Assembly (NCBI GenBank): GCA_947565425.1
Contig: CANOFW010000011.1
Span: 15,484-79,483, forward strand
Direction of reading: 5' to 3'
DNA length: 64,000 nt
DNA from: an uncultured Lachnospiraceae bacterium
GTDB lineage: Bacteria > Bacillota > Clostridia > Lachnospirales > Lachnospiraceae
The number at the start of each line of letters is the position of its first letter. Positions within the stretch are counted from its first letter, which is position 1. The translations under genes and the position numbers were made by a program. Positions 1 through 64,000 of this stretch are shown in pieces. The notes under the pieces were generated by a model. The model did not search any database, was not told where the DNA came from, and saw only the letters and a program-made list of their open reading frames with translations.

Positions 1-1
1 A

Positions 2-604
2 GAAGCGTTGGAACGAGTGGCAAATGATGGAATTACCCGGCTTGTAGTTCAGCCCACTTATTTGGTGGATGGGTATGAGTATGGAAGATTGCAAGATACC
101 TTGAGGTTGTATGGAAATTATTATCAGAAAATGGCGTTAGGAAAGCCTTTACTATCAGATGAGACAGATTTTGATGCTGTGATAAAAGCGGTGACTAAAA
201 AAACAGCGTCTTTTAATGATGGTAAGACGGCAATCTGTTTTATCGGACATGGAACGCAGGCTAAATCGAATCGCGTCTATGCAAAGATGCAAATGAAATT
301 GAAACACCAAGGTTTTAACAATTATTACATAGGCACGCTCAAGGCGGAGCCGTCTCTGAAGGATGTCGTTGCTTTGCTGGAAGAAAAAAGCTGTTATCGT
401 AAAGTTGTTTTAGCGCCGCTTATGGTGTCTGCCGGAGGGCATGCCTGTTATGATATGGCTGGAAATAAACAGGAATCCTGGAAAATTACTTTAGAGCGAA
501 AGGGGTATGAGGTAACATGCGTTTTAGAAGGACTTGGACAACATGCTGCCATCCAGGATATCTATGTGGAACATACGCGCAGGGCGTTGCGTTGTATATC
601 ATAA
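2..604 (+). CDS. cbiK: Sirohydrochlorin cobaltochelatase (CbiK family), 5'-truncated by the window edge
   Basis: Open frame from the window start. Motifs QPTYLVDGYEY, CFIGHGT and PLMVSAGGHACYDMAG match the two metal-binding His motifs of CbiK (GHGT; PLMxxAGxHA). Confidence 0.85.
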   Translation, partial: EALERVANDGITRLVVQPTYLVDGYEYGRLQDTLRLYGNYYQKMALGKPLLSDETDFDAVIKAVTKKTASFNDGKTAICFIGHGTQAKSNRVYAKMQMKLKHQGFNNYYIGTLKAEPSLKDVVALLEEKSCYRKVVLAPLMVSAGGHACYDMAGNKQESWKITLERKGYEVTCVLEGLGQHAAIQDIYVEHTRRALRCIS

Positions 605-613
605 AATAAACGG

Positions 614-642
614 TTGACAAATGCTGCATTTCCCGATAAAGT
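614..642 (+). promoter_or_regulatory. Sigma-A type promoter for the riboswitch-mntP transcript
   Basis: TTGACA at 614-619, 17 nt spacer, TAAAGT at 637-642, just upstream of the aptamer. Confidence 0.6.
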
Positions 643-660
643 GTTTTTAGCAAAATTTTC

Positions 661-742
661 CGTGAGGGAGTAGCAAGCGTATCACGTAGCAAGTCAACAC
701 ACTGGCGGCGAGCCTGGCTTGTTTTAAATTGCGAGACTCATG
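661..742 (+). ncRNA. yybP-ykoY (Mn2+-sensing) riboswitch aptamer
   Basis: P1 CGTGAG(661)/CTCATG(742), plus the family landmarks GGGAGTAGC, AAGTCAACA, CTGGCTTGTT and GCGAGAC. Lies directly upstream of mntP, the typical target gene. Confidence 0.85.
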
Positions 743-791
743 TATAACTGCGAAGCTATACATGGAGTCTATATATTTGAATGACATATAC

Positions 792-826
792 CCAAGTATA
801 GTTTTGAGACTGTACTTGGTTTTTTT
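792..826 (+). terminator. Intrinsic terminator in the riboswitch expression platform
   Basis: Stem CCAAGTATAG(792-801)/CTGTACTTGG(810-819) followed by T7, before the mntP RBS. Confidence 0.75.
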
Positions 827-868
827 GCGGTGATTTTTGAACAAACTATTACTTTTTAGTAGGAGGAA

Positions 869-1459
869 ATGAAAATGGCATGGAGTTTACGATTTGTTCT
901 TAACAATATTTTTCTTGGCGCAGGGCTTGCGATGGATGCATTTTCGGTATCGTTGGTAAATGGGCTCGGTGAGCCCGGAATGTCCAAGAGAAAAATGTGT
1001 GCGATTGCCGGCGTGTTTGCATTTTTTCAGGCAATGATGCCGATGATTGGCTGGGTCTGCGTACATACGGTACTGCGTTATTTTCAGGCGTTTGAATTGT
1101 TTATTCCCTGGATTGCTTTGGCGCTGCTGCTTTTTATTGGCGGGAAAATGTTGCTAGAGGGAATACGCAATCAGGAGGAAACCGCAGAAAAATCGGCAGT
1201 CAGTATCAATACGCTTTTGATCCAGGGGATAGCAACATCTATAGATGCGTTGTCTGTAGGTTTTACGATTGCAAGCTACGGTTTAGCAATGGCGATAATA
1301 AGTGCATTATTGATTTCCGTCGTGACCTTCGTGATCTGTATTTGCGGATTGTTGATTGGCAGAAGGTTTGGGACAAAATTGTCTAATAAGGCGGCAATCT
1401 TGGGTGACGTTATCCTCATTGCCATCGGCATTGAAATTTTTGTATCAGGCGTATTTTAA
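869..1459 (+). CDS. mntP: Manganese efflux pump MntP
   Basis: Repeated motifs GLAMDAFSVS and ATSIDALSVG; hydrophobic 196 aa protein; upstream Mn riboswitch; RBS AGGAGG. Confidence 0.9.
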   Translation: MKMAWSLRFVLNNIFLGAGLAMDAFSVSLVNGLGEPGMSKRKMCAIAGVFAFFQAMMPMIGWVCVHTVLRYFQAFELFIPWIALALLLFIGGKMLLEGIRNQEETAEKSAVSINTLLIQGIATSIDALSVGFTIASYGLAMAIISALLISVVTFVICICGLLIGRRFGTKLSNKAAILGDVILIAIGIEIFVSGVF

Positions 1460-1561
1460 CAGAAGATGGAAATTGCGGTTGCAGCTTTACCATACAGAGA
1501 AAATATGGTATGATTTTATTGTCGTATTTTGTGTAAAAATTATAGGAAAGGAAAGCAGATT

Positions 1562-1816
1562 ATGGAATATACTTATAAGACAAAGGGAACATGCTCTAGC
1601 CAGATTACATTAAATATCGAGGGGAATGTGGTGACGAATATTACATTTACAGGAGGATGCAATGGGAATTTAAAGGCCATTCCGCGCCTTGTGGACGGAT
1701 GGACGGTAGAGCAGATTGAGGAAAAGCTCTCCGGGCTTCAATGCGGTTTCAAACAGACTTCCTGTGGAGACCAATTAGCGAAAGCTTGCCGGGCGGCGTA
1801 CGAAGCACAGAAGTAA
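1562..1816 (+). CDS. TIGR03905-like small TSCPD-domain Cys-containing protein
   Basis: YKTKGTCSSQI, GGCNGNLKAI, CGFKQTSCGDQLA; RBS GGAAAG before ATG at 1562. Confidence 0.75.
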   Translation: MEYTYKTKGTCSSQITLNIEGNVVTNITFTGGCNGNLKAIPRLVDGWTVEQIEEKLSGLQCGFKQTSCGDQLAKACRAAYEAQK

Positions 1817-1979
1817 TGAGTAACGAGAATTTTGTCGAAAATATCAAAAAACTATGTACCAATGGAAATAGAATATGGTATACTTGACGGTATAAGGATT
1901 TGAGTGCCAGGGGCTACAGTGATAGAAGTGTTTTGGCATTTGAACGATACAAAAATAATAAGAAAGTGGGGCACGAGAA

Positions 1980-3299
1980 ATGGGTTTCATGACATTTAAG
2001 GGCGGCGTTCATCCGCACGATGGAAAAGAATTCTCCAAAGATAAGCCGATACGTGATATTTTACCCAAAGGTGAACTGGTATTTCCTGTTTCCCAGCATA
2101 TCGGGGCGCCGGCAAGTCCGATTGTGGCTGTGGGTGATACCGTGCTGAGAGGGCAGAAAATTGCAGAGGCCGGCGGATTCGTATCTGCACCGGTTTATGC
2201 TTCCGTATCTGGTACGGTCAAAGCAATCCAACCACGCAGGGGTGCAGTTGGGGATATGGTGAATTCTATCATCATCGAGAATGACGGAGAAATGAAGGAA
2301 GTGGAGTTTTCACCGGTTGACGATGTGAAGTCTCTATCTAAGGAAGACATTATCGGCAGAGTCAAAGAGGCAGGCGTTGTGGGTATGGGAGGCGCAGGAT
2401 TTCCGACCCATGTGAAGTTATCGCCGAAGGAGCCGGAGAAGATTGAATACATAATTGCCAACTGTGCAGAGTGCGAACCGTATCTGACTGCGGATTACCG
2501 GCGGATGCTGGAGAACCCGCAGGAATTGATAGAGGGTATGCGCATTGTATTACAGTTGTTTGATAATGCCAAGGGGCTGTTTGGTATTGAGGATAATAAG
2601 CCGGACTGCATACAGAAAATGCAGGAACTTACAAAGGATGAACCTCGTATGGAAGTTTGTCCGTTGAAGACGAAATATCCGCAGGGCGGCGAGCGTCAGT
2701 TGATTTATGCGACCACGAAGCGGGAGATTAACTCTAAAATGCTTCCGGCAGATGCCGGCTGTATTGTAGATAACGTGGAGACATTGATTTCTATATATCA
2801 TGCAGTGAAGCTCGGAAAACCGGTGATGAACCGTATCTTTACAGTGACAGGCGATGCTGCGGCCGAGCCCGGTAATTTTAATATCTGCCTTGGTATGAGC
2901 TATGCAGAGATTTTAGAAGAAGCAGGCGGCTTCAAAGTACAGCCGGAGAAGATTATTTCTGGCGGTCCAATGATGGGATTTTCGATGTTCGGGTTAGATA
3001 TCCCGACTACAAAGACATCATCTTCCCTTCTATGTCTTGCCAAGGATGACGTTGCCGCGAGCGAGACAACGGCGTGTATCAATTGCGGACGCTGTGTGGC
3101 AGCGTGCCCGGAGCAGATTATTCCTACCAGATTGTCTAAAATGGCTAATCATGGAGACATGGAAGGATTTGAAAAATGGAACGGCATGGAATGTATTGAA
3201 TGTGGAAGTTGCAGCTATATCTGTCCGGCAAAAATACCTCTGGCACAGTATATCAGAACCATGAAAAAGCAGATTCTTGCAGAGAGAAGAAAGAAATAG
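1980..3299 (+). CDS. rnfC: Rnf electron transport complex subunit C
   Basis: TFKGGVHP, SQHIGAP, GMGGAGFPTHVKL, NCAECEPYLTAD and two C-terminal 4Fe-4S motifs (CINCGRCVAACP, CIECGSCSYICP). Confidence 0.95.
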   Translation: MGFMTFKGGVHPHDGKEFSKDKPIRDILPKGELVFPVSQHIGAPASPIVAVGDTVLRGQKIAEAGGFVSAPVYASVSGTVKAIQPRRGAVGDMVNSIIIENDGEMKEVEFSPVDDVKSLSKEDIIGRVKEAGVVGMGGAGFPTHVKLSPKEPEKIEYIIANCAECEPYLTADYRRMLENPQELIEGMRIVLQLFDNAKGLFGIEDNKPDCIQKMQELTKDEPRMEVCPLKTKYPQGGERQLIYATTKREINSKMLPADAGCIVDNVETLISIYHAVKLGKPVMNRIFTVTGDAAAEPGNFNICLGMSYAEILEEAGGFKVQPEKIISGGPMMGFSMFGLDIPTTKTSSSLLCLAKDDVAASETTACINCGRCVAACPEQIIPTRLSKMANHGDMEGFEKWNGMECIECGSCSYICPAKIPLAQYIRTMKKQILAERRKK

Positions 3300-3388
3300 C
3301 AGCAGCTTAGGAAACTAACACCCCACAGAGGGCAGGCATGGCTTTGGCCGGTTGTGGAGGGACTAAAAAGAGAAAGAGGTGTCTTATT

Positions 3389-4324
3389 GTGAGTGATTTA
3401 TATAACGTATCGTCATCATCACATGTCCGTGATAAAGATACATCCGCTAGAATCATGCTTTATGTGGTAATCGCGTTGTTGCCGGCAAGCATATTTGGCG
3501 TTATCAATTTTGGGATACGCGCATTGGTGCTGATTCTGGTATGTATTGCAGTTTGTGTGGCTTCTGAATGGGTTTTTGAGAAGCTTATCCATAAAAAAAG
3601 TACAATTAACGATTTCAGCGCCGTGGTAACTGGTCTGTTACTGGCATTGAATCTGCCTCATACGCTTCCCATCTGGCAGGCAATCTTGGGTAGTGTATTT
3701 GCGATTGTGATTGTTAAAATGTTGTTCGGCGGTTTAGGCCAGAATTTCATGAATCCTGCGCTGGGCGCGAGATGTTTCCTGCTCGTATCATTTGCCGGGA
3801 CAATGACAAGTTTTACATACGATGGCGTCACCGGGGCAACGCCTCTTGCCTTGATAAGGAATGGAGAAACCGTGGACACGATGAAGATGTTTTTGGGAAC
3901 CACGGCGGGAACGATCGGCGAGACCAGCGTAGTTGCCATTTTAATTGGAGCAATCATTCTGATTCTGTTCGGCGTCATTGATTTGAGAATTCCGGCAAGC
4001 TATATTATTTCTTTTGCTGTGTTTATTCTGCTGTTTGGCGGGCATGGATTTGATATGAATTATCTGACTGCGCAGCTTTGCGGCGGCGGTCTGATGCTGG
4101 GCGCATTCTTTATGGCGACCGATTATGTGACTTCACCGATTACCCCGACAGGCAAAATTGTATTTGGAATTTTATTGGGTGTGCTCACCGGATTATTCCG
4201 TGTTTTCGGTGCTAATGCGGAGGGAGTTTCTTTTGCGATTATCTTAGGTAACCTTCTGGTGCCGATTATTGAGAAGTTTACAATTCCAAGGGCATTTGGA
4301 CAGAAAAAAGGAGGTCAGGCATGA
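3389..4324 (+). CDS. rnfD: Rnf subunit D
   Basis: Likely GTG start at 3389 after AGAGGTG. Contains FGGLGQNFMNPAL, DGVTGATPL (FMN-Thr motif), GETS and FFMATDYVTSP. Confidence 0.93.
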   Translation: MSDLYNVSSSSHVRDKDTSARIMLYVVIALLPASIFGVINFGIRALVLILVCIAVCVASEWVFEKLIHKKSTINDFSAVVTGLLLALNLPHTLPIWQAILGSVFAIVIVKMLFGGLGQNFMNPALGARCFLLVSFAGTMTSFTYDGVTGATPLALIRNGETVDTMKMFLGTTAGTIGETSVVAILIGAIILILFGVIDLRIPASYIISFAVFILLFGGHGFDMNYLTAQLCGGGLMLGAFFMATDYVTSPITPTGKIVFGILLGVLTGLFRVFGANAEGVSFAIILGNLLVPIIEKFTIPRAFGQKKGGQA

Positions 4325-4932
4325 ATAAGAAGATCGTACATGACGCGTTGATTTTAACGGCCTTTACACTGGTGCTGGGATTTCTGCTGGGGGCTGTCTA
4401 TGAGATAACCAAAGAGCCTATTGCAGCGGCAGAAAAAGCAGCGTTGGATGAAGCATACAAAGTTGTATTTGCTGATGCAGCTTCTTTTGAGGCAGATACA
4501 GAGTTTGATGCAGCAAAAGCGGCAGAGCTTATTGCAGCAAGTGAATTTCCCAACGATGAGATAACGGCAGTAAATAAAGCATTAGATGGATCCGGCAATG
4601 TCCTGGGTTATGTCATCAATGTTACCTCTCATGAGGGAAGTCAGGCGGATATTTCATTTTCTGTGGGTATCACCAATGAGGGCGTTTTAAATGGCTACTC
4701 GATCACGTCCATCAGTGAGACACCGGGACTTGGCGTGCTGGTGCAGGAAGAGCCGTTCTATTCTCAGTTTGAAGGGAAGTCCGAGGAGACTTACACGGTG
4801 GTGAAATCTTCTCCGGCGGCAGAGAATGAAATCCAGGCAGTCACAGGTGCAACCATTTCTTCCAGGGCGGTAACCAATGGTGTCAATGCATGTCTGGAAT
4901 ATTTCAGAAGTGCTTTGCAGGGAGGTAACTAG
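4321..4932 (+). CDS. rnfG: Rnf subunit G
   Basis: N-terminal TM helix, ETPGLG, and the FMN-attachment motif VTGATISS. Confidence 0.92.
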   Translation: MNKKIVHDALILTAFTLVLGFLLGAVYEITKEPIAAAEKAALDEAYKVVFADAASFEADTEFDAAKAAELIAASEFPNDEITAVNKALDGSGNVLGYVINVTSHEGSQADISFSVGITNEGVLNGYSITSISETPGLGVLVQEEPFYSQFEGKSEETYTVVKSSPAAENEIQAVTGATISSRAVTNGVNACLEYFRSALQGGN

Positions 4933-4934
4933 TT

Positions 4935-5609
4935 ATGAATAAATATGTAGAACGTTTATATAATGGTATCATCAAAGAAAACCCCACATTTGTATTGATG
5001 TTGGGCATGTGTCCAACGCTTGCGGTAACATCCTCCGCGATTAATGGTATCGGTATGGGCTTGTCCACGACAGTCGTGCTTGTAATGTCCAATCTGCTGA
5101 TTTCCATGTTTCGTAAAGTGATTCCCAACGGCGTGCGTATGCCGGCTTACATTGTTGTGGTAGCATCTCTGGTTACGATCGTACAGTTTGTCATGCAGGC
5201 ATATACACCGGCGCTTTCCGCATCTTTGGGCGTGTATATTCCTTTGATTGTTGTAAACTGTATTATCCTGGGAAGAGCAGAGAGCTATGCTTCTAAGAAT
5301 CCTATTATGCCGTCTATTTTTGACGGAATCGGTATGGGGCTTGGATTTACGGTTGGCCTTACCTTTATCGGCCTGATTCGTCAGGTTTTGGGGGCAAATC
5401 TTGGAATTACGGTATTTATTATGGCTCCTGGAGCTTTTTTGGTACTGGCATTCTTAGTGGCTGGCATGAATGTTATACGGGATAAAATGGAAAAGAAGGG
5501 CAAGCCTTTGGCAGCTCCCTCTGGCTGTCTTTCCGGGGACTGTGCAAGCTGTACGCAGTCTGCAATGTGCACTGGAAAGTTATCATCCGCAAAGAATTCG
5601 GAAGAATAG
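4935..5609 (+). CDS. rnfE: Rnf subunit E with Cys-rich C-terminal tail
   Basis: LGMCPTLAVT, IPLIVVNCIILGRAE, APGAF; position within the operon. Confidence 0.93.
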   Translation: MNKYVERLYNGIIKENPTFVLMLGMCPTLAVTSSAINGIGMGLSTTVVLVMSNLLISMFRKVIPNGVRMPAYIVVVASLVTIVQFVMQAYTPALSASLGVYIPLIVVNCIILGRAESYASKNPIMPSIFDGIGMGLGFTVGLTFIGLIRQVLGANLGITVFIMAPGAFLVLAFLVAGMNVIRDKMEKKGKPLAAPSGCLSGDCASCTQSAMCTGKLSSAKNSEE

Positions 5610-5621
5610 GAGGCAGAATAG

Positions 5622-6197
5622 ATGAAAGAATTATTAATCATTGCAATCGGCTCTGCCATTGTAAATAATGTAGTGTTAAGCCAGTTCCTGGGAATTTGCC
5701 CATTCCTGGGTGTTTCCAAGAAGACCAATACCGCAGCCGGCATGGGCGGTGCAGTTATTTTCGTTATCACGCTGGCGTCTTTTGTTACTGGATTAATTTA
5801 CAAGTTTATCCTCGCACCGTTCCATGTAGAATATCTCCAGACCATCGTCTTTATTCTGGTAATTGCGTCTTTGGTGCAGTTTGTGGAAATGTTCTTAAAG
5901 AAGAATATGCCTCCATTGTATGAGTCCTTGGGTGTATACCTTCCGCTGATTACTACCAACTGTGCAGTATTGGGCGTTGCTTTGACAAATGTAACCAAAG
6001 GTTATGATTTATTGCAGGGTGTAGTAAACGGCCTGGCTACTTCTGTAGGATTTTTCATTGCTATTGTGATTATGGCGGGGCTTCGTGAGAAGATCGAGTA
6101 CAACGATATTCCCAAGCGCTTTCAGGGAACGGCAATTGTCTTGATTACGGCCAGCTTAATGTCAATCGCCTTCATGGGATTCTCAGGGATGATATAG
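5622..6197 (+). CDS. rnfA: Rnf subunit A
   Basis: QFLGICPFLGVS, YLPLITTNCAVLG. Confidence 0.95.
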   Translation: MKELLIIAIGSAIVNNVVLSQFLGICPFLGVSKKTNTAAGMGGAVIFVITLASFVTGLIYKFILAPFHVEYLQTIVFILVIASLVQFVEMFLKKNMPPLYESLGVYLPLITTNCAVLGVALTNVTKGYDLLQGVVNGLATSVGFFIAIVIMAGLREKIEYNDIPKRFQGTAIVLITASLMSIAFMGFSGMI

Positions 6198-6425
6198 TTT
6201 TGCAGTTCAGCAATCCTTGACATAATGGGCGAATCATGCTTGCATGAATGAGTACATTATGCCAAGGATGAGCGGAGCGCCTTCTTATGAGCAAAGTTAG
6301 CATATAGCATGAGGAGGGACCCACGAAGTGGGAGGAGCCCTGATGCTCCAGTGCCGATTTGAGAGAATTAGGCTATAGAAAGCAACATAGTTGCCTTTGC
6401 GAATGGCGCGTCTGAACTGTTAAAA
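6198..6425 (+). repeat. MITE/REP-like palindromic insertion between rnfA and rnfB
   Basis: Terminal inverted repeats TTTTGCAGTTCAG ... CTGAACTGTTAAAA. Internal hairpins ATCCTTGACATAATG/CATTATGCCAAGGAT (6213-6269) and CCCACGAAGTGGG. Confidence 0.55.
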
Positions 6426-6443
6426 ATTAAGGAGGAAAAGAAT

Positions 6444-7244
6444 ATGAATATAGGAGCAATTATCATTGCCGCCCTGGTAGTGGGCGGAAGCGGTATTCTG
6501 CTGGGCTTATTCCTGGGAATTTTCGGGGAGAAGTTCAAAGTAGAAGTAGATGAAAGGGAAGAGGCTATCATGGGTGTACTTCCCGGCAATAACTGCGGTG
6601 GCTGCGGATATGCCGGATGTTCCGGTCTTGCGGCAGCCATTGTAAAAGGGGAAGCGCCGGTCAACCAGTGTCCGGTAGGTGGCGCCCCCATAGCTGCACA
6701 GATTGGCGAAATTATGGGTGTTTCTGCTGAGGAGGGTGCAAGAAAGGTAGCATTTGTAAAATGTGCCGGCGATTGCGAGAAGGCAAAACAGGACTATAAA
6801 TACACAGGTGTCGAAGATTGTGCATCTATGGCCTTTATCCCCAATGGCGGACCCAAAGGATGTAATTATGGTTGTCTTGGCTATGGAAGCTGTGTGAAAG
6901 CTTGTCCGTTTGATGCCGTACATATTATCAATGGCATTGCTGTGGTAGATAAGGAAGCTTGTAAGGCATGCGGCAAATGCGTGGCAGCATGTCCTAAGAA
7001 TTTGATTGAGCTGATTCCTTACGATGCCAAAAATAAGGTACAGTGCAATTCTAAGGACAAAGGCAAGGATGTTATGGCTGCTTGTTCTGTAGGTTGTATC
7101 GGTTGTCATCTCTGTGAAAAGAACTGCCCGGAGGGTGCAGTTACGGTGACCGATAATATTGCGCATATTGATTATGAGAAGTGTACCGGCTGCGGTACAT
7201 GCGCAGAGAAGTGCCCGAAAAAAATCATCAGTAAGGCAGTTTAA
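6444..7244 (+). CDS. rnfB: Rnf subunit B (polyferredoxin type)
   Basis: TM anchor, LPGNNCGGCGYAGC FeS domain, and several CxxCxxCxxxCP ferredoxin motifs. Confidence 0.95.
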   Translation: MNIGAIIIAALVVGGSGILLGLFLGIFGEKFKVEVDEREEAIMGVLPGNNCGGCGYAGCSGLAAAIVKGEAPVNQCPVGGAPIAAQIGEIMGVSAEEGARKVAFVKCAGDCEKAKQDYKYTGVEDCASMAFIPNGGPKGCNYGCLGYGSCVKACPFDAVHIINGIAVVDKEACKACGKCVAACPKNLIELIPYDAKNKVQCNSKDKGKDVMAACSVGCIGCHLCEKNCPEGAVTVTDNIAHIDYEKCTGCGTCAEKCPKKIISKAV

Positions 7245-7310
7245 AAGGACAGAATCGTCCGAAAACTACCGGCAAGGCAGTTAGGAATAAATTATCCTAT
7301 CATTAATCGA

Positions 7311-7352
7311 GAAAGCGGAAAATGCCATGCAACGCACTTTTCGCTTTCTTTT
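7311..7352 (+). terminator. Probable rnf operon terminator
   Basis: GAAAGCGGAAAA ... TTTTCGCTTTC stem followed by TTTT. Confidence 0.5.
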
Positions 7353-7374
7353 ATGCCCACTAAAGGAGATAATC

Positions 7375-8694
7375 ATGCAATATACTGGATACGAACAGAT
7401 ATGGATGTTTTTTATATATAGTTTCTTGGGGTGGTGCCTGGAGGTAATCTACGCAGCGGCAGGGCGCAAGAAGTTTGTAAACCGAGGATTTTTAAATGGC
7501 ATTTTATGCCCGGTTTATGGATTTTCTATGGTGTTTATGCTGGTGTTTATGGATTCCCTGAAGGGAAAATGGTTTTATCTTTTTTTGGGGTGTATGATTG
7601 TGGGAACCGTTACGGAGCTTATAACAGGTCTGGCATTGGAGAAAATATTTCACCTGCGTCTGTGGAATTATTCAGAAAAAAAGTTCCAGGCGGGCGGTTA
7701 TATTTGCTTGGCGGCATCCTTGGTATGGGGAATGCTGGGCTTGTTGGTGGTAAAATTTATAAACCCATTTTTTCTGGTAGTAATCCGTAAAGTGCCTGGA
7801 ATTCCCGGCATGATTCTTATGATTATCTTATTGATAATTCTTGCTGCGGACACGGTGACAACTACAGCGGTACTGCTGAAAATAAAAAATCAAAATCCGG
7901 CGTTTGCCGAGATTGCCGAAGGATTTACACAGGCATCGAAATCGCTGGAAGGATTTATCATAAAGCTGGTACACAAGAGGGTGCATCGTGCGTTTCCTGG
8001 CTTGGAGAAGAAGGAAGCAGAAGAAGAGCGGCAAGAACAAATCCGTCGGGAAACTGTGTTTGCTTATGGTTGCAGCTTTTACAAGGTGTTCTGGATTTTT
8101 ATGCTGGGGGCATTCTTAGGAGATCTGACGGAGACTGTTTTTTGCAGGTTTTCTATGGGATGGTGGATGAGCCGCAGCAGTGTGGTCTATGGCACGTTTA
8201 GCCTTGTTTGGGGAGGTGGCGTTGCTGGAATCACAATCCTTTTGTATCGTTACCGCAATCGAGAAGACCGTTATATCTTTTTTGCCGGTACATTATTGGG
8301 CGGCGCATATGAATATATATGCAGCGTATTTACAGAACTGGCATTTGGCACGGTTTTTTGGGACTACAGCAAAATACCTTTAAACCTCGGCGGGCGTATC
8401 AATCTGTTGTTTTGCTTTTTTTGGGGCATTGCAGCCTGGGTGTGGATGAAATTGCTTTATCCCAAGGTATCTGATTTGATTGAAAAAGTACCGAAGAGGC
8501 CCGGAACATGGGTTACGTATGCTGTGTTAGTGTTTATGGTTGGCAATGTGTTACTTTCCGGTATTGCTCTGAGCCGCTATAGCGAACGGGCAAGTGGAAT
8601 CAAAGCCAATAATGCGTTGTCAGAGTGGATAGATGAGAGATTTCCAGACGAACGGATGGAACGAATCTATCCAAGTGCCAAAATAAGAAAATAG
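7375..8694 (+). CDS. Putative ABC transporter permease (CmpB/TMEM229-like), two tandem domains
   Basis: Two homologous membrane domains (YSFLGWCLE...WNYS...GYICL; GAFLGDLTE...WDYS...GRINL) separated by a helical linker. ATG at 7375 after AAGGAG. Confidence 0.7.
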   Translation: MQYTGYEQIWMFFIYSFLGWCLEVIYAAAGRKKFVNRGFLNGILCPVYGFSMVFMLVFMDSLKGKWFYLFLGCMIVGTVTELITGLALEKIFHLRLWNYSEKKFQAGGYICLAASLVWGMLGLLVVKFINPFFLVVIRKVPGIPGMILMIILLIILAADTVTTTAVLLKIKNQNPAFAEIAEGFTQASKSLEGFIIKLVHKRVHRAFPGLEKKEAEEERQEQIRRETVFAYGCSFYKVFWIFMLGAFLGDLTETVFCRFSMGWWMSRSSVVYGTFSLVWGGGVAGITILLYRYRNREDRYIFFAGTLLGGAYEYICSVFTELAFGTVFWDYSKIPLNLGGRINLLFCFFWGIAAWVWMKLLYPKVSDLIEKVPKRPGTWVTYAVLVFMVGNVLLSGIALSRYSERASGIKANNALSEWIDERFPDERMERIYPSAKIRK

Positions 8695-8736
8695 TAGTGA
8701 GAAACAAATTATAGTAAGGAAGCAGGATGTATATTT

Positions 8737-9585
8737 ATGGAAGAGAAAGCGTATTTTAAGAAGAAAAAGCGAGTGGTCGTCAAGATTGGTTCCTCCTCAA
8801 TCAATCACGAGGAGACGGGAAAATTAAATTTTACAAAACTGGAAAAGCTTGTACGGGAGCTTTGCGATATAAGGAACCAGGGGATCGATGTGTGTCTAGT
8901 AAGCTCCGGTGCGATTGCGGTAGGACGTTCCGTTATGGGCTTTTTGGAACGCCCGAAGGACATTTCCACCAAGCAGGCATGTGCGGCAGTGGGACAGGCA
9001 AGGCTTATGATGACATATCAGAAAATGTTTGCTGAATACCATCAGACGGTAGGACAGGTATTAATGACAAAGGGCACGATGCTTGACAATGTTTCCCGCA
9101 AGAATGCGCAGAATACCTTTGAAGAGTTGTTTCGTTTGGGTGTGATTCCCATTGTTAATGAGAACGATACTGTTTCCACCTACGAGATGCGGTTTGGAGA
9201 CAATGATAGTCTGTCCGCGATCGTGGCAGCTTTGGCAGGCGCTGATTTGTTGATTCTGTTATCGGATATAGATGGGCTGTTCACGGACGATCCGCGCCAA
9301 AATGCGGATGCCAAGTTGATTCGTGTCGTGGAGGAACTGGATGAAAATGTTATTTCCATGGCGAAAGGAACCACCGGAAGCGATGTGGGAACCGGCGGCA
9401 TGGAGACGAAATTGATTGCAGCACAGATTGCAACGCGGTCTGGTGCAGATATGATTATTGCCAATGGAGAAGATGTGGGAATTTTACACAGGATTTTCCG
9501 AGGTGAGTTCGTGGGAACGTTGTTTAAAGAACATTTCGACGAGGATTTCTATATTGCAGATTTTATAGAACAAAGTATGGACTAA
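8737..9585 (+). CDS. proB: Glutamate 5-kinase (no PUA domain)
   Basis: VVKIGSSS, VSSGAIAVG, PIVNENDTVS, FGDNDSLSA, GTGGMETKL. Confidence 0.95.
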   Translation: MEEKAYFKKKKRVVVKIGSSSINHEETGKLNFTKLEKLVRELCDIRNQGIDVCLVSSGAIAVGRSVMGFLERPKDISTKQACAAVGQARLMMTYQKMFAEYHQTVGQVLMTKGTMLDNVSRKNAQNTFEELFRLGVIPIVNENDTVSTYEMRFGDNDSLSAIVAALAGADLLILLSDIDGLFTDDPRQNADAKLIRVVEELDENVISMAKGTTGSDVGTGGMETKLIAAQIATRSGADMIIANGEDVGILHRIFRGEFVGTLFKEHFDEDFYIADFIEQSMD

Positions 9586-9618
9586 AAGGTTGCTAAAGTT
9601 TCTTTAGTAACTTTTTTT
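9586..9618 (+). terminator. Intrinsic terminator after proB
   Basis: AGGTTGCTAAAG/TTTAGTAACTT stem followed by a T run. Confidence 0.7.
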
Positions 9619-9711
9619 AAATGTGTGATAGAATTTACCGTTTTTCCTGTCTATTAATGTGAAGGGATTCTTGAGTTTCATGCAGGTCTTGCAAGAAAGG
9701 GAGGTGGAATT

Positions 9712-10272
9712 TTGGAAGATGCACAGATTGTCGACCTGTATTGGAAACGTGATGAACGTGCCATTGTCGAATCGGACGCAAAATATGGCGTATATTGTTA
9801 TACAGTTGCGAACAACATACTGTCGAATACGGAAGATACGAAAGAATGCATAAACGACACATGGGTGAAGGCTTGGAATACAATTCCACCACAAAAACCG
9901 AAAGCTTTAAAGCCTTTCTTTGCAAAAATAATTAGGAATCTGGCGCTCAACCGTTATCAGATGCAAAATGCACAAAAACGCGGTGGAGATATGGTGACAA
10001 TTGCCATAGAAGAGTTGAATGAATGTGTTTCCTCGAGAGAAGATGTAGAATCCGCTTATTTTGCAAAATTATTGCAAAAGGATGTAAACCGGTTTCTTCA
10101 TACTTTGTCCAAACGCGATTGTGATATCTTTTTGTGCCGCTATTTCTTCCTGGAAAATACGGCTGAAATTGCGAAACGTTATAGAATGCGGGAGAGCAAT
10201 GTGCTGGTTATACTTTCTCGGTTACGAAAGAAATTAAAAAAATTCTTGCGAAAGGAGGGATATTTTGTATGA
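9712..10272 (+). CDS. ECF (sigma-70 family) RNA polymerase sigma factor
   Basis: Region 2 (DTKECINDTWVKAW...IIRNLALNRY) and region 4 (IFLCRYF...EIAKRY...SRLRKKL); RBS GGAGG. Confidence 0.9.
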   Translation: MEDAQIVDLYWKRDERAIVESDAKYGVYCYTVANNILSNTEDTKECINDTWVKAWNTIPPQKPKALKPFFAKIIRNLALNRYQMQNAQKRGGDMVTIAIEELNECVSSREDVESAYFAKLLQKDVNRFLHTLSKRDCDIFLCRYFFLENTAEIAKRYRMRESNVLVILSRLRKKLKKFLRKEGYFV

Positions 10273-11423
10273 CAGGCAAAGATTTGCTGGATGCTATCGG
10301 TTCTGTGGATGAAAGTCTTTTAGAACGCTGCCAACAGACCGAACAGCTCACGGCAAAAAAACATATTTTGTGGTATTGGTATCGTAAAAAATATATTTCC
10401 ATTGCTGCATGCGCATGTTTATTACTTCTTTCTACTGTGGGCGTTACATATTGGCAGTCCGATTTTTTCAGCGTGAGCGACACGGTGGTAAATGGGAATA
10501 CTCCGGGAATAACAGCTTTATCAGATGTTTATCAGCCAGAGGAACCAGAGCGCTTTCCTAGGCAAGAGAAGCAAGATGGAACCGACAGTGACGTAGCAAA
10601 AGATACCGTAAATGAAGCTCGGCAAGATCCAAACTCAAGCAGCATAAATGGAACAATAAATGATAACTACCATGCCCACGATTTGCCAGATACGGATATT
10701 TCTTCTGGAACGAAAAGCGGTGTTGAGACTACGCCAAAGAATTCCGAGAACACGGAAACTTTACCGCCATCAAATGAGCAGATAACAAAAGTTGACGAGA
10801 CAGATAGTATAACGCCAAACTATTCCCAAGGCATTGAGATTGAGCCTGTAAAAGAAATTCCCAAAGGGGCTCCATCTTCGGAAGAAACGGTGCAGCCGGA
10901 GGGAATGCACAAGCCTGCAAAAGGGGGGGCGGTGAAGAACATTCTGAAGAAAAATACCGTCGTTGTCCGGGGAACGGTAAAAAAGATTCAGCATTTTCAT
11001 GCTACCGGCGGGGAGTTAGACATTTACTTTTCGGTCGTATCTTTGAAAGTAAAAGAAGTATACCGGGCAGATGGGAAGGGAACCCCGCAGAAAGGAAAAA
11101 TTTGCAAGGTTTATCTGCCTGCGGCAAAGGATTCCCCTCGTCAGGAGAGCAGTATTTGGGGGAAACTCACAAAGGGCAGTGAGGTGATTATGTTGCCTTA
11201 TATTGCAGAAGCAAAAACGGGCATCCGCAACAAAAAGAATTTCTTTGCTTACAAGGATGTTTCAGATTACTATTTTGATACCAAGACGGCAGAATCCCAG
11301 CTTTTTTTGAAGACTAAAACAGGCGTCCTCTATAATACAAAAGTTTATGACATTCCGCATACCGGTAAAAGAGTTACCTTGAATGACGTCGGAAATTATC
11401 TCAAAAAAATATTGAAAGATTAG
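10269..11423 (+). CDS. Probable anti-sigma factor (cytoplasmic N-terminus, one TM helix, acidic low-complexity linker, extracytoplasmic C-domain)
   Basis: ATGA overlap with the ECF gene; N-terminal LLDAIGSVDESLL typical of clostridial anti-sigmas; TM segment YISIAACACLLLLSTVGVTYW. Confidence 0.7.
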   Translation: MTGKDLLDAIGSVDESLLERCQQTEQLTAKKHILWYWYRKKYISIAACACLLLLSTVGVTYWQSDFFSVSDTVVNGNTPGITALSDVYQPEEPERFPRQEKQDGTDSDVAKDTVNEARQDPNSSSINGTINDNYHAHDLPDTDISSGTKSGVETTPKNSENTETLPPSNEQITKVDETDSITPNYSQGIEIEPVKEIPKGAPSSEETVQPEGMHKPAKGGAVKNILKKNTVVVRGTVKKIQHFHATGGELDIYFSVVSLKVKEVYRADGKGTPQKGKICKVYLPAAKDSPRQESSIWGKLTKGSEVIMLPYIAEAKTGIRNKKNFFAYKDVSDYYFDTKTAESQLFLKTKTGVLYNTKVYDIPHTGKRVTLNDVGNYLKKILKD

Positions 11424-11474
11424 TCCGATATCGAATGATTACCAAGAAATCAAGAACGCAAAAGGAGGAACTTT

Positions 11475-12200
11475 ATGAAAATAGGAACCATTTTGAGACA
11501 GATAACCGCATTTGTGATTGCTGTAGCCTTGTGTGTCATAATAACAGACACTACATCATTTGCCAAAACAAAGGCGAAGCCAACGCTTTCCGATACGAGT
11601 CTTACTATGTGGACGAATCAAGACGCTGATCTCAGCCTGGAGAATGCATCTTCCAAAGTCACATGGATAAGTTCTAACCGTAATATAGTCAAAATTGACA
11701 AAACTTTTGGAAAATACAACAAGAACGTGTCTTTGGAAGCAGGAAATAAGAGCGGAACTTGTACGATAAAAGCTAAGATGAAAAATAAAACATATCGTTG
11801 TAAAGTGACAGTCAAAAAGGGCAATATCGTAAAAAAGTATTCCGGCAAAAAATCAAAAACCGTGTTGGAAAAAGTAACACAGACCAAACAGTCCCTTGTT
11901 ATCCGCTACAAAATGTGCGCTGCGGCACATAAGAAGTGCAAATGCCCTCCAGCCTCATATGGACATGCAATCCAATTGGAGAAGTATACCGATGGAAAAT
12001 GGCGCGAGATTCCGATGGATGTAGATGTTGTGTTTACATGTGAGATGCATATTATTCCACCCAAAACAAGTATCAGCAAAACCATTCATCTGGAAAATTA
12101 TTACGACATTTCCAAATTGACGAAAGGCAGTTACCGGCTCTATGTAAATGTATATTATCCGAATGTAAAAGATACCTATGTCAAGTTTAAACTCAAATAG
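11475..12200 (+). CDS. Secreted basic protein with Ig-like domains
   Basis: Signal peptide ending in SFA; Ig-like segment KVTWISSNRNIVKI...GTCTIKA...CKVTVK; second beta-rich domain LEKYTDGKWREIP; RBS AAGGAGG. Confidence 0.65.
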   Translation: MKIGTILRQITAFVIAVALCVIITDTTSFAKTKAKPTLSDTSLTMWTNQDADLSLENASSKVTWISSNRNIVKIDKTFGKYNKNVSLEAGNKSGTCTIKAKMKNKTYRCKVTVKKGNIVKKYSGKKSKTVLEKVTQTKQSLVIRYKMCAAAHKKCKCPPASYGHAIQLEKYTDGKWREIPMDVDVVFTCEMHIIPPKTSISKTIHLENYYDISKLTKGSYRLYVNVYYPNVKDTYVKFKLK

Positions 12201-12244
12201 TTGAACTTTTATTCTATAGTAAGAGACTTATACGCTTTAGCGTA

Positions 12245-12267
12245 ACAAGGTATTTCCTATAAGAGAA
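12245..12267 (+). repeat. 23-bp dispersed repeat, copy 1 (ACAAGGTATTTCCTATAAGAGAA)
   Basis: An identical 23-mer occurs at 36787-36809. Both copies lie between convergent genes next to a terminator. Confidence 0.8.
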
Positions 12268-12269
12268 TA

Positions 12270-12305
12270 AATCCCCCATAACAGAACTTGTCGTTATGGG
12301 GGATT
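12270..12305. terminator. Probable bidirectional terminator between the secreted-protein gene and pfk
   Basis: AATCCCCCATAAC/GTTATGGGGGATT 13-bp stem. Confidence 0.7.
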
Positions 12306-12311
12306 CTTGTA

Positions 12312-13529
12312 TTAGCGATTGCGAATTGCAAACACTGGCAGTCCGTCCTTCATAGGACGCTGGCACTCGCCTTTTACTAAGGGAGCTGCGTAGTCGATGA
12401 ATTCCTGGCTCAAGTTTGAGCCGTCATCGGTAATCCACTCAAGGGGAACGGTCTTTTCTCTATTGCAAACATCATTAACGTCTACTAAAGCACATTCCAT
12501 GCCATAATCGCCATCTTTGCGGTTGAAAGCAATCATGTAACCGGTCTCGCCTTTCAGCGCCTGCTGAACAGCAAAGGAACCGGCCATAACAGCTTCCTCT
12601 AAGTCTGTCGCAGAGAGGCAGTTGGAAGAACAACGCTGGCTGACATTAAATTCCACAGAACGAACCTTTACACCAAGCTCTTTCTTAACAAGAGACTGGA
12701 GATAGGAGCCACAGCCATTTAAAATCTTATGTCCAAACTGGTCAACAGCGGTCTCAACGGAGTCTTCGCTGATAAAGTTGCCCTCTGCGTCTTTGAGACC
12801 TTCAGAAACGCAGACAGTAACATGTTTATGCTCGTCAATTGCCGCTTTGAGCTGTTTTATGAATTTCTCTTCTGAGAACGGAACTTCTGGTAAGTAAATT
12901 AAGAGCGGGTTGGGGTCTTTTTCGCATCTGGCAAGAACGGAAGAAGCGGCAAGCCAGCCGGCATGACGGCCCATAATTTCGATAATCATAACATTGGGCT
13001 TGTCATATGCCTCGGAATCCCGGTTGATTTCGCGGACAGAAGAAGCTACAAACTTAGCTGCGCTGCCGAATCCAGGTGTGTGGTCAGTGAGTACCAAATC
13101 GTTGTCAATTGTCTTTGGCACGCCCATTACGCGGATATCACTGTTTACGGAAGCAGCATAGCGGGATAATTTGCTTACAGTGTCCATAGAATCGTTTCCG
13201 CCGCAGTAGAAGAAGTAACCGATATTTAACTCTTCAAATTTCTTGAATAATTCCGGGTAAACAGGATCAGACAAATCTTCCGGCAGTTTATAACGGCAAG
13301 AGCCAAGGAAAGCGCCCGGCGTAGTCTTCAAAGCGGTGAGCTCGTCCTTTGTCATGTCTGTGTCCATGTCCATATATTGGCCGCCGAGGAATCCCTCAAT
13401 TCCGTGCACCATGCCGTATACCTTGCCAATCTGCTCTGTGCTTTTAAGTCCCTCCGTAACAACTCCGTACAGGCTTCCGTTGATAACGGCTGTAGGGCCG
13501 CCGGATTGTCCGACAATAAGATTTTTCAT
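12312..13529 (-). CDS. pfk: Phosphofructokinase, probably PPi-dependent
   Basis: GQSGGPTAVIN, GGNDS (Asp at the phosphoryl-donor specificity position), PKTIDND, EIMGRHAGWL. Confidence 0.88.
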   Translation of the reverse strand: MKNLIVGQSGGPTAVINGSLYGVVTEGLKSTEQIGKVYGMVHGIEGFLGGQYMDMDTDMTKDELTALKTTPGAFLGSCRYKLPEDLSDPVYPELFKKFEELNIGYFFYCGGNDSMDTVSKLSRYAASVNSDIRVMGVPKTIDNDLVLTDHTPGFGSAAKFVASSVREINRDSEAYDKPNVMIIEIMGRHAGWLAASSVLARCEKDPNPLLIYLPEVPFSEEKFIKQLKAAIDEHKHVTVCVSEGLKDAEGNFISEDSVETAVDQFGHKILNGCGSYLQSLVKKELGVKVRSVEFNVSQRCSSNCLSATDLEEAVMAGSFAVQQALKGETGYMIAFNRKDGDYGMECALVDVNDVCNREKTVPLEWITDDGSNLSQEFIDYAAPLVKGECQRPMKDGLPVFAIRNR

Positions 13530-13666
13530 TTTAGTTCTCCTTTCGTTTGAAAAAATATAGTAGTTCAGCCATAACTAAACTGTTAAAATATATGATAGAC
13601 GAAAATGCTTGGAATTTCAAGCCAAAAGGAGTAGAATAGAGAAATAAAAAACAAAGCGAGGGAATC

Positions 13667-13897
13667 ATGGATCAGAAAAAAATTGACAGAATCAATGTAT
13701 TGGCGCGGAAATCTAAGGCAGAGGGATTAACAGAAGAGGAGAAAAAGGAACAGGCGCTGCTGCGGCAGGAATATATTGCAATCGTGCGCAGGAATCTGCG
13801 TGGGCAGCTCGATAATATTGATGTAGTGAACCCGGACGGGAGTATTGAGAATCTTGGCGAGAAATATGGCAGGAAACATGAGACGGACGCCTCATAG
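13667..13897 (+). CDS. DUF896 (YnzC-like) protein
   Basis: KIDRINVLARKSKAEGLTEEEKKEQALLRQEYI. Confidence 0.85.
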   Translation: MDQKKIDRINVLARKSKAEGLTEEEKKEQALLRQEYIAIVRRNLRGQLDNIDVVNPDGSIENLGEKYGRKHETDAS

Positions 13898-13922
13898 ACA
13901 TTTTCGGAGAGATTGAGAAGAG

Positions 13923-14525
13923 ATGATTAGTCAGAATCAAATTACAGAACGTAAGCGAAAATTACGAGCTGATATGAAACGAAAACGGGATGGCATTAAT
14001 CAGGAAGCGCGGAAGCGATGGTCGGATGAAGTTTGCAGGAGCTTGCAGGAGCAACCTGCATTCCGAAGGGCAGAAACAGTTTGCTTTTACTATCCGTTGG
14101 GGAGTGAGGTAAATCTTTTACCACTGGCGCAGAAAGCGCTTGCTTCAGGGAAACAGGTGGCATTTCCGCGGGTAGAGGGTAGCGAGATGGCGCTTTATCG
14201 CGTCTTGTCCTTGGAAGAATTTGCGCAAGGGGCGTTTCAGGTGATGGAACCTGTCAGCAGTGCGCTTGTGTGTGAACCAGAAATGCTTGTATTCGTTCCA
14301 GGGTTGGCCTTTGATGAACAGGGAAGCCGTATGGGATATGGAAAAGGGTACTATGACAGGTATTTTGCAAGGAATCCTTACTGTCACAAAATTGGCGTCT
14401 GCTATGAAATGCAGCTCGTATCAGAGGTGCCTTGTGAGGACCGTGATATCCGCATGGATGCAGTAGTTACAGAGCAGAATTGTAGCGCGAGCGGCGGAAC
14501 GGAGAAGTCTGGTTTTTGGCGTTGA
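13923..14525 (+). CDS. 5-formyltetrahydrofolate cyclo-ligase
   Basis: VPGLAFDEQGSRMGYGKGYYDRY; DIRMDAVVTE. Confidence 0.92.
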   Translation: MISQNQITERKRKLRADMKRKRDGINQEARKRWSDEVCRSLQEQPAFRRAETVCFYYPLGSEVNLLPLAQKALASGKQVAFPRVEGSEMALYRVLSLEEFAQGAFQVMEPVSSALVCEPEMLVFVPGLAFDEQGSRMGYGKGYYDRYFARNPYCHKIGVCYEMQLVSEVPCEDRDIRMDAVVTEQNCSASGGTEKSGFWR

Positions 14526-14593
14526 AGCCTTTGATACAAATTTGGGGGAAGTTTTGATGAAAAATATAAGAATATAGATGGAGGAATAAGATT

Positions 14594-15847
14594 ATGGCGA
14601 ATATTACATTAGAAGAGATGGGACAAAAAGCGAAAGCAGCGGAGGCGGTATTGCGGGTGCTGCCTACCAGTCAGAAGAATAAAGCATTGACAACCGCAGC
14701 CGATTACCTGATGGGAAATATGAAAATGTTGTTAGAGGCAAATGCTTTGGATATTGAACAGGCGAAAGAAAACGGCATGGCGCCGGCGCTCATAGACCGT
14801 TTGCTGCTCACGGAAGCGCGTATTGCACAGATGGCGGAAGGACTGCGCCAGATTGCAGAATTGGAGGATCCAATAGGAGAAGTATTGTCCATGAAACAAC
14901 GTCCGAACGGGCTGTTGATTGGGCAAAAAAGAGTTCCTCTTGGCGTGATAGGAATTATTTATGAATCGCGCCCTAACGTGACGGCAGACGCGTTTGGGCT
15001 TTGTTTTAAGGCGGGAAATGTGGTGATTCTACGTGGTGGGAAAGATGCCATTCATTCCAACCATGCGATCACGCGGACGTTGCAGGACGCTCTGCACAAG
15101 TGCCAACTTCCCCAGGACGCCATCAGTCTGATTACGGATACCAGCCATGAGACGGCAGAGAAGTTTATGAAACTGAACGACTATGTGGACGTCTTGATTC
15201 CAAGGGGCGGCGCTGGTCTAATCCGCACGGTAGTGCAACAGGCAACTGTACCAGTGATTGAGACAGGAACAGGCAACTGTCATGTGTATGTTGACGAGGG
15301 GGCTGATTTGGATATGGCAGTCGAAATTATTTTCAATGCCAAGACACAGCGGATTGGTGTATGCAACGCCTGCGAATCCCTGGTTATTCATGAAAAAGTA
15401 AAAGATGCCCTGCTGCCTAAATTAGTGCAGAGATTAAAAGAAAAAAATGTGGAAGTGCGCGGAGACATTGTAAGTTGCAGCGTATGCAGCGATATTGTCA
15501 GCGCGACAGAGGAAGATTGGGGCAAAGAATACCTCGATTATGTTTTGTCGGTCAAGACAGTGTCTAATATTGATGAGGCAATTGCACACATTAATAAATA
15601 TAATACGGGGCATTCGGAGGCTATTATCACCAAAGACTACGATAATTCCCGCAAGTTCCTGGACGAAATAGACGCAGCAGCAGTATATATCAATGCTTCC
15701 ACGCGGTTTACCGATGGGTTTGAATTTGGTTTTGGCGGTGAGATTGGTATCAGTACGCAGAAGCTTCACGCCAGGGGACCGATGGGTTTAAAAGAGCTGA
15801 CAAGCACGAAATACATTATCTATGGAAATGGGCAGGTGAGACCGTAA
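14594..15847 (+). CDS. proA: Gamma-glutamyl phosphate reductase
   Basis: [54 protein letters not shown]. Confidence 0.96.
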
Positions 15848-15848
15848 G

Positions 15849-16430
15849 ATGGAAGATGCGATTTGGTTACTTTCCGAACCCCAGATTACGAGGGAATTGT
15901 TTCGCTATTTTAACCGTCGCCAGGAAGTCACGAAATGTTGGCGGAAAGATCAGGGAATCTGGATGTTAAAAGAGGAGCATTTTATGGAGGATTGGAGCGA
16001 GGCACAATATCAGTTTTTAGTGGAATGTTTAAAAAATACGGTAAATACGGGTGGAATTGTCTTGGGGGCATTTGTACAAGAGAAGCTGATGGGATTTGCT
16101 TCTGTCGAAAGCCACCGTTTCGGTTCTGAGAGACAGTATGTGCAGTTGTCTTGTATTCACGTGTCCTGCGAGAGCCGGGGGCTGGGCTTTGGCAAAAAAT
16201 TGTTTCAGTATGCCAGTTTTGGTGCCAGAAAGCTGGGCGCCGAAAAACTCTATATCTCAGCGCACCCGGCGCAGGAGACACAGGCGTTTTATCACGCGTT
16301 GGGGTGCGTGGAGGCGGGCGAGTATGACGGCGATCTCGCGTCATCGGGTGACTGCCAATTGGAATGTTTGCTGGATCAGGAAAGTAAAAGAAATATGACA
16401 GACAGGGAGAACAATAAGAGAAATGTATAA
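15849..16430 (+). CDS. GNAT family N-acetyltransferase
   Basis: IHVSCESRGLGFGKKLF (motif A), LYISAHP, AFYHALGC. Confidence 0.85.
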   Translation: MEDAIWLLSEPQITRELFRYFNRRQEVTKCWRKDQGIWMLKEEHFMEDWSEAQYQFLVECLKNTVNTGGIVLGAFVQEKLMGFASVESHRFGSERQYVQLSCIHVSCESRGLGFGKKLFQYASFGARKLGAEKLYISAHPAQETQAFYHALGCVEAGEYDGDLASSGDCQLECLLDQESKRNMTDRENNKRNV

Positions 16431-17871
16431 TGAAATTGATTTGAAACAGATAAATATAAATGCAAGTCCCCCCGCAGAGGAACCGCAAAGGCAGTATTAT
16501 TTCATGGCGAAATGCTGCCAATATACAAAACAGTTTTTTACAGGACATGGGCGGTTTCCGACTGCACATGTACAGAACTATGGTTGTCAGATGAATGCCC
16601 GCGACTCTGAGAAATTGACTGGAATCTTGGAGGCCGTGGGCTATGAAATTGTGGATAGTGAGGAAGCGGATTTTGTCATCTATAATACCTGCACTGTGCG
16701 GGAGAACGCCAATAACAAGGTCTGGGGGCGCCTCGGTTATTTGAATACTTATAAGAAAAAGCATCCGCATATGAAAATTGCACTCTGTGGTTGTATGATG
16801 CAGGAAGCGGAGGTATTAGAGAAACTCAAAAAGAGTTACCGGTTTGTCGATTTGGTTTTTGGAACGCACAATATTTATAAGTTTGCGGAGCTTTTACATG
16901 CTACATTCGTACAGGAAGGTATGGTAATTGATATCTGGAAGGACACGGACAAGATCGTGGAAGATTTGCCGGTGGAGCGCAAATATAAGTTTAAATCTGG
17001 CGTCAACATCATGTTTGGATGTAACAATTTTTGCAGTTATTGTATTGTTCCATACGTCAGGGGCAGAGAAAGAAGCCGCAAGCCGCAGGACATTCTGCGG
17101 GAGATTGAGCAATTGGCGGCAGACGGCGTGGTAGAAATTATGCTTCTGGGGCAGAATGTCAATTCCTATGGGAAGAATCTTGATGTTCCGGTGACGTTTG
17201 CCCAATTGCTGTCGGATATTGAAAAGATAGAAGGAATTGAACGCATCCGTTTTATGACCTCCCATCCCAAAGACCTCTCGGATGAATTGATTGCGGTGAT
17301 GGCGAAGTCGTCGAAGATATGTCATCATTTGCATTTACCGTTGCAATCAGGAAGCAGCAGAATTTTAAAGGAAATGAACCGTCATTATGATAAGGAACAG
17401 TATCTTGCGCTGGTAGAGAGAATCCGCAGCGCTGTGCCGGGAATTGCCTTGACTACCGATATTATCGTCGGCTTTCCTGGAGAGACAGAAGAAGATTTCT
17501 TGGAGACTTTGGATGTGGTTCGCCGTGTAGGGTATGAAAGCGCCTTTACCTTCATTTATTCCAAGCGTACTGGAACACCAGCGGCGACAAAGTCTGACCA
17601 GGTTCCTGAGAATGTGGTGAAAGAGCGTTTCGACCGGCTGTTAAAGGAAGTGCAGCAGCATGCGACTATGCGGGCGAACGCCTTAACGGGAAGTGTAGAT
17701 GAAGTTCTGGTAGAAGAGGTAAATGAACAGGATGATACGCTTGTCAGCGGGCGGCTGGGGAATAATTTTATTGTTCATTTTCCAGGCAGTCGAGATTTGA
17801 TTGGCAAGATTGTGAAAGTGAAGTTAAACGAATGTAAAGGCTTTTATTTTTACGGAGAGCTGGCACAGTAG
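16423..17871 (+). CDS. miaB: tRNA 2-methylthio-N6-isopentenyladenosine synthase
   Basis: YGCQMN, NTCTVRE, GCM, radical SAM motif CNNFCSYC, C-terminal TRAM domain. Confidence 0.93.
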   Translation: MYNEIDLKQININASPPAEEPQRQYYFMAKCCQYTKQFFTGHGRFPTAHVQNYGCQMNARDSEKLTGILEAVGYEIVDSEEADFVIYNTCTVRENANNKVWGRLGYLNTYKKKHPHMKIALCGCMMQEAEVLEKLKKSYRFVDLVFGTHNIYKFAELLHATFVQEGMVIDIWKDTDKIVEDLPVERKYKFKSGVNIMFGCNNFCSYCIVPYVRGRERSRKPQDILREIEQLAADGVVEIMLLGQNVNSYGKNLDVPVTFAQLLSDIEKIEGIERIRFMTSHPKDLSDELIAVMAKSSKICHHLHLPLQSGSSRILKEMNRHYDKEQYLALVERIRSAVPGIALTTDIIVGFPGETEEDFLETLDVVRRVGYESAFTFIYSKRTGTPAATKSDQVPENVVKERFDRLLKEVQQHATMRANALTGSVDEVLVEEVNEQDDTLVSGRLGNNFIVHFPGSRDLIGKIVKVKLNECKGFYFYGELAQ

Positions 17872-17884
17872 GAGGATACGCGAC

Positions 17885-18496
17885 ATGTATTCATATATGA
17901 AGGGCGAATTGGTTGAGATTTTAGATGAGACGATTGTACTTGAAGTGAACAATATTGGCTATAATATCCATATTCCGGCCAGTATGATTGACAGCTTTCA
18001 TGGAACGGGCCAGACGTTAAAGATTTATACTTACTTTCATGTCAAGGAAGACGCCATGAAGCTCTATGGCTTTCTCACCAGGGATGACTTGAAGATCTTC
18101 AAGCAGCTTTTAGGCGTCAACGGCATTGGGCCTAAGGGCGCGCTTGCCATCTTGACGGTGATGACCCCCGATGATTTGCGTTTTGCTGTGCTGGGGGAGG
18201 ATGCCAAGACCATTGCTAAGGCGCCGGGTATTGGCAATAAGACGGCGCAACGATTAATTTTGGAGTTAAAGGACAAGCTGAGCCTTGAAGATGCGTTTGA
18301 GGCAAAGCTTATGCATCAGGAAGAAGGAGCAGAAATGAAAGTTTCCGGTATTAAGAGCGAGGCAGTACAGGCTTTGACGGCGCTCGGCTATTCTTCTGCC
18401 GAGGCATTAAAGGCAGTCAACGGGGTAGAACTTCACGAGGAGATTACTGTAGAAGAGGTTCTAAAGTCTGCGTTAAGGCAGATGGCGATTTTGTAG
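17885..18496 (+). CDS. ruvA: Holliday junction branch migration protein RuvA
   Basis: LYGF, GVNGIGPKGALAIL, PGIGNKTAQRLILELKDK, ALTALGYS. Confidence 0.96.
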   Translation: MYSYMKGELVEILDETIVLEVNNIGYNIHIPASMIDSFHGTGQTLKIYTYFHVKEDAMKLYGFLTRDDLKIFKQLLGVNGIGPKGALAILTVMTPDDLRFAVLGEDAKTIAKAPGIGNKTAQRLILELKDKLSLEDAFEAKLMHQEEGAEMKVSGIKSEAVQALTALGYSSAEALKAVNGVELHEEITVEEVLKSALRQMAIL

Positions 18497-18508
18497 GAGG
18501 AATCATTT

Positions 18509-18958
18509 ATGGCTGAATTCAAGAAGATGAGAACGGAAGATACCCAGGCTGTGCTGGAGATGATGCGGATTTTTTATGATTCTCCAGCGGTGTCACATGA
18601 GGTGCCACAGGAGACGCTAAGGCGTAATGTAGAAGTCTGTGTGTCTGACAACCCAGTGCTGGAAGGGCTTGTATTCTGGGAAGAGGGACATATTGCCGGA
18701 TATGCTATGCTTGTCAATAGTTTTGCCACAGAATTTGGCGGCGTATGTGTCTGGCTGGAAGATATTTACGTGAAGGAGGAATACCGTGGACGTGGTATCG
18801 GTACGCAGTTTCTTGCATATGCGAAGGAGCAATATCGGGGAAAAGCGATGCTCTTAAAGCTGGAAGTGGAGCGGAGCAATACGGAGGCGGTCAATGTCTA
18901 TAAAAAGTGCGGTTTTGAAGAACTTCCCTATGTAGAAATGATAAAGACATTTTGCTAA
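18509..18958 (+). CDS. GNAT family N-acetyltransferase
   Basis: LEDIYVKEEYRGRGIGTQFL, NTEAVNVYKKCGF. Confidence 0.88.
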   Translation: MAEFKKMRTEDTQAVLEMMRIFYDSPAVSHEVPQETLRRNVEVCVSDNPVLEGLVFWEEGHIAGYAMLVNSFATEFGGVCVWLEDIYVKEEYRGRGIGTQFLAYAKEQYRGKAMLLKLEVERSNTEAVNVYKKCGFEELPYVEMIKTFC

Positions 18959-18988
18959 TTGAACGATTGAGGAAAGGATAAATTCTCT

Positions 18989-19614
18989 ATGAATCAGAGA
19001 CGTCCCTATAATCTTACATTAAGATATTGCCTCTACCAATCGACATTTTTTTTATCATGTGCAGGCATATTCGGATTTGCAGTAACGTATCTGCTGGAAA
19101 AGGGATTTCAGACGGCAGAGATTGGAATGATGATTGCGGCGAGTAATTTTCTTTCCTGTGTTGTACAGCCATTTCTTGGTGATTTTGCAGATCGTTTTCC
19201 TAAGATACGTCTGACGAGTATGATCGCAGTGTGTCTCCTATGTTGTTTTCTATGCTTTGCCACAATTCAGATGTGCCGGCCGCCGCTGGTAATATTTGGC
19301 ATATTGTATACAGTAGGCGGATTGGCGATTACCTTAACGCCGCCGCTGGGCAATGCGCTCTGCGTATATTATAACGAGCGGAATTATAAAGTTGATTATG
19401 GGATTGGTTCAGGAGTAGGTTCTTTTTCTTATTCCGTTGCTATGTTAAGCCTGGGGTATGTTATAGCAGCTTTGGGGACAGACTGGATGGTGTGGGCAGT
19501 TTTGTCGGCGGCAAGGCGATAGATGCTTTTAACTTTCAGGTAATGATTCTCTTGGCGGGATTGTTGGCAGGGCTGGGAACAATCATTGTCAATTGCAACA
19601 TTAAAAAAGAGTAA
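18989..19614 (+). pseudogene. MFS transporter pseudogene with internal deletion and frameshift
   Basis: The ORF covers only the N-terminal MFS half and stops at 19522. A C-terminal helix (GSFVGGKAIDAFNFQVMILLAGLLAGLGTIIVNCNIKKE*) reads in another frame from 19495 to 19614. Confidence 0.75.
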
Positions 19615-19703
19615 CGCAAAATCTCTGCCTATTGCTTTTTGGCACGTTCTAAGCTATAATTGTCAAGGATTTCGATTGTGAGACTGAGAAAGGATTTGCT
19701 TTC

Positions 19704-20696
19704 ATGGATAAACGTGTAATCTCCACGCAGATACAGGAGGAGGATCAGAAGATTGAGACAAGCCTTCGCCCGCAGCGTCTGGAGGAGTATATTGGGCAGG
19801 AGAAAGCCAAAAAGACCCTAAAGGTATATATTGAGGCGGCAAAGCAAAGAGGAGAAGCCCTGGACCATGTGCTGTTTTACGGGCCTCCGGGCTTGGGTAA
19901 AACTACGCTCGCAGGGATTATTGCCAACGAGATGGACGTGCATATGAAGATTACTTCTGGTCCGGCAATTGGCAAACCCGGGGAAATGGCAGCAATTTTA
20001 AGCGGCCTTTCCGAAGGAGACATTCTTTTTGTCGATGAGATTCATAGACTCAACCGTCAAGTGGAAGAAGTACTTTATCCCGCCATGGAGGATTATGTGA
20101 TTGATATTATGATTGGCAAGGGCGCGACAGCGCGTTCTATTCGCTTGGATCTGCCGCAGTTTACGCTGGTGGGAGCAACTACAAGGGCTGGACTGTTATC
20201 TGCTCCGCTGCGGGACCGTTTTGGCGTCATGCACCATCTGGAATTTTATAATCCCGCGGAGCTGAAAACGATTATTCTGCAATCGGCAGTAAAACTTGAC
20301 GTTGAGATTGATGAGGAGGGTGCATTTGAACTCGCGCGGCGCTCGCGGGGAACGCCCAGGCTTGCCAACCGTCTATTAAAGCGTGTCCGCGATTTTGCCC
20401 AGGTGAAATACGACGGCAAAATTACCAAAGATGTGGCGTCTTTCGCGCTGGATCTTCTGGAAGTGGATAAGCTGGGCCTGGATCAGAACGACCGCAATAT
20501 CTTAATGACAATGATAGAAAAGTTTAACGGCGGCCCTGTAGGGCTGGATACGTTGGCGGCTTCCCTGGGGGAAGATTCCGGCACAATCGAGGATGTGTAT
20601 GAACCGTATCTTGTAAAGAACGGTTTTATCAACCGCACGCCCAAGGGCCGGGTGGTGACGGACTATGCTTATAAACATTTTGGCATAACGGCTTGA
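19704..20696 (+). CDS. ruvB: Holliday junction DNA helicase RuvB
   Basis: [50 protein letters not shown]. Confidence 0.97.
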
Positions 20697-20777
20697 AAAA
20701 GTTGTGCTATTTGATATAATGGCTTATAGAAATAACTGGTATATACGCATACATGAGGAAAGAAATGAGGTAGATTT

Positions 20778-22184
20778 ATGGGAGGATTTTTTGGAGCGGC
20801 ATCTGCACAGGACTGTGTATTTGATTTATTTTTTGGCATTGATTACCATTCCCATTTGGGCACGAAGCGCGGAGGAATGGTGGTTTATGGGGAAGGCGGG
20901 TTTGACCGCGCCATCCACAATATCGAAAATGCGCCGTTTCGCACGAAATTCGACAAGGATGTAAAGAAAATGACCGGTACGATGGGCATTGGTTGTATTT
21001 CCGATTATGAGCCGCAGCCGCTTTTGGTGCGTTCCCATCATGGAACATACGCGATCACGACAGTAAGCAAAATCAATAATATGGAAGAACTGACGAAAAT
21101 GCTCTTTGACAATGGACATTCTCATTTCCTGGAGATGAGCGGCGGTGACATCAATGCTACAGAAATGATCGCCTGTCTGATCAATCAGAAAGAAAATCTC
21201 ATTGAGGGAATCCGTTATGCCCTAGAGTCGGTGGACGGTTCTGTTTCGATCCTTCTGATGAACGAAAAGGGGATCTATGCGGCCAGAGATCAATACGGAA
21301 GAACACCGGTTGTCGTAGGTAAGAAGGAAGATGCTTTTTGTATTTCTTTTGAGAATTTTGCCTACAGGAACCTTGGATATAAAGATTATAAAGAACTGGG
21401 ACCAGGCGAAATTGTGATTGTCACAGACAAGGCGTGCACTACCTTATCGGCTCCCCAGGAAGATATGAAGATATGTACGTTTCTATGGGTTTATTACGGA
21501 TATCCGGCGAGCTCTTATGAAGGGACAAGCGTAGAGCAGATGCGTTATGAATGCGGTAGAAGGATGGCAAAGCGTGATAATGTCTCCCCGGATATTGTGG
21601 CAGGTGTGCCGGATTCCGGGACTGCCCATGCGATTGGCTATGCAAATGAATCAGGGATTCCGTTTTCCAGGCCGTTTATCAAATATACACCTACTTGGCC
21701 GCGTTCTTTTATGCCTACGATTCAGAGTAAAAGGGACTTGATCGCTAAGATGAAACTTCTAGCTGTAGAGGAACTGATTCGCGATAAGAGTTTGTTATTG
21801 ATTGACGACTCTATTGTAAGGGGTACGCAGCTTCGGGAGACCACGGAGTTCTTGTATGAGAGCGGAGCCAAAGAGGTTCATGTCCGCCCGGCATGTCCGC
21901 CCTTGCTTTATGGATGCAAGTATCTGAATTTCTCACGTTCTACCTCCGAGATGGATTTGATTGCCCGAAGAGTGATTGACCGTCTGGAAAATGGAAACGT
22001 GACGGATGAGGTACTCAAAGAATATGCAGACCCGGAATCACCCAAGTATGAACAGATGGTTGAAGAAATCCGCAAAGAGCAGAATTTTACGTCGCTGAGG
22101 TTTAATCGTTTGGATGATATGCTGGATTCTGTAGGGATTGATAAATGTAAATTGTGTACCTATTGCTGGAATGGACAGGAGTAG
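20778..22184 (+). CDS. purF: Amidophosphoribosyltransferase-like protein with degenerate glutaminase domain
   Basis: PRT motif LLIDDSIVRGT, GVPDSG, ARDQYGRTP and Fe-S cysteines (CTFLWVY, PACPP...GC, CKLCTYCW). The N-terminus is MGGFFG instead of CGIxG. Confidence 0.88.
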   Translation: MGGFFGAASAQDCVFDLFFGIDYHSHLGTKRGGMVVYGEGGFDRAIHNIENAPFRTKFDKDVKKMTGTMGIGCISDYEPQPLLVRSHHGTYAITTVSKINNMEELTKMLFDNGHSHFLEMSGGDINATEMIACLINQKENLIEGIRYALESVDGSVSILLMNEKGIYAARDQYGRTPVVVGKKEDAFCISFENFAYRNLGYKDYKELGPGEIVIVTDKACTTLSAPQEDMKICTFLWVYYGYPASSYEGTSVEQMRYECGRRMAKRDNVSPDIVAGVPDSGTAHAIGYANESGIPFSRPFIKYTPTWPRSFMPTIQSKRDLIAKMKLLAVEELIRDKSLLLIDDSIVRGTQLRETTEFLYESGAKEVHVRPACPPLLYGCKYLNFSRSTSEMDLIARRVIDRLENGNVTDEVLKEYADPESPKYEQMVEEIRKEQNFTSLRFNRLDDMLDSVGIDKCKLCTYCWNGQE

Positions 22185-22243
22185 TGTGCAAAGCAAACGT
22201 TCGGTTGATAAAATAGCTTGTTATTCAGGGAGGAATCATGCAT

Positions 22244-22789
22244 ATGTCAGTGAAAACCAGTGCGGATGTGTTGATAGGTGGGAAGATTTATACGTTAAGT
22301 GGTTATGAAAGCGAAGAATATCTGCAAAAAGTGGCGAATTACATCAATAACAAAATAAATGAGTTCGATGAAATGGAGCAATTTCGTCAAATTCCGGCAG
22401 ATATGAAGGCCACGCTTTTAGAACTTAATATTGCGGATGATTACTTTAAGGCAAAGGAACAGGCGGAGGTCTTAGAAAAAACTGTCCGGGAAAAGGAAAG
22501 AGAGATTTATGAGCTTCAACATGACTTAATCTCCGCTAACATTAAGGTCGAGAGCAGTGAAGAGAATGCGGCTAGCCTGGAAAAAGAAAATAAAGAACTC
22601 TTATTGAATAAGGCGAAATTGGAGACATCACTTGCCGACGCTCTGCTAGGCAAGGTAAAATGCCAGACGCCTGCGGAAACAAACGAGCAGCAGACAGAGA
22701 ACAATGAGACAAAGCCGCCAGCGGATAGCCAAACATCTGCAATGGGACAAGCTGAGAACAAGAAACAGAATTCAAATAGAAAAAAATAA
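22244..22789 (+). CDS. zapA: Cell division protein ZapA with coiled-coil and low-complexity extension
   Basis: VLIGGKIYTLSGYESEEYLQKVANYIN...LELNIADDYFK. Confidence 0.8.
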   Translation: MSVKTSADVLIGGKIYTLSGYESEEYLQKVANYINNKINEFDEMEQFRQIPADMKATLLELNIADDYFKAKEQAEVLEKTVREKEREIYELQHDLISANIKVESSEENAASLEKENKELLLNKAKLETSLADALLGKVKCQTPAETNEQQTENNETKPPADSQTSAMGQAENKKQNSNRKK

Positions 22790-22938
22790 CAAGGCGGAAG
22801 CTGTTGCGAAAGTAGTTTGCATACAATATGTGTATTGTATGGATGTTGTATTTTGCAGCAGCTTCTTAATGCTATGGATGAAGTTAAAGTATGGCAAAGC
22901 GCATGCCACTTGAACAAAAAGACAGGAGGTACATCGTT

Positions 22939-25143
22939 TTGTGTAGAAAAACAGAGCTTTTGGCTCCGGCTGGTTCCTTGGAGATTTTAGAGGCGGCAAT
23001 AGAGGCAGGAGCAGATGCGGTATACGCAGCCGGAGGCAAATTCGGCGCCCGTGCCTATGCCAAGAATTTCACCGAAGAGGAAATGCTTACAGCCATTGAT
23101 TATGTGCATATTAGAGAAAAGCGGTTGTACCTGACGGTCAACACACTGTTGAAGGAGCAAGAAATTGAGGAGTTGTACGAGTATCTTTGCCCACTGTACG
23201 AGGCTGGACTTGACGCAGTAATTGTACAGGATATTGGCGTTATGCATTACATCAGGAATCACTTTCCTGATTTGTCTATTCATGCCAGTACGCAGATGAC
23301 AGTCACCGGAGCTTATGGTGCAAAGCTGCTGATGGAGCATGGATGCAGCCGTATTGTGACGGCGCGGGAATTATCTCTTGCTGAAATTTCCCATATTTAC
23401 CGCACGACGGGGGCAGAGATTGAGAGTTTTGTACATGGCGCTCTCTGTTATAGTTATTCCGGTCAGTGTTTGATGAGCAGTATGATTGGCGGAAGGAGCG
23501 GCAACCGCGGCAGGTGCGCGCAGCCCTGCCGCCTGCCTTACGAATTGCAAAAAACACGACAGGGGTCCGTTTGCAGACAGGAGGGAAAATACCTTTTGAG
23601 CCTGAAAGACCTCTGTACGATTGAGATGATTCCAGAACTTGTACAAAGCGGTATTCATTCTTTTAAGATTGAAGGCCGTATGAAGCAGGAAGCGTATGTT
23701 GCTGGTGTAACCGCCGTTTATCGGAAATACCTTGATTTATATGAAAATCATCCCAACGGCGATTACCAAGTGAGTAACGAAGATTATCAAAAACTGCTCA
23801 ATTTGGGAAACCGCAGTGGATTTACGGATGGCTACTATCAGAGACAAAACGGCAGGCAAATGGTTACTTTTCAGAAGCCATCCCATGAGAAAAACAGTGG
23901 AGAAACACAAACAGGGATTGATAATAACAGTGATATACAGGTAAATAAAGAAAAAATAAATGGAATATTAAGGATTTTTATAAACAATCCTGCAAGCCTT
24001 GTGTTAGAATATAAAGGGATACAAGCAGAAGTTTCCGGCTTCACAGTACAGACTGCCGAAAAACAACCGTTAGAGCGGGAGGCTGTTCTCGCACGAATGA
24101 AAAAGACCGGCAATACGCCGTTTACATTTGAACAATTGCAGATTGAGCTGGATGCGGGCAGTTTTGTTCCGGCTGGCGCTTTAAACCAATTGCGTAGGGA
24201 TGGAATTGAGAAATTAACAGCGCTTGTGCTGGCAAAGCATCAAAGAAGAGCACCTATCAGGCGAAAGGACAGCAGAACAATATGGCATAAACAAGAGGAA
24301 CAGAGCCAGGAGACTTTGACGCGTCTGTCGGTGCTGACAGAAACCGTGGAACAGTTTCAGGTTGTTTTAGCACAGCCGGAGGCAGAGCGCATATATTTGG
24401 AAGCTGTTGCATTTTCACGCGCACAGTTGTGCCGAGAAGTCAAAGAGCTGGCTGGGCAGGCACATGCGAATGGCAAAACGTGTTATCTTGCGCTGCCGCA
24501 CGTTTTCCGCAGGCAGACAGCCGATTGGTATGCGAAAAATTGGCGACAGATTGCCGGAACCGGTGTGGACGGTTATCTCGTACGCAATTTAGAGGAACTT
24601 TCGTTTTTACAGGAAATGGGCGTGCCTATGGCACAGATTCAGGGAGACACTAATTTATACGTTTTTTCCAATGAGGCAGTCCAGGGCTGGCAGACATTGT
24701 CGCTTTGCCATTATACTTTGCCGGTGGAATTAAACGCCAAAGAACTACGACATTTAGATTGCACGGATGGGGAAATGATTGTCTACGGTTATCAGCCGAT
24801 GATGCTGTCTGCACAGTGTTTACATAAAAATACAGAAGGCTGTGACAAGACAGAACGTATTTTTTATTTGAAAGATCGCTATGGTAAGCAGTTTCCGGTG
24901 AAAAATCATTGCGAGGACTGCTTCAATATCATTTATAATATCAGTCCGCTCTCCCTGCTTCATCAGTTTTCAGAGATTCAATCGTTGCGCCCGCGAAGCG
25001 TCCGTCTTTCTTTTACGATAGAGAATGAAATGGAGACGGAAGGTATTTTTGCGTATTATCGACAGGCGAGAGAGGGAAAGCTTGTCAAAGAAAATTATTT
25101 AAATGATTTTACCAATGGACATTTTAAGCGAGGAGTCGATTAA
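22939..25143 (+). CDS. Peptidase U32 family protein with long C-terminal extension (RlhA-like rRNA hydroxylase)
   Basis: ELLAPAGS, HASTQMT, FVHGALCYSYSGQC...RGRCAQPCR (Fe-S motif), KIEGRMK. Probable TTG start at 22939 after GGAGG. Confidence 0.85.
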   Translation: MCRKTELLAPAGSLEILEAAIEAGADAVYAAGGKFGARAYAKNFTEEEMLTAIDYVHIREKRLYLTVNTLLKEQEIEELYEYLCPLYEAGLDAVIVQDIGVMHYIRNHFPDLSIHASTQMTVTGAYGAKLLMEHGCSRIVTARELSLAEISHIYRTTGAEIESFVHGALCYSYSGQCLMSSMIGGRSGNRGRCAQPCRLPYELQKTRQGSVCRQEGKYLLSLKDLCTIEMIPELVQSGIHSFKIEGRMKQEAYVAGVTAVYRKYLDLYENHPNGDYQVSNEDYQKLLNLGNRSGFTDGYYQRQNGRQMVTFQKPSHEKNSGETQTGIDNNSDIQVNKEKINGILRIFINNPASLVLEYKGIQAEVSGFTVQTAEKQPLEREAVLARMKKTGNTPFTFEQLQIELDAGSFVPAGALNQLRRDGIEKLTALVLAKHQRRAPIRRKDSRTIWHKQEEQSQETLTRLSVLTETVEQFQVVLAQPEAERIYLEAVAFSRAQLCREVKELAGQAHANGKTCYLALPHVFRRQTADWYAKNWRQIAGTGVDGYLVRNLEELSFLQEMGVPMAQIQGDTNLYVFSNEAVQGWQTLSLCHYTLPVELNAKELRHLDCTDGEMIVYGYQPMMLSAQCLHKNTEGCDKTERIFYLKDRYGKQFPVKNHCEDCFNIIYNISPLSLLHQFSEIQSLRPRSVRLSFTIENEMETEGIFAYYRQAREGKLVKENYLNDFTNGHFKRGVD

Positions 25144-25144
25144 T

Positions 25145-26608
25145 ATGGTACATTTGATTACGGAATTATCGAAATATTCAATGATTATCCTGTTTGCACT
25201 GTACACATATCAGTGTTTTTCTTCCTTAAAGCGCAGTGTGGATAAAGAGGAACAGGCGGAAAAGTATCGGAGTCAGGTCGTATATATGTATATGTTCCAC
25301 CTTAATGCTTACGCTGTTCTTTATGCCTCCACACTGAATATAGAGATTTTAAAATTTTATGCAATGCAGGTCGTGTTCTTTGCCGTGGTGCAGATTTGTT
25401 ATGGCATTTTTTATAAGAGAGTGTCAAAGCTGGTGGTAAATAATATGTGTATGCTTTTGTGTATCGGATTCGTGATGCTGACACGTCTCTCTTATGAACA
25501 TGCGGTGAAACAGTTTTGGATTGCCGTTATCTCTATGGCAGTGACGATGCTGATTCCTTATTTTATTAGTAAATGGACATTCCTGCGAAATTTGACATGG
25601 GCGTATGCATTAGCAGGTATTACGATGCTGGGCGTGGTTGCGGTGCTCGGAGCGGTGTCTCATGGGGCAAAGCTTTCGTTTTCCGTGGCGGGCATTGCCG
25701 TACAGCCCTCAGAATTTATCAAGATAATTTTTGTGTTTTTTGTTGCTTCTATGTTTTATGAATCTACAGATTTTATGCAGGTCGTGAAAGCGACGGTTGT
25801 TGCAGGGCTTCACGTGATTATTCTTGTGTTGTCTAAAGATTTGGGCGCGGGGCTGATTTTCTTTATCGCTTATATGGTCATGCTCTATGTGGCAACCAGG
25901 AAGCTCTATTATTTTGCGGGCGGGCTTTTGTGCGGTGCTGTCGCATCGGTAGTGGCGTATTATCTGTTCAATCACGTGCGCGTGCGTGTAGTGGCATGGC
26001 AGGACCCGCTTGCCGTGTTTGAGCGCGAGGGCAACCAGGTCTCAAATTCCCTGTTTGCGATAGGAACAGGCGGCTGGTTCGGAATGGGACTCAACCAAGG
26101 GATGCCCAATAAAATTCCCGAGGTCAAACAGGACTTTATTTTCTCTGCCATTTCGGAGGAATTAGGTGGAATATTTGCCATTTGCCTGATTCTAGTCTGT
26201 GTTAGCTGTTTTTTGATGTTTTTAAACATTGCCATGCAGATGAAAGATTCTTTTTATAAACTGGTCGCTCTGGGATTGGGCACGCTCTATGGTTTTCAAG
26301 TTTTGCTTTCCATAGGCGGAGACATCAAGTTCATTCCCTCTACAGGCGTAACGCTGCCCTTGGTCAGCTATGGCGGAAGCTCTTTACTTAGCACATTAAT
26401 TATCTTTGCCGTTATTCAAGGCTTGTATCTGCTGCGCGAGCGCACAGAAAAAGAGCGCGAAATGCAGCACAAAGAGGCGATGAAAAAACAGTCTACGAAA
26501 AAAAATGACAATGATAAGAGCAGCGCTGGAAAGAAATCGAAACGAAAAGGAGGCAGATCATCCCATGAAGAAAGCATCCACGGAACGAAGGTCAAGAACT
26601 TCGACTAA
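25145..26608 (+). CDS. SEDS family peptidoglycan polymerase (FtsW/RodA/SpoVE)
   Basis: QPSEFIK, KDLGA, DFIFSAISEELG, PSTGVTLPLVSYGGSS; ATG at 25145 after GAGGAG. Confidence 0.92.
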   Translation: MVHLITELSKYSMIILFALYTYQCFSSLKRSVDKEEQAEKYRSQVVYMYMFHLNAYAVLYASTLNIEILKFYAMQVVFFAVVQICYGIFYKRVSKLVVNNMCMLLCIGFVMLTRLSYEHAVKQFWIAVISMAVTMLIPYFISKWTFLRNLTWAYALAGITMLGVVAVLGAVSHGAKLSFSVAGIAVQPSEFIKIIFVFFVASMFYESTDFMQVVKATVVAGLHVIILVLSKDLGAGLIFFIAYMVMLYVATRKLYYFAGGLLCGAVASVVAYYLFNHVRVRVVAWQDPLAVFEREGNQVSNSLFAIGTGGWFGMGLNQGMPNKIPEVKQDFIFSAISEELGGIFAICLILVCVSCFLMFLNIAMQMKDSFYKLVALGLGTLYGFQVLLSIGGDIKFIPSTGVTLPLVSYGGSSLLSTLIIFAVIQGLYLLRERTEKEREMQHKEAMKKQSTKKNDNDKSSAGKKSKRKGGRSSHEESIHGTKVKNFD

Positions 26609-28025
26609 GCGGGCGAAGAACCGGGAGTTTGTGATTATCACGTATTTGTTTGTGGCGGTATTTATGATGATGATGGGGTATTTTGTATACTTTCAGATTT
26701 TTAAGAGCGAAGATTTCATCAATAGCCCTTACAATACCAGACAGAACACATTTGCGGAACATGTCATGCGGGGTGAGATCCTTTCCTCGGATGAGAAAGT
26801 GTTGGCGCAGACGATTATAGGGGAGGATGGAAGCGAGACGCGTTATTATCCTTATGGCGCGATGTTTGCCCATGCAGTCGGATACGATAGTAATGGCAAA
26901 TATGGCATTGAATCTTTCGGGAATTTCAATTTACTGCGTTCTCATGCATTTTTCTTAGAGCAGGTGATAAACGGCATACAGAATAAGAAAAACCCCGGTG
27001 ACAATATCGTGACTACTTTGAATTACAGTCTTCAGGAAGCGGCTTATCAGGCGCTTGGCAATAACCGGGGCGCCGTCATTGCTTTGGAGCCGGAGACCGG
27101 GAAAACTCTTGCCATGGTCTCTAAACCTGATTTTGACCCCAATTCATTGGCAGCAAATTGGGAGAGTATTATTTCCAATACGGACAGTGAAAATTCTGTG
27201 CTGCTTAATCGTACGACCCAGGGACTTTACCCGCCGGGTTCTACGTTTAAGATTCTCACAACTTTGGAATACCTGCGAGAGCATCCTAATTACCAGGATT
27301 ACCAATATGAATGCCAGGGCAGCATCGCTATGGAGAATACAGAAATCCATTGCTATAATAATGCGGTTCATGGCGCAGAGAATTTGCAGACTTCGTTTGC
27401 GAAATCCTGCAATACCTCTTATGCAAATATTGGGCTGGGACTGAATAAGTCGAAATTTGCCAGCCTTTGTAAAGAAATGATGTTTGATACAGAACTTCCG
27501 GTGACATATCCTTCTAAGCAGAGCAGTTTTGTGTTAAATAAAGATTCTAACACGGACCAGGTCACGCAGATGGCAATCGGACAGGGAGAAACATTAGTAA
27601 CGCCGATGCACATGGCATTGATAACTTCAGCCATTGCCAATAACGGTACGCTGATGCGTCCCTATATCATCGACCATACGGAAAATTACCGTGGGGTTAC
27701 GGTGAAAAACTACCGTCCATCTGTGTATGGCGCTTTGATTAGCGAGAGTGAGGCAAAAAAACTTCAGGAATTTATGTCCATAGTTGTCAGTGAAGGCACG
27801 GGTTCCAAGTTAAATGGACAAAGTTACCATGCAGCAGGTAAGACGGGTTCTGCGGAGTTCAGTAACGTAAAAGGGGAAAGCCATGCCTGGTTTACTGGAT
27901 ATGCGTCCACCGAAGAGAAGGGAAGTATCGTTGTGACAGTGATTGTAGAAAATGGCGGTGCAGGAAGTACGACTGCCGTACCGATTGCCAAGCAGATGTT
28001 TGATATATATTTTGCGCAGCCGTAA
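26565..28025 (+). CDS. Class B penicillin-binding protein (transpeptidase)
   Basis: STFK (SxxK), SCN (SxN) and KTG motifs; N-terminal TM; overlaps the SEDS gene, as expected for a cognate pair. Confidence 0.92.
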   Translation: MKKASTERRSRTSTKRAKNREFVIITYLFVAVFMMMMGYFVYFQIFKSEDFINSPYNTRQNTFAEHVMRGEILSSDEKVLAQTIIGEDGSETRYYPYGAMFAHAVGYDSNGKYGIESFGNFNLLRSHAFFLEQVINGIQNKKNPGDNIVTTLNYSLQEAAYQALGNNRGAVIALEPETGKTLAMVSKPDFDPNSLAANWESIISNTDSENSVLLNRTTQGLYPPGSTFKILTTLEYLREHPNYQDYQYECQGSIAMENTEIHCYNNAVHGAENLQTSFAKSCNTSYANIGLGLNKSKFASLCKEMMFDTELPVTYPSKQSSFVLNKDSNTDQVTQMAIGQGETLVTPMHMALITSAIANNGTLMRPYIIDHTENYRGVTVKNYRPSVYGALISESEAKKLQEFMSIVVSEGTGSKLNGQSYHAAGKTGSAEFSNVKGESHAWFTGYASTEEKGSIVVTVIVENGGAGSTTAVPIAKQMFDIYFAQP

Positions 28026-28036
28026 AAAGTGATTTG

Positions 28037-28635
28037 GTAACTATTCAGCCTTAATTTTTATATGAAAGCCATTCCATAGAACTTTCTATATTGTAGTGCA
28101 AAAATACTTATGGGCAATATATATGTTTTTTACAGATTTCCCTCCATACTGCCATAAGGGAAACATTTGATGGGTTTTGTGCACCCCTTGTCTCCGGGAG
28201 ATGGACGGAATGTATTCCCTTCCAGTTCACTGTCTGAGGTTTCCCTTTCCACTGTAAAAGTATCGTGGGCGTGACTGTTTTTCTTCACGGACAGCCCTTC
28301 TGGTTTTCCTAGCAGAGGCAGCAAGCACCTTCGATTAGGGTATGCCGCTGAAACTCGCAGCTGCCGCTGGTAAGACTGTCTGATATTGAAACTGCCTAAT
28401 GCAGCAGCCGCTCAGACAGGTCATCTGGCATACCCATTGGTGCTTTTTGCCGCTGGCAAGGAAAACGTACGAAGGGCTTCCCCGGAGCTAGGGATGCTAA
28501 AAATCCAGTCACGTTTCCCGGTGGCAGTATGGAGGGGGAATCTGTTAGAAACAAGGTTTCCATAAGTATTTTTATATTCCATAATATAAAAGTTCTATGG
28601 AAAAGGCTGTACAAAAATTAAGGCTGAATAAATAT
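28037..28635. mobile_element. ~600 bp non-coding foldback (MITE-like) element
   Basis: Imperfect terminal inverted repeats of at least 120 bp (TATTCAGCCTTAATTTTT..., TTCCATAGAACTTT, AAAAATACTTATGG, CCCTCCATACTGCCA) with nested internal hairpins. No credible ORF. Confidence 0.6.
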
Positions 28636-28731
28636 GGAACTTGCGCGTGGCAAAATTTTTTGTCTTGCAAGATGACATAAAAAGAGGTATACTGTGTGTA
28701 AAGCTCAATGACCACATCAGGAGGTATTGCA

Positions 28732-29184
28732 ATGATTGAAGCAACGAGTTGTGGTGGTGTGGTAATTTTTCGCGGTAAGATTTTGCTCTTGTATAAGAAC
28801 TACAAGAACAAGTATGAAGGCTGGGTCTTTCCTAAAGGGACTGTGGAAGCAGGCGAGGAGTACAGAGACACAGCGGCAAGAGAGGTGCTGGAGGAGACAG
28901 GGGTGAATGCCCAGATAATTAAATATGTCGGAAAGAGCCAGTATACTTTTACCGTACCGGACGATACTGTGGAAAAGGATGTCCATTGGTATCTGATGAT
29001 GGCGGACAGTTATTACAGCAAACCACAACGGGAAGAATATTTTGTTGATTCAGGATACTACAAATTTCACGAAGCATATCATTTACTGCGTTTCGCAAAT
29101 GAGAAACAGATACTGGAAAAAGCATATAATGAATATCTTGATTTGAAAAAAAGTAATCTTTGGGGCAGCAGAAAATATTTTTAA
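28732..29184 (+). CDS. NUDIX hydrolase
   Basis: Nudix box GTVEAGEEYRDTAAREVLEETG; SCGGVV; ATG at 28732 after GGAGG. Confidence 0.92.
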   Translation: MIEATSCGGVVIFRGKILLLYKNYKNKYEGWVFPKGTVEAGEEYRDTAAREVLEETGVNAQIIKYVGKSQYTFTVPDDTVEKDVHWYLMMADSYYSKPQREEYFVDSGYYKFHEAYHLLRFANEKQILEKAYNEYLDLKKSNLWGSRKYF

Positions 29185-29220
29185 CCTTTTGCCCGTGTTG
29201 CGGACGGAAGGTATGGATAG

Positions 29221-29255
29221 AAAAGGTGTTCACAATGGGAACGCCTTTTCTCTTT
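29221..29255 (+). terminator. Probable terminator after the NUDIX gene
   Basis: AAAAGGTGTTC/GAACGCCTTTT stem with T-rich tail. Confidence 0.55.
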
Positions 29256-29268
29256 AATGGAGATTGGA

Positions 29269-29622
29269 ATGATCTGGTATAAGGAGTTTTATGCAGGAGA
29301 AAGCATTGGCACAAAAAAAGAAAAAATAAAATGGAAAATTCTTCACAATGCCGGACAACTGGATATTTATGTGATTGCTTTGAGCAGTAATCCCCATAAC
29401 CTTCTGGACATCATATCCTCCATAGAGCTGATGCAGAAGGCGTACCCTCGACAGGATTTGATGGTTGTCGGCATCGACAAAGGGTATGATAACGCCGTTG
29501 ACCTGGCAAGCAGAATTATCATGGATGTATTTCAAAAAACCGGAAATTTGAATGTCAGAGAATACTTCCTGAAACAACAAAAAACACTCAGGAGAAGGCG
29601 CATATGCAAATTGTCATCCTGA
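29269..29622 (+). CDS. Hypothetical protein
   Basis: Co-oriented ORF with GGAG RBS, overlapping the next gene; no recognisable motif. Confidence 0.6.
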   Translation: MIWYKEFYAGESIGTKKEKIKWKILHNAGQLDIYVIALSSNPHNLLDIISSIELMQKAYPRQDLMVVGIDKGYDNAVDLASRIIMDVFQKTGNLNVREYFLKQQKTLRRRRICKLSS

Positions 29623-30620
29623 TTCTGAAAATAATCGGTATTTTGCTCGCTGTCTGCTTATTCCTGCTTGGGGCAGTGATAGTGGTTCCGGTCCGCTATC
29701 GTATCAGTGCAGAGGTGCAACAAAAAAAGGCAGGGGGCAGCGCGGTATTTTATTGGCTTTTCCATATTTTAGATTTTCGTCTTCACTATAGTGAAGATAG
29801 ACTGAACTACAAGCTGCGGCTTTTTGGCATTACAATTGTACCGCGCAAGGAGAAGGAGCCTCCAGCGAAAAAGCACAAAGAGAGAAGACAAAAAAAGCGC
29901 CGCAAGGAGACTGGCAATAGAGCGAAGGCTACCGAATCGTTTACGGAAATACCTGAGAAGACAGAAGAAATGCCGTTTCTTTCTAATTCCAAGGAAGCAG
30001 ATAGACCTTCTCTTGACGTTGTTATTGCGGAGTCTGAAAAAGTTTCGTTAGAGACAGAAACTTTGGCGAAAAGCAGCAGTCAGGAATGGGAAGAAGGACA
30101 AAAGGGAAATAATAGAAGCCAAAATGGGAAGAATAAAAAGAAACGCTCACGTAAGAAAAGGACGAAGAAAGAGCCTTTCTTCCAGCGTATTCGCAGATTT
30201 TGGGACAATGTAAAGCAACGTATTTCCAACCTGATGGCAGAGGGCGAGACGATAAAAGAGAAAGTTCTCAATGCAAAAAAGATGATTACCGATGAGGCGA
30301 ATAAGATTGTTTTTGTAAAGATTTGGAGGGAACTGAAATTTCTCTTACGTCATTTTTCCCCGAGAAAAGCTCGCGGGGAACTTGCTTTTGGCGTGGCAGA
30401 TCCAGCGCAGACCGGACAGGTCCTTGGCGCGCTAAGTGTATTACCTTTTTGGGAGAGATATCGTATCAATATCTGTCCGGACTTTGAAGCGGAAGCATTA
30501 TTTGTAGAAGGAAAGCTGTGGATGAAAGGACATATTCGGCTTTGGCATCTTTTCGTGTCAGTCATCCGCTTGCTTAAAGATAAAAACGTAAGGCGATTAT
30601 TGAGAAAAATCAGAACATAA
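29604..30620 (+). CDS. DUF2953-like membrane protein (typically paired with YtfJ/GerW)
   Basis: N-terminal TM, charged linker, C-terminal FGVADPAQTGQVLG...PDFE motif; directly upstream of a GerW-like gene. Confidence 0.7.
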   Translation: MQIVILILKIIGILLAVCLFLLGAVIVVPVRYRISAEVQQKKAGGSAVFYWLFHILDFRLHYSEDRLNYKLRLFGITIVPRKEKEPPAKKHKERRQKKRRKETGNRAKATESFTEIPEKTEEMPFLSNSKEADRPSLDVVIAESEKVSLETETLAKSSSQEWEEGQKGNNRSQNGKNKKKRSRKKRTKKEPFFQRIRRFWDNVKQRISNLMAEGETIKEKVLNAKKMITDEANKIVFVKIWRELKFLLRHFSPRKARGELAFGVADPAQTGQVLGALSVLPFWERYRINICPDFEAEALFVEGKLWMKGHIRLWHLFVSVIRLLKDKNVRRLLRKIRT

Positions 30621-30629
30621 CAGGAGGTC

Positions 30630-31052
30630 ATGATGATGCAGGACAATAATTTTAACACAACCGTTCAATCCTTGTTTAAAGGGATGGACAGCTTTATCAC
30701 AACAAAAACGGTCATAGGGGATGCCGTTCATATTGGCGATACAATTATTCTCCCTTTGATTGAAGTATCTTTTGGCGTGGGAGCAGGCGCCTTCAACCAT
30801 GATAAGAAAAACAATGCCGGCGGCGGATTAGGCGGCAAGATTACGCCGAGTGCAGTATTGGTTATCCAAAACGGCAATACAAAGCTTGTAAACGTTAAGA
30901 ATCAGGACAGCATTACCAAGATTCTTGATATGGTTCCTGAGCTTGTGGACAAATTTACAAACAAAAGCTCCGCCAAGAAATCATCCGAAGCAGACGAAGC
31001 AGCGAAAAAGGCCGCGGCAGAAGATCTTTCTGAAAAATTGAATATTCCATAA
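30630..31052 (+). CDS. Sporulation protein YtfJ/GerW family
   Basis: KTVIGDAVHIGDTIILPLIEVSFGVGAG, GGGLGGKITPSAVLVI. Confidence 0.85.
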   Translation: MMMQDNNFNTTVQSLFKGMDSFITTKTVIGDAVHIGDTIILPLIEVSFGVGAGAFNHDKKNNAGGGLGGKITPSAVLVIQNGNTKLVNVKNQDSITKILDMVPELVDKFTNKSSAKKSSEADEAAKKAAAEDLSEKLNIP

Positions 31053-31101
31053 GATAACGGATATTTTAAGATATAGTTAGGAACACCGTGTATGAAGAAA
31101 C

Positions 31102-31142
31102 GAAACAGAGCATATATTAGTAATGATATATACTCTGTTTTT
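31102..31142 (+). terminator. Probable terminator after the gerW-like gene
   Basis: GAAACAGAG...CTCTGTTT stem with T tail. Confidence 0.55.
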
Positions 31143-31152
31143 CGGTGATACC

Positions 31153-31290
31153 ATGAAACGATTGATAGGATTCATATTATTTTGGATTGCAGTAGGGATG
31201 GCGATTATGCTATTTCTGCCTAATCAGGTGTTGGGTGTATTGATAATTTTCGTATTGTTGTTGCTGGGATATAACTTATTCTGCTGTTAG
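31153..31290 (+). CDS. 45-aa small membrane protein (below the ORF-track cutoff)
   Basis: My translation: MKRLIGFILFWIAVGMAIMLFLPNQVLGVLIIFVLLLLGYNLFCC*. Two hydrophobic helices; weak RBS (GGTG). Confidence 0.6.
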   Translation: MKRLIGFILFWIAVGMAIMLFLPNQVLGVLIIFVLLLLGYNLFCC

Positions 31291-31304
31291 CAGAGGAGAT
31301 AGAT

Positions 31305-31557
31305 GTAATTATTCAGCACCCCATGCCACAGACATTCCAGCTACGCTGTCATACCCCCTCGGATAACGGCACGCGTCGCTTCGCGTCACCTGCCATATCG
31401 TCGGAAGGCAGGATAGAAATGCTTTGCATTTGCCTTCCTCCTGGGGCTTTTGTCTGTGGCTAAGGGGATTATCGCCTCATGGAAATAGTAATTCAGCCCT
31501 TTTCATATAAATTTGAACGGTCTGACTTTCTATTTCCATGGGGTGCTGAATAGTTAC
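31305..31557. mobile_element. 253-bp MITE-like element with 21-bp terminal inverted repeats
   Basis: GTAATTATTCAGCACCCCATG (31305) versus the reverse complement of the right end, GTAACTATTCAGCACCCCATG: 20/21 identical. Internal inverted repeat CATGGAAATAG/CTATTTCCATG. Confidence 0.7.
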
Positions 31558-31565
31558 TATAAGAT

Positions 31566-31603
31566 AAAAAAGTGGCAGTACATTGAAACACCAATGGACT
31601 GCC
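31566..31603 (-). terminator. Probable rpmB terminator
   Basis: GGCAGTACATTG/CAATGGACTGCC stem; the A6 on the + strand gives a U-tail on the - strand. Confidence 0.55.
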
Positions 31604-31624
31604 CTGAATAAACTCTGTTATGAA

Positions 31625-31816
31625 CTAAGCTCTTTCTACTTTTCCGCTTCTTAAGCAGGAAGTACAAACATACATCTTTTTCGTGTTACTACTTCCAGCG
31701 ACTTTACACCTTACGGACTTAATGTTAGATTTCCACATTTTATTCGTTCTTCTATGTGAATGGCTGACATTTTTTCCGAAATGTGCACCTTTTCCACAAA
31801 TGCTGCATTTTGCCAT
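31625..31816 (-). CDS. rpmB: 50S ribosomal protein L28 (Zn-ribbon, Cys-containing form)
   Basis: MAKCSICGK...VSHSHRRTNKMWKSNI...CTSCLRSGKV; RBS GGAGG. Confidence 0.96.
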   Translation of the reverse strand: MAKCSICGKGAHFGKNVSHSHRRTNKMWKSNIKSVRCKVAGSSNTKKMYVCTSCLRSGKVERA

Positions 31817-32105
31817 AATTGCACCTCCTTGCAACTTACTAAGCCCATATAGTTCAAACCACAGGCTCACAACATGAACATTTTACCAGAAAGACAGTGA
31901 TTTTGCAAGCAAAAAATGATTTTTTTATAAAAAAGAAAATATATGTTTCTTTTTTGCCAAAAACAGGGTATAATATCCAAATAGCAATGAGCAGTGCCGG
32001 ATTGACAGAAACAAATCTGAGTTGTGCTGGCACAAAAGCAGATTTGTTTTTGGCAATCAGGGTAGGGCGGTGCTGAGTGCCAGTGGCACTCGTTTAGCAC
32101 GGACC

Positions 32106-32244
32106 GAAGCAACGCGTAGACGCCCGTGAGCCCAAAAGCGAAAGCTTTTGGGCGCGCACTGCGAATGGTGCAGGATGGCACAGATTGAAGCGACGCGAAT
32201 GCCCTAGCGCCCAAAAGCGAAAAAATTTTGGGCGCGCACTGCGA
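32106..32244 (+). repeat. Two tandem ~58-bp hairpin repeats (80-bp period) in the asp23 leader
   Basis: GCCCAAAAGCGAAA..TTTTGGGCGCGCACTGCGA occurs twice; a 19-nt exact match at 32146-32164 and 32226-32244. Confidence 0.8.
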
Positions 32245-32263
32245 TTAATATGGAGGTTACAGT

Positions 32264-32620
32264 ATGAAAGGACAATTAGAAACACAATATGGAAAAGTGT
32301 TGATTGATACAGATGTTATCGCAATATATGCCGGTTCTGTTGCGGTGGAATGTTTCGGAATCGTAGGAATGGCTGCCGTAAATGTCAAGGATGGCATTGT
32401 AAGGCTCTTAAAACGTGATTACCTGAATCACGGAATTAACGTTAGCCTTAAGGATAATAAAATTCATTTAGACTTCCATGTGATTGTCTCGTATGGCGTA
32501 AGTATTTCCACTGTTTCTGATAACTTAATCAGTACGGTGAAATATCAGGTAGAGGAATTTACCGGTATGAAAATCGAAAAAATCAACATCTTCGTCGAAG
32601 GTGTGAGAGTGATTGATTAA
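32264..32620 (+). CDS. Asp23/Gls24 family protein (YloU-like)
   Basis: AVECFGIVGMA, DFHVIVSYGVSI, INIFVEGVRV; adjacent to a DAK2 gene. Confidence 0.9.
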   Translation: MKGQLETQYGKVLIDTDVIAIYAGSVAVECFGIVGMAAVNVKDGIVRLLKRDYLNHGINVSLKDNKIHLDFHVIVSYGVSISTVSDNLISTVKYQVEEFTGMKIEKINIFVEGVRVID

Positions 32621-32633
32621 GGAGGACGTAAAA

Positions 32634-34337
32634 GTGGCGATTACTACAATAGATGCCCCCATGCTTTCCAAAATGTTTTTGGCGGGCGCAAAGAATCTGG
32701 AAGCGAAAAAAGAATGGATTAATGAACTGAACGTGTTCCCTGTGCCGGACGGCGATACTGGAACAAATATGACCATGACAATTATGTCGGCGGCAACGGA
32801 GGTAAGCAATCTCGGTGTGAATCCTTCCATGGCAGATTTGGCGAAGGCGATTTCTTCCGGCTCTCTCAGGGGTGCAAGGGGAAATTCAGGCGTTATTTTG
32901 TCTCAGTTGTTCCGCGGGTTTACTAGAGAAATTGGCAAGTATCAAGAATTGGACACCATTGTCTTGAGCGATGCTTTCCAAAAAGCTGTTGAGACAGCTT
33001 ACAAAGCAGTTATGAAGCCCAAGGAGGGCACCATCCTTACCGTGGCAAAAGGAGCGGCGGATAAGGCTATGGAAATGATTGGCGAGACGGAAGATTTGAC
33101 AGTATTTCTGGATGCAGTTATCAAGCATGCGGATGATGTTTTGAGTAAGACACCGGAAATGCTTCCAGTATTAAAGCAGGCAGGCGTTGTCGATTCTGGT
33201 GGACAGGGACTTGTGACCGTGCTCAAAGGGGCCTATGATGCTTTGATGGGCAAAGAGATTGATTATTCCATTGAGCCGGCTGGCGCTACAGGAGGCGTAG
33301 TAAAGATCTCCCAGCAGGCAGAAGAGGATATTAAGTTTGGGTATTGTACAGAATTTATCATTGTGCTCAACCAGCCGTTGAAAGAGAATGAAGAAAATGA
33401 GTTCAAAGCTTTCCTGGATTCTATCGGTGATTCTATCGTAGTGGTTGCAGACGACGAAGTTACAAAAGTCCATGTACATACCAATGATCCTGGACTTGCC
33501 ATTCAGCGTGCGCTGACCTTTGGCTCGCTGAGTAGAATCAAAATTGACAATATGCGTGAAGAGCATCAGGAAAAGCTCATCAAGGATGCAGAGAAAGTAG
33601 CAGCAAAACAGAAGGAAGAAGATAAGGCCAGACGTTCGAGGCAGGATGCCATGGTAGAAAAAGCACAACTTCCCAAAAAAGATATGGGATTTGTCTCCGT
33701 ATCTATCGGTGAGGGTATCAATGAAATCTTCAAAGGTCTGGGCGCAGATTATATCATTGCCGGAGGGCAGACTATGAACCCGAGTACAGAAGATGTACTG
33801 AACGCCATTGAGGAAGTAAACGCCGACAATATCTTTATACTTCCAAATAATAAAAATATTATCCTGGCAGCAAACCAGGCGGCGTCTCTAATCGAAGAGA
33901 AGAATGTTTTCGTAATTCCGACAAAGACCGTTCCGCAAGGAATTACAGCATTAATCAATTTTATGCCGGACAGCTCAGCCAAAGAAAATGCACAGCGCAT
34001 GACAGAAGAACTTGCCAATGTCAAGAGCGGACAGGTAACCTATGCGGTGCGCGATACCCTGATTGATGACAAATCTATTAAACAGGGTGATTACATGGGT
34101 ATTGGTGATAGCGGCATTCTTTCTGTGGGCAAAGACATGGAAGCGGTGAGCAAGGACATGGTGGCTGAGATGGCAGATGAGAATTCTGCAATTATCAGTG
34201 TTTATTATGGAGAAGAGGTTGAGGAAGCAGCAGCGCAGAAATTAGGCGCAGAGCTTGAAGAACAATATCCTGACTGCGAAGTGGAAGTCCATTTTGGCGG
34301 CCAGCCGATTTATTACTATGTTATTTCCGTAGAATAG
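32634..34337 (+). CDS. fakA: DAK2-domain fatty acid kinase catalytic subunit (FakA/YloV)
   Basis: NVFPVPDGDTGTNM, GARGNSGVILSQ, VVDSGGQG, YCTEF, GGQTMNPS, GGQPIYYY. Probable GTG start at 32634. Confidence 0.9.
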   Translation: MAITTIDAPMLSKMFLAGAKNLEAKKEWINELNVFPVPDGDTGTNMTMTIMSAATEVSNLGVNPSMADLAKAISSGSLRGARGNSGVILSQLFRGFTREIGKYQELDTIVLSDAFQKAVETAYKAVMKPKEGTILTVAKGAADKAMEMIGETEDLTVFLDAVIKHADDVLSKTPEMLPVLKQAGVVDSGGQGLVTVLKGAYDALMGKEIDYSIEPAGATGGVVKISQQAEEDIKFGYCTEFIIVLNQPLKENEENEFKAFLDSIGDSIVVVADDEVTKVHVHTNDPGLAIQRALTFGSLSRIKIDNMREEHQEKLIKDAEKVAAKQKEEDKARRSRQDAMVEKAQLPKKDMGFVSVSIGEGINEIFKGLGADYIIAGGQTMNPSTEDVLNAIEEVNADNIFILPNNKNIILAANQAASLIEEKNVFVIPTKTVPQGITALINFMPDSSAKENAQRMTEELANVKSGQVTYAVRDTLIDDKSIKQGDYMGIGDSGILSVGKDMEAVSKDMVAEMADENSAIISVYYGEEVEEAAAQKLGAELEEQYPDCEVEVHFGGQPIYYYVISVE

Positions 34338-34389
34338 TAAGAATTATGCGGCGTGTTACCAATATTTATATACGAAAAGGAGCTGTCCC

Positions 34390-36594
34390 ATGGATAAAAC
34401 ATCATCTATTGCAACATTAAAAGGGATTGGCGCAAAAACAGAACAGTTATTTCATAATCTGGGAGTATACACCATCGGTGATATACTCCTTCATTATCCC
34501 AAGGATTATGATAAACTTCCGCCCATTACCCCGCTTACGGAACTTCCGTTGCTTTTGCATCCCCAGAAAGACGATAAACAGGCAAATGTGCAAACGGCAG
34601 ACGATGGCAGAGGGGATAAACCGCAGGCAGAAATTACGGCTGCGGTCGCGGCAAAAATCGACAAAGTTCCTTTTGTGCGGGCGTCAAGGAATATGCAGAT
34701 CACATCCCTTACCATACAAGAACAGAATGTAAAGCTTGATCTGGTGTGGTTTCGTATGCCTTATTTGAAAAGTACTCTGAAAATAGGCAAATGGTTTATA
34801 TTTCTTGGAAAGGTGACAGCGAAAGGTAAGCTGCTGCATATGGAACAGCCGCAGATTTATACGCCTGAAAAATATCAGTCCATGCAAAATTGCCTCTGGC
34901 CGTGTTACCCGTTGACTGCCGGCCTTAAAAAGAATAAGCTTTCTCAGACGATAAAGCAGTCGTTGGAGGAATTAGATTTGTCCGTGGATTATCTGCCGGA
35001 AGAAATCAGGGCGCGTCATGGACTGGCTGAGTACAATTATGCAATAGAAAATATTCATTTCCCTGAAAGTGAAACGGCATTGGAAGAGGCGAGAAAGCGG
35101 TTAATTTTTGATGAATTTTTTAAATTCATCTTATCCGCGGGTATGCAAAAGGAACAGATGGAGGAAGTAAGAAATACCTTTACTTTTCTCCCATTGCATA
35201 ATTTGTCTGAGGAATTGTGTCAATCCTGCGAACAATCAGATTTCGTAGAAGCACAGACAACGTTACTCTGGGCAGATCACGTTATGCAACGCCTTCCCTA
35301 TCAACTGACACAGGCACAAAGACGAACCTTACAGGAAATCCGCGAAGATTTACGCGGAAAGAAAATCATGCAGCGTCTTGTGCAGGGAGATGTAGGCTCT
35401 GGCAAGACAATTATCGCTTTTTTAGCGATGCTCGATGCTGCTCAGGCAGGGTATCAGTCGGCATTGATGGCGCCGACAGAAGTGCTTGCGATGCAGCATT
35501 ACCAGAATTTTGTGGAAATGTGCGAGGTACATAATCTCAATATACCCGTGATTCTCCTGACGGGTTCATTGACCGCAAAGGAGAAACGCCGCGCCTATGA
35601 GCGGATGCAACTCTATCATAATGCCATGGTGATTGGTACACATGCGCTAATACAGGAGCGCGCTCTATATGACAATCTTGCGCTTGTCATCACCGATGAA
35701 CAGCATCGTTTTGGTGTCAAACAGCGGGAAAGTTTATTCTTAAAGGGTGGCCAGCCGCATGTGTTGGTGATGAGCGCAACGCCGATTCCCCGCACGCTTG
35801 CCATCATTCTGTATGGGGATTTGGATATTTCTGTGATTGATGAGGTACCAGCAAAGAGATTACCCATCAAGAGTTGCGTGGTAGGAAAAAACGCGCGCAA
35901 TACGTCTTATGAATTCCTGCGCAAAGAGATTGCCAAGGGACGCCAGGCATATGTGATTTGTCCATTGGTAGAAGAGAGCGAAGGACTAGAAGCGGAAAAT
36001 GTCACAGAATACGCTGAAAAGTTAAGACAACAAATGCCGGCAGGAATTGTCATTGAATGTCTACACGGCAAGATGAAATCCGGCAGGAAAAATCTCATCA
36101 TGGAGCAGTTTGCACGCAATGAGATTCAAATCCTGGTATCAACCACAGTCATCGAGGTGGGTGTCAATGTGCCAAATGCAACTGTGATGATGATTGAGGA
36201 TGCGCAGAGGTTCGGACTAGCCCAGCTTCACCAGTTGCGCGGCAGAGTTGGCAGGGGCAGTGAGCAGTCCTATTGTATTATGGTCAACACTACGGACTCT
36301 GATAAGGCGAGGAAACGTCTGGAAATTTTAAACAAATCGAATGACGGTTTTTTTATCGCGGGAGAAGATTTGAAACTGCGTGGTCCCGGAGACTTTTTTG
36401 GTATCCGCCAGAGCGGATTGCTAGAATTTCGGCTGGGGGATATTTACCAGAATGCCGATTTGCTGAAAAAAGCTTCTGAGGAGGCAAACCTTTTGCTTGC
36501 GGAAGATAGAAAACTGCAAGAGCCGGAGCATGAAAAAGTTCGCGCAGAAATCAGCTATTACCTTGACCGACAGGCAGAAATCGTGAATTTATAA
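34390..36594 (+). CDS. recG: ATP-dependent DNA helicase RecG
   Basis: QGDVGSGKT, APTEVLAMQH, DEQHRFGVKQR, SATPIPRT, QLHQLRGRVGRG. Confidence 0.97.
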   Translation: MDKTSSIATLKGIGAKTEQLFHNLGVYTIGDILLHYPKDYDKLPPITPLTELPLLLHPQKDDKQANVQTADDGRGDKPQAEITAAVAAKIDKVPFVRASRNMQITSLTIQEQNVKLDLVWFRMPYLKSTLKIGKWFIFLGKVTAKGKLLHMEQPQIYTPEKYQSMQNCLWPCYPLTAGLKKNKLSQTIKQSLEELDLSVDYLPEEIRARHGLAEYNYAIENIHFPESETALEEARKRLIFDEFFKFILSAGMQKEQMEEVRNTFTFLPLHNLSEELCQSCEQSDFVEAQTTLLWADHVMQRLPYQLTQAQRRTLQEIREDLRGKKIMQRLVQGDVGSGKTIIAFLAMLDAAQAGYQSALMAPTEVLAMQHYQNFVEMCEVHNLNIPVILLTGSLTAKEKRRAYERMQLYHNAMVIGTHALIQERALYDNLALVITDEQHRFGVKQRESLFLKGGQPHVLVMSATPIPRTLAIILYGDLDISVIDEVPAKRLPIKSCVVGKNARNTSYEFLRKEIAKGRQAYVICPLVEESEGLEAENVTEYAEKLRQQMPAGIVIECLHGKMKSGRKNLIMEQFARNEIQILVSTTVIEVGVNVPNATVMMIEDAQRFGLAQLHQLRGRVGRGSEQSYCIMVNTTDSDKARKRLEILNKSNDGFFIAGEDLKLRGPGDFFGIRQSGLLEFRLGDIYQNADLLKKASEEANLLLAEDRKLQEPEHEKVRAEISYYLDRQAEIVNL

Positions 36595-36595
36595 G

Positions 36596-36809
36596 TCAAA
36601 TACCCCGCAGGGCACTTACCCTCGCGTCATTCGCCAAATATCCGCACATACCCGCAGGGCACTTAGTGCGGCTGCTTGGCTCATTGCTCGCGGGAATAAA
36701 CTGCGTGGATTTGAGCTCTTTGCTACACTGTGTGCAGGAACAAAGTGGGCAAGCCCACAAGGGGTCTCCTTTCTCACGTTAGTGTGACAAGGTATTTCCT
36801 ATAAGAGAA
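36596..36809. repeat. Composite REP/MITE-like palindromic region downstream of recG
   Basis: Unit 1 (36596-36714) has inverted ends TCAAATACCCCGCAG/CTGCGTGGATTTGA and an internal direct repeat CCCGCAGGGCACTTA twice. Unit 2 ends in the 23-mer shared with 12245-12267. Confidence 0.6.
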
Positions 36810-36848
36810 AGAAAAGGGAGACGCGCATACGGCATCTCCCTTTTCTTT
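36808..36848. terminator. Bidirectional terminator between recG and the SASP gene
   Basis: AAAGAAAAGGGAGA/TCTCCCTTTTCTTT. Confidence 0.75.
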
Positions 36849-36907
36849 CACCCCTTTTGAAAATCTTTTTCGCTTTTCTATGGGAGGCGTTCTTAAAGCT
36901 GTGTTTT

Positions 36908-37111
36908 TTACTTACCAGCCATCTGTCTTTCCTGGGCCTCGATCATTTTCTTCACCATATAGCCGCCGACAGAACCATTCTGCCTGGAGGTTAAGTCTCC
37001 GTTATAACCGTTTTTCAAAGGAACTCCAATTTCGTTTGCAACTTCAAACTTGAACTTATCCAATGCACCTTTTGCTTCTGCAACTACTGCCTTGTTAGAT
37101 GAATTTGACAT
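36908..37111 (-). CDS. Alpha/beta-type small acid-soluble spore protein
   Basis: ALDKFKFEVANEIGV...GDLTSRQNGSVGGYMVKKMI. Confidence 0.95.
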   Translation of the reverse strand: MSNSSNKAVVAEAKGALDKFKFEVANEIGVPLKNGYNGDLTSRQNGSVGGYMVKKMIEAQERQMAGK

Positions 37112-37388
37112 ATCGTTTCCCTCCTGTTGTCTTTCGTATCACGCAAGTCTTGTCCGCAACCATCTTGCGGCGCGTGAGTAATTTGTAACCGAAGAACTGT
37201 GTTGTTCATTAGCCGGTTACAGTGATATTATATGCAGCACAGAAAAGAATAGACATGCAGTTCTTTCCGTTTTTTACAGAATTTAGGAATTTTTCGCTTA
37301 GGCTGTTGTTTGAATTTCCCCATTTTGTATATGCATAGTACCAAAAGGTTTCCATCACTCTGTGATTGATGAACGTGTCAAATGGTTG

Positions 37389-39128
37389 CTATTCAGTTAG
37401 CAGCGTCAAGCCGCTGATGTCCGGTGATGCCACAAGCGAGTAATTCGTATAATAGACCACAAAACCTGGCTTGCTGCCGTTCGGCTTTTTGACATTTTTC
37501 TTTTGTAGGTAGTCTATTTCTACTTTTTCATTGTCTCGTCCCTTAGAATAATAAGCGGCAAGTTGTCCCGCCTCCTCGAACGCACGGTCAGGCAGTTCTT
37601 CTCCGTTCGTTTTGACAATCACATGGGAACCGGGCATTCCTTTGGCATGGAACCACCAGTCATTTCCTGTGGCAAACTTAAAGGTCAATTCATCATTCTG
37701 ATAATTATTCTTTCCTATATAAATATGAAAGCCATCGGAGGAGAGATAATGAAAAGGTTTGCTTTTGATTTTTGCCTTTTTACCAGTATGTTTTTTCTTA
37801 ATATATCCGAATTGTGTAAGTTCCTCTTTAATCTGCGTCAAATCCTCCTCAGACACAGCAATGTCCAGGGAGGTGGAAATAGATTCCAGGTGCACGATTT
37901 CTTCCTGCGTCTCCTCGATCAAATCCGTCAACGCCTCGTAAGTGCGTTTCAACTTATTATAGCGAACAAAATATTTCTGAGCATTTTCCTGGGGCGTAAG
38001 CTGCGTGTCCAGTGGAATCGTAATCTCTTCGTTGGTGTAGTAATTGAGGGCAGTGAGGCTCTTTGCGCCTTCCTCTAGTCCATAGCCGTAAGTATTGATA
38101 AGCTCGCCGTACACTTTGTATTTGTCACGTTTTTCCGTGTCTTTGAGTTGTTTGAGCTGTAAATCATATTTTTTACGGCTGCGGTCCAAAACTGTGCCTA
38201 CAACTTTACGCAAATCCACAGATTTCTGGCGAATGCGCGTATATATATTCTTATCTGCATAGAAATTTTCCAAAACCTGAGAGATGCTAGGAAGACATAG
38301 GGCGTCCATATCTTCATACTGCGTGAGGGTGACGGCAGCAAAATCTATAGGTTCTTTGCCATTTTTTATAATGTTGGGGGAAAACGCGCCGTTTCTTATA
38401 TCATCCATCAGCCACAGAAAATGATGGCACAGATGCAGCCGTTCTTCTTCTGATAATGCGGCAGCCGCACGGTCGCCCTCAAGCCCGGCGCGGTGGCATA
38501 TCTCAGACGCAATGACAGGGCTGATACCGGTGTAAGTCGTATAAATACTCTTCTGCAAACTCTGCGGTTTTGCAAACACTTTTTGCACAAATTCATCCTC
38601 GGAGGTATCTAAGGGATTGAATTTTTCCTGTGTTTCGGGGATGAAATACATTCTTCCAGGCAGAACTTCCCGGACAGAGCTCACTTGTGCGGGAATATGC
38701 TTGATGCTGTCGATAATTTTCCCCTCCTCGTCGCAGAATATAATATTACTGTGTTTACCCATAATTTCTACAATGAGCTGTTTGTGGCAGAGGTCGCCCA
38801 GCTCATTGAGATGTTCTAATTCAAAATTGATAATGCGTTCCATCTGCGGCTGCCAGATTTTGGTGATCCTGCCGTTGGCAATATGTTTTCGCAGAAGCAT
38901 ACAAAAATTGGGCGCCGTCATGGGGCTTTGTTTGTTCTCTTTGGTAAGGTAAACCAATGGCAGGGACGCGCTGGCAGATAGGAGCAGACGCACTTGTCCA
39001 TTGTTTCCTTTGATTGTCAGTAGTAATTCATCGTTCTCTGGTTGTGCAATTTTGCTGATTCTGCCATTTAATATGTTCTCATTCAATTCTCTCACGAGAT
39101 TTGCAATCACAATTCCATCAAAAGCCAT
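37389..39128 (-). CDS. rqcH: Ribosome quality control NFACT protein RqcH (FbpA family)
   Basis: MAFDG, EIMGKHSNIIF, ENAQKYF..YNKLK, GKNNYQND, WFHAKGMPGSHV. Confidence 0.92.
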   Translation of the reverse strand: MAFDGIVIANLVRELNENILNGRISKIAQPENDELLLTIKGNNGQVRLLLSASASLPLVYLTKENKQSPMTAPNFCMLLRKHIANGRITKIWQPQMERIINFELEHLNELGDLCHKQLIVEIMGKHSNIIFCDEEGKIIDSIKHIPAQVSSVREVLPGRMYFIPETQEKFNPLDTSEDEFVQKVFAKPQSLQKSIYTTYTGISPVIASEICHRAGLEGDRAAAALSEEERLHLCHHFLWLMDDIRNGAFSPNIIKNGKEPIDFAAVTLTQYEDMDALCLPSISQVLENFYADKNIYTRIRQKSVDLRKVVGTVLDRSRKKYDLQLKQLKDTEKRDKYKVYGELINTYGYGLEEGAKSLTALNYYTNEEITIPLDTQLTPQENAQKYFVRYNKLKRTYEALTDLIEETQEEIVHLESISTSLDIAVSEEDLTQIKEELTQFGYIKKKHTGKKAKIKSKPFHYLSSDGFHIYIGKNNYQNDELTFKFATGNDWWFHAKGMPGSHVIVKTNGEELPDRAFEEAGQLAAYYSKGRDNEKVEIDYLQKKNVKKPNGSKPGFVVYYTNYSLVASPDISGLTLLTE

Positions 39129-39281
39129 AACCGTATATCTCCTTTCGGTAGTTCCTAACGTGACACTATCTCATAGTATATACCAACTTTCGCCAATAGA
39201 AAACTATAAAAAGAAAATTTGACTATTTCTGGAAACTGTTTTATAATATCTTTATCTATGCATGAAAGTGGGATGTTATTG

Positions 39282-40160
39282 ATGATAAAGAGCATGACTG
39301 GTTTTGGGCGTTGTGAAATTTCCAACGAAACACGCAGGGTTGTGGTGGAAATGAAATCGGTAAACCACCGGTATCTGGATGTCGCTGTCAAGATACCGAA
39401 GAAGTTGTCCCTTTTTGAAAATGCAATCCGCAGCCTGATCAAAGAATACGCCCAGCGGGGTAAGGTAGACATTTTTATCACTTATGAAGATTGTACCGAG
39501 AACCAGGTACAGTTAAAATACAACGAATCGCTTGCCGGAGAATATCTGAAATATATGCGCCAGATGGCGGAACATTTTGACATACCCTTAGAGCTCACAG
39601 CAGCGTCGCTTGCAAAATATCCAGAAGTCCTCTCGATGGAGGCGCAAGAATTGGATGAGAAAGAATGGTGGCAGCTTTTAGAGCAGGCAATCCGCGGAGC
39701 GGCAGAGAAGTTTGTAGAGGCAAGGACGCGCGAGGGCGAACATCTTCGAGAAGATTTGTTGGCGAAGTTGGATGCTATGGTAGGGTATGTGGAGCAGATT
39801 GAGGCACGTTCCCCTGAGATTGTAGCAGAATACCGGGAAAAATTGACGGATAAGGTGCAGGAGCTTCTTGCAGATACCCAGATAGAAGAATGCCGGCTCG
39901 TAACGGAAGTTACGATTTTTGCGGACAAAATCTGCACGGATGAAGAGACCGTCCGTTTAAAGAGCCATATCGGGAGTATGAAAGAGACCTTGATGCAAGG
40001 AAATAATATTGGGAGAAAGCTCGATTTTATCGCGCAGGAGATGAACCGCGAAGCTAACACTATTTTATCAAAGGCAAACGATATGGCGGTTTCAGATATT
40101 GCGATCAGCTTAAAGACCGATATTGAAAAGGTACGCGAGCAGATTCAGAACATTGAGTAA
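39282..40160 (+). CDS. YicC/YloC family endoribonuclease
   Basis: MIKSMTGFGR, SVNHRYLD, RGKVD, GRKLDFIAQEMNREANTILSK, REQIQNIE. Confidence 0.93.
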   Translation: MIKSMTGFGRCEISNETRRVVVEMKSVNHRYLDVAVKIPKKLSLFENAIRSLIKEYAQRGKVDIFITYEDCTENQVQLKYNESLAGEYLKYMRQMAEHFDIPLELTAASLAKYPEVLSMEAQELDEKEWWQLLEQAIRGAAEKFVEARTREGEHLREDLLAKLDAMVGYVEQIEARSPEIVAEYREKLTDKVQELLADTQIEECRLVTEVTIFADKICTDEETVRLKSHIGSMKETLMQGNNIGRKLDFIAQEMNREANTILSKANDMAVSDIAISLKTDIEKVREQIQNIE

Positions 40161-40193
40161 GAATAAAACAATATATATAAGGAAGCATACGGT

Positions 40194-40829
40194 ATGGGGA
40201 AAAAAGGAATTTTAGTTGTGGTTTCCGGTTTTTCAGGAGCCGGAAAAGGAACAATAATGAAACGATTGTTAGAGGACTATCCCGAACGCTACGCGCTTAG
40301 TATTTCAGCAACTACGCGCGCACCAAGACCGGGGGAGAGCCATGGCAAGGAATACTTTTTCGTTTCCAAAGAGGAATTTGAGGAGATGATTGAAAAGGAC
40401 GCATTGATCGAGTATGCCAGATATGTAAATAATTACTACGGTACGCCTAAGGATTATGTGTTTCAGCAATTAGAGGCCGGCAGGGACGTCATTCTTGAAA
40501 TTGAAATTCAAGGCGCCCTCAAAGTCAAAGAGGCATTTCAAGATACGCTTTTGCTGTTTGTTTCTCCGCCAAGCGCTCAGGAGTTAAAAGACCGTCTGGT
40601 GAACCGGGGGACGGAAGAGAGGGCAATTATCGAATCCAGGCTTAACCGCGCATGGCAGGAGGCTCAGGGTGTGGAAAATTACGATTACTTTGTAATCAAT
40701 GATGACCTTGAGGAATGTGTGCAGGAAGTACACAATATTATAAGAAATGAACATGCCCGGGTGACAAGGAACCATACAGTGATTGAAAATATAAGAGCAG
40801 AACTGAAAGGGTTTGCGAAAGGAGATTGA
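40194..40829 (+). CDS. gmk: Guanylate kinase
   Basis: SGFSGAGKGT, SATTRAPRPGE, YYGTP, LEIEIQGA. Confidence 0.96.
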   Translation: MGKKGILVVVSGFSGAGKGTIMKRLLEDYPERYALSISATTRAPRPGESHGKEYFFVSKEEFEEMIEKDALIEYARYVNNYYGTPKDYVFQQLEAGRDVILEIEIQGALKVKEAFQDTLLLFVSPPSAQELKDRLVNRGTEERAIIESRLNRAWQEAQGVENYDYFVINDDLEECVQEVHNIIRNEHARVTRNHTVIENIRAELKGFAKGD

Positions 40830-41095
40830 TTATTATGATGTTACATCCATCTTATTCAGATTTGATGAAAGTGGTAAACAGTGGAGTGGAGACGGGAGAT
40901 GAACCAGTCGTAAACAGCCGTTATTCCATTGTGCTTGCAACTTCAAAAAGGGCAAGGCAGATTATCAGCGGTGATGATCCTATGATAGACAGCCCTTCCA
41001 ATACGAAGCCGTTATCTATCGCGGTAGAGGAAGTCTTTAACAGCAAAGTGACGATTGTAGGCGAAGAAGAATCAGAGGAAGTAGAAGAAGCGTGA
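40826..41095 (+). CDS. rpoZ: RNA polymerase omega subunit
   Basis: SRYSIVLATSKRARQI...KPLSIAVEE, located after gmk. Confidence 0.9.
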   Translation: MIIMMLHPSYSDLMKVVNSGVETGDEPVVNSRYSIVLATSKRARQIISGDDPMIDSPSNTKPLSIAVEEVFNSKVTIVGEEESEEVEEA

Positions 41096-42417
41096 AAATT
41101 TTAATTGTTTCCCTGGGATGCGATAAGAATCTAGTAGACACGGAATTTATGATAGGGTCTTTGCAGGCAAGCGGGCATACGTTTACCAACGAAGAAGATG
41201 AGGCAGATGCTATTGTCATCAATAGTTGCTGCTTTATTAATGATGCCAAGGAAGAGAGCATCAATACCATCCTGGAAATGGCAGAGTATAAGAAGCGTGG
41301 AAGCTGTAAGGCTCTGCTTGTCACCGGCTGTCTTGCGCAACGATACCGCGAAGAGATTATTACAGAGATACCAGAGGTAGACGCTGTGCTCGGTACGAAT
41401 TCTTATGTAGAAATTGCACAGGCTCTGGAGGAAGTGCAGAAGGGAAAACGTTACATGTGTTACCGTTCTTTGGAAGGACTACCGGTACACAGTGCCAAAC
41501 GCTCGCTTACTACCGGGGGACATTATGCACATTTGAAAATTGCCGAAGGCTGCAATAAACATTGCAGTTATTGTATTATACCATCTATTCGCGGCAGTTA
41601 CCGTAGCGTGCCCATGGAAGACTTGCTTGCACAAGCGCAAGATTTGGCGGCGCAAGGCGTCAAAGAATTGATTCTCGTTGCGCAGGAGACAACGCTATAT
41701 GGTGTGGATTTGTATGGGGAAAAATCCCTGCATAAACTGTTAGATAAGCTAAGTGAGGTCGGAGGCATCCGCTGGATTCGTATTATGTATTGTTATCCCG
41801 AAGAGATATACGAAGAATTGATTGCAGCGTTCAAGCGCAATGAGAAGGTGTGTCATTATCTCGATATGCCGATTCAGCATATCAATGACACGATCTTGAA
41901 ACGGATGGGACGGCGGACGACAAAGGCAGAGCTGATAGAAGCTATCGCTCATTTGAAGAGAGAAATCCCCGATATTACATTGCGCACTACATTGATTGCC
42001 GGTTTTCCGGGAGAGACACAAGAAATGCACGAGGAGTTGATGTGCTTTTTAAACGAAATGGAATTTGATCGTTTAGGGGCATTTCCCTATTCCCCAGAAG
42101 AAGGAACGCCCGCGGCAGAATTTTCCGAGCAAATAGAAGAGTGTCAGAAGGAGATTTGGCGCGACGAGATTATGGAACTTGAGGAAGAAATTATTTTCGA
42201 CAAAAATGAAGAGATGAAAGGTCGTGAGCTGTCAGTGATGATTGAGGGCCGCGTAGATGGCGAAAACGCTTATGTAGGAAGGACTTACCGGGATGCGCCG
42301 GAGATCGACGGCTATATTTTCATCAATACGGATGAAACGCTGATGACCGGAGATTTTGTGAAAGTGCGTGTGACGGGCGCTTATGAATATGATTTGATAG
42401 GAGAGATGATAGCATGA
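41092..42417 (+). CDS. rimO: Ribosomal protein S12 methylthiotransferase
   Basis: SLGCDKNLVD, NSCCFI, GCL, CNKHCSYC, TRAM domain with DAPEIDG. Confidence 0.93.
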   Translation: MKILIVSLGCDKNLVDTEFMIGSLQASGHTFTNEEDEADAIVINSCCFINDAKEESINTILEMAEYKKRGSCKALLVTGCLAQRYREEIITEIPEVDAVLGTNSYVEIAQALEEVQKGKRYMCYRSLEGLPVHSAKRSLTTGGHYAHLKIAEGCNKHCSYCIIPSIRGSYRSVPMEDLLAQAQDLAAQGVKELILVAQETTLYGVDLYGEKSLHKLLDKLSEVGGIRWIRIMYCYPEEIYEELIAAFKRNEKVCHYLDMPIQHINDTILKRMGRRTTKAELIEAIAHLKREIPDITLRTTLIAGFPGETQEMHEELMCFLNEMEFDRLGAFPYSPEEGTPAAEFSEQIEECQKEIWRDEIMELEEEIIFDKNEEMKGRELSVMIEGRVDGENAYVGRTYRDAPEIDGYIFINTDETLMTGDFVKVRVTGAYEYDLIGEMIA

Positions 42418-42956
42418 ATTTACCAAATAAACTGACAATTCTGCGCGTGATTTTAATCGTGCCTTTTGTGCTCTGCATGTTGCTTCCAGGCTTAGGCGAC
42501 GCCGGCATGTATGCTGCGGTGGCAATCTTTATTATTGCCAGCCTGACGGATCTTTTTGATGGTAAAATAGCAAGAAAGTATAATCTTGTTACAAATTTCG
42601 GCAAATTTATGGATCCCTTAGCGGATAAACTTCTAGTAGCGGCAGCATTAATCTGCCTTACGGCAAACGGCAGGCTTGCAGCCTGGATTTCCATTATTAT
42701 CATTAGCCGTGAATTTATCATCAGTGGTTTTCGCCTGGTGGCATCTGACAATGGAGTTGTGATTGCTGCAAGTTACTGGGGGAAATTCAAGACAACATTT
42801 CAGATGGTAATGATTGTCATGCTGATTTTAAATTTTGACAATGAAATATATCAGCTTTGCGCACTGGTGATTACATACATTGCCTTGATATTGACTCTGG
42901 TTTCTCTGATAGATTACCTGATTAAGAATAAAGACGTTCTGAAAGAGCAAAAATAA
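42414..42956 (+). CDS. pgsA: CDP-diacylglycerol--glycerol-3-phosphate 3-phosphatidyltransferase
   Basis: MNLPNKLT, TDLFDGKIARK...FGKFMDPLADK. Confidence 0.95.
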   Translation: MNLPNKLTILRVILIVPFVLCMLLPGLGDAGMYAAVAIFIIASLTDLFDGKIARKYNLVTNFGKFMDPLADKLLVAAALICLTANGRLAAWISIIIISREFIISGFRLVASDNGVVIAASYWGKFKTTFQMVMIVMLILNFDNEIYQLCALVITYIALILTLVSLIDYLIKNKDVLKEQK

Positions 42957-42990
42957 AGTTGAGAAAGATTGAGAAAAGGACGTTGATATT

Positions 42991-44229
42991 ATGACAGTAG
43001 AATTGATTTGTGTAGGGACAGAGCTGCTTCTTGGCAATATTGTCAACACAAATGCAGCTTTCATTTCTGAAAAATGTGCGATGTTGGGACTCTCTATGTT
43101 CTACCAGAGTGTGGTTGGCGACAACGAGAGTCGGCTAAAAGAACTTCTAAAAACAGCCAAAGATCGCTCGGACATCGTTATTCTCTGCGGAGGATTAGGA
43201 CCTACGCAGGATGATCTTACCAAAGAGACAGCGGCTAAAGTCATGGGCCGGCCGTTGGTGGAAGATGCAAGGGCACGGCAGGAAATTGAATCATTTATGG
43301 CAAAGCGCAGTCGCAACGTTACAGAGAACAATTGGAAACAGGCGCTTGTGCCTAAGGACAGTAAAATATTATACAACCCCAATGGAACGGCGCCGGGCAT
43401 TATTATGGAAGAGGGCGGGCAGCGTATCATTCTTCTTCCTGGTCCGCCAAACGAATTGATTCCCATGTTTGAGGAACAAGTCTACCCTTATCTACATGCA
43501 ATTCAGCCGGAAACGATTTGTTCTAAAATGGTCAAGTTATGCGGTATCGGAGAAAGTTCAGCCGAGACGAAAATATTAGATTTGATCGAGGGGCAGACGA
43601 ATCCCACGGTAGCGCCGTATGCCAAGACGGGAGAAGTGCACTTGAGGCTCACAGCAAAAGCAGCCAGTGAAGCAGAGGCATATCAACTGATTGTGCCAGT
43701 GGAAGAAGAATTGAAACAGCGTTTTGGCAAGCTGATTTATACGGATGATCCAACAGTAACGCTTGAGATGGCAGTGTATGAATTGCTGAAAGCCCATAAC
43801 TTGACGGTGACCTGCGCTGAATCCTGTACCGGAGGACTGCTTGTGGGCAGACTTATCAATGTTCCGGGCATTTCCACATATTTGAAAGAGAGTTATGTCA
43901 CTTATTCTAACGAAGCCAAAGAAAAGCTTCTGAATGTTCCAGCAGATACGTTACAACAGTATGGCGCAGTCAGTCCGCAGACAGCGGAGGCGATGGCAGC
44001 GGGCGGCGCGAAAGCCGCAGGGACAGATTTATGTATTGCCGTTACCGGGATTGCCGGTCCGGACGGCGGGACAATGGACAAGCCGGTGGGACTTGTGTAC
44101 ATGAGCTGTTATTGTCAGGGTAAATTATATACGGAGAAAAACCAGTATACCGGCAGCCGCAGCAAAATACGCGAATATTCCGTGGCAAGTGCGCTGACGC
44201 TGCTTCGGAGAGCAATACTAGAATATTAA
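42991..44229 (+). CDS. cinA: Competence/damage-inducible protein CinA (molybdopterin-binding-like domain plus NMN deamidase)
   Basis: GTELLLG, GGLGPTQDDLT, AESCTGGLL, TGIAGPDGG. Confidence 0.93.
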   Translation: MTVELICVGTELLLGNIVNTNAAFISEKCAMLGLSMFYQSVVGDNESRLKELLKTAKDRSDIVILCGGLGPTQDDLTKETAAKVMGRPLVEDARARQEIESFMAKRSRNVTENNWKQALVPKDSKILYNPNGTAPGIIMEEGGQRIILLPGPPNELIPMFEEQVYPYLHAIQPETICSKMVKLCGIGESSAETKILDLIEGQTNPTVAPYAKTGEVHLRLTAKAASEAEAYQLIVPVEEELKQRFGKLIYTDDPTVTLEMAVYELLKAHNLTVTCAESCTGGLLVGRLINVPGISTYLKESYVTYSNEAKEKLLNVPADTLQQYGAVSPQTAEAMAAGGAKAAGTDLCIAVTGIAGPDGGTMDKPVGLVYMSCYCQGKLYTEKNQYTGSRSKIREYSVASALTLLRRAILEY

Positions 44230-44281
44230 CCGTTCAATCTGCGCTGTATCATAAGGCTGAGCATATTTAGGAGGTAACCTC

Positions 44282-44836
44282 ATGCGCATTATCGCTGGAA
44301 AAGCAAGGCGTTTGCCACTGAAAACAATTGCAGGCATTGAAACAAGGCCCACCACAGATAGAGTGAAAGAGACACTTTTTAATATGCTTAGTCCTGAGTT
44401 GCCGGACTGTCGTTTCCTTGATCTGTTTGCCGGGAGTGGTCAGATTGGACTGGAAGCGGTGAGCCGTGGAGCGCAAAAAGCGGTGTTTGTGGAGAACAGC
44501 AAAAGAGCAGCGGCATGTATTGAGGAGAATATAAAGTTTACCAAATTGACAGAAAACTGTACCGTGCTTGTGAAGGATGCCGTTTCTGCCATCCGTTGGC
44601 TTAAGGGACGTGAGAGTTTTGATATCGTATTCATGGACCCTCCTTACGACAGACATTTAGAAGAGGACACATTGCGGGCATTAGCATCATCCGCTATTAT
44701 CCATGAGGGCTCTTTGGTCATCGTGGAGGCTTCCTTGCATACAGATTTGTCTTACGCTGCCAATTTGGGTTATGAAATCACGAAAGAGAAAGCATATAAA
44801 ACCAATCAACATATTTTTTTACGGTTTATAAGATAA
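44282..44836 (+). CDS. rsmD: 16S rRNA m2G966 methyltransferase
   Basis: MRIIAG, RPTTDRVKETLFN, DLFAGSG, DPPY. Confidence 0.93.
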   Translation: MRIIAGKARRLPLKTIAGIETRPTTDRVKETLFNMLSPELPDCRFLDLFAGSGQIGLEAVSRGAQKAVFVENSKRAAACIEENIKFTKLTENCTVLVKDAVSAIRWLKGRESFDIVFMDPPYDRHLEEDTLRALASSAIIHEGSLVIVEASLHTDLSYAANLGYEITKEKAYKTNQHIFLRFIR

Positions 44837-44855
44837 GCCGGAATGAGGGTAACAT

Positions 44856-45335
44856 ATGAAAAGAGCAATATATCCGGGCAGTTTTGATCCGGTGACCTTC
44901 GGGCATATTGATATGATCGAGCGATCAGCGAAAATTGTAGACGAGCTGGTGGTGGCAATTTTGAACAATAGTGCAAAAAATCCATTGTTTTCTGTGGAAG
45001 AACGTGTTAGTATGTTAAAGGAAACAGCCGGACATGTCCCCAACGTCAAGATAACATTTTTCGATGGGCTCTTAATTGATTATGCCAGAAATATTGATGC
45101 AACAATAATTATAAGGGGACTTCGCGCCGTGACGGATTTTGAATATGAGCTGCAAATTGCTCAGACCAACCGGATTGTCAACTCAGGAATAGACACTATC
45201 TTCTTAACTACTAGTCTGGAATATGCCTATTTGAGTTCTACCATCGTCAAGGAGGTTGCTTCTTATGGAGGAGACATCTCACATTTTGTACCAAAACAGT
45301 TGATACCGCAAATTTATGAAAAATATATACGTTAG
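44856..45335 (+). CDS. coaD: Pantetheine-phosphate adenylyltransferase
   Basis: [31 protein letters not shown]. Confidence 0.96.
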
Positions 45336-45346
45336 GAGCAGTGTGT

Positions 45347-45976
45347 ATGAGCAGCAAAATCGAACAGGCGATTGATGAGATTGAAGATTTTATTGAAAAC
45401 TGTAAATTTCAGCCGTTTTCTAACACAAAAATTATCGTAGACAAAGAGGAACTGGATAACTTATTATCAGAACTTAGGCGCAGAACGCCGGATGAAATCA
45501 AGAACTATCAGAAGATGCTCCGTAATAAGGAGGCGATTCTTGCAGATGCCAAAACCAAAGCGGAGGCGATTATTTCCAAAGCTGAGGTACATACCACAGA
45601 ATTAATCAGCGAGCACCAGATTATGCAAAGAGCGTATGCGCAGGCAGATGACGTGGTAAGAATCGCAACGAATCAGGCACAGGAGATTCTTGACAGCGCT
45701 ACCATTGACGCGAACAATATTCGTATGGGAGCCATCCAGTATACAGACGATATGCTCAACAGTATAGAAGAGATTATTGTGATGGCAATAGAGACGACGG
45801 GTGCCAGGACGGACAGTCTACTGGGCTCATTACAGGCATGTTATGATAAGGTAAATGCAAATCGCAGGGAGTTAGCTCCAGCAGAGATGGAGGCATCCAT
45901 GAGCCAGGAAACACAGCAGACAGCACCGCCTGCCAAAGATACCGTTTCAGAAATAAAGCTGACGGATATCAATTAG
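45347..45976 (+). CDS. Conserved coiled-coil protein following coaD (DivIVA/ATPase-subunit-like repeats)
   Basis: Helical heptad pattern (ILADAKTKAEAII..., AQEILDSA); a typical clostridial neighbour of coaD. Confidence 0.7.
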   Translation: MSSKIEQAIDEIEDFIENCKFQPFSNTKIIVDKEELDNLLSELRRRTPDEIKNYQKMLRNKEAILADAKTKAEAIISKAEVHTTELISEHQIMQRAYAQADDVVRIATNQAQEILDSATIDANNIRMGAIQYTDDMLNSIEEIIVMAIETTGARTDSLLGSLQACYDKVNANRRELAPAEMEASMSQETQQTAPPAKDTVSEIKLTDIN

Positions 45977-46012
45977 CAGCGGACATGCTTGATTCACAGG
46001 TTTTTACGATGA

Positions 46013-46936
46013 TTAAGCCATTGTCTGTGTGAGAAGAATTGCCAGACCAACAGAAATTGCTGTCCCCAGAAGTTTCATCTGTAGGTATGGAATCATAGAT
46101 AATTTGCTGTCTTTTACCATGGAAGCAGTCTGTGCAAAGCCGGAAAGCCCGCCAAAAGCAGTAAATGATACCATTAGCGGATAGGCGAGCGGAAAATCCA
46201 ACCCCAATCTGGCTGTGTAGGAGATTCCATTGGTGATTTCTGTGCATCCAATCAGCAGGCATTTCAGCAAAGGGTCGGATATTGGAAGCATTGTTGTCAT
46301 CTGTGCTAAAATGGCAAAGAGGATGATATATCCCCCCAGTTTTGCCAGTGTTTCAAAACCGTTCATAATACCGGCGTCTATGAGCTGAAGGTTCATGGAT
46401 GCCGTTTTTTTAGAAGAATTTTCCAAGGGCGTCGTAAAATGGCGCTTACAGTTCCATATCATGTAGAGTACAAGCGGGGGAACATATAGTATGAGATATG
46501 TGGCAAGCCGCAGTTCGGGCCGCCCCAAACTTTCGTTAAGGATGAAACTGCCAACAAACATGGGGCTGATATTATTGCAGGCGCAAAACAATCGTTGTCC
46601 CTCCTCGCGGCTCATTTTCCCGGAATGTACTAAGTCAGCGGTAATTTTACTTCCCATGGGGAATCCAAACAATAATCCGGCAATCAGCGGATAAAGCCCC
46701 GCACTGCTTACCGGGAAAAATTTTCCCAGAAAACGGTGGGCCAAGCTTGCACAACTGTCAAGAATTCCGGAGTGTATCAATATGTAGGAGAGAATGGAAA
46801 ACGGCAGCAGCGTAGGCAGCATATTTTCATACCAGAGATTGAGTCCAATTGTGGCCGCGCCTACCGATTCCTCTGGAAAAGCAAGAATATAAAATAAAAA
46901 TCCAACTAAAATAATAATGTACATGATTTTTTTCAT
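46013..46936 (-). CDS. ylbJ: Sporulation integral membrane protein YlbJ-like
   Basis: GLNLWYENMLPTLLPF, GFPMG, EITNG, FGGLSG motifs. Confidence 0.8.
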   Translation of the reverse strand: MKKIMYIIILVGFLFYILAFPEESVGAATIGLNLWYENMLPTLLPFSILSYILIHSGILDSCASLAHRFLGKFFPVSSAGLYPLIAGLLFGFPMGSKITADLVHSGKMSREEGQRLFCACNNISPMFVGSFILNESLGRPELRLATYLILYVPPLVLYMIWNCKRHFTTPLENSSKKTASMNLQLIDAGIMNGFETLAKLGGYIILFAILAQMTTMLPISDPLLKCLLIGCTEITNGISYTARLGLDFPLAYPLMVSFTAFGGLSGFAQTASMVKDSKLSMIPYLQMKLLGTAISVGLAILLTQTMA

Positions 46937-46987
46937 AGTTTATTCTATGAGCCAATTATATAAATATACCAATGGAGGAGAGCAATC

Positions 46988-48439
46988 ATGAGAGTATGTG
47001 AACAACTAAAGCCACAGAAGGTATTTGCGTATTTTGAGGATATCTGCCAGATTCCCCACGGTTCCCGCAATACTAAGGCAATCAGCGACTATTGTGTATC
47101 TTTTGCCAAGGATCACCACCTTAGATATATTCAGGATGAGGACAATAATGTGGTGATTTTCAAAGAGGCGTCCGCAGGGTATGAGGCTAGTGAGCCGATT
47201 ATTATTCAGGGACATCTGGACATGGTATGCGAGAAAGAAAGCGGCGTAGACATTGATTTTGAGAAGGATGGTTTGCGTTTGTATGTGGACGGCGATTTTC
47301 TCAAAGCAGAGGGAACTACGCTTGGCGGCGACGACGGAATTGCGGTTGCCTATGCGCTTGCTATATTAGACGATAATTCCTTGGAGCATCCGCCGCTGGA
47401 AATCGTTTTTACGGTAGATGAAGAGATTGGTATGCTGGGCGCTGAATCAATGGATCTTTCCATGTTAAAGGGCAGAAAACTTTTGAACATTGATTCTGAT
47501 GAGGAGGGCATTTTCCTCACGAGCTGCGCCGGCGGGTTGCAGGCAGAATGTAAACTTGCAGTTTCCCGTGTGGAAGCGGAAGGTATACAGTATGAAATAA
47601 AAGTAAGTGGACTGCAAGGCGGGCATTCCGGCAGTGAGATTAACAAAGAACGTGGAAATGCCATTGAGTTGCTGGGTAGGGTGTTGGATTCTCTGAATAA
47701 AGACATTTCCTTTGCCATGGAACGTATGGAAGGCGGCCTGAAAGACAACGCCATCCCTCGCGACGCCAAGGCTGTGATTTTGGTGGAGTCAGAGGACGCA
47801 GGGAACGAGTTATGCAACAGTGTGCAGGCTTTAGAACAAAAAATACAAAAAGAGTTTCAGTCCTCAGACCCAGGCGTCACCATATCCTGTCAGAAGATAC
47901 AGGAGGGAAAAAGCCTTGTCCTGCACGGTTCAACAGCTTCTAAGGTTTTATTTTTCCTGCGTATGATGCCTAATGGCATCCAGCATATGAGTATGGATAT
48001 TGAAGGCTTAGTGGAAACGTCCCTAAATGCTGGAATTATGCGGCTTACCGAAGATACCTTTTCGGTGTGTTTCGCTGTGCGCAGCAGTGTTACCAGCCGG
48101 AAAATGGAAGTTGCAGAGCGTCTGACATTCCTCACAGAGTTTTTGGGCGGTGAGATTACAATTGGCGGCGACTATCCGGCATGGGAGTACAAAGCAGATT
48201 CCGTTATGCGGGAACGTATGGCAAAAACTTATCAGGATTTATTCGGCGAGGAGCCTAAGATTGAGGCAATCCATGCGGGGTTGGAGTGTGGTCTGTTCTC
48301 GGGAAAACTTCCGGGGCTCGATTGTATCTCCTTTGGACCAAACAACTATGATATCCACACGCCGAAAGAGCGACTGAGTATATCTTCCACAGAAAAGATA
48401 TGGAAACTTTTGGTAGAATTCCTGAAACGGATGAAATAA
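46988..48439 (+). CDS. pepD: Aminoacyl-histidine dipeptidase (M20)
   Basis: QGHLDMVCEK, TLGGDDG, DEEIGM, GGHSG, IHAGLECG, HTPKE. Confidence 0.93.
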   Translation: MRVCEQLKPQKVFAYFEDICQIPHGSRNTKAISDYCVSFAKDHHLRYIQDEDNNVVIFKEASAGYEASEPIIIQGHLDMVCEKESGVDIDFEKDGLRLYVDGDFLKAEGTTLGGDDGIAVAYALAILDDNSLEHPPLEIVFTVDEEIGMLGAESMDLSMLKGRKLLNIDSDEEGIFLTSCAGGLQAECKLAVSRVEAEGIQYEIKVSGLQGGHSGSEINKERGNAIELLGRVLDSLNKDISFAMERMEGGLKDNAIPRDAKAVILVESEDAGNELCNSVQALEQKIQKEFQSSDPGVTISCQKIQEGKSLVLHGSTASKVLFFLRMMPNGIQHMSMDIEGLVETSLNAGIMRLTEDTFSVCFAVRSSVTSRKMEVAERLTFLTEFLGGEITIGGDYPAWEYKADSVMRERMAKTYQDLFGEEPKIEAIHAGLECGLFSGKLPGLDCISFGPNNYDIHTPKERLSISSTEKIWKLLVEFLKRMK

Positions 48440-48477
48440 TAAAATAGTGATATCAAAACCGGAAAATAAAGGGGTCT

Positions 48478-49320
48478 ATGAAGTATTTTAAGAGGGTAGT
48501 AATCCATGTATTGATTCTTACGGTAATGCTGCTGTGCATCAGCACGCTTACAGTGCGCGTACAGCAGACGGCGAAGATCGCCAACCTTTTGGCAACAGAA
48601 GAAACAAAGGAGCTTTTGCGTCGCCAGCAAGTTTCAGCAGACTTATATGAGACGGCTGCAAAATATGGGGAGAAATCAGAGTTTTCCAAATATGAATACC
48701 TGACTGCGGCTATCCTCACAGAAAAAACTGCACAGGAAGAATTGGAAGAGTATCTCAGGCTACTGAAACAGTATTATCCCAGGAAACTTCAAAATATGCA
48801 AAAGACAGAGCTTGCCGTATGGGAGGATTTAAAATATTTTCCGGTTCCGTTATGTGAAACGAATGGTTCGCTTGTCACTTCCTTTGAGAATTCGTGGAAG
48901 TTTGCGCGCAATTTTGGCGGGGAACGTCAGCATGAAGGTACGGATATCATGGCCTTGGTCAATGAGCGTGGGCGTTATCCCATTGTCAGTATGACAGATG
49001 GCACGGTCGAGAAGATAGGCTGGTTGAGACTAGGTGGTTACCGTATCGGCATCCGTTCTCCCAGCGGCGGCTATTATTATTATGCGCATCTTTATGACTA
49101 TGCCAAGGATTTTAAAGAAGGCGATGAGGTAAAGGCTGGAGAACTACTGGGCTTTATGGGTGACAGCGGATATGGGGAGGAGGGAACGATTGGGCAGTTT
49201 GCCGTCCATCTGCATGTGGGTATCTATGTAGATGATGAAAACGGTGAGGAGATGAGCCTTAATCCCTATTGGGCATTAAAGTGGTTGGAAGCACAGCGGC
49301 TATATTTTCGCGAACAGTAA
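48478..49320 (+). CDS. M23 family metallopeptidase (membrane-anchored or secreted)
   Basis: HEGTD (HxxxD), YYYAHL, HLH motifs; N-terminal hydrophobic segment. Confidence 0.88.
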   Translation: MKYFKRVVIHVLILTVMLLCISTLTVRVQQTAKIANLLATEETKELLRRQQVSADLYETAAKYGEKSEFSKYEYLTAAILTEKTAQEELEEYLRLLKQYYPRKLQNMQKTELAVWEDLKYFPVPLCETNGSLVTSFENSWKFARNFGGERQHEGTDIMALVNERGRYPIVSMTDGTVEKIGWLRLGGYRIGIRSPSGGYYYYAHLYDYAKDFKEGDEVKAGELLGFMGDSGYGEEGTIGQFAVHLHVGIYVDDENGEEMSLNPYWALKWLEAQRLYFREQ

Positions 49321-49367
49321 CACTTTCAAGTATATGCCTGACGCGAGCAGTGAGTAAAGGAGAACAT

Positions 49368-50096
49368 ATGCGCTTAGACAAATATCTTGCCGATATGGGC
49401 GTAGGAACACGCAGTGAGGTAAAACAACATATTCGCAAAAAACAAGTGTATGTCAATGACGCGCTGCCCGCAGGCGCACAGCAGCAAGTGGAGCCGGGAA
49501 AGGATGAGATTATTTGCCAGGGCAAGGTGATTGCTTACACCGAATACGAATATTTCATGCTCAACAAACCCCAGGGATGTGTGAGCGCTGTGACAGACCG
49601 AGAACATCAAACGGTGCTGGATTTGATTACGGAAAAGAACCGTAAAGATTTGTTTCCGGTGGGAAGGTTGGATAAGGATACGGAAGGACTGTTACTCATT
49701 ACAAATGACGGCGCGTTGTCTCACAACCTTCTTGCGCCCGGCAAACATGTGCCAAAGACCTATTTTGCTAAAGTTTCCGGGCAGGTGACTGCACTTGATG
49801 TCACAGAATTTGCCAGGGGAATTGATATTGGAGAAGAAAAACTGACAAAGCCTGCGAAGCTTCAGATTCTCTCTTGCGAGGAAATGGTTACGGAGGTTAT
49901 GCTGACAATTACGGAGGGGAAATTTCATCAGGTGAAACGAATGTTTGAGGCTGTTGGTAAGAAAGTATTATTCTTGAAACGTCTTTCTATGGGAGGACTG
50001 TGCCTGGATGTATCTTTGCCGCCAGGCGCTTACCGGCGGCTGACAAAAGAAGAGATTAATTTGCTGAAAAACGGCCTACCAGCAAAGGAGAAATGA
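49368..50096 (+). CDS. RsuA-family pseudouridine synthase
   Basis: S4 domain MRLDKYL, catalytic GRLDKDTEG, EGKFHQVKRM. Confidence 0.93.
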   Translation: MRLDKYLADMGVGTRSEVKQHIRKKQVYVNDALPAGAQQQVEPGKDEIICQGKVIAYTEYEYFMLNKPQGCVSAVTDREHQTVLDLITEKNRKDLFPVGRLDKDTEGLLLITNDGALSHNLLAPGKHVPKTYFAKVSGQVTALDVTEFARGIDIGEEKLTKPAKLQILSCEEMVTEVMLTITEGKFHQVKRMFEAVGKKVLFLKRLSMGGLCLDVSLPPGAYRRLTKEEINLLKNGLPAKEK

Positions 50097-50836
50097 GAAA
50101 TATGTTAAAAAATATACAATCAGTTATTTTTGATTTAGATGGAACACTCGTGGATTCCATGTGGCTCTGGCATGACATTGACGTAGAGTTTTTGGAACAG
50201 CGAGGACTTACCCTACCCGAAACTTATCAGCATGATATTGAAGGCATGAGTTTTACGGAAACAGCAATTTATACGAAAGAATTGTTTCATCTGAAGGAAA
50301 GTGTGGAAGAATTAAAATCCATTTGGAATCAGATGGCATTTGACAAATACAGTCATGAAGTGTATTTCAAACCTGGGGCGGAAAAATTTCTGCAATATTG
50401 CAGGGAGCAAGGGATTACTCTTGGCATTGCCACCAGCAATTCCAAGGAGCTGGTGCAAGCGGTAACCACAGCCTTACAATTTGATGCTCTTATTGATGTA
50501 GTGGTAACAGCCTGTGAAGTGGCGCACGGCAAACCTGCGCCGGATGTTTATCTGGAAGCGGCAAAGAAGTTATCGGCCAAACCGGAAGAATGCCTGGTAT
50601 TTGAAGATGTGCCTATGGGAATTCGTGCTGGGAAGAATGCAGGCATGCGCGTATGTGCTGTGGACGATCCATTTTCCGCCCATCAGGAAAACGAAAAACG
50701 CCGACTGGCGGATTACTATATTTCAAGCTATGAACAAGTACTGGACAATACATATGAAATAAGGAGCTGCTATGGAGGGAACGTTTTTGCCAATCTGCCG
50801 CGAGGATATGGCAGCGCAGGGAATTGCACAGTTTGA
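50093..50836 (+). CDS. HAD family phosphatase
   Basis: FDLDGTLVDS, ATS, GKPAPDVY, FEDVPMG. Confidence 0.9.
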   Translation: MRNMLKNIQSVIFDLDGTLVDSMWLWHDIDVEFLEQRGLTLPETYQHDIEGMSFTETAIYTKELFHLKESVEELKSIWNQMAFDKYSHEVYFKPGAEKFLQYCREQGITLGIATSNSKELVQAVTTALQFDALIDVVVTACEVAHGKPAPDVYLEAAKKLSAKPEECLVFEDVPMGIRAGKNAGMRVCAVDDPFSAHQENEKRRLADYYISSYEQVLDNTYEIRSCYGGNVFANLPRGYGSAGNCTV

Positions 50837-52712
50837 TTTCGTATATGTCATCGGGGACGCCTATGTGGACCATCCTTCGTTTGGACATGCAATTATCAGT
50901 CGTCTTTTGCAGGCGCACGGATATTCGGTGGGCATCATTTCGCAGCCGGACTGGAAGCAAAAGGAGAGCATTGCCATCTACGGTGAGCCGCGCCTGGCGT
51001 TCTTAATCAGCGCCGGAAATATGGATTCTATGGTCAACCATTACAGCGTATCGAAGCGGCTGCGTGAGAAAGATTCTTTTACTGCGGGCGGGGTCATGGG
51101 CAAGCGGCCAGATTATGCCACTGTCGTTTATGGAAATCTAATCCGGCAAACCTACAAAAAAACACCGATACTGATTGGCGGTGTGGAGGCGAGCCTGCGC
51201 CGACTGGCGCATTACGATTATTGGAGTAATAAGGTAAAACGTTCCATTCTTTTAGACAGCGGAGCAGATATTCTCATGTATGGCATGGGGGAACGCAGTA
51301 TCCTTGCTTTGGCGGAGGCGTTAGACAGCGGGCTTGCCGTGTCCGACATCACATATGTACCTGGGACAGTATACAAGACCCAGAAAAAAGAAGACATTTA
51401 CGACGCCGTGTTTCTGCCGGGATTTATGCAGGTTAAGGAGGACAAGTCCGCTTACGCCCGCAGTTTCTATCTGCAATATCAGAATACAGATGCCTTCAAT
51501 GGCAGAAGGCTTGTCGAGGCTTATCCGAATAAGATTTATGTGGTGCAGAATCCTCCGGCAGAACCTTTGAGTCAGATGGAAATGGATGATGTTTATGCGT
51601 TGCCATATATGCGTACCTACCATCCTTCGTATGAGCCGCTTGGCGGCGTCCCTGCCATTGAGGAAGTCAGATTCAGTCTTGCCAGCAACCGCGGATGTTT
51701 TGGCGGATGCAGCTTTTGTGCGTTGACTTTCCACCAGGGACGGATTATTCAGTCCCGAAGTCATGCGTCCATCGTAAAAGAGGCGGAACTTCTGACTAAG
51801 GAGCCGGACTTCAAAGGCTATATTCATGATGTGGGCGGCCCTACTGCAAATTTCCGTTATCCGGCATGTGACAAGCAGTTGCAAAAAGGGGTCTGTCCCG
51901 ACAAGCAGTGTTTGTTTCCCCGCCCCTGTAAGAATTTAAAGGCAGATCATGAGGATTATTTGAAATTATTGCGTAAATTGCGGAACATTCCCGGTGTAAA
52001 AAAGGTGTTTATCCGCTCCGGCATCCGCTTTGATTATGTTTTAGCGGATAAGGACCGCACTTTTCTGCGGGAATTGTGTCAATATCATGTCAGCGGTCAG
52101 TTAAAAGTGGCGCCAGAGCATATTTCTGATAAGGTGCTAGAGAAAATGGGCAAACCGAGTGCTGCTGTTTACCACCAATTTGTCCGGGAATATGAGAAGA
52201 TGAATGAGAGATTAGGCAAGAAACAGTACCTTGTGCCTTACCTGATGTCCTCACATCCGGGCTCCACGCTGCAAGAAGCGGTGGAACTGGCGGAATTCTT
52301 GCGGGATCTCGGCTATATGCCGCAGCAGGTGCAGGATTTTTACCCTACGCCCTCCACGATTTCCACCTGCATGTACTACACGGGCTTAGATCCGCGTACC
52401 ATGGCGCCGGTGTATGTTGCGCACAACCCGCATGAAAAGGCCATGCAGCGCGCCTTAATTCAGTATCGGGAACCTAAGAATTATCATCTGGTAAAAGAAG
52501 CCCTCTTAAAAATAGGACGCGCAGATTTGATTGGCTTCGAGCAGAAGTGTCTGATTCCCCCCAGGGAAATGGCGGACAGAGGAAGCGGAAGGCGAAAGCC
52601 GAATACGAAACATCATTCGCATACGAATACAACACCAAAAATGAAAGGTAAATCACATAAAAAAGGAAAGATGGACGTTAAGAAAACTGTGAGCAAGAAG
52701 AGGAGAAGGTAA
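50772..52712 (+). CDS. YgiQ family radical SAM protein
   Basis: GDAYVDHPSFG, GGVEASLRR, RGCFGGCSFC, DVGGPTAN, QVQDFYPTP. Confidence 0.92.
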   Translation: MEGTFLPICREDMAAQGIAQFDFVYVIGDAYVDHPSFGHAIISRLLQAHGYSVGIISQPDWKQKESIAIYGEPRLAFLISAGNMDSMVNHYSVSKRLREKDSFTAGGVMGKRPDYATVVYGNLIRQTYKKTPILIGGVEASLRRLAHYDYWSNKVKRSILLDSGADILMYGMGERSILALAEALDSGLAVSDITYVPGTVYKTQKKEDIYDAVFLPGFMQVKEDKSAYARSFYLQYQNTDAFNGRRLVEAYPNKIYVVQNPPAEPLSQMEMDDVYALPYMRTYHPSYEPLGGVPAIEEVRFSLASNRGCFGGCSFCALTFHQGRIIQSRSHASIVKEAELLTKEPDFKGYIHDVGGPTANFRYPACDKQLQKGVCPDKQCLFPRPCKNLKADHEDYLKLLRKLRNIPGVKKVFIRSGIRFDYVLADKDRTFLRELCQYHVSGQLKVAPEHISDKVLEKMGKPSAAVYHQFVREYEKMNERLGKKQYLVPYLMSSHPGSTLQEAVELAEFLRDLGYMPQQVQDFYPTPSTISTCMYYTGLDPRTMAPVYVAHNPHEKAMQRALIQYREPKNYHLVKEALLKIGRADLIGFEQKCLIPPREMADRGSGRRKPNTKHHSHTNTTPKMKGKSHKKGKMDVKKTVSKKRRR

Positions 52713-53740
52713 TGCAACGTTTCCAGATCGGCAAAAATGAAGCCGGGCAGCGGTTTGACAAATATCTGAAGAAGCTCTTGTCCGAAGCTCCGGGAAGCTT
52801 CATCTATAAAATGCTTCGCAAGAAGAATATTACTTTAAATGGAAAGAAAGCGGACGGCTCGGAAAAGCTTCACCTGCAAGATGAGGTAACATTGTTCCTC
52901 AGTGAAGAGACGTTTGCCAAATTTGCCTCGCCAATGAAAAGAATTTCTCTGGAAATCTTTGCCAGTAATTATCCGTATAAGCCGCTGGAGATTGTATATG
53001 AGGATGCGGATATTTTGATTATAAACAAGCCTGCCGGCATGTTATCACAAAAAGCAAAGGCAGACGACATTTCGGCAAATGAATATATCATCGGTTATCT
53101 TCTGCACAGCCATGCCATTACTTTGGACGAACTGGCTACCTTCCGTCCTTCTATCTGTAATCGTCTGGATTACAATACTTCTGGACTTCTGATTGCAGGT
53201 AAAAGCCTCAAAGGATTACAGGAAATGGCAGAACAGTTAAACAGCCGGGATATCGAAAAGCATTATCGTTGCCTGGTAAAAGGGCGGATCCAGAAACCGC
53301 AGATGATTGACGGCTGGCTGCAAAAAGAAGAGAAGGACAACCGTGTGCGGATTTCTCAGGTAAAGCTACCAAAAAGCAAATACATTAAGACAAGTTATAG
53401 ACCTCTCGCCTATTATCAGAAGGATTTTTCAAGCCATGGAGAGGCGTGTGTGAAAAAGATAGGCAAGAACGATATGGATGGCGATATGGATCATTATACG
53501 TTACTTGACGTACATCTGATCACCGGACGTTCCCACCAGATACGAGCACATTTAGCTTCGGTGGGGCATCCCATAGTCGGGGACGGGAAATACGGCGACA
53601 AAAAGACGAATGACTTCTTTGCGCGCCGGTTCCATATCCATGCGCAGATGCTTCAGGCATATCGCTTAAAACTCAGTGACGGCAGAGAATTTGAGGCATT
53701 GCCCACGGCAGAATTTTTGCGTGTACTGGAAAAGATATAG
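52712..53740 (+). CDS. RluA/RluC-family pseudouridine synthase
   Basis: S4 domain, NKPAG, NRLDYNTSG (catalytic Asp), TGRSHQIRAH. Confidence 0.92.
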   Translation: MQRFQIGKNEAGQRFDKYLKKLLSEAPGSFIYKMLRKKNITLNGKKADGSEKLHLQDEVTLFLSEETFAKFASPMKRISLEIFASNYPYKPLEIVYEDADILIINKPAGMLSQKAKADDISANEYIIGYLLHSHAITLDELATFRPSICNRLDYNTSGLLIAGKSLKGLQEMAEQLNSRDIEKHYRCLVKGRIQKPQMIDGWLQKEEKDNRVRISQVKLPKSKYIKTSYRPLAYYQKDFSSHGEACVKKIGKNDMDGDMDHYTLLDVHLITGRSHQIRAHLASVGHPIVGDGKYGDKKTNDFFARRFHIHAQMLQAYRLKLSDGREFEALPTAEFLRVLEKI

Positions 53741-53757
53741 AAAGGACATTTACTCTT

Positions 53758-54291
53758 ATGCCAACATGGAATTCAAGAGGACTGCGAGGTTCAACGCTGG
53801 AGGAATTGGTAAATCTCACGAACGAGAAATATGCAGAGCATGGACTCGCACTGATTCAGAAGGTGCCGACTCCTATTACGCCTCTTAAAATCGATAAAGA
53901 CAGCCGCCATATTACACTTGCCTATTTTGATCAGAAGAGTACCGTAGACTATATTGGGGCAGTGCAGGGAATTCCCGTCTGTTTTGACGCCAAAGAATGT
54001 CATACAGATACCTTTCCTTTACAGAATATTCATTTACATCAAGTGCAGTTTATGGAAAAATTTGAAGAACAGCAGGGGATTGCATTCTTACTGATCTTTT
54101 ATTCCCATCGCAGTGAAGCCTATTATCTCCGTTTTCAAAAATTGATGGAATTTTGGATGCGCGCGCAAGAAGGCGGCAGAAAAAGTTTCCGTTATGAGGA
54201 ATTGGAACCGCAGTATTTTCTGTCCTCTAAGGGAGGTATCCTGCTTCCTTATTTAGACGCCATGCAAAAAGATTTAGAAAAACGCGGTTGA
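53758..54291 (+). CDS. recU: Holliday junction resolvase RecU
   Basis: RGSTLE, KVPTP, STVDYIG, FDAKE. Confidence 0.92.
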   Translation: MPTWNSRGLRGSTLEELVNLTNEKYAEHGLALIQKVPTPITPLKIDKDSRHITLAYFDQKSTVDYIGAVQGIPVCFDAKECHTDTFPLQNIHLHQVQFMEKFEEQQGIAFLLIFYSHRSEAYYLRFQKLMEFWMRAQEGGRKSFRYEELEPQYFLSSKGGILLPYLDAMQKDLEKRG

Positions 54292-54316
54292 CTTTTGCTA
54301 GCGCCTTCGCTATAAT
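54288..54316 (+). promoter_or_regulatory. Sigma-A promoter of the his operon
   Basis: TTGACT(54288-54293), 17 nt spacer, TATAAT(54311-54316). Confidence 0.8.
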
Positions 54317-54390
54317 AAGCAATGTTTAATTTAGTAGCATGGTAACACGTTAAAGTGCTGATTCTAATTTTTAGAAAGGAAATTTACCAA

Positions 54391-55575
54391 ATGAAACGCA
54401 AGCTATTACATACCCCGGAGGGGGTTCGGGATATTTACAATATGGAATGTGCAAGGAAATTGATTTTGCAGCAAAACTTGCAAGATTTGCTAAAAATGTA
54501 CGGGTATCAGGCCATTGAGACGCCGACATTTGAATTTTTCGACATTTTTAGTCGGGAAATCGGCACGACCCCATCGAAGGATTTATATAAATTTTTTGAC
54601 AGAGAGGGGAATACACTGGTGCTGCGCCCGGATATGACGCCATCCATTGCCCGATGTGTGGCAAAGTATTATGCGGAAGAAGAATTTCCGGTACGCCTTT
54701 GTTATATGGGAAATACTTTTATCAATAATAACAGTTACCAGGGCAGATTGAAGGAGAGTACGCAATTGGGCGCCGAGTTGGTGGGTGACAATTCGGTGGC
54801 GGCAGACGCTGAGATTCTCGCACTAGTTGTCGATTCGCTAAAAACGGCCGGTCTTTTGGAATTTCAAATCGGCGTAGGACATACAGATTTCTTCCGCGGA
54901 TTGGTGCAGGCGGCAGAGCTGAAAGAAGAAGAGGAGCAGGAATTAATCGCGTTGATTTCTAATAAGAATTTCTTTGGCGTGGAGGAACTTGTAGATTCGC
55001 TTCATCTGTCATCGGAGCTGAAAGAATTATTTTCTATGCTGGGGAACCTTTGCATGAGCGATGATATGATGTGCAAGGCAAAGAAACTTTCCGCAAGGTA
55101 TCCGGTTATCTTGCAAGCGCTGGAACGCTTAGAATCTTTAATGCAAGTTCTTTCCTGCTATCATGTCGAAAAATATGTGTCGATAGAACTTGGTATGCTC
55201 AGCAGCTACCATTATTATACGGGTATTATTTTTGCAGGCTACACGTTTGGCAGCGGCGAGCCTATTGTAAAAGGCGGTCGTTATGATAATCTGATGGATT
55301 ATTTTGGTAAGCATGCACCTTCTATTGGTTTTGCTGTTGTGACAGATCAGCTTCTCGCTGCTTTGGCACGGCAGAAAATTGACATAGCGGTTGAGAACAA
55401 TCAGACATTGGTTGTATACCATAAAGAGCATCAGCAGGAAGCAATTGAACGTGCCGTTTCACTGCGGGAACAAAATCTTGGAGCTGCGCTTGTGTGCTGG
55501 GAGGATGAAAAAACAGAGGCGGATTACCGCGCGTATGCGCAGCGTATGCATATGCAGTCGATTATGTTTATCTGA
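54391..55575 (+). CDS. hisZ: ATP phosphoribosyltransferase regulatory subunit
   Basis: [34 protein letters not shown]; precedes a short-form hisG. Confidence 0.93.
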
Positions 55576-55589
55576 GAACGGAGGAAAAA

Positions 55590-56225
55590 ATGAGATATTT
55601 GACATTTGCATTGGGGAAGGGACGGTTGGCGAAACAGACACTTTCTACCTTTGAAAAAATAGGCATTACCTGCCATGAAATGAAAGACAAGGATACCCGT
55701 AAATTAATCTTTGTCAATGAAGAGCTGAAATTGAAATTTTTCCTTGCCAAAGGACCGGATGTGCCCACTTATGTGGAGTATGGGGCGGCAGATATCGGCG
55801 TAGTCGGTAAAGATACTATCTTAGAGGAAGCGCGTAACATTTATGAGGTATTAGATTTAGGGTTTGGCAAATGTAGGATGTGTGTCTGCGGACCGAAAGA
55901 AGCCGGGGAATTACTACAGCACCATGAATTAATCCGCGTTGCTACCAAATACCCAAGGATTGCTAAGGATTATTTCTATAACAAGAAGCATCAGACGGTA
56001 GAGATTATCAAACTCAACGGTTCGATAGAGCTTGCGCCGATCGTCGGCTTATCAGAAGTAATTGTTGATATCGTAGAAACTGGCTCCACTTTGCGCGAAA
56101 ATGGGCTCGGTGTTTTGGAAGAAGTCTGCCCCCTGTCGGCAAGGATGGTGGTGAACCAAGTCAGCATGAAGATGGAAAACGAACGCATTACAAAGTTAAT
56201 CCGGGAGCTGAAGGAAGTTCTTTAG
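55590..56225 (+). CDS. hisG: ATP phosphoribosyltransferase, short form
   Basis: [47 protein letters not shown]. Confidence 0.96.
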
Positions 56226-56249
56226 CCCAGAGACAAGGAGGAAGTTTTC

Positions 56250-57542
56250 ATGAGAATTTTAAAATTGACGGAGGATACCAGAAAAAATCTTCTGGAAGAC
56301 CTTTTAAAACGAAGTCCCAACAGCTATAAGCAATATGAAGACAGTGTAAATGAAATAATCGAAAACGTGCGTCAGAATGGAGATAGCGCCGTCTTTTCTT
56401 ACACGAAACAGTTTGACGGCGCTGATACTCACGAGGGGAATATCCGCGTAACGCGAGATGAAATCGACCGGGCCTATGCGCTCGTGGATGACAAGCTCAT
56501 CGAGGTCATGAAGAAATCGTTAGAAAACATACGCATTTACCATGAGAAACAGAAGCAGTACAGTTGGTTTGACAGCAGACCGGATGGTGTCTTATTGGGA
56601 CAGAAGGTGACGCCGCTTGCGCGCGTGGGCGTATATGTGCCGGGAGGGAAGGCCGCCTACCCATCTTCTGTATTGATGAATGTACTGCCGGCGAAAGTAG
56701 CAGGCGTAGGAAAGATTGTCATGACGACCCCCTGTAATCGGGAAGGACAAGTAAACCCTGCCACCTTAGTGGCAGCGGACCTTGCGGGTGTTGATGAAGT
56801 TTATAAAGTCGGCGGCGCCCAGGCAATTGCAGCGCTTGCATTCGGCACAAAGAGTATTCCTAAGGTGGACAAAATTGTCGGTCCCGGAAATATCTATGTG
56901 GCCTTGGCAAAGAAAGCCGTATTCGGACATGTGAGCATCGACTCTATTGCCGGGCCAAGTGAAATTCTCGTACTTGCCGATGAAAGTGCAAACCCGCGAT
57001 ATGCGGCGGCAGATTTGCTATCTCAGGCAGAGCATGATGAACTGGCTAGCGCAATTTTAATTACGACGAGTGAAACGTTCGCCGCGCAGGTTTCCGCAGA
57101 AATCGACAATTTTACCGCCACGCTTTCCCGCAAAGATATTATAGAGAAATCATTGGAAAATTACGGCTATATCCTGGTGGCTGAGAATATGGAGGATGCT
57201 ATACACGCTGTCAACGAGATTGCCTCCGAGCATCTTGAGATATTAACGGTAAATCCTTTTGAGACGATGATGAAGATTCAAAATGCCGGCGCTATCTTTT
57301 TGGGAGAATATGCCAGTGAGCCTTTGGGCGACTATTTTGCTGGTCCCAACCATGTACTCCCAACGAATGGGACGGCAAAGTTTTTCTCCCCGCTGAGCGT
57401 CGATGATTTCATCAAAAAATCTAGCATTATTTCTTATTCTAAAGAGGCACTGGAACCAATTTACAAGGATATTGTGCAATTTGCAGAGTCAGAACGGTTG
57501 ACGGCTCATGCAAATTCAATTAAAGTAAGGTTTGAGGATTAG
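56250..57542 (+). CDS. hisD: Histidinol dehydrogenase
   Basis: YVPGGKAAYPSSV, GGAQAIAALA, AGPSE, SQAEHD, ASEHLE, GPNHVLPT. Confidence 0.96.
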   Translation: MRILKLTEDTRKNLLEDLLKRSPNSYKQYEDSVNEIIENVRQNGDSAVFSYTKQFDGADTHEGNIRVTRDEIDRAYALVDDKLIEVMKKSLENIRIYHEKQKQYSWFDSRPDGVLLGQKVTPLARVGVYVPGGKAAYPSSVLMNVLPAKVAGVGKIVMTTPCNREGQVNPATLVAADLAGVDEVYKVGGAQAIAALAFGTKSIPKVDKIVGPGNIYVALAKKAVFGHVSIDSIAGPSEILVLADESANPRYAAADLLSQAEHDELASAILITTSETFAAQVSAEIDNFTATLSRKDIIEKSLENYGYILVAENMEDAIHAVNEIASEHLEILTVNPFETMMKIQNAGAIFLGEYASEPLGDYFAGPNHVLPTNGTAKFFSPLSVDDFIKKSSIISYSKEALEPIYKDIVQFAESERLTAHANSIKVRFED

Positions 57543-57553
57543 GAGGGATTACC

Positions 57554-58147
57554 ATGTCAAATGAAAGAATCAACAAGCAGCGACGTAAGACGAAGGAGAC
57601 AGAAATCAATCTTACACTCAATATAGATGGCAGGGGCGAAACACAGATTGATACGGGAATAGGTTTCTTTGATCACATGCTGGACGGTTTTGCACGCCAT
57701 GGGCTCTTCGATTTGAAAGTTCAGGTAAAGGGCGACTTAATTGTTGATACCCACCATTCCATCGAAGACACCGGGATTGTGCTGGGAAAAGCGATTCGCT
57801 ACGCACTGAAAGATAAAAAAGGCATGAAACGTTATGGAAGCTGCATCCTGCCGATGGACGAGACATTGGTATTGTGTGCCATTGATTTAAGCGGCAGGCC
57901 GTATTTTTCATTCGAGGGAGAGTTTACGACAGAGAGAGTGGGGTATATGGAGACAGAGATGGTCCGCGAATTTTTCTATGCCATCTCTTACAACGCAGGG
58001 ATGAATTTACATATGAAAATCCTGTCGGGAACCAATAACCATCACATGATTGAGGGACTTTTTAAAGCGTTTGGGCGCGCCCTGGATGAAGCTACCATGA
58101 AAGACCCTCGAATCAGTGACGTTATGTCAACGAAAGGCAGCTTATAG
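57554..58147 (+). CDS. hisB: Imidazoleglycerol-phosphate dehydratase
   Basis: [29 protein letters not shown]. Confidence 0.96.
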
Positions 58148-58155
58148 GTGACATT

Positions 58156-59460
58156 ATGGAACACAAAAACTTAATCGCCACAATTTACTTAAAAGATGGT
58201 AACGCCGTAAAAGGTCGAGCTGACTTTACGGTTGTCGGCGACTGGAAAGAATTGTCAAAATTATATAACGAGAGCGGGGTCGATAAACTCTATGTATTTG
58301 ACTTATCGCAGAATGACAGAGAGCATGATATCCATCTGGGTATCATTCGCCATCTGAGCCGTCACATTGAGATTCCTGTTTATGGAGCAGGAAATATCAA
58401 GAAAATGGAAGATATCAAAAAGATTCTCTATGCCGGCTGCAAGGGAGCGATACTGGACGGTTCCAGGCATGATATCATTGAGATGGTTCAGGAAGCTGGG
58501 CAACGTTTTGGCAAAGAAAAGCTCCTGGTCTCTATGGAGACGGTGGACTTAATTTTTAAACATAAAAAAGAAGCGGAAGAACACATTCATAAGTTAGTAG
58601 TACTGAATGAAACGATTGTAGACGCATTAACGAACATTACAAATCTTCCATTCAGCGTTATTGTCTCCGGTTACGATAAAAAGCAATGGACAGATATATT
58701 AAAACGTGATGCGGTGACAGGCATTGGCGGCAATTATGTCAGCAGCCCAGGCACGGATATCATGAGCTTAAAACGAAATCTGTCTGCTGAGGGCATACAG
58801 ACAAGCAAATTTGTCTCCGCGATTCCCTGGTCGGAGTTTAAATTAAATGAAGATGGCTTGATTCCGGTGGTGGTGCAGGAATACCAGACTTGTGAGGTAT
58901 TGATGCTTGCTTATATGAACGAGGAAGCGTACAACATGACGCTTGCCATAGGTAAAATGACTTACTACAGCAGAAGCCGACAGGAACTTTGGATTAAGGG
59001 CGAAACTTCTGGACATTACCAGTATGTAAAATCTCTAACCATAGACTGTGACAAAGACACAATCCTTGCCACCGTCTCGCAGGTGGGCGCCGCCTGCCAT
59101 ACCGGTAATCCTACCTGTTTCTTTCAGGATTTGGTGAAAAAAGAATATATTAGTCGCAATCCACTGAAAGTATTTGAAAATATGTATGATACCATCACCG
59201 AGCGCAGAGAGCATCCCAAGGAAGGTTCTTATACAAATTATCTTTTCGATAAAGGGTTAGACAAGATTTTGCAAAATATCGGCGAAGAGGCGACGGAGAT
59301 TGTCATTGCCGCCAAGAATACGGAACCGGAGGAAATCACTTATGAAATATGTGATTTTATCTATGATTTGGTTGTGATGATGGTGGAAACCGGAATTACC
59401 TGGGACGAGGTTGTAGAAGAGCTGAACCAACGCTATTTCTATAGTGGCAACCGCAAATAG
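58156..59460 (+). CDS. hisIE: Fusion of a degenerate HisF/HisA-like barrel, HisI cyclohydrolase and HisE pyrophosphatase
   Basis: HisI motifs [38 protein letters not shown]; HisE motifs [14 protein letters not shown]; N-terminal ~220 aa resemble HisF. Confidence 0.85.
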
Positions 59461-59492
59461 TTTACATAATTATATTATGTAAACTATTTGCG
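59452..59492. other. Perfect palindrome containing two dif-like arms
   Basis: CGCAAATAGTTTACATAA-TTATA-TTATGTAAACTATTTGCG. The inner 11-mer TTATGTAAACT matches the right arm of B. subtilis dif as I recall it. Confidence 0.55.
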
Positions 59493-59628
59493 CAAGAAAG
59501 TATCGAACTTCTTTCTAAGAAGTGGGGTTAAGCGATTTTCTTTATGAAAACTTCACAGAATCTAAAAAATGTGCATTTTTTCCAGCAAATGCTACTAAAA
59601 TAGTACAAAGCTATTGAGGAGCATGACT

Positions 59629-59973
59629 ATGGTAAAATCTATCGAAGAAAGCGCAAGAGAGCGTAGAAATTATGTGGAACAGGCGCGTGCTGCTTTCGGA
59701 ACTCACGAACAAGGGTATGGCTCGGAACCCGCAAGGCAAGAAGCATCCGCAGGAACTTCCACATTCGGTATTCGGCTTGTCATTGCCATTCTTTTATTTG
59801 CCGGTTTTGTGTACTGTGACCAGGAAAAAATTACATATCAGGGGATTAACGCCCAGGATGTGATTGAACAAGTGAAGTGGAATCCTTTGCCCACGGAAGA
59901 ACTGGAAAAGCTTTTCGGGGACATCAGTGTTTCCACTGGGAATGAAAGAACTGAAAATAAGGCACAAAAGTAA
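59629..59973 (+). CDS. Small single-TM hypothetical protein
   Basis: RBS GAGGAG; TM segment FGIRLVIAILLFAGFVYC. Confidence 0.65.
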   Translation: MVKSIEESARERRNYVEQARAAFGTHEQGYGSEPARQEASAGTSTFGIRLVIAILLFAGFVYCDQEKITYQGINAQDVIEQVKWNPLPTEELEKLFGDISVSTGNERTENKAQK

Positions 59974-59986
59974 AGGAGCACACTGT

Positions 59987-61849
59987 ATGAACAAGCTTGC
60001 TTTAAGCGACGAGATTCTAATGTCTGTCGATAAGCCGGCCCGATATATCGGCAATGAAATAAATATCGTGAGGAAGAACCCGCAAGATGTGGCAATCCGC
60101 TTTGCCATGTGTTTTCCGGATGTCTATGAGATTGGCATGTCTCATCTTGGCATCCAAATTTTATACGATATGTTTAACCAGAGGGAAGACGTTTATTGCG
60201 AACGCGTCTATTCTCCTTGGGTTGATTTGCATAAGATTTTAAAGGAACAAAATATCCCTCTGTTTACGTTGGAGACGCAATCTCCGGTGAAAGACATGGA
60301 TTTCTTAGGAATCACGATTCAATATGAAATGTGCTATACGAATATTTTACAAATTCTGGACTTGAGCAAGATTCCGCTGCTGGCAAACGAGCGCACAGAA
60401 GAAGATCCGATTGTTATTGGCGGCGGACCATGTACCTACAATCCAGAACCGTTGGCGGATTTCTTTGACTTATTTTATATTGGAGAGGGAGAGACACAAT
60501 ATGACGCACTGTTTGATCTCTACAAATCCATGCGCGCACAGGGAGGGACAAGGCAGGAATTTCTTCGTGCCGTCTGTAAATTGCCGGGAATTTATGTACC
60601 GTCCCTGTACGAAGTAAGTTATCAGGAGGACGGCACGATTGCCTCATTTACACCCCAATACGCAGACGTTCCTCCGACCATCTTAAAAGAAGTCCAGATG
60701 GATTTAACGAATACGGTGTATCCGCGTAAACCGCTGGTTCCTTATATTAAGGTAACCCAGGACCGCGTTGTATTGGAGATTCAGCGCGGTTGTATCCGCG
60801 GGTGCCGGTTTTGCCAGGCAGGTATGATCTACCGCCCCACCAGAGAGCGGGATGTTAATATGCTCAAAGATTGTGCACGGGAAATGCTGGAAAGCTCTGG
60901 GCATGAAGAAATATCTTTAAGTTCTTTAAGTTCCAGCGATTACAGCCAACTTCCTGAACTCATCAACTATCTTATTGGGTTTAAGGAGAAGGGGGTCAAT
61001 ATTTCTCTGCCTTCCTTGCGAATTGACGCATTCTCTTTAGATGTTATGAGTAAAGTGCAGGATATCCGCAAAAGTAGTCTCACTTTTGCACCGGAGGCTG
61101 GCACACAACGTCTGCGGGACGTAATCAATAAAGGGCTGACCGAAGAAATCATTCTCAATGGCGCAGGTTTGGCGTTCGCCGGAGGATGGCAGAAGGTAAA
61201 GCTCTATTTCATGTTGGGACTTCCTACCGAAACAGAAGACGACATGAAGGAAATCCCCAGGCTTGCTGATAAAGTGGCGCGGCGTTACTACGAAATTCCC
61301 AAGGAACAGCGAAACGGCAAGTGCCAGATTACCATCAGCACTTCCTTTTTCGTGCCGAAACCATTTACGCCCTTCCAATGGGCATCCATGCAGCCCAAGG
61401 AAGAATATCTTCGCCGTGCCCGAATTGTCAATGAGGAGATGAAAGAACAGTTAAATCGTAAGAGCCTAAAATACAATTGGCATGAAGCTGATGTGACTGT
61501 CTTAGAGGGCGTCTTTGCCAGAGGTGACCGCCGCGTGGGACAGGTTTTACGCAAAGCATATGAAAAGGGCTGTATTTTCGACTCCTGGAGTGAATTTTTT
61601 GACAATGGAAAATGGATGGAAGCCTTTCAGGAATGTGGGGTGTCCATTGATTTTTATAATTTGCGCACGCGGGAATTGGATGAAATTCTTCCATGGGACT
61701 TCATTGACTGCGGCGTGACAAAATCATTTTTAAAACGAGAATGGCAACATGCCTTGGAGGAAAAAGTAACCCCTAATTGCAAAATGCAATGTAACGGCTG
61801 CGGCGCAACAAAGTTTGAAGGAGGTGTCTGCCTTGAACATCAGAATTAA
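59987..61849 (+). CDS. TIGR03960-like B12-binding radical SAM protein
   Basis: KPARYIGNE, FPDVYEIGMSHLG, GGPCTYNPEP, RGCIRGCRFC, APEAGTQRLR, FVPKPFTPFQW, C-terminal CxxxCxxCG. Confidence 0.88.
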   Translation: MNKLALSDEILMSVDKPARYIGNEINIVRKNPQDVAIRFAMCFPDVYEIGMSHLGIQILYDMFNQREDVYCERVYSPWVDLHKILKEQNIPLFTLETQSPVKDMDFLGITIQYEMCYTNILQILDLSKIPLLANERTEEDPIVIGGGPCTYNPEPLADFFDLFYIGEGETQYDALFDLYKSMRAQGGTRQEFLRAVCKLPGIYVPSLYEVSYQEDGTIASFTPQYADVPPTILKEVQMDLTNTVYPRKPLVPYIKVTQDRVVLEIQRGCIRGCRFCQAGMIYRPTRERDVNMLKDCAREMLESSGHEEISLSSLSSSDYSQLPELINYLIGFKEKGVNISLPSLRIDAFSLDVMSKVQDIRKSSLTFAPEAGTQRLRDVINKGLTEEIILNGAGLAFAGGWQKVKLYFMLGLPTETEDDMKEIPRLADKVARRYYEIPKEQRNGKCQITISTSFFVPKPFTPFQWASMQPKEEYLRRARIVNEEMKEQLNRKSLKYNWHEADVTVLEGVFARGDRRVGQVLRKAYEKGCIFDSWSEFFDNGKWMEAFQECGVSIDFYNLRTRELDEILPWDFIDCGVTKSFLKREWQHALEEKVTPNCKMQCNGCGATKFEGGVCLEHQN

Positions 61850-62717
61850 GTTTCAGAAATATGGCGTGATGAAGTTCATCGGGCACCTGGATATGATGCG
61901 GTATTTTCAAAAAGCAATTCGCCGCGCCGATATTGACATCGCCTACTCGGAAGGGTACAGCCCTCACCAGATTATGTCTTTTGCAGCGCCGCTGGGCGTA
62001 GGCGTTACCAGTGATGGTGAGTATCTTGATATTGAAGTCAAGTCATCAAAGAGCAGCAAAGCGTCTATGCAATCTTTAAATGAGACGATGGCAGAGGGAA
62101 TAACCATTCTTGAATACCGCAAGCTGCCTGACACAGCGAAAACCTCCATGTCATTAGTAGCTGCCGCGGATTACCTGGTATATCAAAAGCCGGGCTATTG
62201 TCCGCTTGCTGATACGTCCACACAGCTTCAAGCGAAAGTGGAAGCGTTTTATGAAGGACAGTCTCATATTTATATTACGAAACAAACAAAAAAACGTGAA
62301 ATTGAGATGGACTTAAAGCCCTTAATCTATGAGATGAAGGCTATAAATCTGAACCAGAAACAGACATTAGCGCGTATAGGCGTCAAAAACCCGCAAATTC
62401 TGGCTGCTTGCCAGGAAGAAACAACAGAGGACACACCGGCATTATTTCTAAAGCTCTGTACTGGAAGTGCGGACAATGTGAAACCGGAATTGGTATTAGA
62501 AGCGTTTTGCCGTTTTCATGGGATTTCCTATGAACCATCAGGTTCCTATATTCATCGCCTGGAAGTTTATGCACGGGCGGATGACATTCCGGTAAAAGGC
62601 GAACAGGAACGTCAGGTTTATGCTGATAACCTCAACCATCAGCGGGAACTTTGCCAACAGCAAGGAATCGAGTTTCCCAAATTCCTTGCATTGGGGGAAC
62701 TTGGAATAGATATCTGA
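61833..62717 (+). CDS. TIGR03936-like radical SAM-linked protein (DUF2344)
   Basis: KFIGHLD, YSEGYSPHQIMSFAAPLGVG..SDGEY; TTG start after GGAGG, overlapping the radical SAM gene. Confidence 0.85.
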   Translation: MNIRIKFQKYGVMKFIGHLDMMRYFQKAIRRADIDIAYSEGYSPHQIMSFAAPLGVGVTSDGEYLDIEVKSSKSSKASMQSLNETMAEGITILEYRKLPDTAKTSMSLVAAADYLVYQKPGYCPLADTSTQLQAKVEAFYEGQSHIYITKQTKKREIEMDLKPLIYEMKAINLNQKQTLARIGVKNPQILAACQEETTEDTPALFLKLCTGSADNVKPELVLEAFCRFHGISYEPSGSYIHRLEVYARADDIPVKGEQERQVYADNLNHQRELCQQQGIEFPKFLALGELGIDI

Positions 62718-62816
62718 GCAGACGATACCATCCGGATTTCGGAATCAGATATGGAAGCGGTCTACCATCTAAACACAAGGCAGATATCAATGCATTGACT
62801 ATGCTCAGGGGGAATT

Positions 62817-64000
62817 ATGGAAAAGACACTGCTGATAACCAACCTTACCTGGAACCAAAAAGAATATCTTGCAACGGCGCTTTACCATGATAAAAAATTG
62901 CTGGAAGTATCACTGGAACTGCAAGATAAACAGACCATCCTTCACAATATTTATGTAGGCAGGGTAAAAAATATTGTCAAGAATCTCAATGCGGCATTTA
63001 TTGAGATTGCGCCAGGCGTTTCCTGCTATTACGACCTGGATGAACTCAAGAATCCTCTATATGTAAAAAAAATTAACTGTCCCCGCATGGTTCAAGGGGA
63101 TGAGGTGGTTGTTCAGGTAGTGCGTGAGCGCAGCAAAGGGAAACCGCCGAAAGTCAGCACCAATCTGAATTTTTCTGGAAAATATCTCGTCCTGACAAGT
63201 GAAAGCACTACGCTTAGTATTTCGCGGAAATTAGATGCAGAAACCAAAAAAAGTCTCAAAGAATCCCTGAATTTCATACGAGAACCGGATTGTGGCTTTA
63301 TTATACGCACAAATGCTGCACAGGCTTCTGCGGAGGAGATAAAAGAGGAATACCAAATACTTCGTAAAGAATACTTGAACTTAAAGGAAAACGCTGTACA
63401 CCGTACCGTATTTAGCTGTCTGAAAAAGCAGATCCCAGAATACCTTCACATTTTAAGGGATATGAAAACAGGACAGCTTGATTCAATCGTTACTGATGAT
63501 GCGGAAATTCTTGGGCAAATCCGGCAGTACTTAGAGCAGTTTCCCAAACAAGAGTATATACTAAAATTTTATGAGGATCCTATGATTAGCCTTAATAAGA
63601 TTTATAGCCTTGACACGCGGCTTAGTGAAGCATTGCGTGAGCGGGTTTGGCTGAAATCAGGGGGTTACCTCATTATTCAGCCTACAGAAGCTTTGACTGT
63701 TATTGACGTTAATTCTGGTAAGAGCATTGCCAAGAAGAAAGCCCAGGAACATTACCTTAAGATTAACCTGGAAGCAGCAGCGGAAATTGCCTGGCAGATG
63801 CGCCTTCGCAATATCTCAGGGATCATTATTGTAGATTTTATCGACATGAAATCCGCTGAGGACAATGAACTTTTACTGCGGACTCTGAGAGCAAGTGTTC
63901 GCGAGGACAGTGTCCCCGTGCAGATTGTTGATATGACAAAACTCCATCTTGTGGAGATTACGCGCAAGAAAGTTAAAAAGTCTTTGGCGGAGCAGTTAAT
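62817..64000 (+). CDS. rng: Ribonuclease E/G family, 3' end cut by the window edge
   Basis: NIYVGRVKNIV..LNAAFIEI (S1 domain), GYLIIQPTEALTVIDVNSG, LRNISGIIIVDFIDM, LVEITRKK. Confidence 0.92.
   Translation, partial: MEKTLLITNLTWNQKEYLATALYHDKKLLEVSLELQDKQTILHNIYVGRVKNIVKNLNAAFIEIAPGVSCYYDLDELKNPLYVKKINCPRMVQGDEVVVQVVRERSKGKPPKVSTNLNFSGKYLVLTSESTTLSISRKLDAETKKSLKESLNFIREPDCGFIIRTNAAQASAEEIKEEYQILRKEYLNLKENAVHRTVFSCLKKQIPEYLHILRDMKTGQLDSIVTDDAEILGQIRQYLEQFPKQEYILKFYEDPMISLNKIYSLDTRLSEALRERVWLKSGGYLIIQPTEALTVIDVNSGKSIAKKKAQEHYLKINLEAAAEIAWQMRLRNISGIIIVDFIDMKSAEDNELLLRTLRASVREDSVPVQIVDMTKLHLVEITRKKVKKSLAEQL

Follow-up and report, generated by a model that had tools for sequence, protein, structure and literature searches.

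What does a PurF-like protein do once its N-terminal catalytic cysteine has been lost? Textbooks give PurF as the committed step of purine synthesis, at which glutamine is consumed, and glutamine synthetase spends one ATP per glutamine. The gene considered here, X, lies in a 64-kb window (the whole stretch of 64,000 nucleotides that was analysed), and the sequencing runs containing this window were all rodent-gut metagenomes, an isolate not being among them. A first-pass annotation of the sequence described X as a PurF with a dismantled glutaminase domain and as a candidate ammonia-dependent entry enzyme for purine synthesis. We asked how far the loss extends, what has been kept, and which function is suggested by the relatives of this protein and their gene order.

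Reading frame and upstream region

The gene and the signals ahead of it are as follows.

20693..20720, + strand: promoter-like TTGAAA-16 nt-TATAAT with a TG extension (11/12 matches), lying in the gap from ruvB to X
20766..20771, + strand: in-frame stop TGA (20766-20768) overlapping GAGG (20767-20770), from direct sequence reading
20778..22184, + strand: coding sequence of X, a Cys-less PurF paralog, with an ATG start and 468 amino acids plus stop

The TGA lies 9 nt 5' of the X ATG and the GAGG, a ribosome-binding site, 7 nt before it; with both so close to the start codon, X has neither an upstream propeptide nor an alternative Cys start, as had been claimed. The promoter-like sequence was the top match in 19500-23000, an interval in which total matches were not above those of shuffled sequence, and as an X promoter it is suggestive only. 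An Rfam scan of the window and 8 related loci gave one tRNA and nothing else, with no riboswitch or further RNA element ahead of X. In runs flagged 'RNA?', contig depth was flat over all genes, so these may contain DNA.

Fold and family assignment

The AF2 model of X (pLDDT 93.6, pTM 0.91) matched 1AO0 over its full length in Foldseek with TM scores of 0.84-0.86, and E. coli PurF with scores of 0.81-0.83. A two-domain PurF fold is therefore predicted for X. Against TIGR01134, the purF equivalog, X scored 195.4 bits and other members of its clade 173-210 bits, under the cutoff of 350, compared with 509.5 bits for a canonical Lachnospiraceae PurF used as a positive control. X aligned with clade members over its full length at 235-577 bits and with canonical PurF at 159 bits; when compared with a canonical PurF from a related genome, it was ~37% identical over residues 81-380. 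Residues 1-75 gave no sequence alignment to PurFs in the PDB, a GATase_7 match (33.8 bits) covered residues 76-189, and the Foldseek alignment begins at the N-terminus. The window protein fits the clade definition in every part: an M-[GSAT]-G-x-x-G start, a DYHSHLG-type motif, a G-x-I-S-D loop, RGTQ, an insertion and four Cys.

Replacement of the glutamine site

Canonical residues are given in the mature numbering of B. subtilis PurF. The N-terminal features are as follows.

20778..21461, + strand: N-terminal Ntn-type (class II amidotransferase-like) domain, residues 1 to ~228; fold kept, glutaminase residues replaced
20781..20783, + strand: Gly2 for the catalytic Cys1 (alignment and clade residue distribution)
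20841..20861, + strand: clade motif DYHSHLG for canonical (A)LQHRGQ, with Leu27 at the Arg26 position
20985..21020, + strand: GIGCISDYEPQP, the shortened glutamine loop, with an 8-residue deletion and Arg72/Tyr73 gone
21057..21080, + strand: TTVSKINN for (A)HNGNLxN, the oxyanion-hole Asn102-Gly103 becoming Val96-Ser97
21153..21164, + strand: NATE for SDTE, Asp127 becoming Ala127 (HMMER alignment to 1AO0)

The four replacement motifs reported in the first-pass annotation were all found as quoted: MGGFFG at residues 1-6, SHLG at 25-28, TTVSKINN at 94-101 and NATE at 126-129. Its claim that QHRG is replaced holds for the arginine, but the His and Gly of that motif are retained. The deletion in the glutamine loop, where canonical GHVRYSTAGG is reduced to GCIS-D, is a further loss that the annotation had not listed. 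Cys1, Arg26, the Arg72/Tyr73 loop, Asn102-Gly103 and Asp127, the residues by which a PurF glutamine site is recognized, are thus all missing. At position 2, the 29 diverse clade members have Ser (11), Gly (9), Ala (3) or Thr (2) and no Cys, while the 77 metagenomic members have Gly (76) or Ser (1), again with no Cys (0). Proteins encoded in the purF slot of pur operons (see below) all begin M-G-G, making Ntn hydrolysis impossible. Read from the sequence, these losses argue against glutamine-dependent phosphoribosylamine synthesis by the Ntn mechanism in X.

The domain has also acquired conserved residues of its own. The DYHSHLG motif is present in 77/77 metagenomic members, and among the 29 diverse members Y23 is conserved in 27, H26 in 26 and L27 in 23. 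Ser75 is found in 27/29 and Asp76, also common, in 19/29; Asn101 is invariant across the clade and Gln80-Pro81 is likewise conserved. Together with the strong conservation of residues 1-75 described below, this pattern suggests that the N-domain is more than a passive scaffold. It could also be taken to mean that the chemistry is different: the N-domain may be a new active site at which some non-glutamine donor gives up its nitrogen, or the phosphoribosyltransferase (PRTase) domain may use a nucleophile other than ammonia, with a product that is not phosphoribosylamine. The clade's own Y23, H26, Ser75 and Asn101 are compatible with this idea, as are a position 2 that is nearly always small, permitting Met removal, and is Ser/Thr in 13/29 diverse members, the occurrence of members in lineages and contexts without pur genes, and the fusion of a divergent member to a TIR domain. 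However, the slot-type and window proteins have Gly2, and hence no N-terminal nucleophile; the positions equivalent to Asn102 and Asp127 vary across the clade and have not been re-fixed; and dozens of operons have X in the purF slot, which implies PurF's own product. We consider a different chemistry improbable.

Retention of the phosphoribosyltransferase site

The remainder of the protein carries the following features.

21462..21962, + strand: type I phosphoribosyltransferase domain, residues ~229-395, conserved with respect to canonical PurFs
21603-21620, + strand: GVPDSG (residues 276-281), the PPi loop (alignment)
21681-21683, + strand: flexible-loop Lys302 (alignment)
21702-21704, + strand: Arg309 (alignment)
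21801-21830, + strand: PRPP loop IDDSIVRGTQ (residues 342-351) (alignment)
21915-21917, + strand: Cys380, in the PRTase domain, which also carries Cys233
21963..22052, + strand: ARRVIDRLENGNVTDEVLKEYADPESPKYE, a clade-specific insertion of ~25-30 residues, missing in canonical PurF (alignment)
22155..22166, + strand: C-terminal CxxC, Cys460 and Cys463, the third and fourth [4Fe-4S] ligands of the B. subtilis type

The PRPP loop, the PPi loop, Lys302, Arg309 and the four Cys do not vary between X and canonical PurFs and are kept in 27-29 of the 29 clade members (Cys460 in 28 and Cys463 in all 29). Cys233, Cys380, Cys460 and Cys463 align with the cluster cysteines of 1AO0 and form a candidate [4Fe-4S] site. 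The first-pass annotation had described the PRPP loop, GVPDSG and the B. subtilis-type Fe-S cysteines as intact, and alignment to canonical PurFs agrees. Helices are predicted in the region of the insertion at residues 395-403, 410-417 and 422-435. Pseudoenzymes normally lose catalytic residues, and the retention of the PRTase elements and of all four cysteines argues against a pseudoenzyme.

Distribution and selection

Members of the X clade were found in Lachnospiraceae, Oscillospiraceae, Bacteroidota, WOR-3, Cloacimonadota and archaea; the archaeal members are PolD-bearing and non-crenarchaeal and include a Pacearchaeota (DPANN) MAG. The same N-terminus is common to thousands of homologs. 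Loss of the glutaminase is a property of an old and widespread clade, and not of the source genome alone, and its presence in every member of so large a clade places the glutamine-site pattern far beyond chance. Estimates of dN/dS were ~0.02-0.03 and alike in the N-domain and the PRTase domain (0.024-0.026 for the N-domain against L002). Across 77 orthologs, residues 1-75 are 77% conserved, exceeding residues 76-225, and the PRTase domain has a mean identity of 84%. The earlier proposal that selection, rather than decay, explains the losses is upheld by their clade-wide occurrence and by the low dN/dS in both domains.

Reading X as a purF in decay or as a faulty call (pseudogene, misassigned start codon or sequencing artefact) draws on the missing residues themselves and nothing more. 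This reading is refuted by the data: the frame is intact from its ATG with a stop codon immediately upstream, a protein identical to the window X is present on independent contigs, and the thousands of homologs with this N-terminus, a dN/dS of ~0.02 and a confident structure prediction are all contrary to it.

Gene order around X

In the window X lies between ruvB and zapA. This arrangement was considered as a functional clue and rejected, as it occurs in 0/80 orthologous genome loci, including one at 92% identity. The genome-collection scan, in which the best match was at 92% identity, gave X loci and no canonical purF. A tblastn search of the 64-kb window found no second purF.

Relatives are more informative. 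Among 80 metagenomic loci, 32 have the order purC-X-purM and 4 purE-X-purM, so that in 36/80 X stands alone in the purF slot. In 8 slot-type loci with ~10 kb on each side, a canonical purF was not seen in that span. Two lineages (57% and 54% identity) have the extended order purE-purC-X-purM-purN-purO-purH-purD-purL with overlapping genes or near-zero gaps. The proposed link of X to purine entry is thereby backed by gene order in the pur operons of its relatives. Other arrangements were also observed. X and a canonical purF are in tandem in 6/80 metagenomic loci. Among 80 Lachnospiraceae genomes, purB-X was found in 10, 4 of which have purF-purB-X, and X-purF in 2 others; a canonical purF thus lies at most two genes from X, on the same strand, in 6/80. 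In Lachnospiraceae, X is mostly a stand-alone gene whose context varies. In Bacteroidota, X adjoins purL. In four Lachnospiraceae genomes a lone carB comes directly after X, and the locus lacks carA; this carB is a second glutaminase-less enzyme beside X.

The first-pass annotation had held that a canonical purF elsewhere, with X itself inactive on NH3, would speak against its proposal. As such a copy lies beside X in 6/80 related Lachnospiraceae, this objection probably applies in part; coexistence with a canonical purF alone is no refutation of NH3 activity. The tandem operons do strengthen the alternative that X serves canonical PurF as a regulatory or catalytically inert partner, which would tune the first step by co-assembly into the tetramer or by binding PRPP and purine nucleotides. 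The crenarchaeal purF/purF' pair is arranged likewise, and the fold is strongly conserved throughout, N-domain included, as would suit an assembly partner. Against this, Lys302, Arg309 and the PPi and PRPP loops are kept, beyond the needs of ligand sensing, and in the 36 slot-type loci the operon has no canonical copy for X to regulate. Tandem and slot-only arrangements intermingle in the X tree, and X is retained where the canonical neighbour is missing. The stand-alone copies of most Lachnospiraceae also speak against a partner role. A regulatory role is, in our judgement, unlikely. The X-purF tandems and the adjacency in Lachnospiraceae fit a cooperating pair or hetero-oligomer as well as they fit two isozymes.

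It is also conceivable, as the first-pass annotation had suggested for a separate glutaminase, that X makes phosphoribosylamine with ammonia supplied by another protein. The donor would be a glutaminase acting as partner, or else canonical PurF or PurL through its glutaminase domain. Glutaminase-bearing enzymes do adjoin X, in the purL-X pairs of Bacteroidota and the X-purF tandems, and X has a conserved N-terminal face. However, no free-standing glutaminase recurs beside X in the 80 genome loci or the 80 metagenomic loci, and slot-type operons hold the usual pur genes only. Moreover, the ammonia channel of PurF is confined to one subunit in known structures; Krahn et al. reportedly described it in 1997 as lying inside a single subunit. 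A separate donor therefore seems to us a very unlikely source of the ammonia.

A putative ammonia-dependent PRPP aminotransferase

Our reading of these sequences leans towards X as a glutamine-independent, ammonia-using PRPP aminotransferase, which in the source organism would probably be a second isozyme. X would make 5-phosphoribosylamine from PRPP and ammonia, feeding PurD. We infer phosphoribosylamine as the product from the operon position, and free NH3 as the likely nitrogen donor by analogy with the NH3 activity of PurF Cys1 mutants. The rodent gut is an ammonia-rich habitat. In pur operons of the Oscillospiraceae type, X takes the purF slot, whereas in Lachnospiraceae, presumably including the source rodent-gut organism, it would be a stand-alone, self-promoted second isozyme beside a glutamine-dependent PurF. 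The N-domain may persist in a scaffolding role, as a route for ammonia or for allosteric control.

A stronger version is possible but rather doubtful: glutamine-free purine entry may be the main or only route in many anaerobes, among them Oscillospiraceae that have only X in the slot, and the N-domain may be a new functional site. In this case the DYHSHLG-type motif, Ser75 and Asn101 might form an ammonia gate or release nitrogen from a donor other than glutamine.

For the X members of WOR-3 and the Pacearchaeota MAG, pur genes were not seen nearby, and DPANN archaea often have no de novo purine synthesis. These members without nearby pur genes count against the ammonia-aminotransferase reading.

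If the X clade does use ammonia, many abundant gut and sediment anaerobes begin purine synthesis without glutamine, by a route that would save energy and couple nucleotide supply directly to ambient ammonia. X-clade proteins are annotated simply as 'amidophosphoribosyltransferase' in all sources, and under this name genome-scale models assign them a glutamine-dependent reaction that is unsupported by sequence. The clade is easily testable, and also offers a natural system for the role of an Ntn amidotransferase domain after loss of its chemistry and, through the tandem X-purF pairs, for the purpose of such pairing.

Comparison with known systems

The canonical [4Fe-4S] PurF (EC 2.4.2.14, B. 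subtilis, 1AO0/1GPH) shares with X the predicted fold, the PRPP and PPi loops, the Lys and Arg and the four Cys. X differs from it in having RGTQ for RGTT and a C-terminal insertion, and in lacking Cys1, Arg26, the Arg/Tyr glutamine loop, the oxyanion Asn and Asp127.

The ammonia hypothesis is not new: in 2011 it was put forward for PurF', a crenarchaeal PurF paralog without the Cys (PMC3261824). In that paper (Brown et al. 2011, Biol Direct 6:63), PurF' has Ala or Val for the N-terminal Cys, is found together with a canonical purF and close both to it and to other pur genes, and is hypothesized to be an ammonia-dependent PRPP aminotransferase. X, compared here with PurF' by description, is likewise a Cys-less PurF-like protein, with a canonical purF beside it in some relatives but none in the 64-kb window. 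However, PurF' was described in Crenarchaeota only, whereas the X clade spans Bacillota, Bacteroidota, WOR-3, Cloacimonadota and non-crenarchaeal archaea, and X is often the sole occupant of the purF slot, for which there is no such report for PurF'. Our literature search for a bacterial Cys-less PurF clade found nothing beyond this 2011 archaeal note (PMC3261824); the Fibro-purF riboswitch paper does not address enzyme type.

Cys1 mutants of E. coli PurF are said in PMC3261824, which cites Mei and Zalkin (1989), to have lost glutamine use and kept NH3-dependent phosphoribosylamine synthesis, and on that account they provide a biochemical precedent for the activity proposed for X. Those mutants are engineered single substitutions with the rest of the glutamine site intact, whereas in X the change is natural, the whole site has been rebuilt and the protein is under selection.

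In ammonia-rich niches, NH3-dependent NadE, AsnA as opposed to AsnB, and CarB alone keep the synthase and dispense with the glutaminase. The glutaminase domain is wholly absent from these enzymes, in contrast to X, which retains a remodelled and conserved domain. HisZ, a catalytically dead paralog of HisRS, regulates the ATP-PRTase HisG; under the regulatory-partner alternative it resembles X as a paralog whose active site is disabled and which is maintained beside an active relative. However, HisZ has wholly lost its own catalytic function, whereas the PRTase active site of X is complete.

The window gene and its product

The window member of clade X, a group of Cys-less PurF paralogs, has the following features.

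20778..22184, + strand: X coding sequence, 468 residues, N-terminus MGGFFG
20693-20720, upstream of X: promoter-like element TTGAAA-16-TGnTATAAT

An in-frame TGA lies 9 nt upstream of the ATG and a GAGG 7 nt before it, so the N-terminus MGGFFG is real, and given the promoter-like element X looks like a self-contained gene. The surrounding order (ruvA-GNAT-MFS fragment-ruvB-X-zapA-U32-ftsW-PBP) was matched in none of 80 orthologous genome loci. The MFS ORF (18989-19522, 177 aa), which lies between ruvA and ruvB after the GNAT gene, matches MFS_1 profile positions 212-346 of 347, the C-terminal part of a transporter only, and probably represents what is left of a gene; a 1-nt deletion at 19046 appears in one metagenomic run. 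The X2/X23 run contigs share with X just two short conserved segments of its N-terminus (20844-20953), and translation of their loose ends gives VVLDVFFGVD; they were rejected as a variant of the window gene, being cross-mapping X homologs from other organisms present in those gut samples.

Pfam gave a weak GATase_7 (class II amidotransferase) match (33.8 bits) and a sub-threshold PRTase domain, and X scored 195 bits on the NCBIfam purF equivalog TIGR01134 (cutoff, 350). The closest solved structure was B. subtilis PurF, 1AO0 (1e-45), in an alignment beginning only at residue 76. An AlphaFold model computed from 29 diverse homologs was confident (pLDDT 93.6, pTM 0.91). Because this model superposes full-length on B. 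subtilis, Arabidopsis and E. coli PurF (TM 0.81-0.86), the two-domain PurF architecture, N-terminal strand included, is retained in the predicted fold.

Loss of the glutamine site across clade X

Residues were mapped by aligning X to canonical PurFs of related genomes, and those to 1AO0.

Table. Glutamine-site residues of canonical PurF (B. subtilis mature numbering) and their replacements in window X
Cys1: Gly2
Q-H-Arg26-Gly27: S-H-Leu27-Gly28
Glutamine loop GHVRYSTAGG, Arg72/Tyr73: 8-residue deletion, GCIS-D
His101-Asn102-Gly103: Thr95-Val96-Ser97
Asp127: Ala127

The PRPP loop DDSIVRGT, GVPDSG, flexible-loop Lys302 and Arg309, and Cys233, Cys380, Cys460 and Cys463 are invariant in the same alignment. 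This bears out the first-pass annotation, which had described a PurF with its glutaminase residues replaced and its PRPP and Fe-S residues intact; the glutamine-loop deletion adds to the losses named there.

An exhaustive search of 1.84 billion cluster representatives returned members aligning with window X from residue 1 to the end (235-577 bits; identity down to ~33%), against 159 bits at most for canonical PurF; two collection scans gave at least 600 matches each. None of 29 diverse members has Cys at position 2: 11 have Ser, 9 Gly, 3 Ala and 2 Thr, and Lys, Met and Asp occur once each. Leu takes the place of Arg26 in 23, the positions of Asn102 and Asp127 vary, and the PRTase residues and four cysteines are kept in 27-29. 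The clade has conserved features of its own (DYHSHLG, G-x-I-Ser75-Asp76, Gln80-Pro81, Asn101 and RGTQ) and a ~25-30-residue insertion near the C-terminus. Five further members, two of them slot-type (occupying the purF position of pur operons), scored 173-210 bits on TIGR01134, compared with 509.5 bits for canonical Lachnospiraceae PurF. All sources annotate the clade's proteins as 'amidophosphoribosyltransferase', and neither NCBIfam nor Pfam has a dedicated model. Judged from these alignments, loss of the glutaminase site is a trait of the whole clade and not an accident of one genome.

Against L002, a locus with a 92% identical ortholog, dN/dS was 0.026 for residues 1-75, 0.024 for residues 76-225 and 0.017 for the PRTase domain, with dS near saturation. 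Over 77 Lachnospiraceae orthologs, identity to window X was higher in residues 1-75 (77%) than in residues 76-225 (66%). By these sequence measures the 'dismantled' N-domain is under strong constraint, and to read X as decay or artefact is very hard to credit.

Among the matches listed, source names (MAG taxa as given by their sources) include Lachnospiraceae, Roseburia, Clostridium, Eubacterium, Dysosmobacter, Lawsonibacter, Ruminococcaceae, Muribaculaceae, candidate division WOR-3, Cloacimonadota, Stahlbacteria and Pacearchaeota. Several members are encoded on contigs of clear archaeal origin, which also carry PolD, Cdc6, RtcB/archease, LonB and Kae1. Two archaeal lineages share the order PolD large subunit-X-TctA (L089 1299-6297; L097 3429-8386), at 43-46% identity to the window protein; of the named relatives, a Pacearchaeota (DPANN) MAG is the closest. 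DPANN are generally regarded as lacking de novo purine synthesis. P0232, a divergent 665-aa member (33% identity) whose PRPP loop is degraded, bears a C-terminal TIR domain (residues 531-651; TIR_2, 103 bits), which suggests that some relatives took on another role, possibly in defence. That X itself does different chemistry is improbable.

Association with purine genes

purB lies directly upstream of X, on the same strand, in 10 of 80 Lachnospiraceae genome loci, four of which read canonical purF-purB-X; two more loci have X-canonical purF. X and canonical PurF were thus seen together directly in six related genomes. X is followed by carB, without carA in the locus, in 4/80. In these four genomes carB (carbamoyl-phosphate synthase large subunit, ~1073 aa) starts on the same strand, 18-57 nt after X:

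L010, 9432-12650: carB adjoining X
L057, 9422-12646: carB adjoining X
L068, 9461-12673: carB adjoining X
L076, 6570-8186: carB adjoining X

No carA-type glutaminase motif was found in ~8 kb either side of X at these loci, and hence two glutaminase-less amidotransferase relatives adjoin, one for purine entry and one for pyrimidine/arginine entry.

In Bacteroidota, purL precedes X. Oscillospiraceae-type contigs read purE-purC-X-purM-purN-purO-purH-purD-purL, with X exactly at the purF position and overlapping stop and start codons; the purF-slot order occurs in two lineages (57% and 54% identity to the window protein). In bacterial slot-type operons a PurO-like IMP cyclohydrolase of archaeal type (PF07826), followed by an AICARFT-only PurH, is present instead of bifunctional PurH (L086 9074-10895; L094 9599-11409). 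Among 80 metagenomic loci seeded on the Oscillospiraceae-type slot lineage, 32 have purC-X-purM and 4 purE-X-purM (median gaps, ~0 and 9 nt), 8 others are incomplete but fit this arrangement, 6 pair X with a tandem canonical purF within the operon, and 3 have purB-X; the remaining 27, many of them short contigs, have no pur neighbour. X always starts M-G-G/A or M-S-G in these loci, and the tandem canonical copies carry HEECGVFG...LQHRGQE.

In a neighbour-joining tree a long branch parts X from canonical PurF, and tandem and slot-only arrangements interleave (L164 is slot-only within a tandem clade, L109 tandem within a slot-only clade), indicating that the canonical neighbour comes and goes and X stays. 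Tandem pairs favour X as a regulatory or hetero-oligomeric partner of PurF, a reading that we consider unlikely. In the complete WOR-3 genome CP070664.1, X stands alone beside a rubrerythrin gene (L098 10001-12027), and a short NAD synthase (286 aa) without a glutaminase domain lies 8 kb downstream (L098 19890-20750).

Proposed function and precedent

From its operon position, slot-type X would supply the PurF product, phosphoribosylamine; its sequence rules out Ntn glutamine hydrolysis and keeps the PRPP site intact. Canonical PurF without Cys1 still makes phosphoribosylamine from NH3, according to Mei and Zalkin (1989) as cited in PMC3261824. Taken together, these points make an ammonia-dependent PRPP aminotransferase the simplest reading of X, which we favour by a little, the window copy probably being a second isozyme beside canonical PurF. 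The same activity would extend to the window protein because it is 56% identical to the slot type and shares every clade feature. There is only a slim chance that another protein supplies ammonia to X.

In PurF, the N-domain contributes to the subunit interfaces, to the nucleotide site and to the lid that covers the PRPP site. By analogy, that of X was presumably kept for these roles, and, having a conserved motif of its own, it could have a more active one.

The literature searched held no paper on the bacterial clade or on any assay of X. The clade is not unique to the window genome, is biochemically uncharacterised and is much more widespread than the literature suggests. Brown et al. (2011; PMC3261824) described a Cys-less paralog, PurF', beside purF in Crenarchaeota and suggested that it is possibly ammonia dependent; likened to X by that published description, PurF' is the sole precedent found.

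Follow-up and report, generated by a model that had tools for sequence, protein, structure and literature searches.

The sole HisIE protein of a Lachnospiraceae bacterium carries a HisF-like pseudoenzyme barrel that is probably retained as a non-catalytic module

We analyzed a 64,000-nucleotide stretch of DNA from a Lachnospiraceae bacterium, hereafter the window, in which a hisZ-G-D-B operon is closed by a gene for a HisIE protein with an additional N-terminal domain. The upstream genes are tightly packed on one strand. The first, hisZ, encodes the regulatory subunit of ATP phosphoribosyltransferase (54355-55575, +; TIGR00443, 310.7 bits with a cut-off of 271.65) and is followed by a short-form hisG (55590-56225, +; TIGR00070, 201.6 bits), hisD (56250-57542, +; TIGR00069, 560 bits), and hisB, which encodes imidazoleglycerol-phosphate dehydratase (57554-58147, +; NF002111, 275.8 bits). 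The last gene (58156-59460, +) is an uninterrupted ORF for a 434-aa protein, in which a HisF-like domain is followed by HisI and then by HisE. This architecture had been proposed from the letters of the DNA alone (the sequence-only reading); all motifs quoted there were found in the translation, and all three domains were matched by Pfam and NCBIfam models.

The HisF-like barrel occupies residues 1-215 (58156-58800, +), and its description below draws on an AlphaFold2 (AF2) model, Foldseek, residue mapping, family frequencies, and dN/dS. A short junction (residues 216-232) and HisI, the phosphoribosyl-AMP cyclohydrolase domain, together span 58801-59145 (+; PF01502, 117.8 bits, and motifs). 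HisE, the phosphoribosyl-ATP pyrophosphatase domain (residues 331-426), forms the last part of the protein and is followed by a tail of eight residues and the stop codon (59146-59460, +; PF01503, 73.7 bits; TIGR03188, 95.2 bits). Pfam placed PRA-CH at residues 250-323 and PRA-PH at 342-426 of the 434-aa protein, and its His_biosynth match was confined to residues 6-131, which correspond to positions 2-132 of the 228 in the profile and hence to its first half only (55.7 bits). In NCBIfam, the bifunctional HisIE model NF002747 passed its cut-off of 187 with 255.1 bits over residues 227-426, whereas the HisF model TIGR00735 failed its cut-off of 294.55 with 51.7 bits, restricted to the N-terminal half. 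The best NCBIfam match of the N-terminal half was WbuZ, with 69.3 bits far under the cut-off of 299.7.

The HisI metal motifs, previously read as intact, were all found (SRSR, GETSGH, DCDKD, and ACHTG), and the acidic motifs of HisE, GEEATE and YEICD, are present as well. HisE carries four charge-changing substitutions at otherwise conserved positions (KK to QN at residues 373-374, K to T at 395, and H to D at 404; window positions 59146-59433). The KK-to-QN and YH-to-YD oddities had been pointed out before and are real, being fixed and conserved within a subclade of eight congeneric species. Like the canonical HisIE of Acinetobacter baumannii (PMC10242683), the window protein matches the HisIE equivalog (residues 222-426) with metal and acidic motifs intact; it differs in the extra 215-residue N-terminal domain and in the lineage-specific charge changes of HisE. 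The suggestion that the gene might be a second hisIE copy did not hold, since the whole assembly (92.9% complete) contains one PRA-CH and one PRA-PH match, both in this ORF. Because the motifs are kept, the copy is the only one, and the pathway is otherwise complete, the window protein should catalyze the HisE and HisI reactions, converting PR-ATP to ProFAR. [quoted passage not shown]

The sequence-only reading also noted that hisH, hisA, hisF, and hisC are missing from the operon. This is correct, but the genome holds all four elsewhere. A true HisF (382.9 bits) adjoins HisH on contig C1, and a eukaryote-type (HIS6) HisA (TIGR02129, 335 bits) is encoded on contig C26 (L002:1489-2271). HisC (285 bits) is also encoded elsewhere in the genome, as is a histidinol-phosphatase of the PHP type (173 bits). 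With all of these present, the possibility that the barrel supplies a missing pathway step was ruled out: the remaining steps are accounted for and PRA-CH and PRA-PH occur once, so the barrel fills no gap and the fused protein is the sole HisIE. A split layout of the his genes is normal for this group, and a comparative study of Roseburia describes this layout too but is silent on the additional domain (PMC7478625). The eukaryote-type hisA occurs in 100 of the 141 genomes that were sampled from the window's family, the others keeping the bacterial type. It is present in 81 of 99 genomes with the fusion and in 13 of 19 without it, by which a role of the barrel as partner of the eukaryote-type HisA was also ruled out. 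Beside the eukaryote-type hisA of the window's genome lies a 435-aa ORF (L002:2294-3601) with no NCBIfam match.

The fold of the N-terminal domain was predicted with AF2 for residues 1-227, with 44 family members in the input alignment. The resulting model (pLDDT 94.8, pTM 0.90) is a complete and compact (βα)8 barrel made up of eight β-α units. The second half of the barrel had been described as diverged, and indeed the β6 loop and the β7 Gly-Gly are gone, but the domain is not a half barrel, as all eight strands are formed in the model. The top 50 Foldseek matches in the PDB were all HisF or HisF-derived designs (TM 0.80-0.85, 16-19% identity). A search of the ESM Atlas returned fragments of the same family and nothing else.

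We then compared the barrel with HisF of T. maritima, in which we take Asp11 and Asp130 to be catalytic, D98 to dock HisH, and R5, E46, K99, and E167 to form the ammonia gate. In the sequence alignment, the two catalytic positions are occupied by Y11 and E128, respectively, which bears out the earlier remark that the catalytic Asp is replaced. The HisH-docking D98 corresponds to K96, and at the ammonia gate R5, E46, and K99 correspond to N5, K44, and G97. The first phosphate site, formed at β3/β4, is partly retained: GGG (80-82) aligns with AGN (78-80), in which G79 is present in 100% of the family representatives compared below and G82 is replaced by N, and N103 aligns with D101 in the window protein and with N or D across the family. 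The second phosphate site, formed in HisF at β6/β7/β8, is lost, together with the β6 loop and its DxDG motif and the β7 Gly-Gly. Thus, the barrel departs from HisF in every catalytic feature while keeping its fold. It resembles HisF (T. maritima 1THF/1GPW and HisF-LUCA 4EVZ) in the (βα)8 architecture, in a colinear N-terminal half, and in its position in the operon; it is unlike HisF in the lost catalytic, docking, gate, and phosphate-binding features, in being about 35 residues shorter, in its fusion to HisIE, and in having no adjacent hisH.

The same architecture recurs in thousands of proteins of 426-434 aa that, where named, are called 'HisIE' from Lachnospiraceae. HisI was found in 131 of the 141 genomes sampled from this family. 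Its open frame measures at least 400 aa in about 99 of them and is of intermediate length in 13, and about 20 have an ordinary short HisI or HisIE. The fusion is therefore the majority form in the family; in the window's genus it was found in 28 of 31 genomes. A separate true HisF is encoded in 95 of the 99 genomes with the fusion. No true HisF in a long frame was detected within the family, where all true HisF frames measure 253-373 aa, and a search among these for intermediates in which a catalytic HisF is fused to HisIE was accordingly empty. Elsewhere in the class, HisI frames span 112-290 aa with three exceptions, which are genuine HisF::HisI fusions from three other families of Clostridia (L026:1148-2356, L027:1355-2551, and L028:1041-2156). 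Their HisF part scores 368-372 bits and the gene order is hisH-hisA-hisF::hisI. They share with the window protein the domain order and the operon position downstream of hisA; in contrast, their HisF part is the working cyclase of the genome, with hisH-hisA directly upstream, whereas the window's genome relies for this step on a separate hisH-hisF pair, the HisF part of its fusion being dead.

To gauge selection on the barrel, Nei-Gojobori dN/dS was calculated for seven congeneric pairs of the window's genus, most other pairs being saturated at synonymous sites. The estimates were 0.036 for the barrel, 0.011 for HisI, and 0.010 for HisE; they come from a handful of close pairs, most with dS of about 1 and hence near saturation. 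The barrel thus evolves faster than the enzyme domains, at 2-4 times the rate of HisI, yet it is clearly constrained. It is homologous to an enzyme, has lost the catalytic residues, and is under purifying selection (0.036 among congeners, 0.017-0.069 in the pairs of orphan genes described below). We are therefore highly confident that the barrel is a pseudoenzyme domain under strong purifying selection and not a decaying relic. The sequence-only reading had arrived at a HisF-derived pseudoenzyme, and the lost cyclase residues, the lack of a HisH partner in the operon, and the selection that maintains the domain all agree with it. A functionless relic of the fusion in neutral decay would explain the faster evolution and the lost catalytic residues; the dN/dS of 0.02-0.07, the frame kept open across most of the family, the confident prediction of a full barrel, and its retention after loss of the pathway all speak against it. 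This explanation is already contradicted by the selection data, and we give it next to no credence.

Gene order provides a possible route by which the barrel became attached to HisIE. In genome G006 the order is hisZ-G-D-C-B-H-A-F-IE, with hisF immediately upstream of hisIE; in G010 and G017 it is hisZ-G-D-B-hisA-[barrel::hisIE], with a bacterial-type hisA; and in the window it is hisZ-G-D-B-[barrel::hisIE]. In this series the barrel therefore occupies the slot of hisF. In an unrooted tree, the barrels, HisF, and HisA fall into three separate clades, that of the barrels with support of 100/99, which supports a single origin of the barrels. Such a tree shows no sister relation and cannot tell HisF from HisA or a WbuZ-like paralog as the parent; descent from HisF rests for this reason on the HMM scores, the fold, and the operon position. 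WbuZ slightly outscores HisF on the N-terminal half (69 vs. 52 bits), and it is known with AglZ-HisF2 from glycan amidation; unlike in those systems, no WbuY/HisH-like partner and no glycan genes lie near the barrel. The true HisF of the genome also matches WbuZ strongly (283 bits), and we thus consider the WbuZ match to reflect general likeness to HisF. It is likely that the barrel derives from the hisF gene that stood directly upstream of hisIE when the operon had the ancestral order hisZ-G-D-(C)-B-H-A-F-IE. Once the two were fused, the cyclase activity would have been supplied by the separate hisH-hisF pair. In G010, the longest hisB frame (L050:6358-7290, +) encodes 310 aa with the IGPD domain at residues 147-290 only; either the protein has 146 additional N-terminal residues, or the start was called too far upstream.

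Conservation of individual positions was assessed in 69 representatives of clusters at 50% identity. Position 11 is aromatic (Y, F, or W) in 53 of the 69 and Asp in none, position 128 and the equivalent of D98 are unconserved, and G79 is invariant. On the β1-β4 face, conservation specific to this family was observed at D49 (89%), S51 (94%), D54 (78%), E56 (64%), H57 (86%), N80 (67%), and the N/D position 101. The conserved residues present in the window protein are D43, D49, S51, D54, E56, H57, G79, N80, D86, and G94. A candidate patch, whose geometry is inferred from HisF numbering, would comprise the aromatic residue at 11, D49, S51, D54, E56, H57, G79-N80, and N/D101.

Such a pattern could arise in a barrel that binds nothing and is kept as a structural scaffold for the folding, solubility, or oligomerization of HisI-HisE. 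Most conserved positions of the N-terminal half (D43, D49, G79, D86, G94, and G119) belong to the HisF framework, and fold maintenance alone may account for their conservation; the catalytic face varies in its C-terminal half. In the model of the full-length protein (pLDDT 89.4, pTM 0.73), the short junction of the barrel with HisI is confidently placed (pLDDT 82-92), which suggests a fixed arrangement of these two domains, and the linker between HisI and HisE is less confident. The family-specific conservation on the catalytic face (the aromatic residue at 11, S51, D54, H57, and N80) is not obviously needed by a scaffold, however, and a further objection comes from relatives in which HisI itself decays. 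We regard a pure scaffold as an explanation to be taken seriously, albeit an unlikely one.

These relatives retain the fusion gene without the histidine pathway. In G096 and G157, both 99% complete and the former assembled as a single contig, the fusion is present but HisG, HisD, IGPD, HisA, and HisF were found nowhere in the genome. The gene is intact in both (427-428 codons) and occupies the same chromosomal position, downstream of recU. We refer to these genes as orphans; they include L052:7699-8982 (-) and L053:7364-8650 (-), as well as those at L057, L061, L062, L069, L071, and L072. In G096 and G157, respectively, the HisI motif SRSR reads DPNK and NRDK, DCDKD reads ECNKE and DCDKS, and CHTG reads CQSG and CRAA, while the barrel patch and most of the acidic motifs of HisE remain. 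The two orphans are 62% identical in the barrel, 49% in HisI, and 72% in HisE; for the pathway-positive pair G010 and G017 the respective values are 27%, 71%, and 72%.

The association between pathway loss and decay of HisI was followed within the genus of G157, where the gene is kept in 23 of 26 species, and HisD is present in 14 species and absent from 12. The HisI motifs are intact in 10 of 10 sequenced loci from HisD-positive species and degraded in 7 of 7 loci from HisD-negative species, differently in each case; in one HisD-negative lineage, two in-frame deletions have removed the zinc ligands of HisI. Five of the HisD-negative genomes are also without HisG and true HisF. In a tree built from the barrel and HisE columns only, a pathway-positive species is nested in a supported clade with two orphan groups, and the pathway was therefore lost independently at least twice.

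In close pairs of orphans, purifying selection on each of the three domains is strong. For L054/L055 the ω values are 0.067 in the barrel, 0.031 in HisI, and 0.016 in HisE; for L071/L072 they are 0.039, 0.037, and 0.032; and for L061/L062 they are 0.017 in the barrel and 0.026 in HisI, with HisE not estimable. The balance between the domains is shifted with respect to pathway genomes: the rate of HisI relative to the barrel is 1.48 in orphans vs. 0.54 in pathway genomes, and that of HisE is 0.76 vs. 0.29. The barrel is thus the relatively best-conserved part of the orphans while HisI decays, which would be odd for a domain that merely supports HisI. In G096 and G395, which both lack HisG, a true HisZ (288 bits) has stayed next to the orphan (L052:9003-10250, -, and G395:C25:34539-35468); no HisZ accompanies the orphan of G157, G382, or G398. 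To our knowledge, HisG is the only partner of HisZ. The retained HisZ could reflect a single deletion from hisG to hisB followed by slow loss, or a partnership with the orphan.

Taken as a whole, the findings point, with moderate confidence, to a sole HisIE that carries a HisF-derived barrel unable to perform the HisF reaction or to dock HisH, and that is selected as a non-catalytic module. As barrel and HisE are conserved in pathway-less relatives whose HisI is dead, the role of the barrel is probably not specific to intermediates found only in histidine synthesis, and the dead barrel probably has a second job beyond that pathway. The orphans come from other genera, and we infer the same for the window protein by extension. 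As a tentative model, for which the odds are somewhat under even, the barrel may use its β1-β4-face patch to bind a singly phosphorylated ligand or another domain, in conjunction with the HisE-type pyrophosphatase.

The sequence-only reading had suggested a barrel that may sense or channel a pathway intermediate (PRFAR, AICAR, or ProFAR) and so add a regulatory layer to histidine synthesis. With PRFAR or ProFAR as the ligand, the barrel could regulate HisIE or couple it to HisA and HisF. Descent from a PRFAR-binding enzyme, the partly kept β3/β4 phosphate-site positions (G79 and the N/D at 101), and the formation of ProFAR by HisI of the same polypeptide are in line with this proposal. With the second phosphate site lost, however, a bis-phosphate ligand could not be held as in HisF; the barrel is selected in genomes without HisG, HisA, HisF, HisB, and HisD, where such intermediates cannot exist; and the fusion shows no link to the type of hisA (see the counts above). 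We therefore consider sensing of PRFAR or ProFAR improbable.

An enzyme with a new activity, such as a metal-dependent hydrolase, might instead be built on the acidic/His cluster D49, S51, D54, E56, and H57, which lies at the C-terminal ends of β2 and in the β2-α2 loop, and persistence of the gene without the pathway would fit such an enzyme. Its positions are never invariant, though (E56 is found in 64% and D54 in 78% of the representatives), HisF/HisA are the sole family models and solved structures that the domain matches, and the genome misses no pathway step, so that a new activity seems quite improbable to us.

Returning to the non-catalytic module, a more specific version can be outlined. 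HisF barrels recognize the AICAR moiety, and AICAR (ZMP) is also made by purine synthesis, which makes it a possible ligand of the barrel. On these grounds, the pseudo-HisF barrel and HisE might form a histidine-independent unit that binds or hydrolyzes a phosphoribosyl nucleotide, with ZMP/ZTP as one candidate; in prototrophs such as the window's genome the protein would then moonlight, acting as HisIE and in this second function, which alone would remain in auxotrophs. We offer this as a conjecture that is more likely wrong than right by a good distance.

A parallel lies in the same operon. HisZ is a catalytically inactive paralog of HisRS that regulates HisG, and like the barrel it is a pseudoenzyme derived from a histidine-related enzyme that acts beside an enzyme of the histidine pathway as a non-catalytic partner. 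In contrast to the barrel, which is covalently fused and would have the role proposed here, HisZ forms a subunit of its own, whose allosteric function has been demonstrated. The barrel thus represents a second pseudoenzyme in one operon. Histidine biosynthesis is a textbook pathway; nevertheless, in a dominant family of gut bacteria HisIE carries a dead HisF barrel more often than not, and databases label the protein simply 'HisIE'. We found neither the dead barrel nor the orphan genes described in the literature that we searched. Fusions of hisF, hisI, and hisE have been mentioned in passing, without analysis (PMC9413887), and a review of histidine gene fusions lists five, among which neither hisF-hisIE nor the HisF::HisI type of the three other Clostridia families appears (PMC1963479).

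The orphans can be regarded as natural knock-outs of the pathway, in which the barrel is selected for something besides histidine synthesis, and they make this hidden function directly testable. They also bear on annotation. On the NCBIfam HisIE model they score 225-231 bits, above the equivalog cut-off, and are thus expected to be mis-annotated as working enzymes. Since they pass the cut-off with a broken HisI and no pathway, this step will be miscounted when metabolism is reconstructed, or auxotrophy predicted, automatically for gut microbes. Degraded HisI was likewise found in several metagenomic representatives (P0125, P0127, P0135, and P0158).

What the first reader, a model, noticed from the sequence alone, without database searches (positions are those of the whole stretch)
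59987..64000. B12-radical SAM plus TruA-like partner plus RNase E/G: an orphan RNA-acting system
Seen: a translationally coupled pair (overlap 61833-61849). The first gene has an N-terminal cobalamin-binding-like region, CxxxCxxC and a C-terminal CxxxCxxC. The partner's SFAAPLGVGVTSDGEY segment resembles the TruA active-site region (xSRTDxGVHAxGQ) without the catalytic Asp. RNase E/G follows directly. Established: these families are usually adjacent or fused and, to my knowledge, uncharacterised. Inference: the partner is an RNA-binding adaptor that delivers tRNA or rRNA to a cobalamin-dependent radical enzyme for an unknown modification. The organism also appears to handle cobalt (cbiK at the window start).
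Basis: inference. Interest (0 to 1): 0.55.

Follow-up and report, generated by a model that had tools for sequence, protein, structure and literature searches.

The report
Orphan radical-SAM enzyme with dead TruA-like partner
Two overlapping genes encode a catalogued but unstudied radical-SAM enzyme and a partner shaped like a tRNA pseudouridine synthase without its catalytic residue; they head an RNase G and ribosome-assembly operon, so they probably modify an RNA, and this copy is an ordinary family member.

Summary
Gene 1 (59987-61849) is a full-length TIGR03960 radical SAM protein. It has two invariant CxxxCxxC motifs and an N-terminal B12-domain-like fold. Gene 2 (61833-62717) overlaps it by 17 nt and is TIGR03936/DUF2344. 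An Rne/Rng ribonuclease gene follows after 99 nt.

The partner's AlphaFold model (pLDDT 94) matches only pseudouridine synthases, TruA/Pus1/Pus3/Pus10 first (Z 13.2). Gly55 sits where TruA has its catalytic Asp.

In 151 genomes of the phylum, 125 hold both the partner and RNase E/G. The two are adjacent in 124 of these. In 11 of the 13 genomes that have the pair but no RNase E/G, the pair sits directly on rplU-(prp)-rpmA-obg.

The link is therefore to ribosome biogenesis. RNase E/G is the closest neighbour but is dispensable.

RNA binding, cobalamin use and the reaction remain untested. The closest solved structure is the B12-dependent methylase MgmA (Z 20.1), but relatives that do not use B12 score nearly as well.

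No paper on these families was found.

This scan has already flagged the same pair on other DNA: a word search returned 194 findings naming these families, and seven of the eight follow-ups shown read it the same way. This copy is an ordinary member of a known orphan family.

The parts
59614..59973 (+). Small conserved ORF (119 aa, one predicted membrane helix). It ends 13 nt before the radical SAM gene. No family assigned. Whether it belongs to the unit is uncertain.
   Evidence: Translation. No Pfam or NCBIfam hit. A homologue sits in the same position in about 35 of 80 Lachnospiraceae loci.
59987..61849 (+). TIGR03960-family radical SAM protein, 620 aa: N-terminal Rossmann-like (B12-domain-like) module, radical SAM core and a C-terminal extension.
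   Evidence: TIGR03960 at 1051.7 bits (cut-off 462.3); Pfam Radical_SAM_N2 plus Radical_SAM. AlphaFold model pLDDT 89.7. Closest structure is MgmA 9ccb_A: Z 20.1, rmsd 3.2, 370 residues aligned.
60791..60814 (+). CxxxCxxC (C269, C273, C276): site of the radical SAM [4Fe-4S] cluster.
   Evidence: Read from the sequence. Invariant in 46 of 46 sequences.
61778..61801 (+). Second CxxxCxxC (C598, C602, C605), 15 residues from the C-terminus. Probably an auxiliary Fe-S cluster. In fused homologues it lies at the junction with the TruA-like domain.
   Evidence: Sequence. Invariant in 46 of 46 sequences. There is no conserved Cys in the N-terminal domain. That it binds a cluster is inferred.
61819..61823 (+). 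GGAGG ribosome-binding site of the partner gene, inside the end of the radical SAM gene.
   Evidence: Sequence read; 9-nt spacing to TTG at 61833.
61833..62717 (+). TIGR03936/DUF2344 'radical SAM-associated' protein, 294 aa: a complete pseudouridine-synthase fold of the TruA type without the catalytic Asp.
   Evidence: TIGR03936 at 204.2 bits (cut-off 71.9); PF10105 at 195.2 bits. Model pLDDT 94.3. TruA 8q70_A: Z 13.2, rmsd 3.6, 202 residues aligned; the top 8 hits are all TruA/Pus1/Pus3/Pus10. Foldseek: PUS3 E 1.2e-7, TruA E 1.5e-7.
61977..62024 (+). Loop and strand that correspond to the TruA active-site motif GRTDAGVHA. Gly55 (61995-61997) takes the place of the catalytic Asp. P53, G57, S60 and Y64 are invariant.
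   Evidence: hhalign; column counts; invariant columns.
62817..64000 (+). Rne/Rng-family ribonuclease. The full gene is 396 aa and ends 7 nt past the window. It is a short form that stops just before the position of the zinc-link motif.
   Evidence: PF10150 at 288 bits; TIGR00757 at 301.2 bits for the full protein (below the 325.95 cut-off). The VIDVNSG and DFIDM acidic motifs are present.

Best explanation
Shown:
- This is an ordinary split-gene member of the TIGR03960/TIGR03936 pair. It is translationally coupled and stands at the head of the cluster pair-rng-(lineage-specific insert)-rplU-prp-rpmA-obg-yhbY-nadD-yqeK.
- The first protein is a radical SAM enzyme with the canonical cluster motif, a second invariant CxxxCxxC at its C-terminus, and an N-terminal domain with the fold that class B (cobalamin) radical SAM enzymes use.
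- The second protein has a complete TruA-type pseudouridine-synthase fold. It has Gly where the catalytic Asp should be, so it cannot make pseudouridine by the known mechanism. The surrounding cleft holds the family's most conserved residues.

Inferred:
- The dead synthase keeps the ancestral job of gripping an RNA and presenting one nucleotide in its cleft.
- The radical SAM protein, docked to it (fused to it in other lineages), abstracts a hydrogen with 5'-deoxyadenosyl radical and installs a still-unknown modification. This is most likely a C-methylation if cobalamin is bound.
- The second cluster would sit at the interface between the two proteins.
- From the gene company, the most likely substrate is rRNA in an assembling large subunit, or another stable RNA that RNase E/G matures.
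For: - Family membership.
- Coupling.
- Downstream operon.
- Fold of the partner.
- Sequence-level link to TruA and Asp-to-Gly replacement. Pfam treats DUF2344 as part of the pseudouridine-synthase domain (PMC7955657).
- Natural fusions of 863-924 aa with both domains.
- Housekeeping spread: TIGR03936 is over its cut-off in 138 of 151 genomes of the phylum.
- Synteny: 124 of the 125 genomes with both genes have RNase E/G directly downstream on the same strand. The one exception is at a contig end.
- Without RNase E/G, the pair abuts rplU-rpmA-obg in 11 of 13 genomes.
- All 80 Lachnospiraceae loci keep the order.
- Radical SAM fold: MgmA Z 20.1; then CysS, MiaB, AprD4, TokK, OxsB, RimO, TsrM at Z 16.4-14.4.
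- Six invariant Cys.
- Precedent for a cobalamin radical SAM methylase acting on 23S rRNA: RlmX of E. coli, as cited in PMC13602947.
Against: - There is no experimental datum on any member.
- Both proteins are acidic: partner family median pI 5.6, enzyme pI 5.2. That is not what a free-standing RNA binder usually looks like.
- The closest solved structure, MgmA, methylates a protein. RimO has an RNA-type domain yet modifies ribosomal protein S12.
- Cobalamin binding is not established. The Pfam B12-binding score is below threshold, and AprD4, MiaB and RimO share the two-domain fold without B12.
- Gene order shows co-inheritance, not a shared substrate.
- 9 genomes have RNase E/G without the pair and 13 have the pair without RNase E/G, so neither needs the other.
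Confidence: 0.55

Rival explanations
1. The enzyme modifies a protein of the translation apparatus (a ribosomal protein such as L21 or L27, or an assembly factor). The TruA-like partner only docks the enzyme on rRNA of the assembling particle, as the TRAM domain may do for RimO.
For: The closest structure is MgmA, a protein glutamine C-methylase (Z 20.1). RimO (Z 14.6) is a radical SAM enzyme with an RNA-type domain that acts on protein S12. The pair sits directly on rplU-(prp)-rpmA where RNase E/G is missing.
Against: The cleft that corresponds to the nucleotide-binding active site of TruA is the best-conserved part of the partner. That fits a bound nucleotide better than mere docking. No unexplained modification of L21 or L27 is known to me (from memory).
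Confidence: 0.15
2. The pair is mainly a non-modifying helper of RNA processing or ribosome assembly: an RNA chaperone or an RNase E/G specificity or regulatory factor. Its radical chemistry is secondary or regulatory, for example Fe-S clusters acting as redox or iron sensors.
For: RNase E/G lies immediately downstream in 124 of 125 genomes. Earlier notes of this scan (e1-756551, e1-975599, not tested here) report lineages that lost the Cys motifs yet kept the gene.
Against: In this phylum all six Cys and the SAM-core residues are invariant, which argues for retained catalysis. 13 genomes keep the pair without RNase E/G.
Confidence: 0.12
3. The product is not RNA or protein but a small molecule or lipid. 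The position next to rng and rplU is inherited gene order without functional meaning.
For: Many class B radical SAM enzymes (CysS, TokK, OxsB, AprD4) act on small molecules. Operon order in Clostridia around rplU-obg is ancient and also holds unrelated genes such as nadD and yqeK.
Against: Every solved protein that resembles the partner above Z 6.7 is an RNA pseudouridine synthase. No biosynthetic genes accompany the pair. It is near-universal in the phylum, like a housekeeping gene.
Confidence: 0.08

Closest known systems
NCBIfam TIGR03960 (B12-binding radical SAM protein) with TIGR03936 / Pfam DUF2344 (radical SAM-associated protein)
   Same: Both proteins score far above the curated cut-offs over full length. 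They are adjacent and overlapping, as the family names imply. Fused forms exist elsewhere.
   Different: Nothing of note. The partner is somewhat longer (294 aa against about 225-260) through a variable insert near residues 170-205 and a C-terminal helix.
TruA / Pus1 / Pus3 pseudouridine synthases (e.g. E. coli TruA 1DJ0, 2NQP; 8Q70)
   Same: Same fold over about 200 residues (Z 13.2-12.6). There is detectable sequence kinship around the active-site loop.
   Different: Gly replaces the catalytic Asp and is never Asp in 86 homologues. About 10% identity. No match to the TruA HMM. Always paired with a radical SAM enzyme.
MgmA, cobalamin-dependent radical SAM glutamine C-methyltransferase of methyl-coenzyme M reductase (PDB 9CCB; TIGR04014)
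   Same: Best structural match (Z 20.1, 370 residues, 19% identity) and best sequence match in the PDB (E 5.1e-8). It has the same N-terminal Rossmann-like domain plus radical SAM core.
   Different: MgmA is archaeal, acts on a protein, is about 200 residues shorter, and has no C-terminal CxxxCxxC and no pseudouridine-synthase partner. Our protein scores 49 bits against the TIGR04014 cut-off of 360.
MiaB / MtaB / RimO methylthiotransferases
   Same: Same three-part logic: flavodoxin-like N-domain, radical SAM core, then an RNA-type recognition module, with two Fe-S clusters (Z 15.6 and 14.6).
   Different: In those enzymes the auxiliary cluster is held by three Cys in the N-domain and the RNA module is a TRAM domain. 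Here the N-domain has no conserved Cys, the second motif is C-terminal, and the module is a dead pseudouridine synthase.
RlmX, cobalamin-dependent radical SAM methyltransferase that 5'(S)-C-methylates D2449 and Cm2498 of E. coli 23S rRNA under anaerobiosis (Ishiguro et al. 2026, Mol Cell 86:78, as cited in PMC13602947)
   Same: It shows that a cobalamin radical SAM enzyme can act on rRNA of the peptidyl-transferase centre. That is the kind of reaction proposed here.
   Different: It is a different family. E. coli has neither TIGR03960 nor TIGR03936 (controls). I could not read the primary paper and did not see which E. coli gene RlmX is.

Membership tests
TIGR03960 radical SAM family | Full-length match to the family HMM above the curated cut-off | tested here: met
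   1051.7 bits against 462.3; residues 8-615 on profile positions 1-605.
TIGR03960 radical SAM family | CxxxCxxC radical SAM cluster motif | tested here: met
   C269/C273/C276, invariant in 46 of 46 sequences.
TIGR03960 radical SAM family | Adjacent or fused to a TIGR03936 protein | tested here: met
   17-nt overlap with the TIGR03936 gene. Fusions occur in relatives.
TIGR03936 / DUF2344 | Match to the family HMMs above their cut-offs | tested here: met
   TIGR03936 at 204.2 bits against 71.9; PF10105 at 195.2 against 23.8.
Pseudouridine synthases, TruA family | Pseudouridine-synthase fold | tested here: met
   Z 13.2, rmsd 3.6, 202 residues aligned to TruA 8q70_A. All hits above Z 6.7 are pseudouridine synthases. 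Foldseek E 1.5e-7.
Pseudouridine synthases, TruA family | Catalytic Asp in the conserved loop (GRTDxGVH) | tested here: not met
   Gly55 aligns with the Asp. The column reads G76/S7/A2/P1 of 86.
Pseudouridine synthases, TruA family | Match to the TruA HMM (TIGR00071) | tested here: not met
   The NCBIfam scan of the partner at E up to 0.01 lists only TIGR03936.
Class B (cobalamin-dependent) radical SAM enzymes | N-terminal Rossmann-like cobalamin-binding domain | tested here: inconclusive
   The fold fits: MgmA, CysS, TokK, OxsB, TsrM at Z 20.1-14.4 and the MetH B12 domain at Z 6.8. Pfam B12-binding gives only 16.5 bits against 32.1. AprD4, MiaB and RimO share the fold without B12.
Class B (cobalamin-dependent) radical SAM enzymes | Bound cobalamin and methyl transfer | not testable with these tools
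   This needs purified protein. Genome hints are mixed: no B12 riboswitch, cobS or cbiB in this assembly, but a MetH-type corrinoid enzyme is present.
MiaB/RimO methylthiotransferases | Three-Cys auxiliary cluster in the N-terminal UPF0004 domain, and a TRAM domain | tested here: not met
   No conserved Cys before residue 269. TIGR00089 gives 17.6 bits against 251. No TRAM domain in the Pfam scan.
Rne/Rng ribonucleases | RNase_E_G catalytic domain with its acidic motifs | tested here: met
   PF10150 at 288 bits over profile positions 2-270 of 270. VIDVNSG and DFIDM are read.
Rne/Rng ribonucleases | Full-length subfamily score and the zinc-link (CPxCxGxG) region | tested here: not met
   TIGR00757 gives 301.2 bits against 325.95. 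The protein ends at profile position 390 of 415, before the zinc-link position. Where the zinc-link lies is from memory.

The most novel reading that the evidence does not exclude
A catalytically dead pseudouridine synthase serves as the nucleotide-presenting module of a two-cluster radical SAM enzyme. Together they make a so far undescribed modification of rRNA (or another stable RNA) during large-subunit maturation in Clostridia, Thermotoga, cyanobacteria and others. This would be a new class of RNA-modifying enzyme that is core to most anaerobic Firmicutes.
Probability: 0.4. Interest if true: 0.75.

Novelty: new member of a known kind. Interest (0 to 1): 0.4.

Why it matters
The family is catalogued but has no known reaction. 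Even so, it is present in about nine of ten genomes of this large phylum and is wired into the RNase G / L21 / L27 / Obg ribosome-biogenesis cluster. Finding its product would probably add a new RNA (or ribosome) modification. It would also give a new use for the pseudouridine-synthase fold, in organisms that dominate the gut. This particular copy adds no new feature. Its value is as one more clean, split-gene example and as a well-defined target for a knockout plus RNA mass-spectrometry experiment.

Tried and rejected
- **Sequence searches of the PDB with the partner.** Neither the single sequence nor the 86-sequence profile found a pseudouridine synthase. Only HMM cross-hits, profile-profile alignment and fold search show the link.
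- **hhalign in global mode.** It gave a meaningless 9-residue match. Local mode was used instead.
- **Reaching other phyla.** This failed in four ways:
  - Three loci with NCBI labels of other phyla (L035, L039, L081) are Lachnospiraceae-like. For the one genome tested (G151, holding L081), the 'phylum' sample matched my own phylum's.
  - The metagenome scan returned only gut Lachnospiraceae-type loci.
  - The protein atlas named only Bacillota.
  
  So adjacency across phyla was not tested here. Of 14 control genomes, only S. elongatus and T. maritima hold both families, and both also have RNase E/G.
- **A misread control.** I first took Thermus thermophilus as a holder. That signal was only the weak TruA cross-hit, and I withdrew it.
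- **B12 dependence from co-occurrence.** The riboswitch RF00174 is in 143 of 151 genomes. Of the 8 without it, 4 have the pair and 4 lack it. Three of the four that lack it are one family, so this is inconclusive.
- **Kinship with the YgiQ radical SAM protein in this window.** They share only the cluster-motif region.
- **Rfam scan of the operon.** No hit, and no L21 leader.
- **Promoter and terminator scans.** Nothing useful.
- **Literature.** Nothing on DUF2344, TIGR03960, TIGR03936, PF10105 or PF19864.


Full report
**What is there**

The window is G000 contig 11, positions 15484-79483. The closest public loci are mouse- and human-gut Lachnospiraceae.

- Gene 1 runs from an ATG at 59987, preceded by AAGGAG, to the stop at 61847-61849 (620 aa).
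- Gene 2 most likely starts at TTG 61833, 9 nt after GGAGG. That gives a 17-nt overlap with gene 1. It ends at 62717 (294 aa).
- After 99 nt an Rne/Rng ribonuclease gene starts at 62817. It ends 7 nt past the window (396 aa).
- Downstream on the same strand lie a 203-aa His/Cys-rich repeat protein with a signal-like N-terminus, then rplU, prp, rpmA, obg, yhbY, nadD and yqeK.
- Upstream is a his operon and a 119-aa membrane-type ORF.
- No terminator-like site was found on the coding strand upstream of gene 1, or from the end of the partner gene to rplU.

**Families**

Gene 1 is TIGR03960 (1051.7 bits; cut-off 462.3), with Pfam Radical_SAM_N2 and Radical_SAM. The Pfam B12-binding model reaches only 16.5 bits against a cut-off of 32.1. 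Gene 2 is TIGR03936 / DUF2344 (204.2 and 195.2 bits). Gene 3 has a full RNase_E_G domain (288 bits).

**The partner is a dead TruA-type pseudouridine synthase**

- An all-against-library HMMER search found 8505 representative clusters at E 0.001 or better.
- An alignment of 86 of them (A1) gave an AlphaFold model with pLDDT 94.3 and pTM 0.90.
- An exhaustive structural comparison with 48,161 PDB representatives put eight TruA/Pus1/Pus3/Pus10 entries on top: Z 13.2 to 11.2, with TruA 8q70_A at rmsd 3.6 over 202 residues. TruB, TruD, RsuA and RluA enzymes follow. Every hit above Z 6.7 is a pseudouridine synthase.
- Foldseek agrees: PUS3 E 1.2e-7, TruA E 1.5e-7, probability 1.00.
- The kinship also shows in sequence. 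The genome's own TruA hits the TIGR03936 profile at E 6.2e-6. The same weak cross-hit recurs in other genomes.
- A profile-profile alignment with 31 TruA sequences gives E 0.0022 over partner residues 50-245. In it the TruA motif GRTDAGVHA lies on A52-P53-L54-G55-V56-G57-V58-T59-S60, so the catalytic Asp faces Gly55.
- That column is Gly in 76, Ser in 7, Ala in 2 and Pro in 1 of 86 sequences.
- The flanking residues P53, G57, S60, Y64, together with H45, R23 and Y114, are invariant. The cleft is conserved but the nucleophile is gone.
- Pfam already treats DUF2344 as part of the pseudouridine-synthase domain (PMC7955657). This relation is therefore database knowledge, not a discovery.

**The enzyme**

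- Forty-six sequences from across the phylum (A2) share 38-86% identity with this one. They keep six Cys invariant: C269/C273/C276 and C598/C602/C605.
- No Cys is conserved in the N-terminal domain.
- The model (pLDDT 89.7, pTM 0.91) is closest to MgmA, the cobalamin-dependent glutamine C-methylase of methyl-coenzyme M reductase: Z 20.1, rmsd 3.2, 370 residues, 19% identity.
- Next come CysS (16.4), MiaB (15.6), AprD4 (15.5), TokK (15.2), OxsB (14.7), RimO (14.6) and TsrM (14.4) (Foldseek).
- This group mixes true cobalamin enzymes with enzymes that have the same two-domain build but no cobalamin. The fold allows B12 binding but does not prove it.

Genome evidence on B12 is mixed.
- The cobalamin riboswitch is found in 143 of 151 genomes of the phylum, but not in this one.
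- cobS and cbiB are not found in this 93%-complete assembly.
- The 'cbiK' at the window start is a truncated, sub-threshold match.
- Against that, the genome encodes a MetH-type corrinoid methionine synthase and two other B12-domain radical SAM proteins. It probably imports B12.

**Gene company**

I compared the coordinates by eye, without a script, for 151 genomes of the phylum.

| Pattern | Genomes |
|---|---|
| Both TIGR03936 (over cut-off) and an RNase_E_G domain | 125 |
| Pair only | 13 |
| RNase only | 9 |
| Neither | 3 |
| Fragmentary | 1 |

- In 124 of the 125, the RNase domain lies about 1-2 kb downstream on the same contig and strand.
- The one exception has the partner gene 377 nt from a contig end.
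- A scripted annotation of 40 loci showed that in 11 of the 13 RNase-less genomes the pair sits directly upstream of rplU-(prp)-rpmA-obg. One other locus ends at a contig end, and one has no L21 gene in range.
- In 16 of the 27 sampled loci with the RNase, rplU follows within range.
- All 80 Lachnospiraceae loci keep the order.
- Four genomes in the sample, and 38 database proteins of 863-924 aa, carry the two domains fused.

The stable context is thus the ribosome-biogenesis cluster. RNase E/G is the nearest neighbour but can be lost.

**Mechanism proposed**

Shown: the domain folds, the missing Asp, the two invariant Cys motifs, coupling or fusion, and the synteny.

Inferred:
- The partner grips an RNA and presents a nucleotide as pseudouridine synthases do.
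- The radical SAM protein carries out hydrogen abstraction and, if cobalamin is present, C-methylation.
- The C-terminal cluster would sit at the interface, since in fusions it directly precedes the TruA-like domain.

A cobalamin radical SAM methylase acting on 23S rRNA now has a precedent in E. coli RlmX (Ishiguro et al. 2026, as cited in PMC13602947). E. coli lacks this family, so RlmX is something else.

Caveats:
- Both proteins are acidic.
- The nearest structure acts on a protein.
- No experiment exists.

I put the RNA-modification reading at about 0.55. Rivals are a ribosomal-protein target at 0.15, a mainly non-catalytic processing or assembly helper at 0.12, and a non-RNA product at 0.08.

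**Novelty**

No paper on these families was found in the library. This copy is an ordinary member.

A word search of this scan's notes returned 194 findings naming these families, in at least 194 genomes. Seven of the eight follow-ups shown reached the same reading; the eighth was about a repeat element in the linker of a fused copy.

New here are:
- the count inside one phylum;
- the behaviour of RNase-less genomes;
- the invariance of the C-terminal motif;
- the mixed B12 evidence.

**Limits**

Noticed in passing
L002:4567-5178 (about 570 nt past the window end, between rng and rplU): A 203-aa protein with a signal-like N-terminus and five or so tandem repeats rich in His, Cys, Tyr and Lys (YRQCTVxGCxKTKKHxHxGxYYYGHS). 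It has no Pfam or NCBIfam hit. A homologue is found in only 4 of 80 related loci, so it is a recent insertion into the ribosomal operon. Possibly a secreted metal-binding protein.
   Followed up: partly
window 59614-59973 (+): A 119-aa ORF with one hydrophobic helix, ending 13 nt before the radical SAM gene. A homologue holds the same position in about 35 of 80 Lachnospiraceae loci. No family assigned.
   Followed up: partly
window 62817-64000 and L002:3301-4491: The RNase E/G here is a short form (396 aa). It ends just before where the zinc-link motif lies in E. coli RNase E/G. Open frames of 393-434 aa recur in about a dozen genomes of the phylum, against 560-580 aa in most. The zinc-link position is from memory.
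   Followed up: partly
window 50772-52712 (+), YgiQ-family radical SAM gene between pseudouridine-synthase genes: [quoted passage not shown] Which E. coli gene this is was not visible to me. YgiQ is an obvious candidate (my guess), and that would bear on the separate finding about this gene.
   Followed up: partly
G000 whole assembly: No cobalamin riboswitch, cobS or cbiB was found in the 93%-complete assembly. A CbiK-like ORF, a MetH-type corrinoid methionine synthase (L234:1951-4374, minus strand) and two B12-domain radical SAM genes are present. This looks like a B12 user that neither makes nor remodels corrinoids and lacks the usual riboswitch control.
   Followed up: partly
G000:C24:44968-45675 and G000:C48:1958-2668: The genome carries two truA paralogues. 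Both are above the TIGR00071 cut-off.
   Followed up: no
L035, L039, L081: Contigs labelled Paludibacteraceae, Thermoguttaceae and Senegalimassilia in NCBI carry Lachnospiraceae-type copies of this locus (51-57% identity). The genome holding L081 (G151) drew a 'phylum' sample that matched my own phylum's; the other two were not tested that way. Probably mis-binned or mislabelled assemblies.
   Followed up: partly
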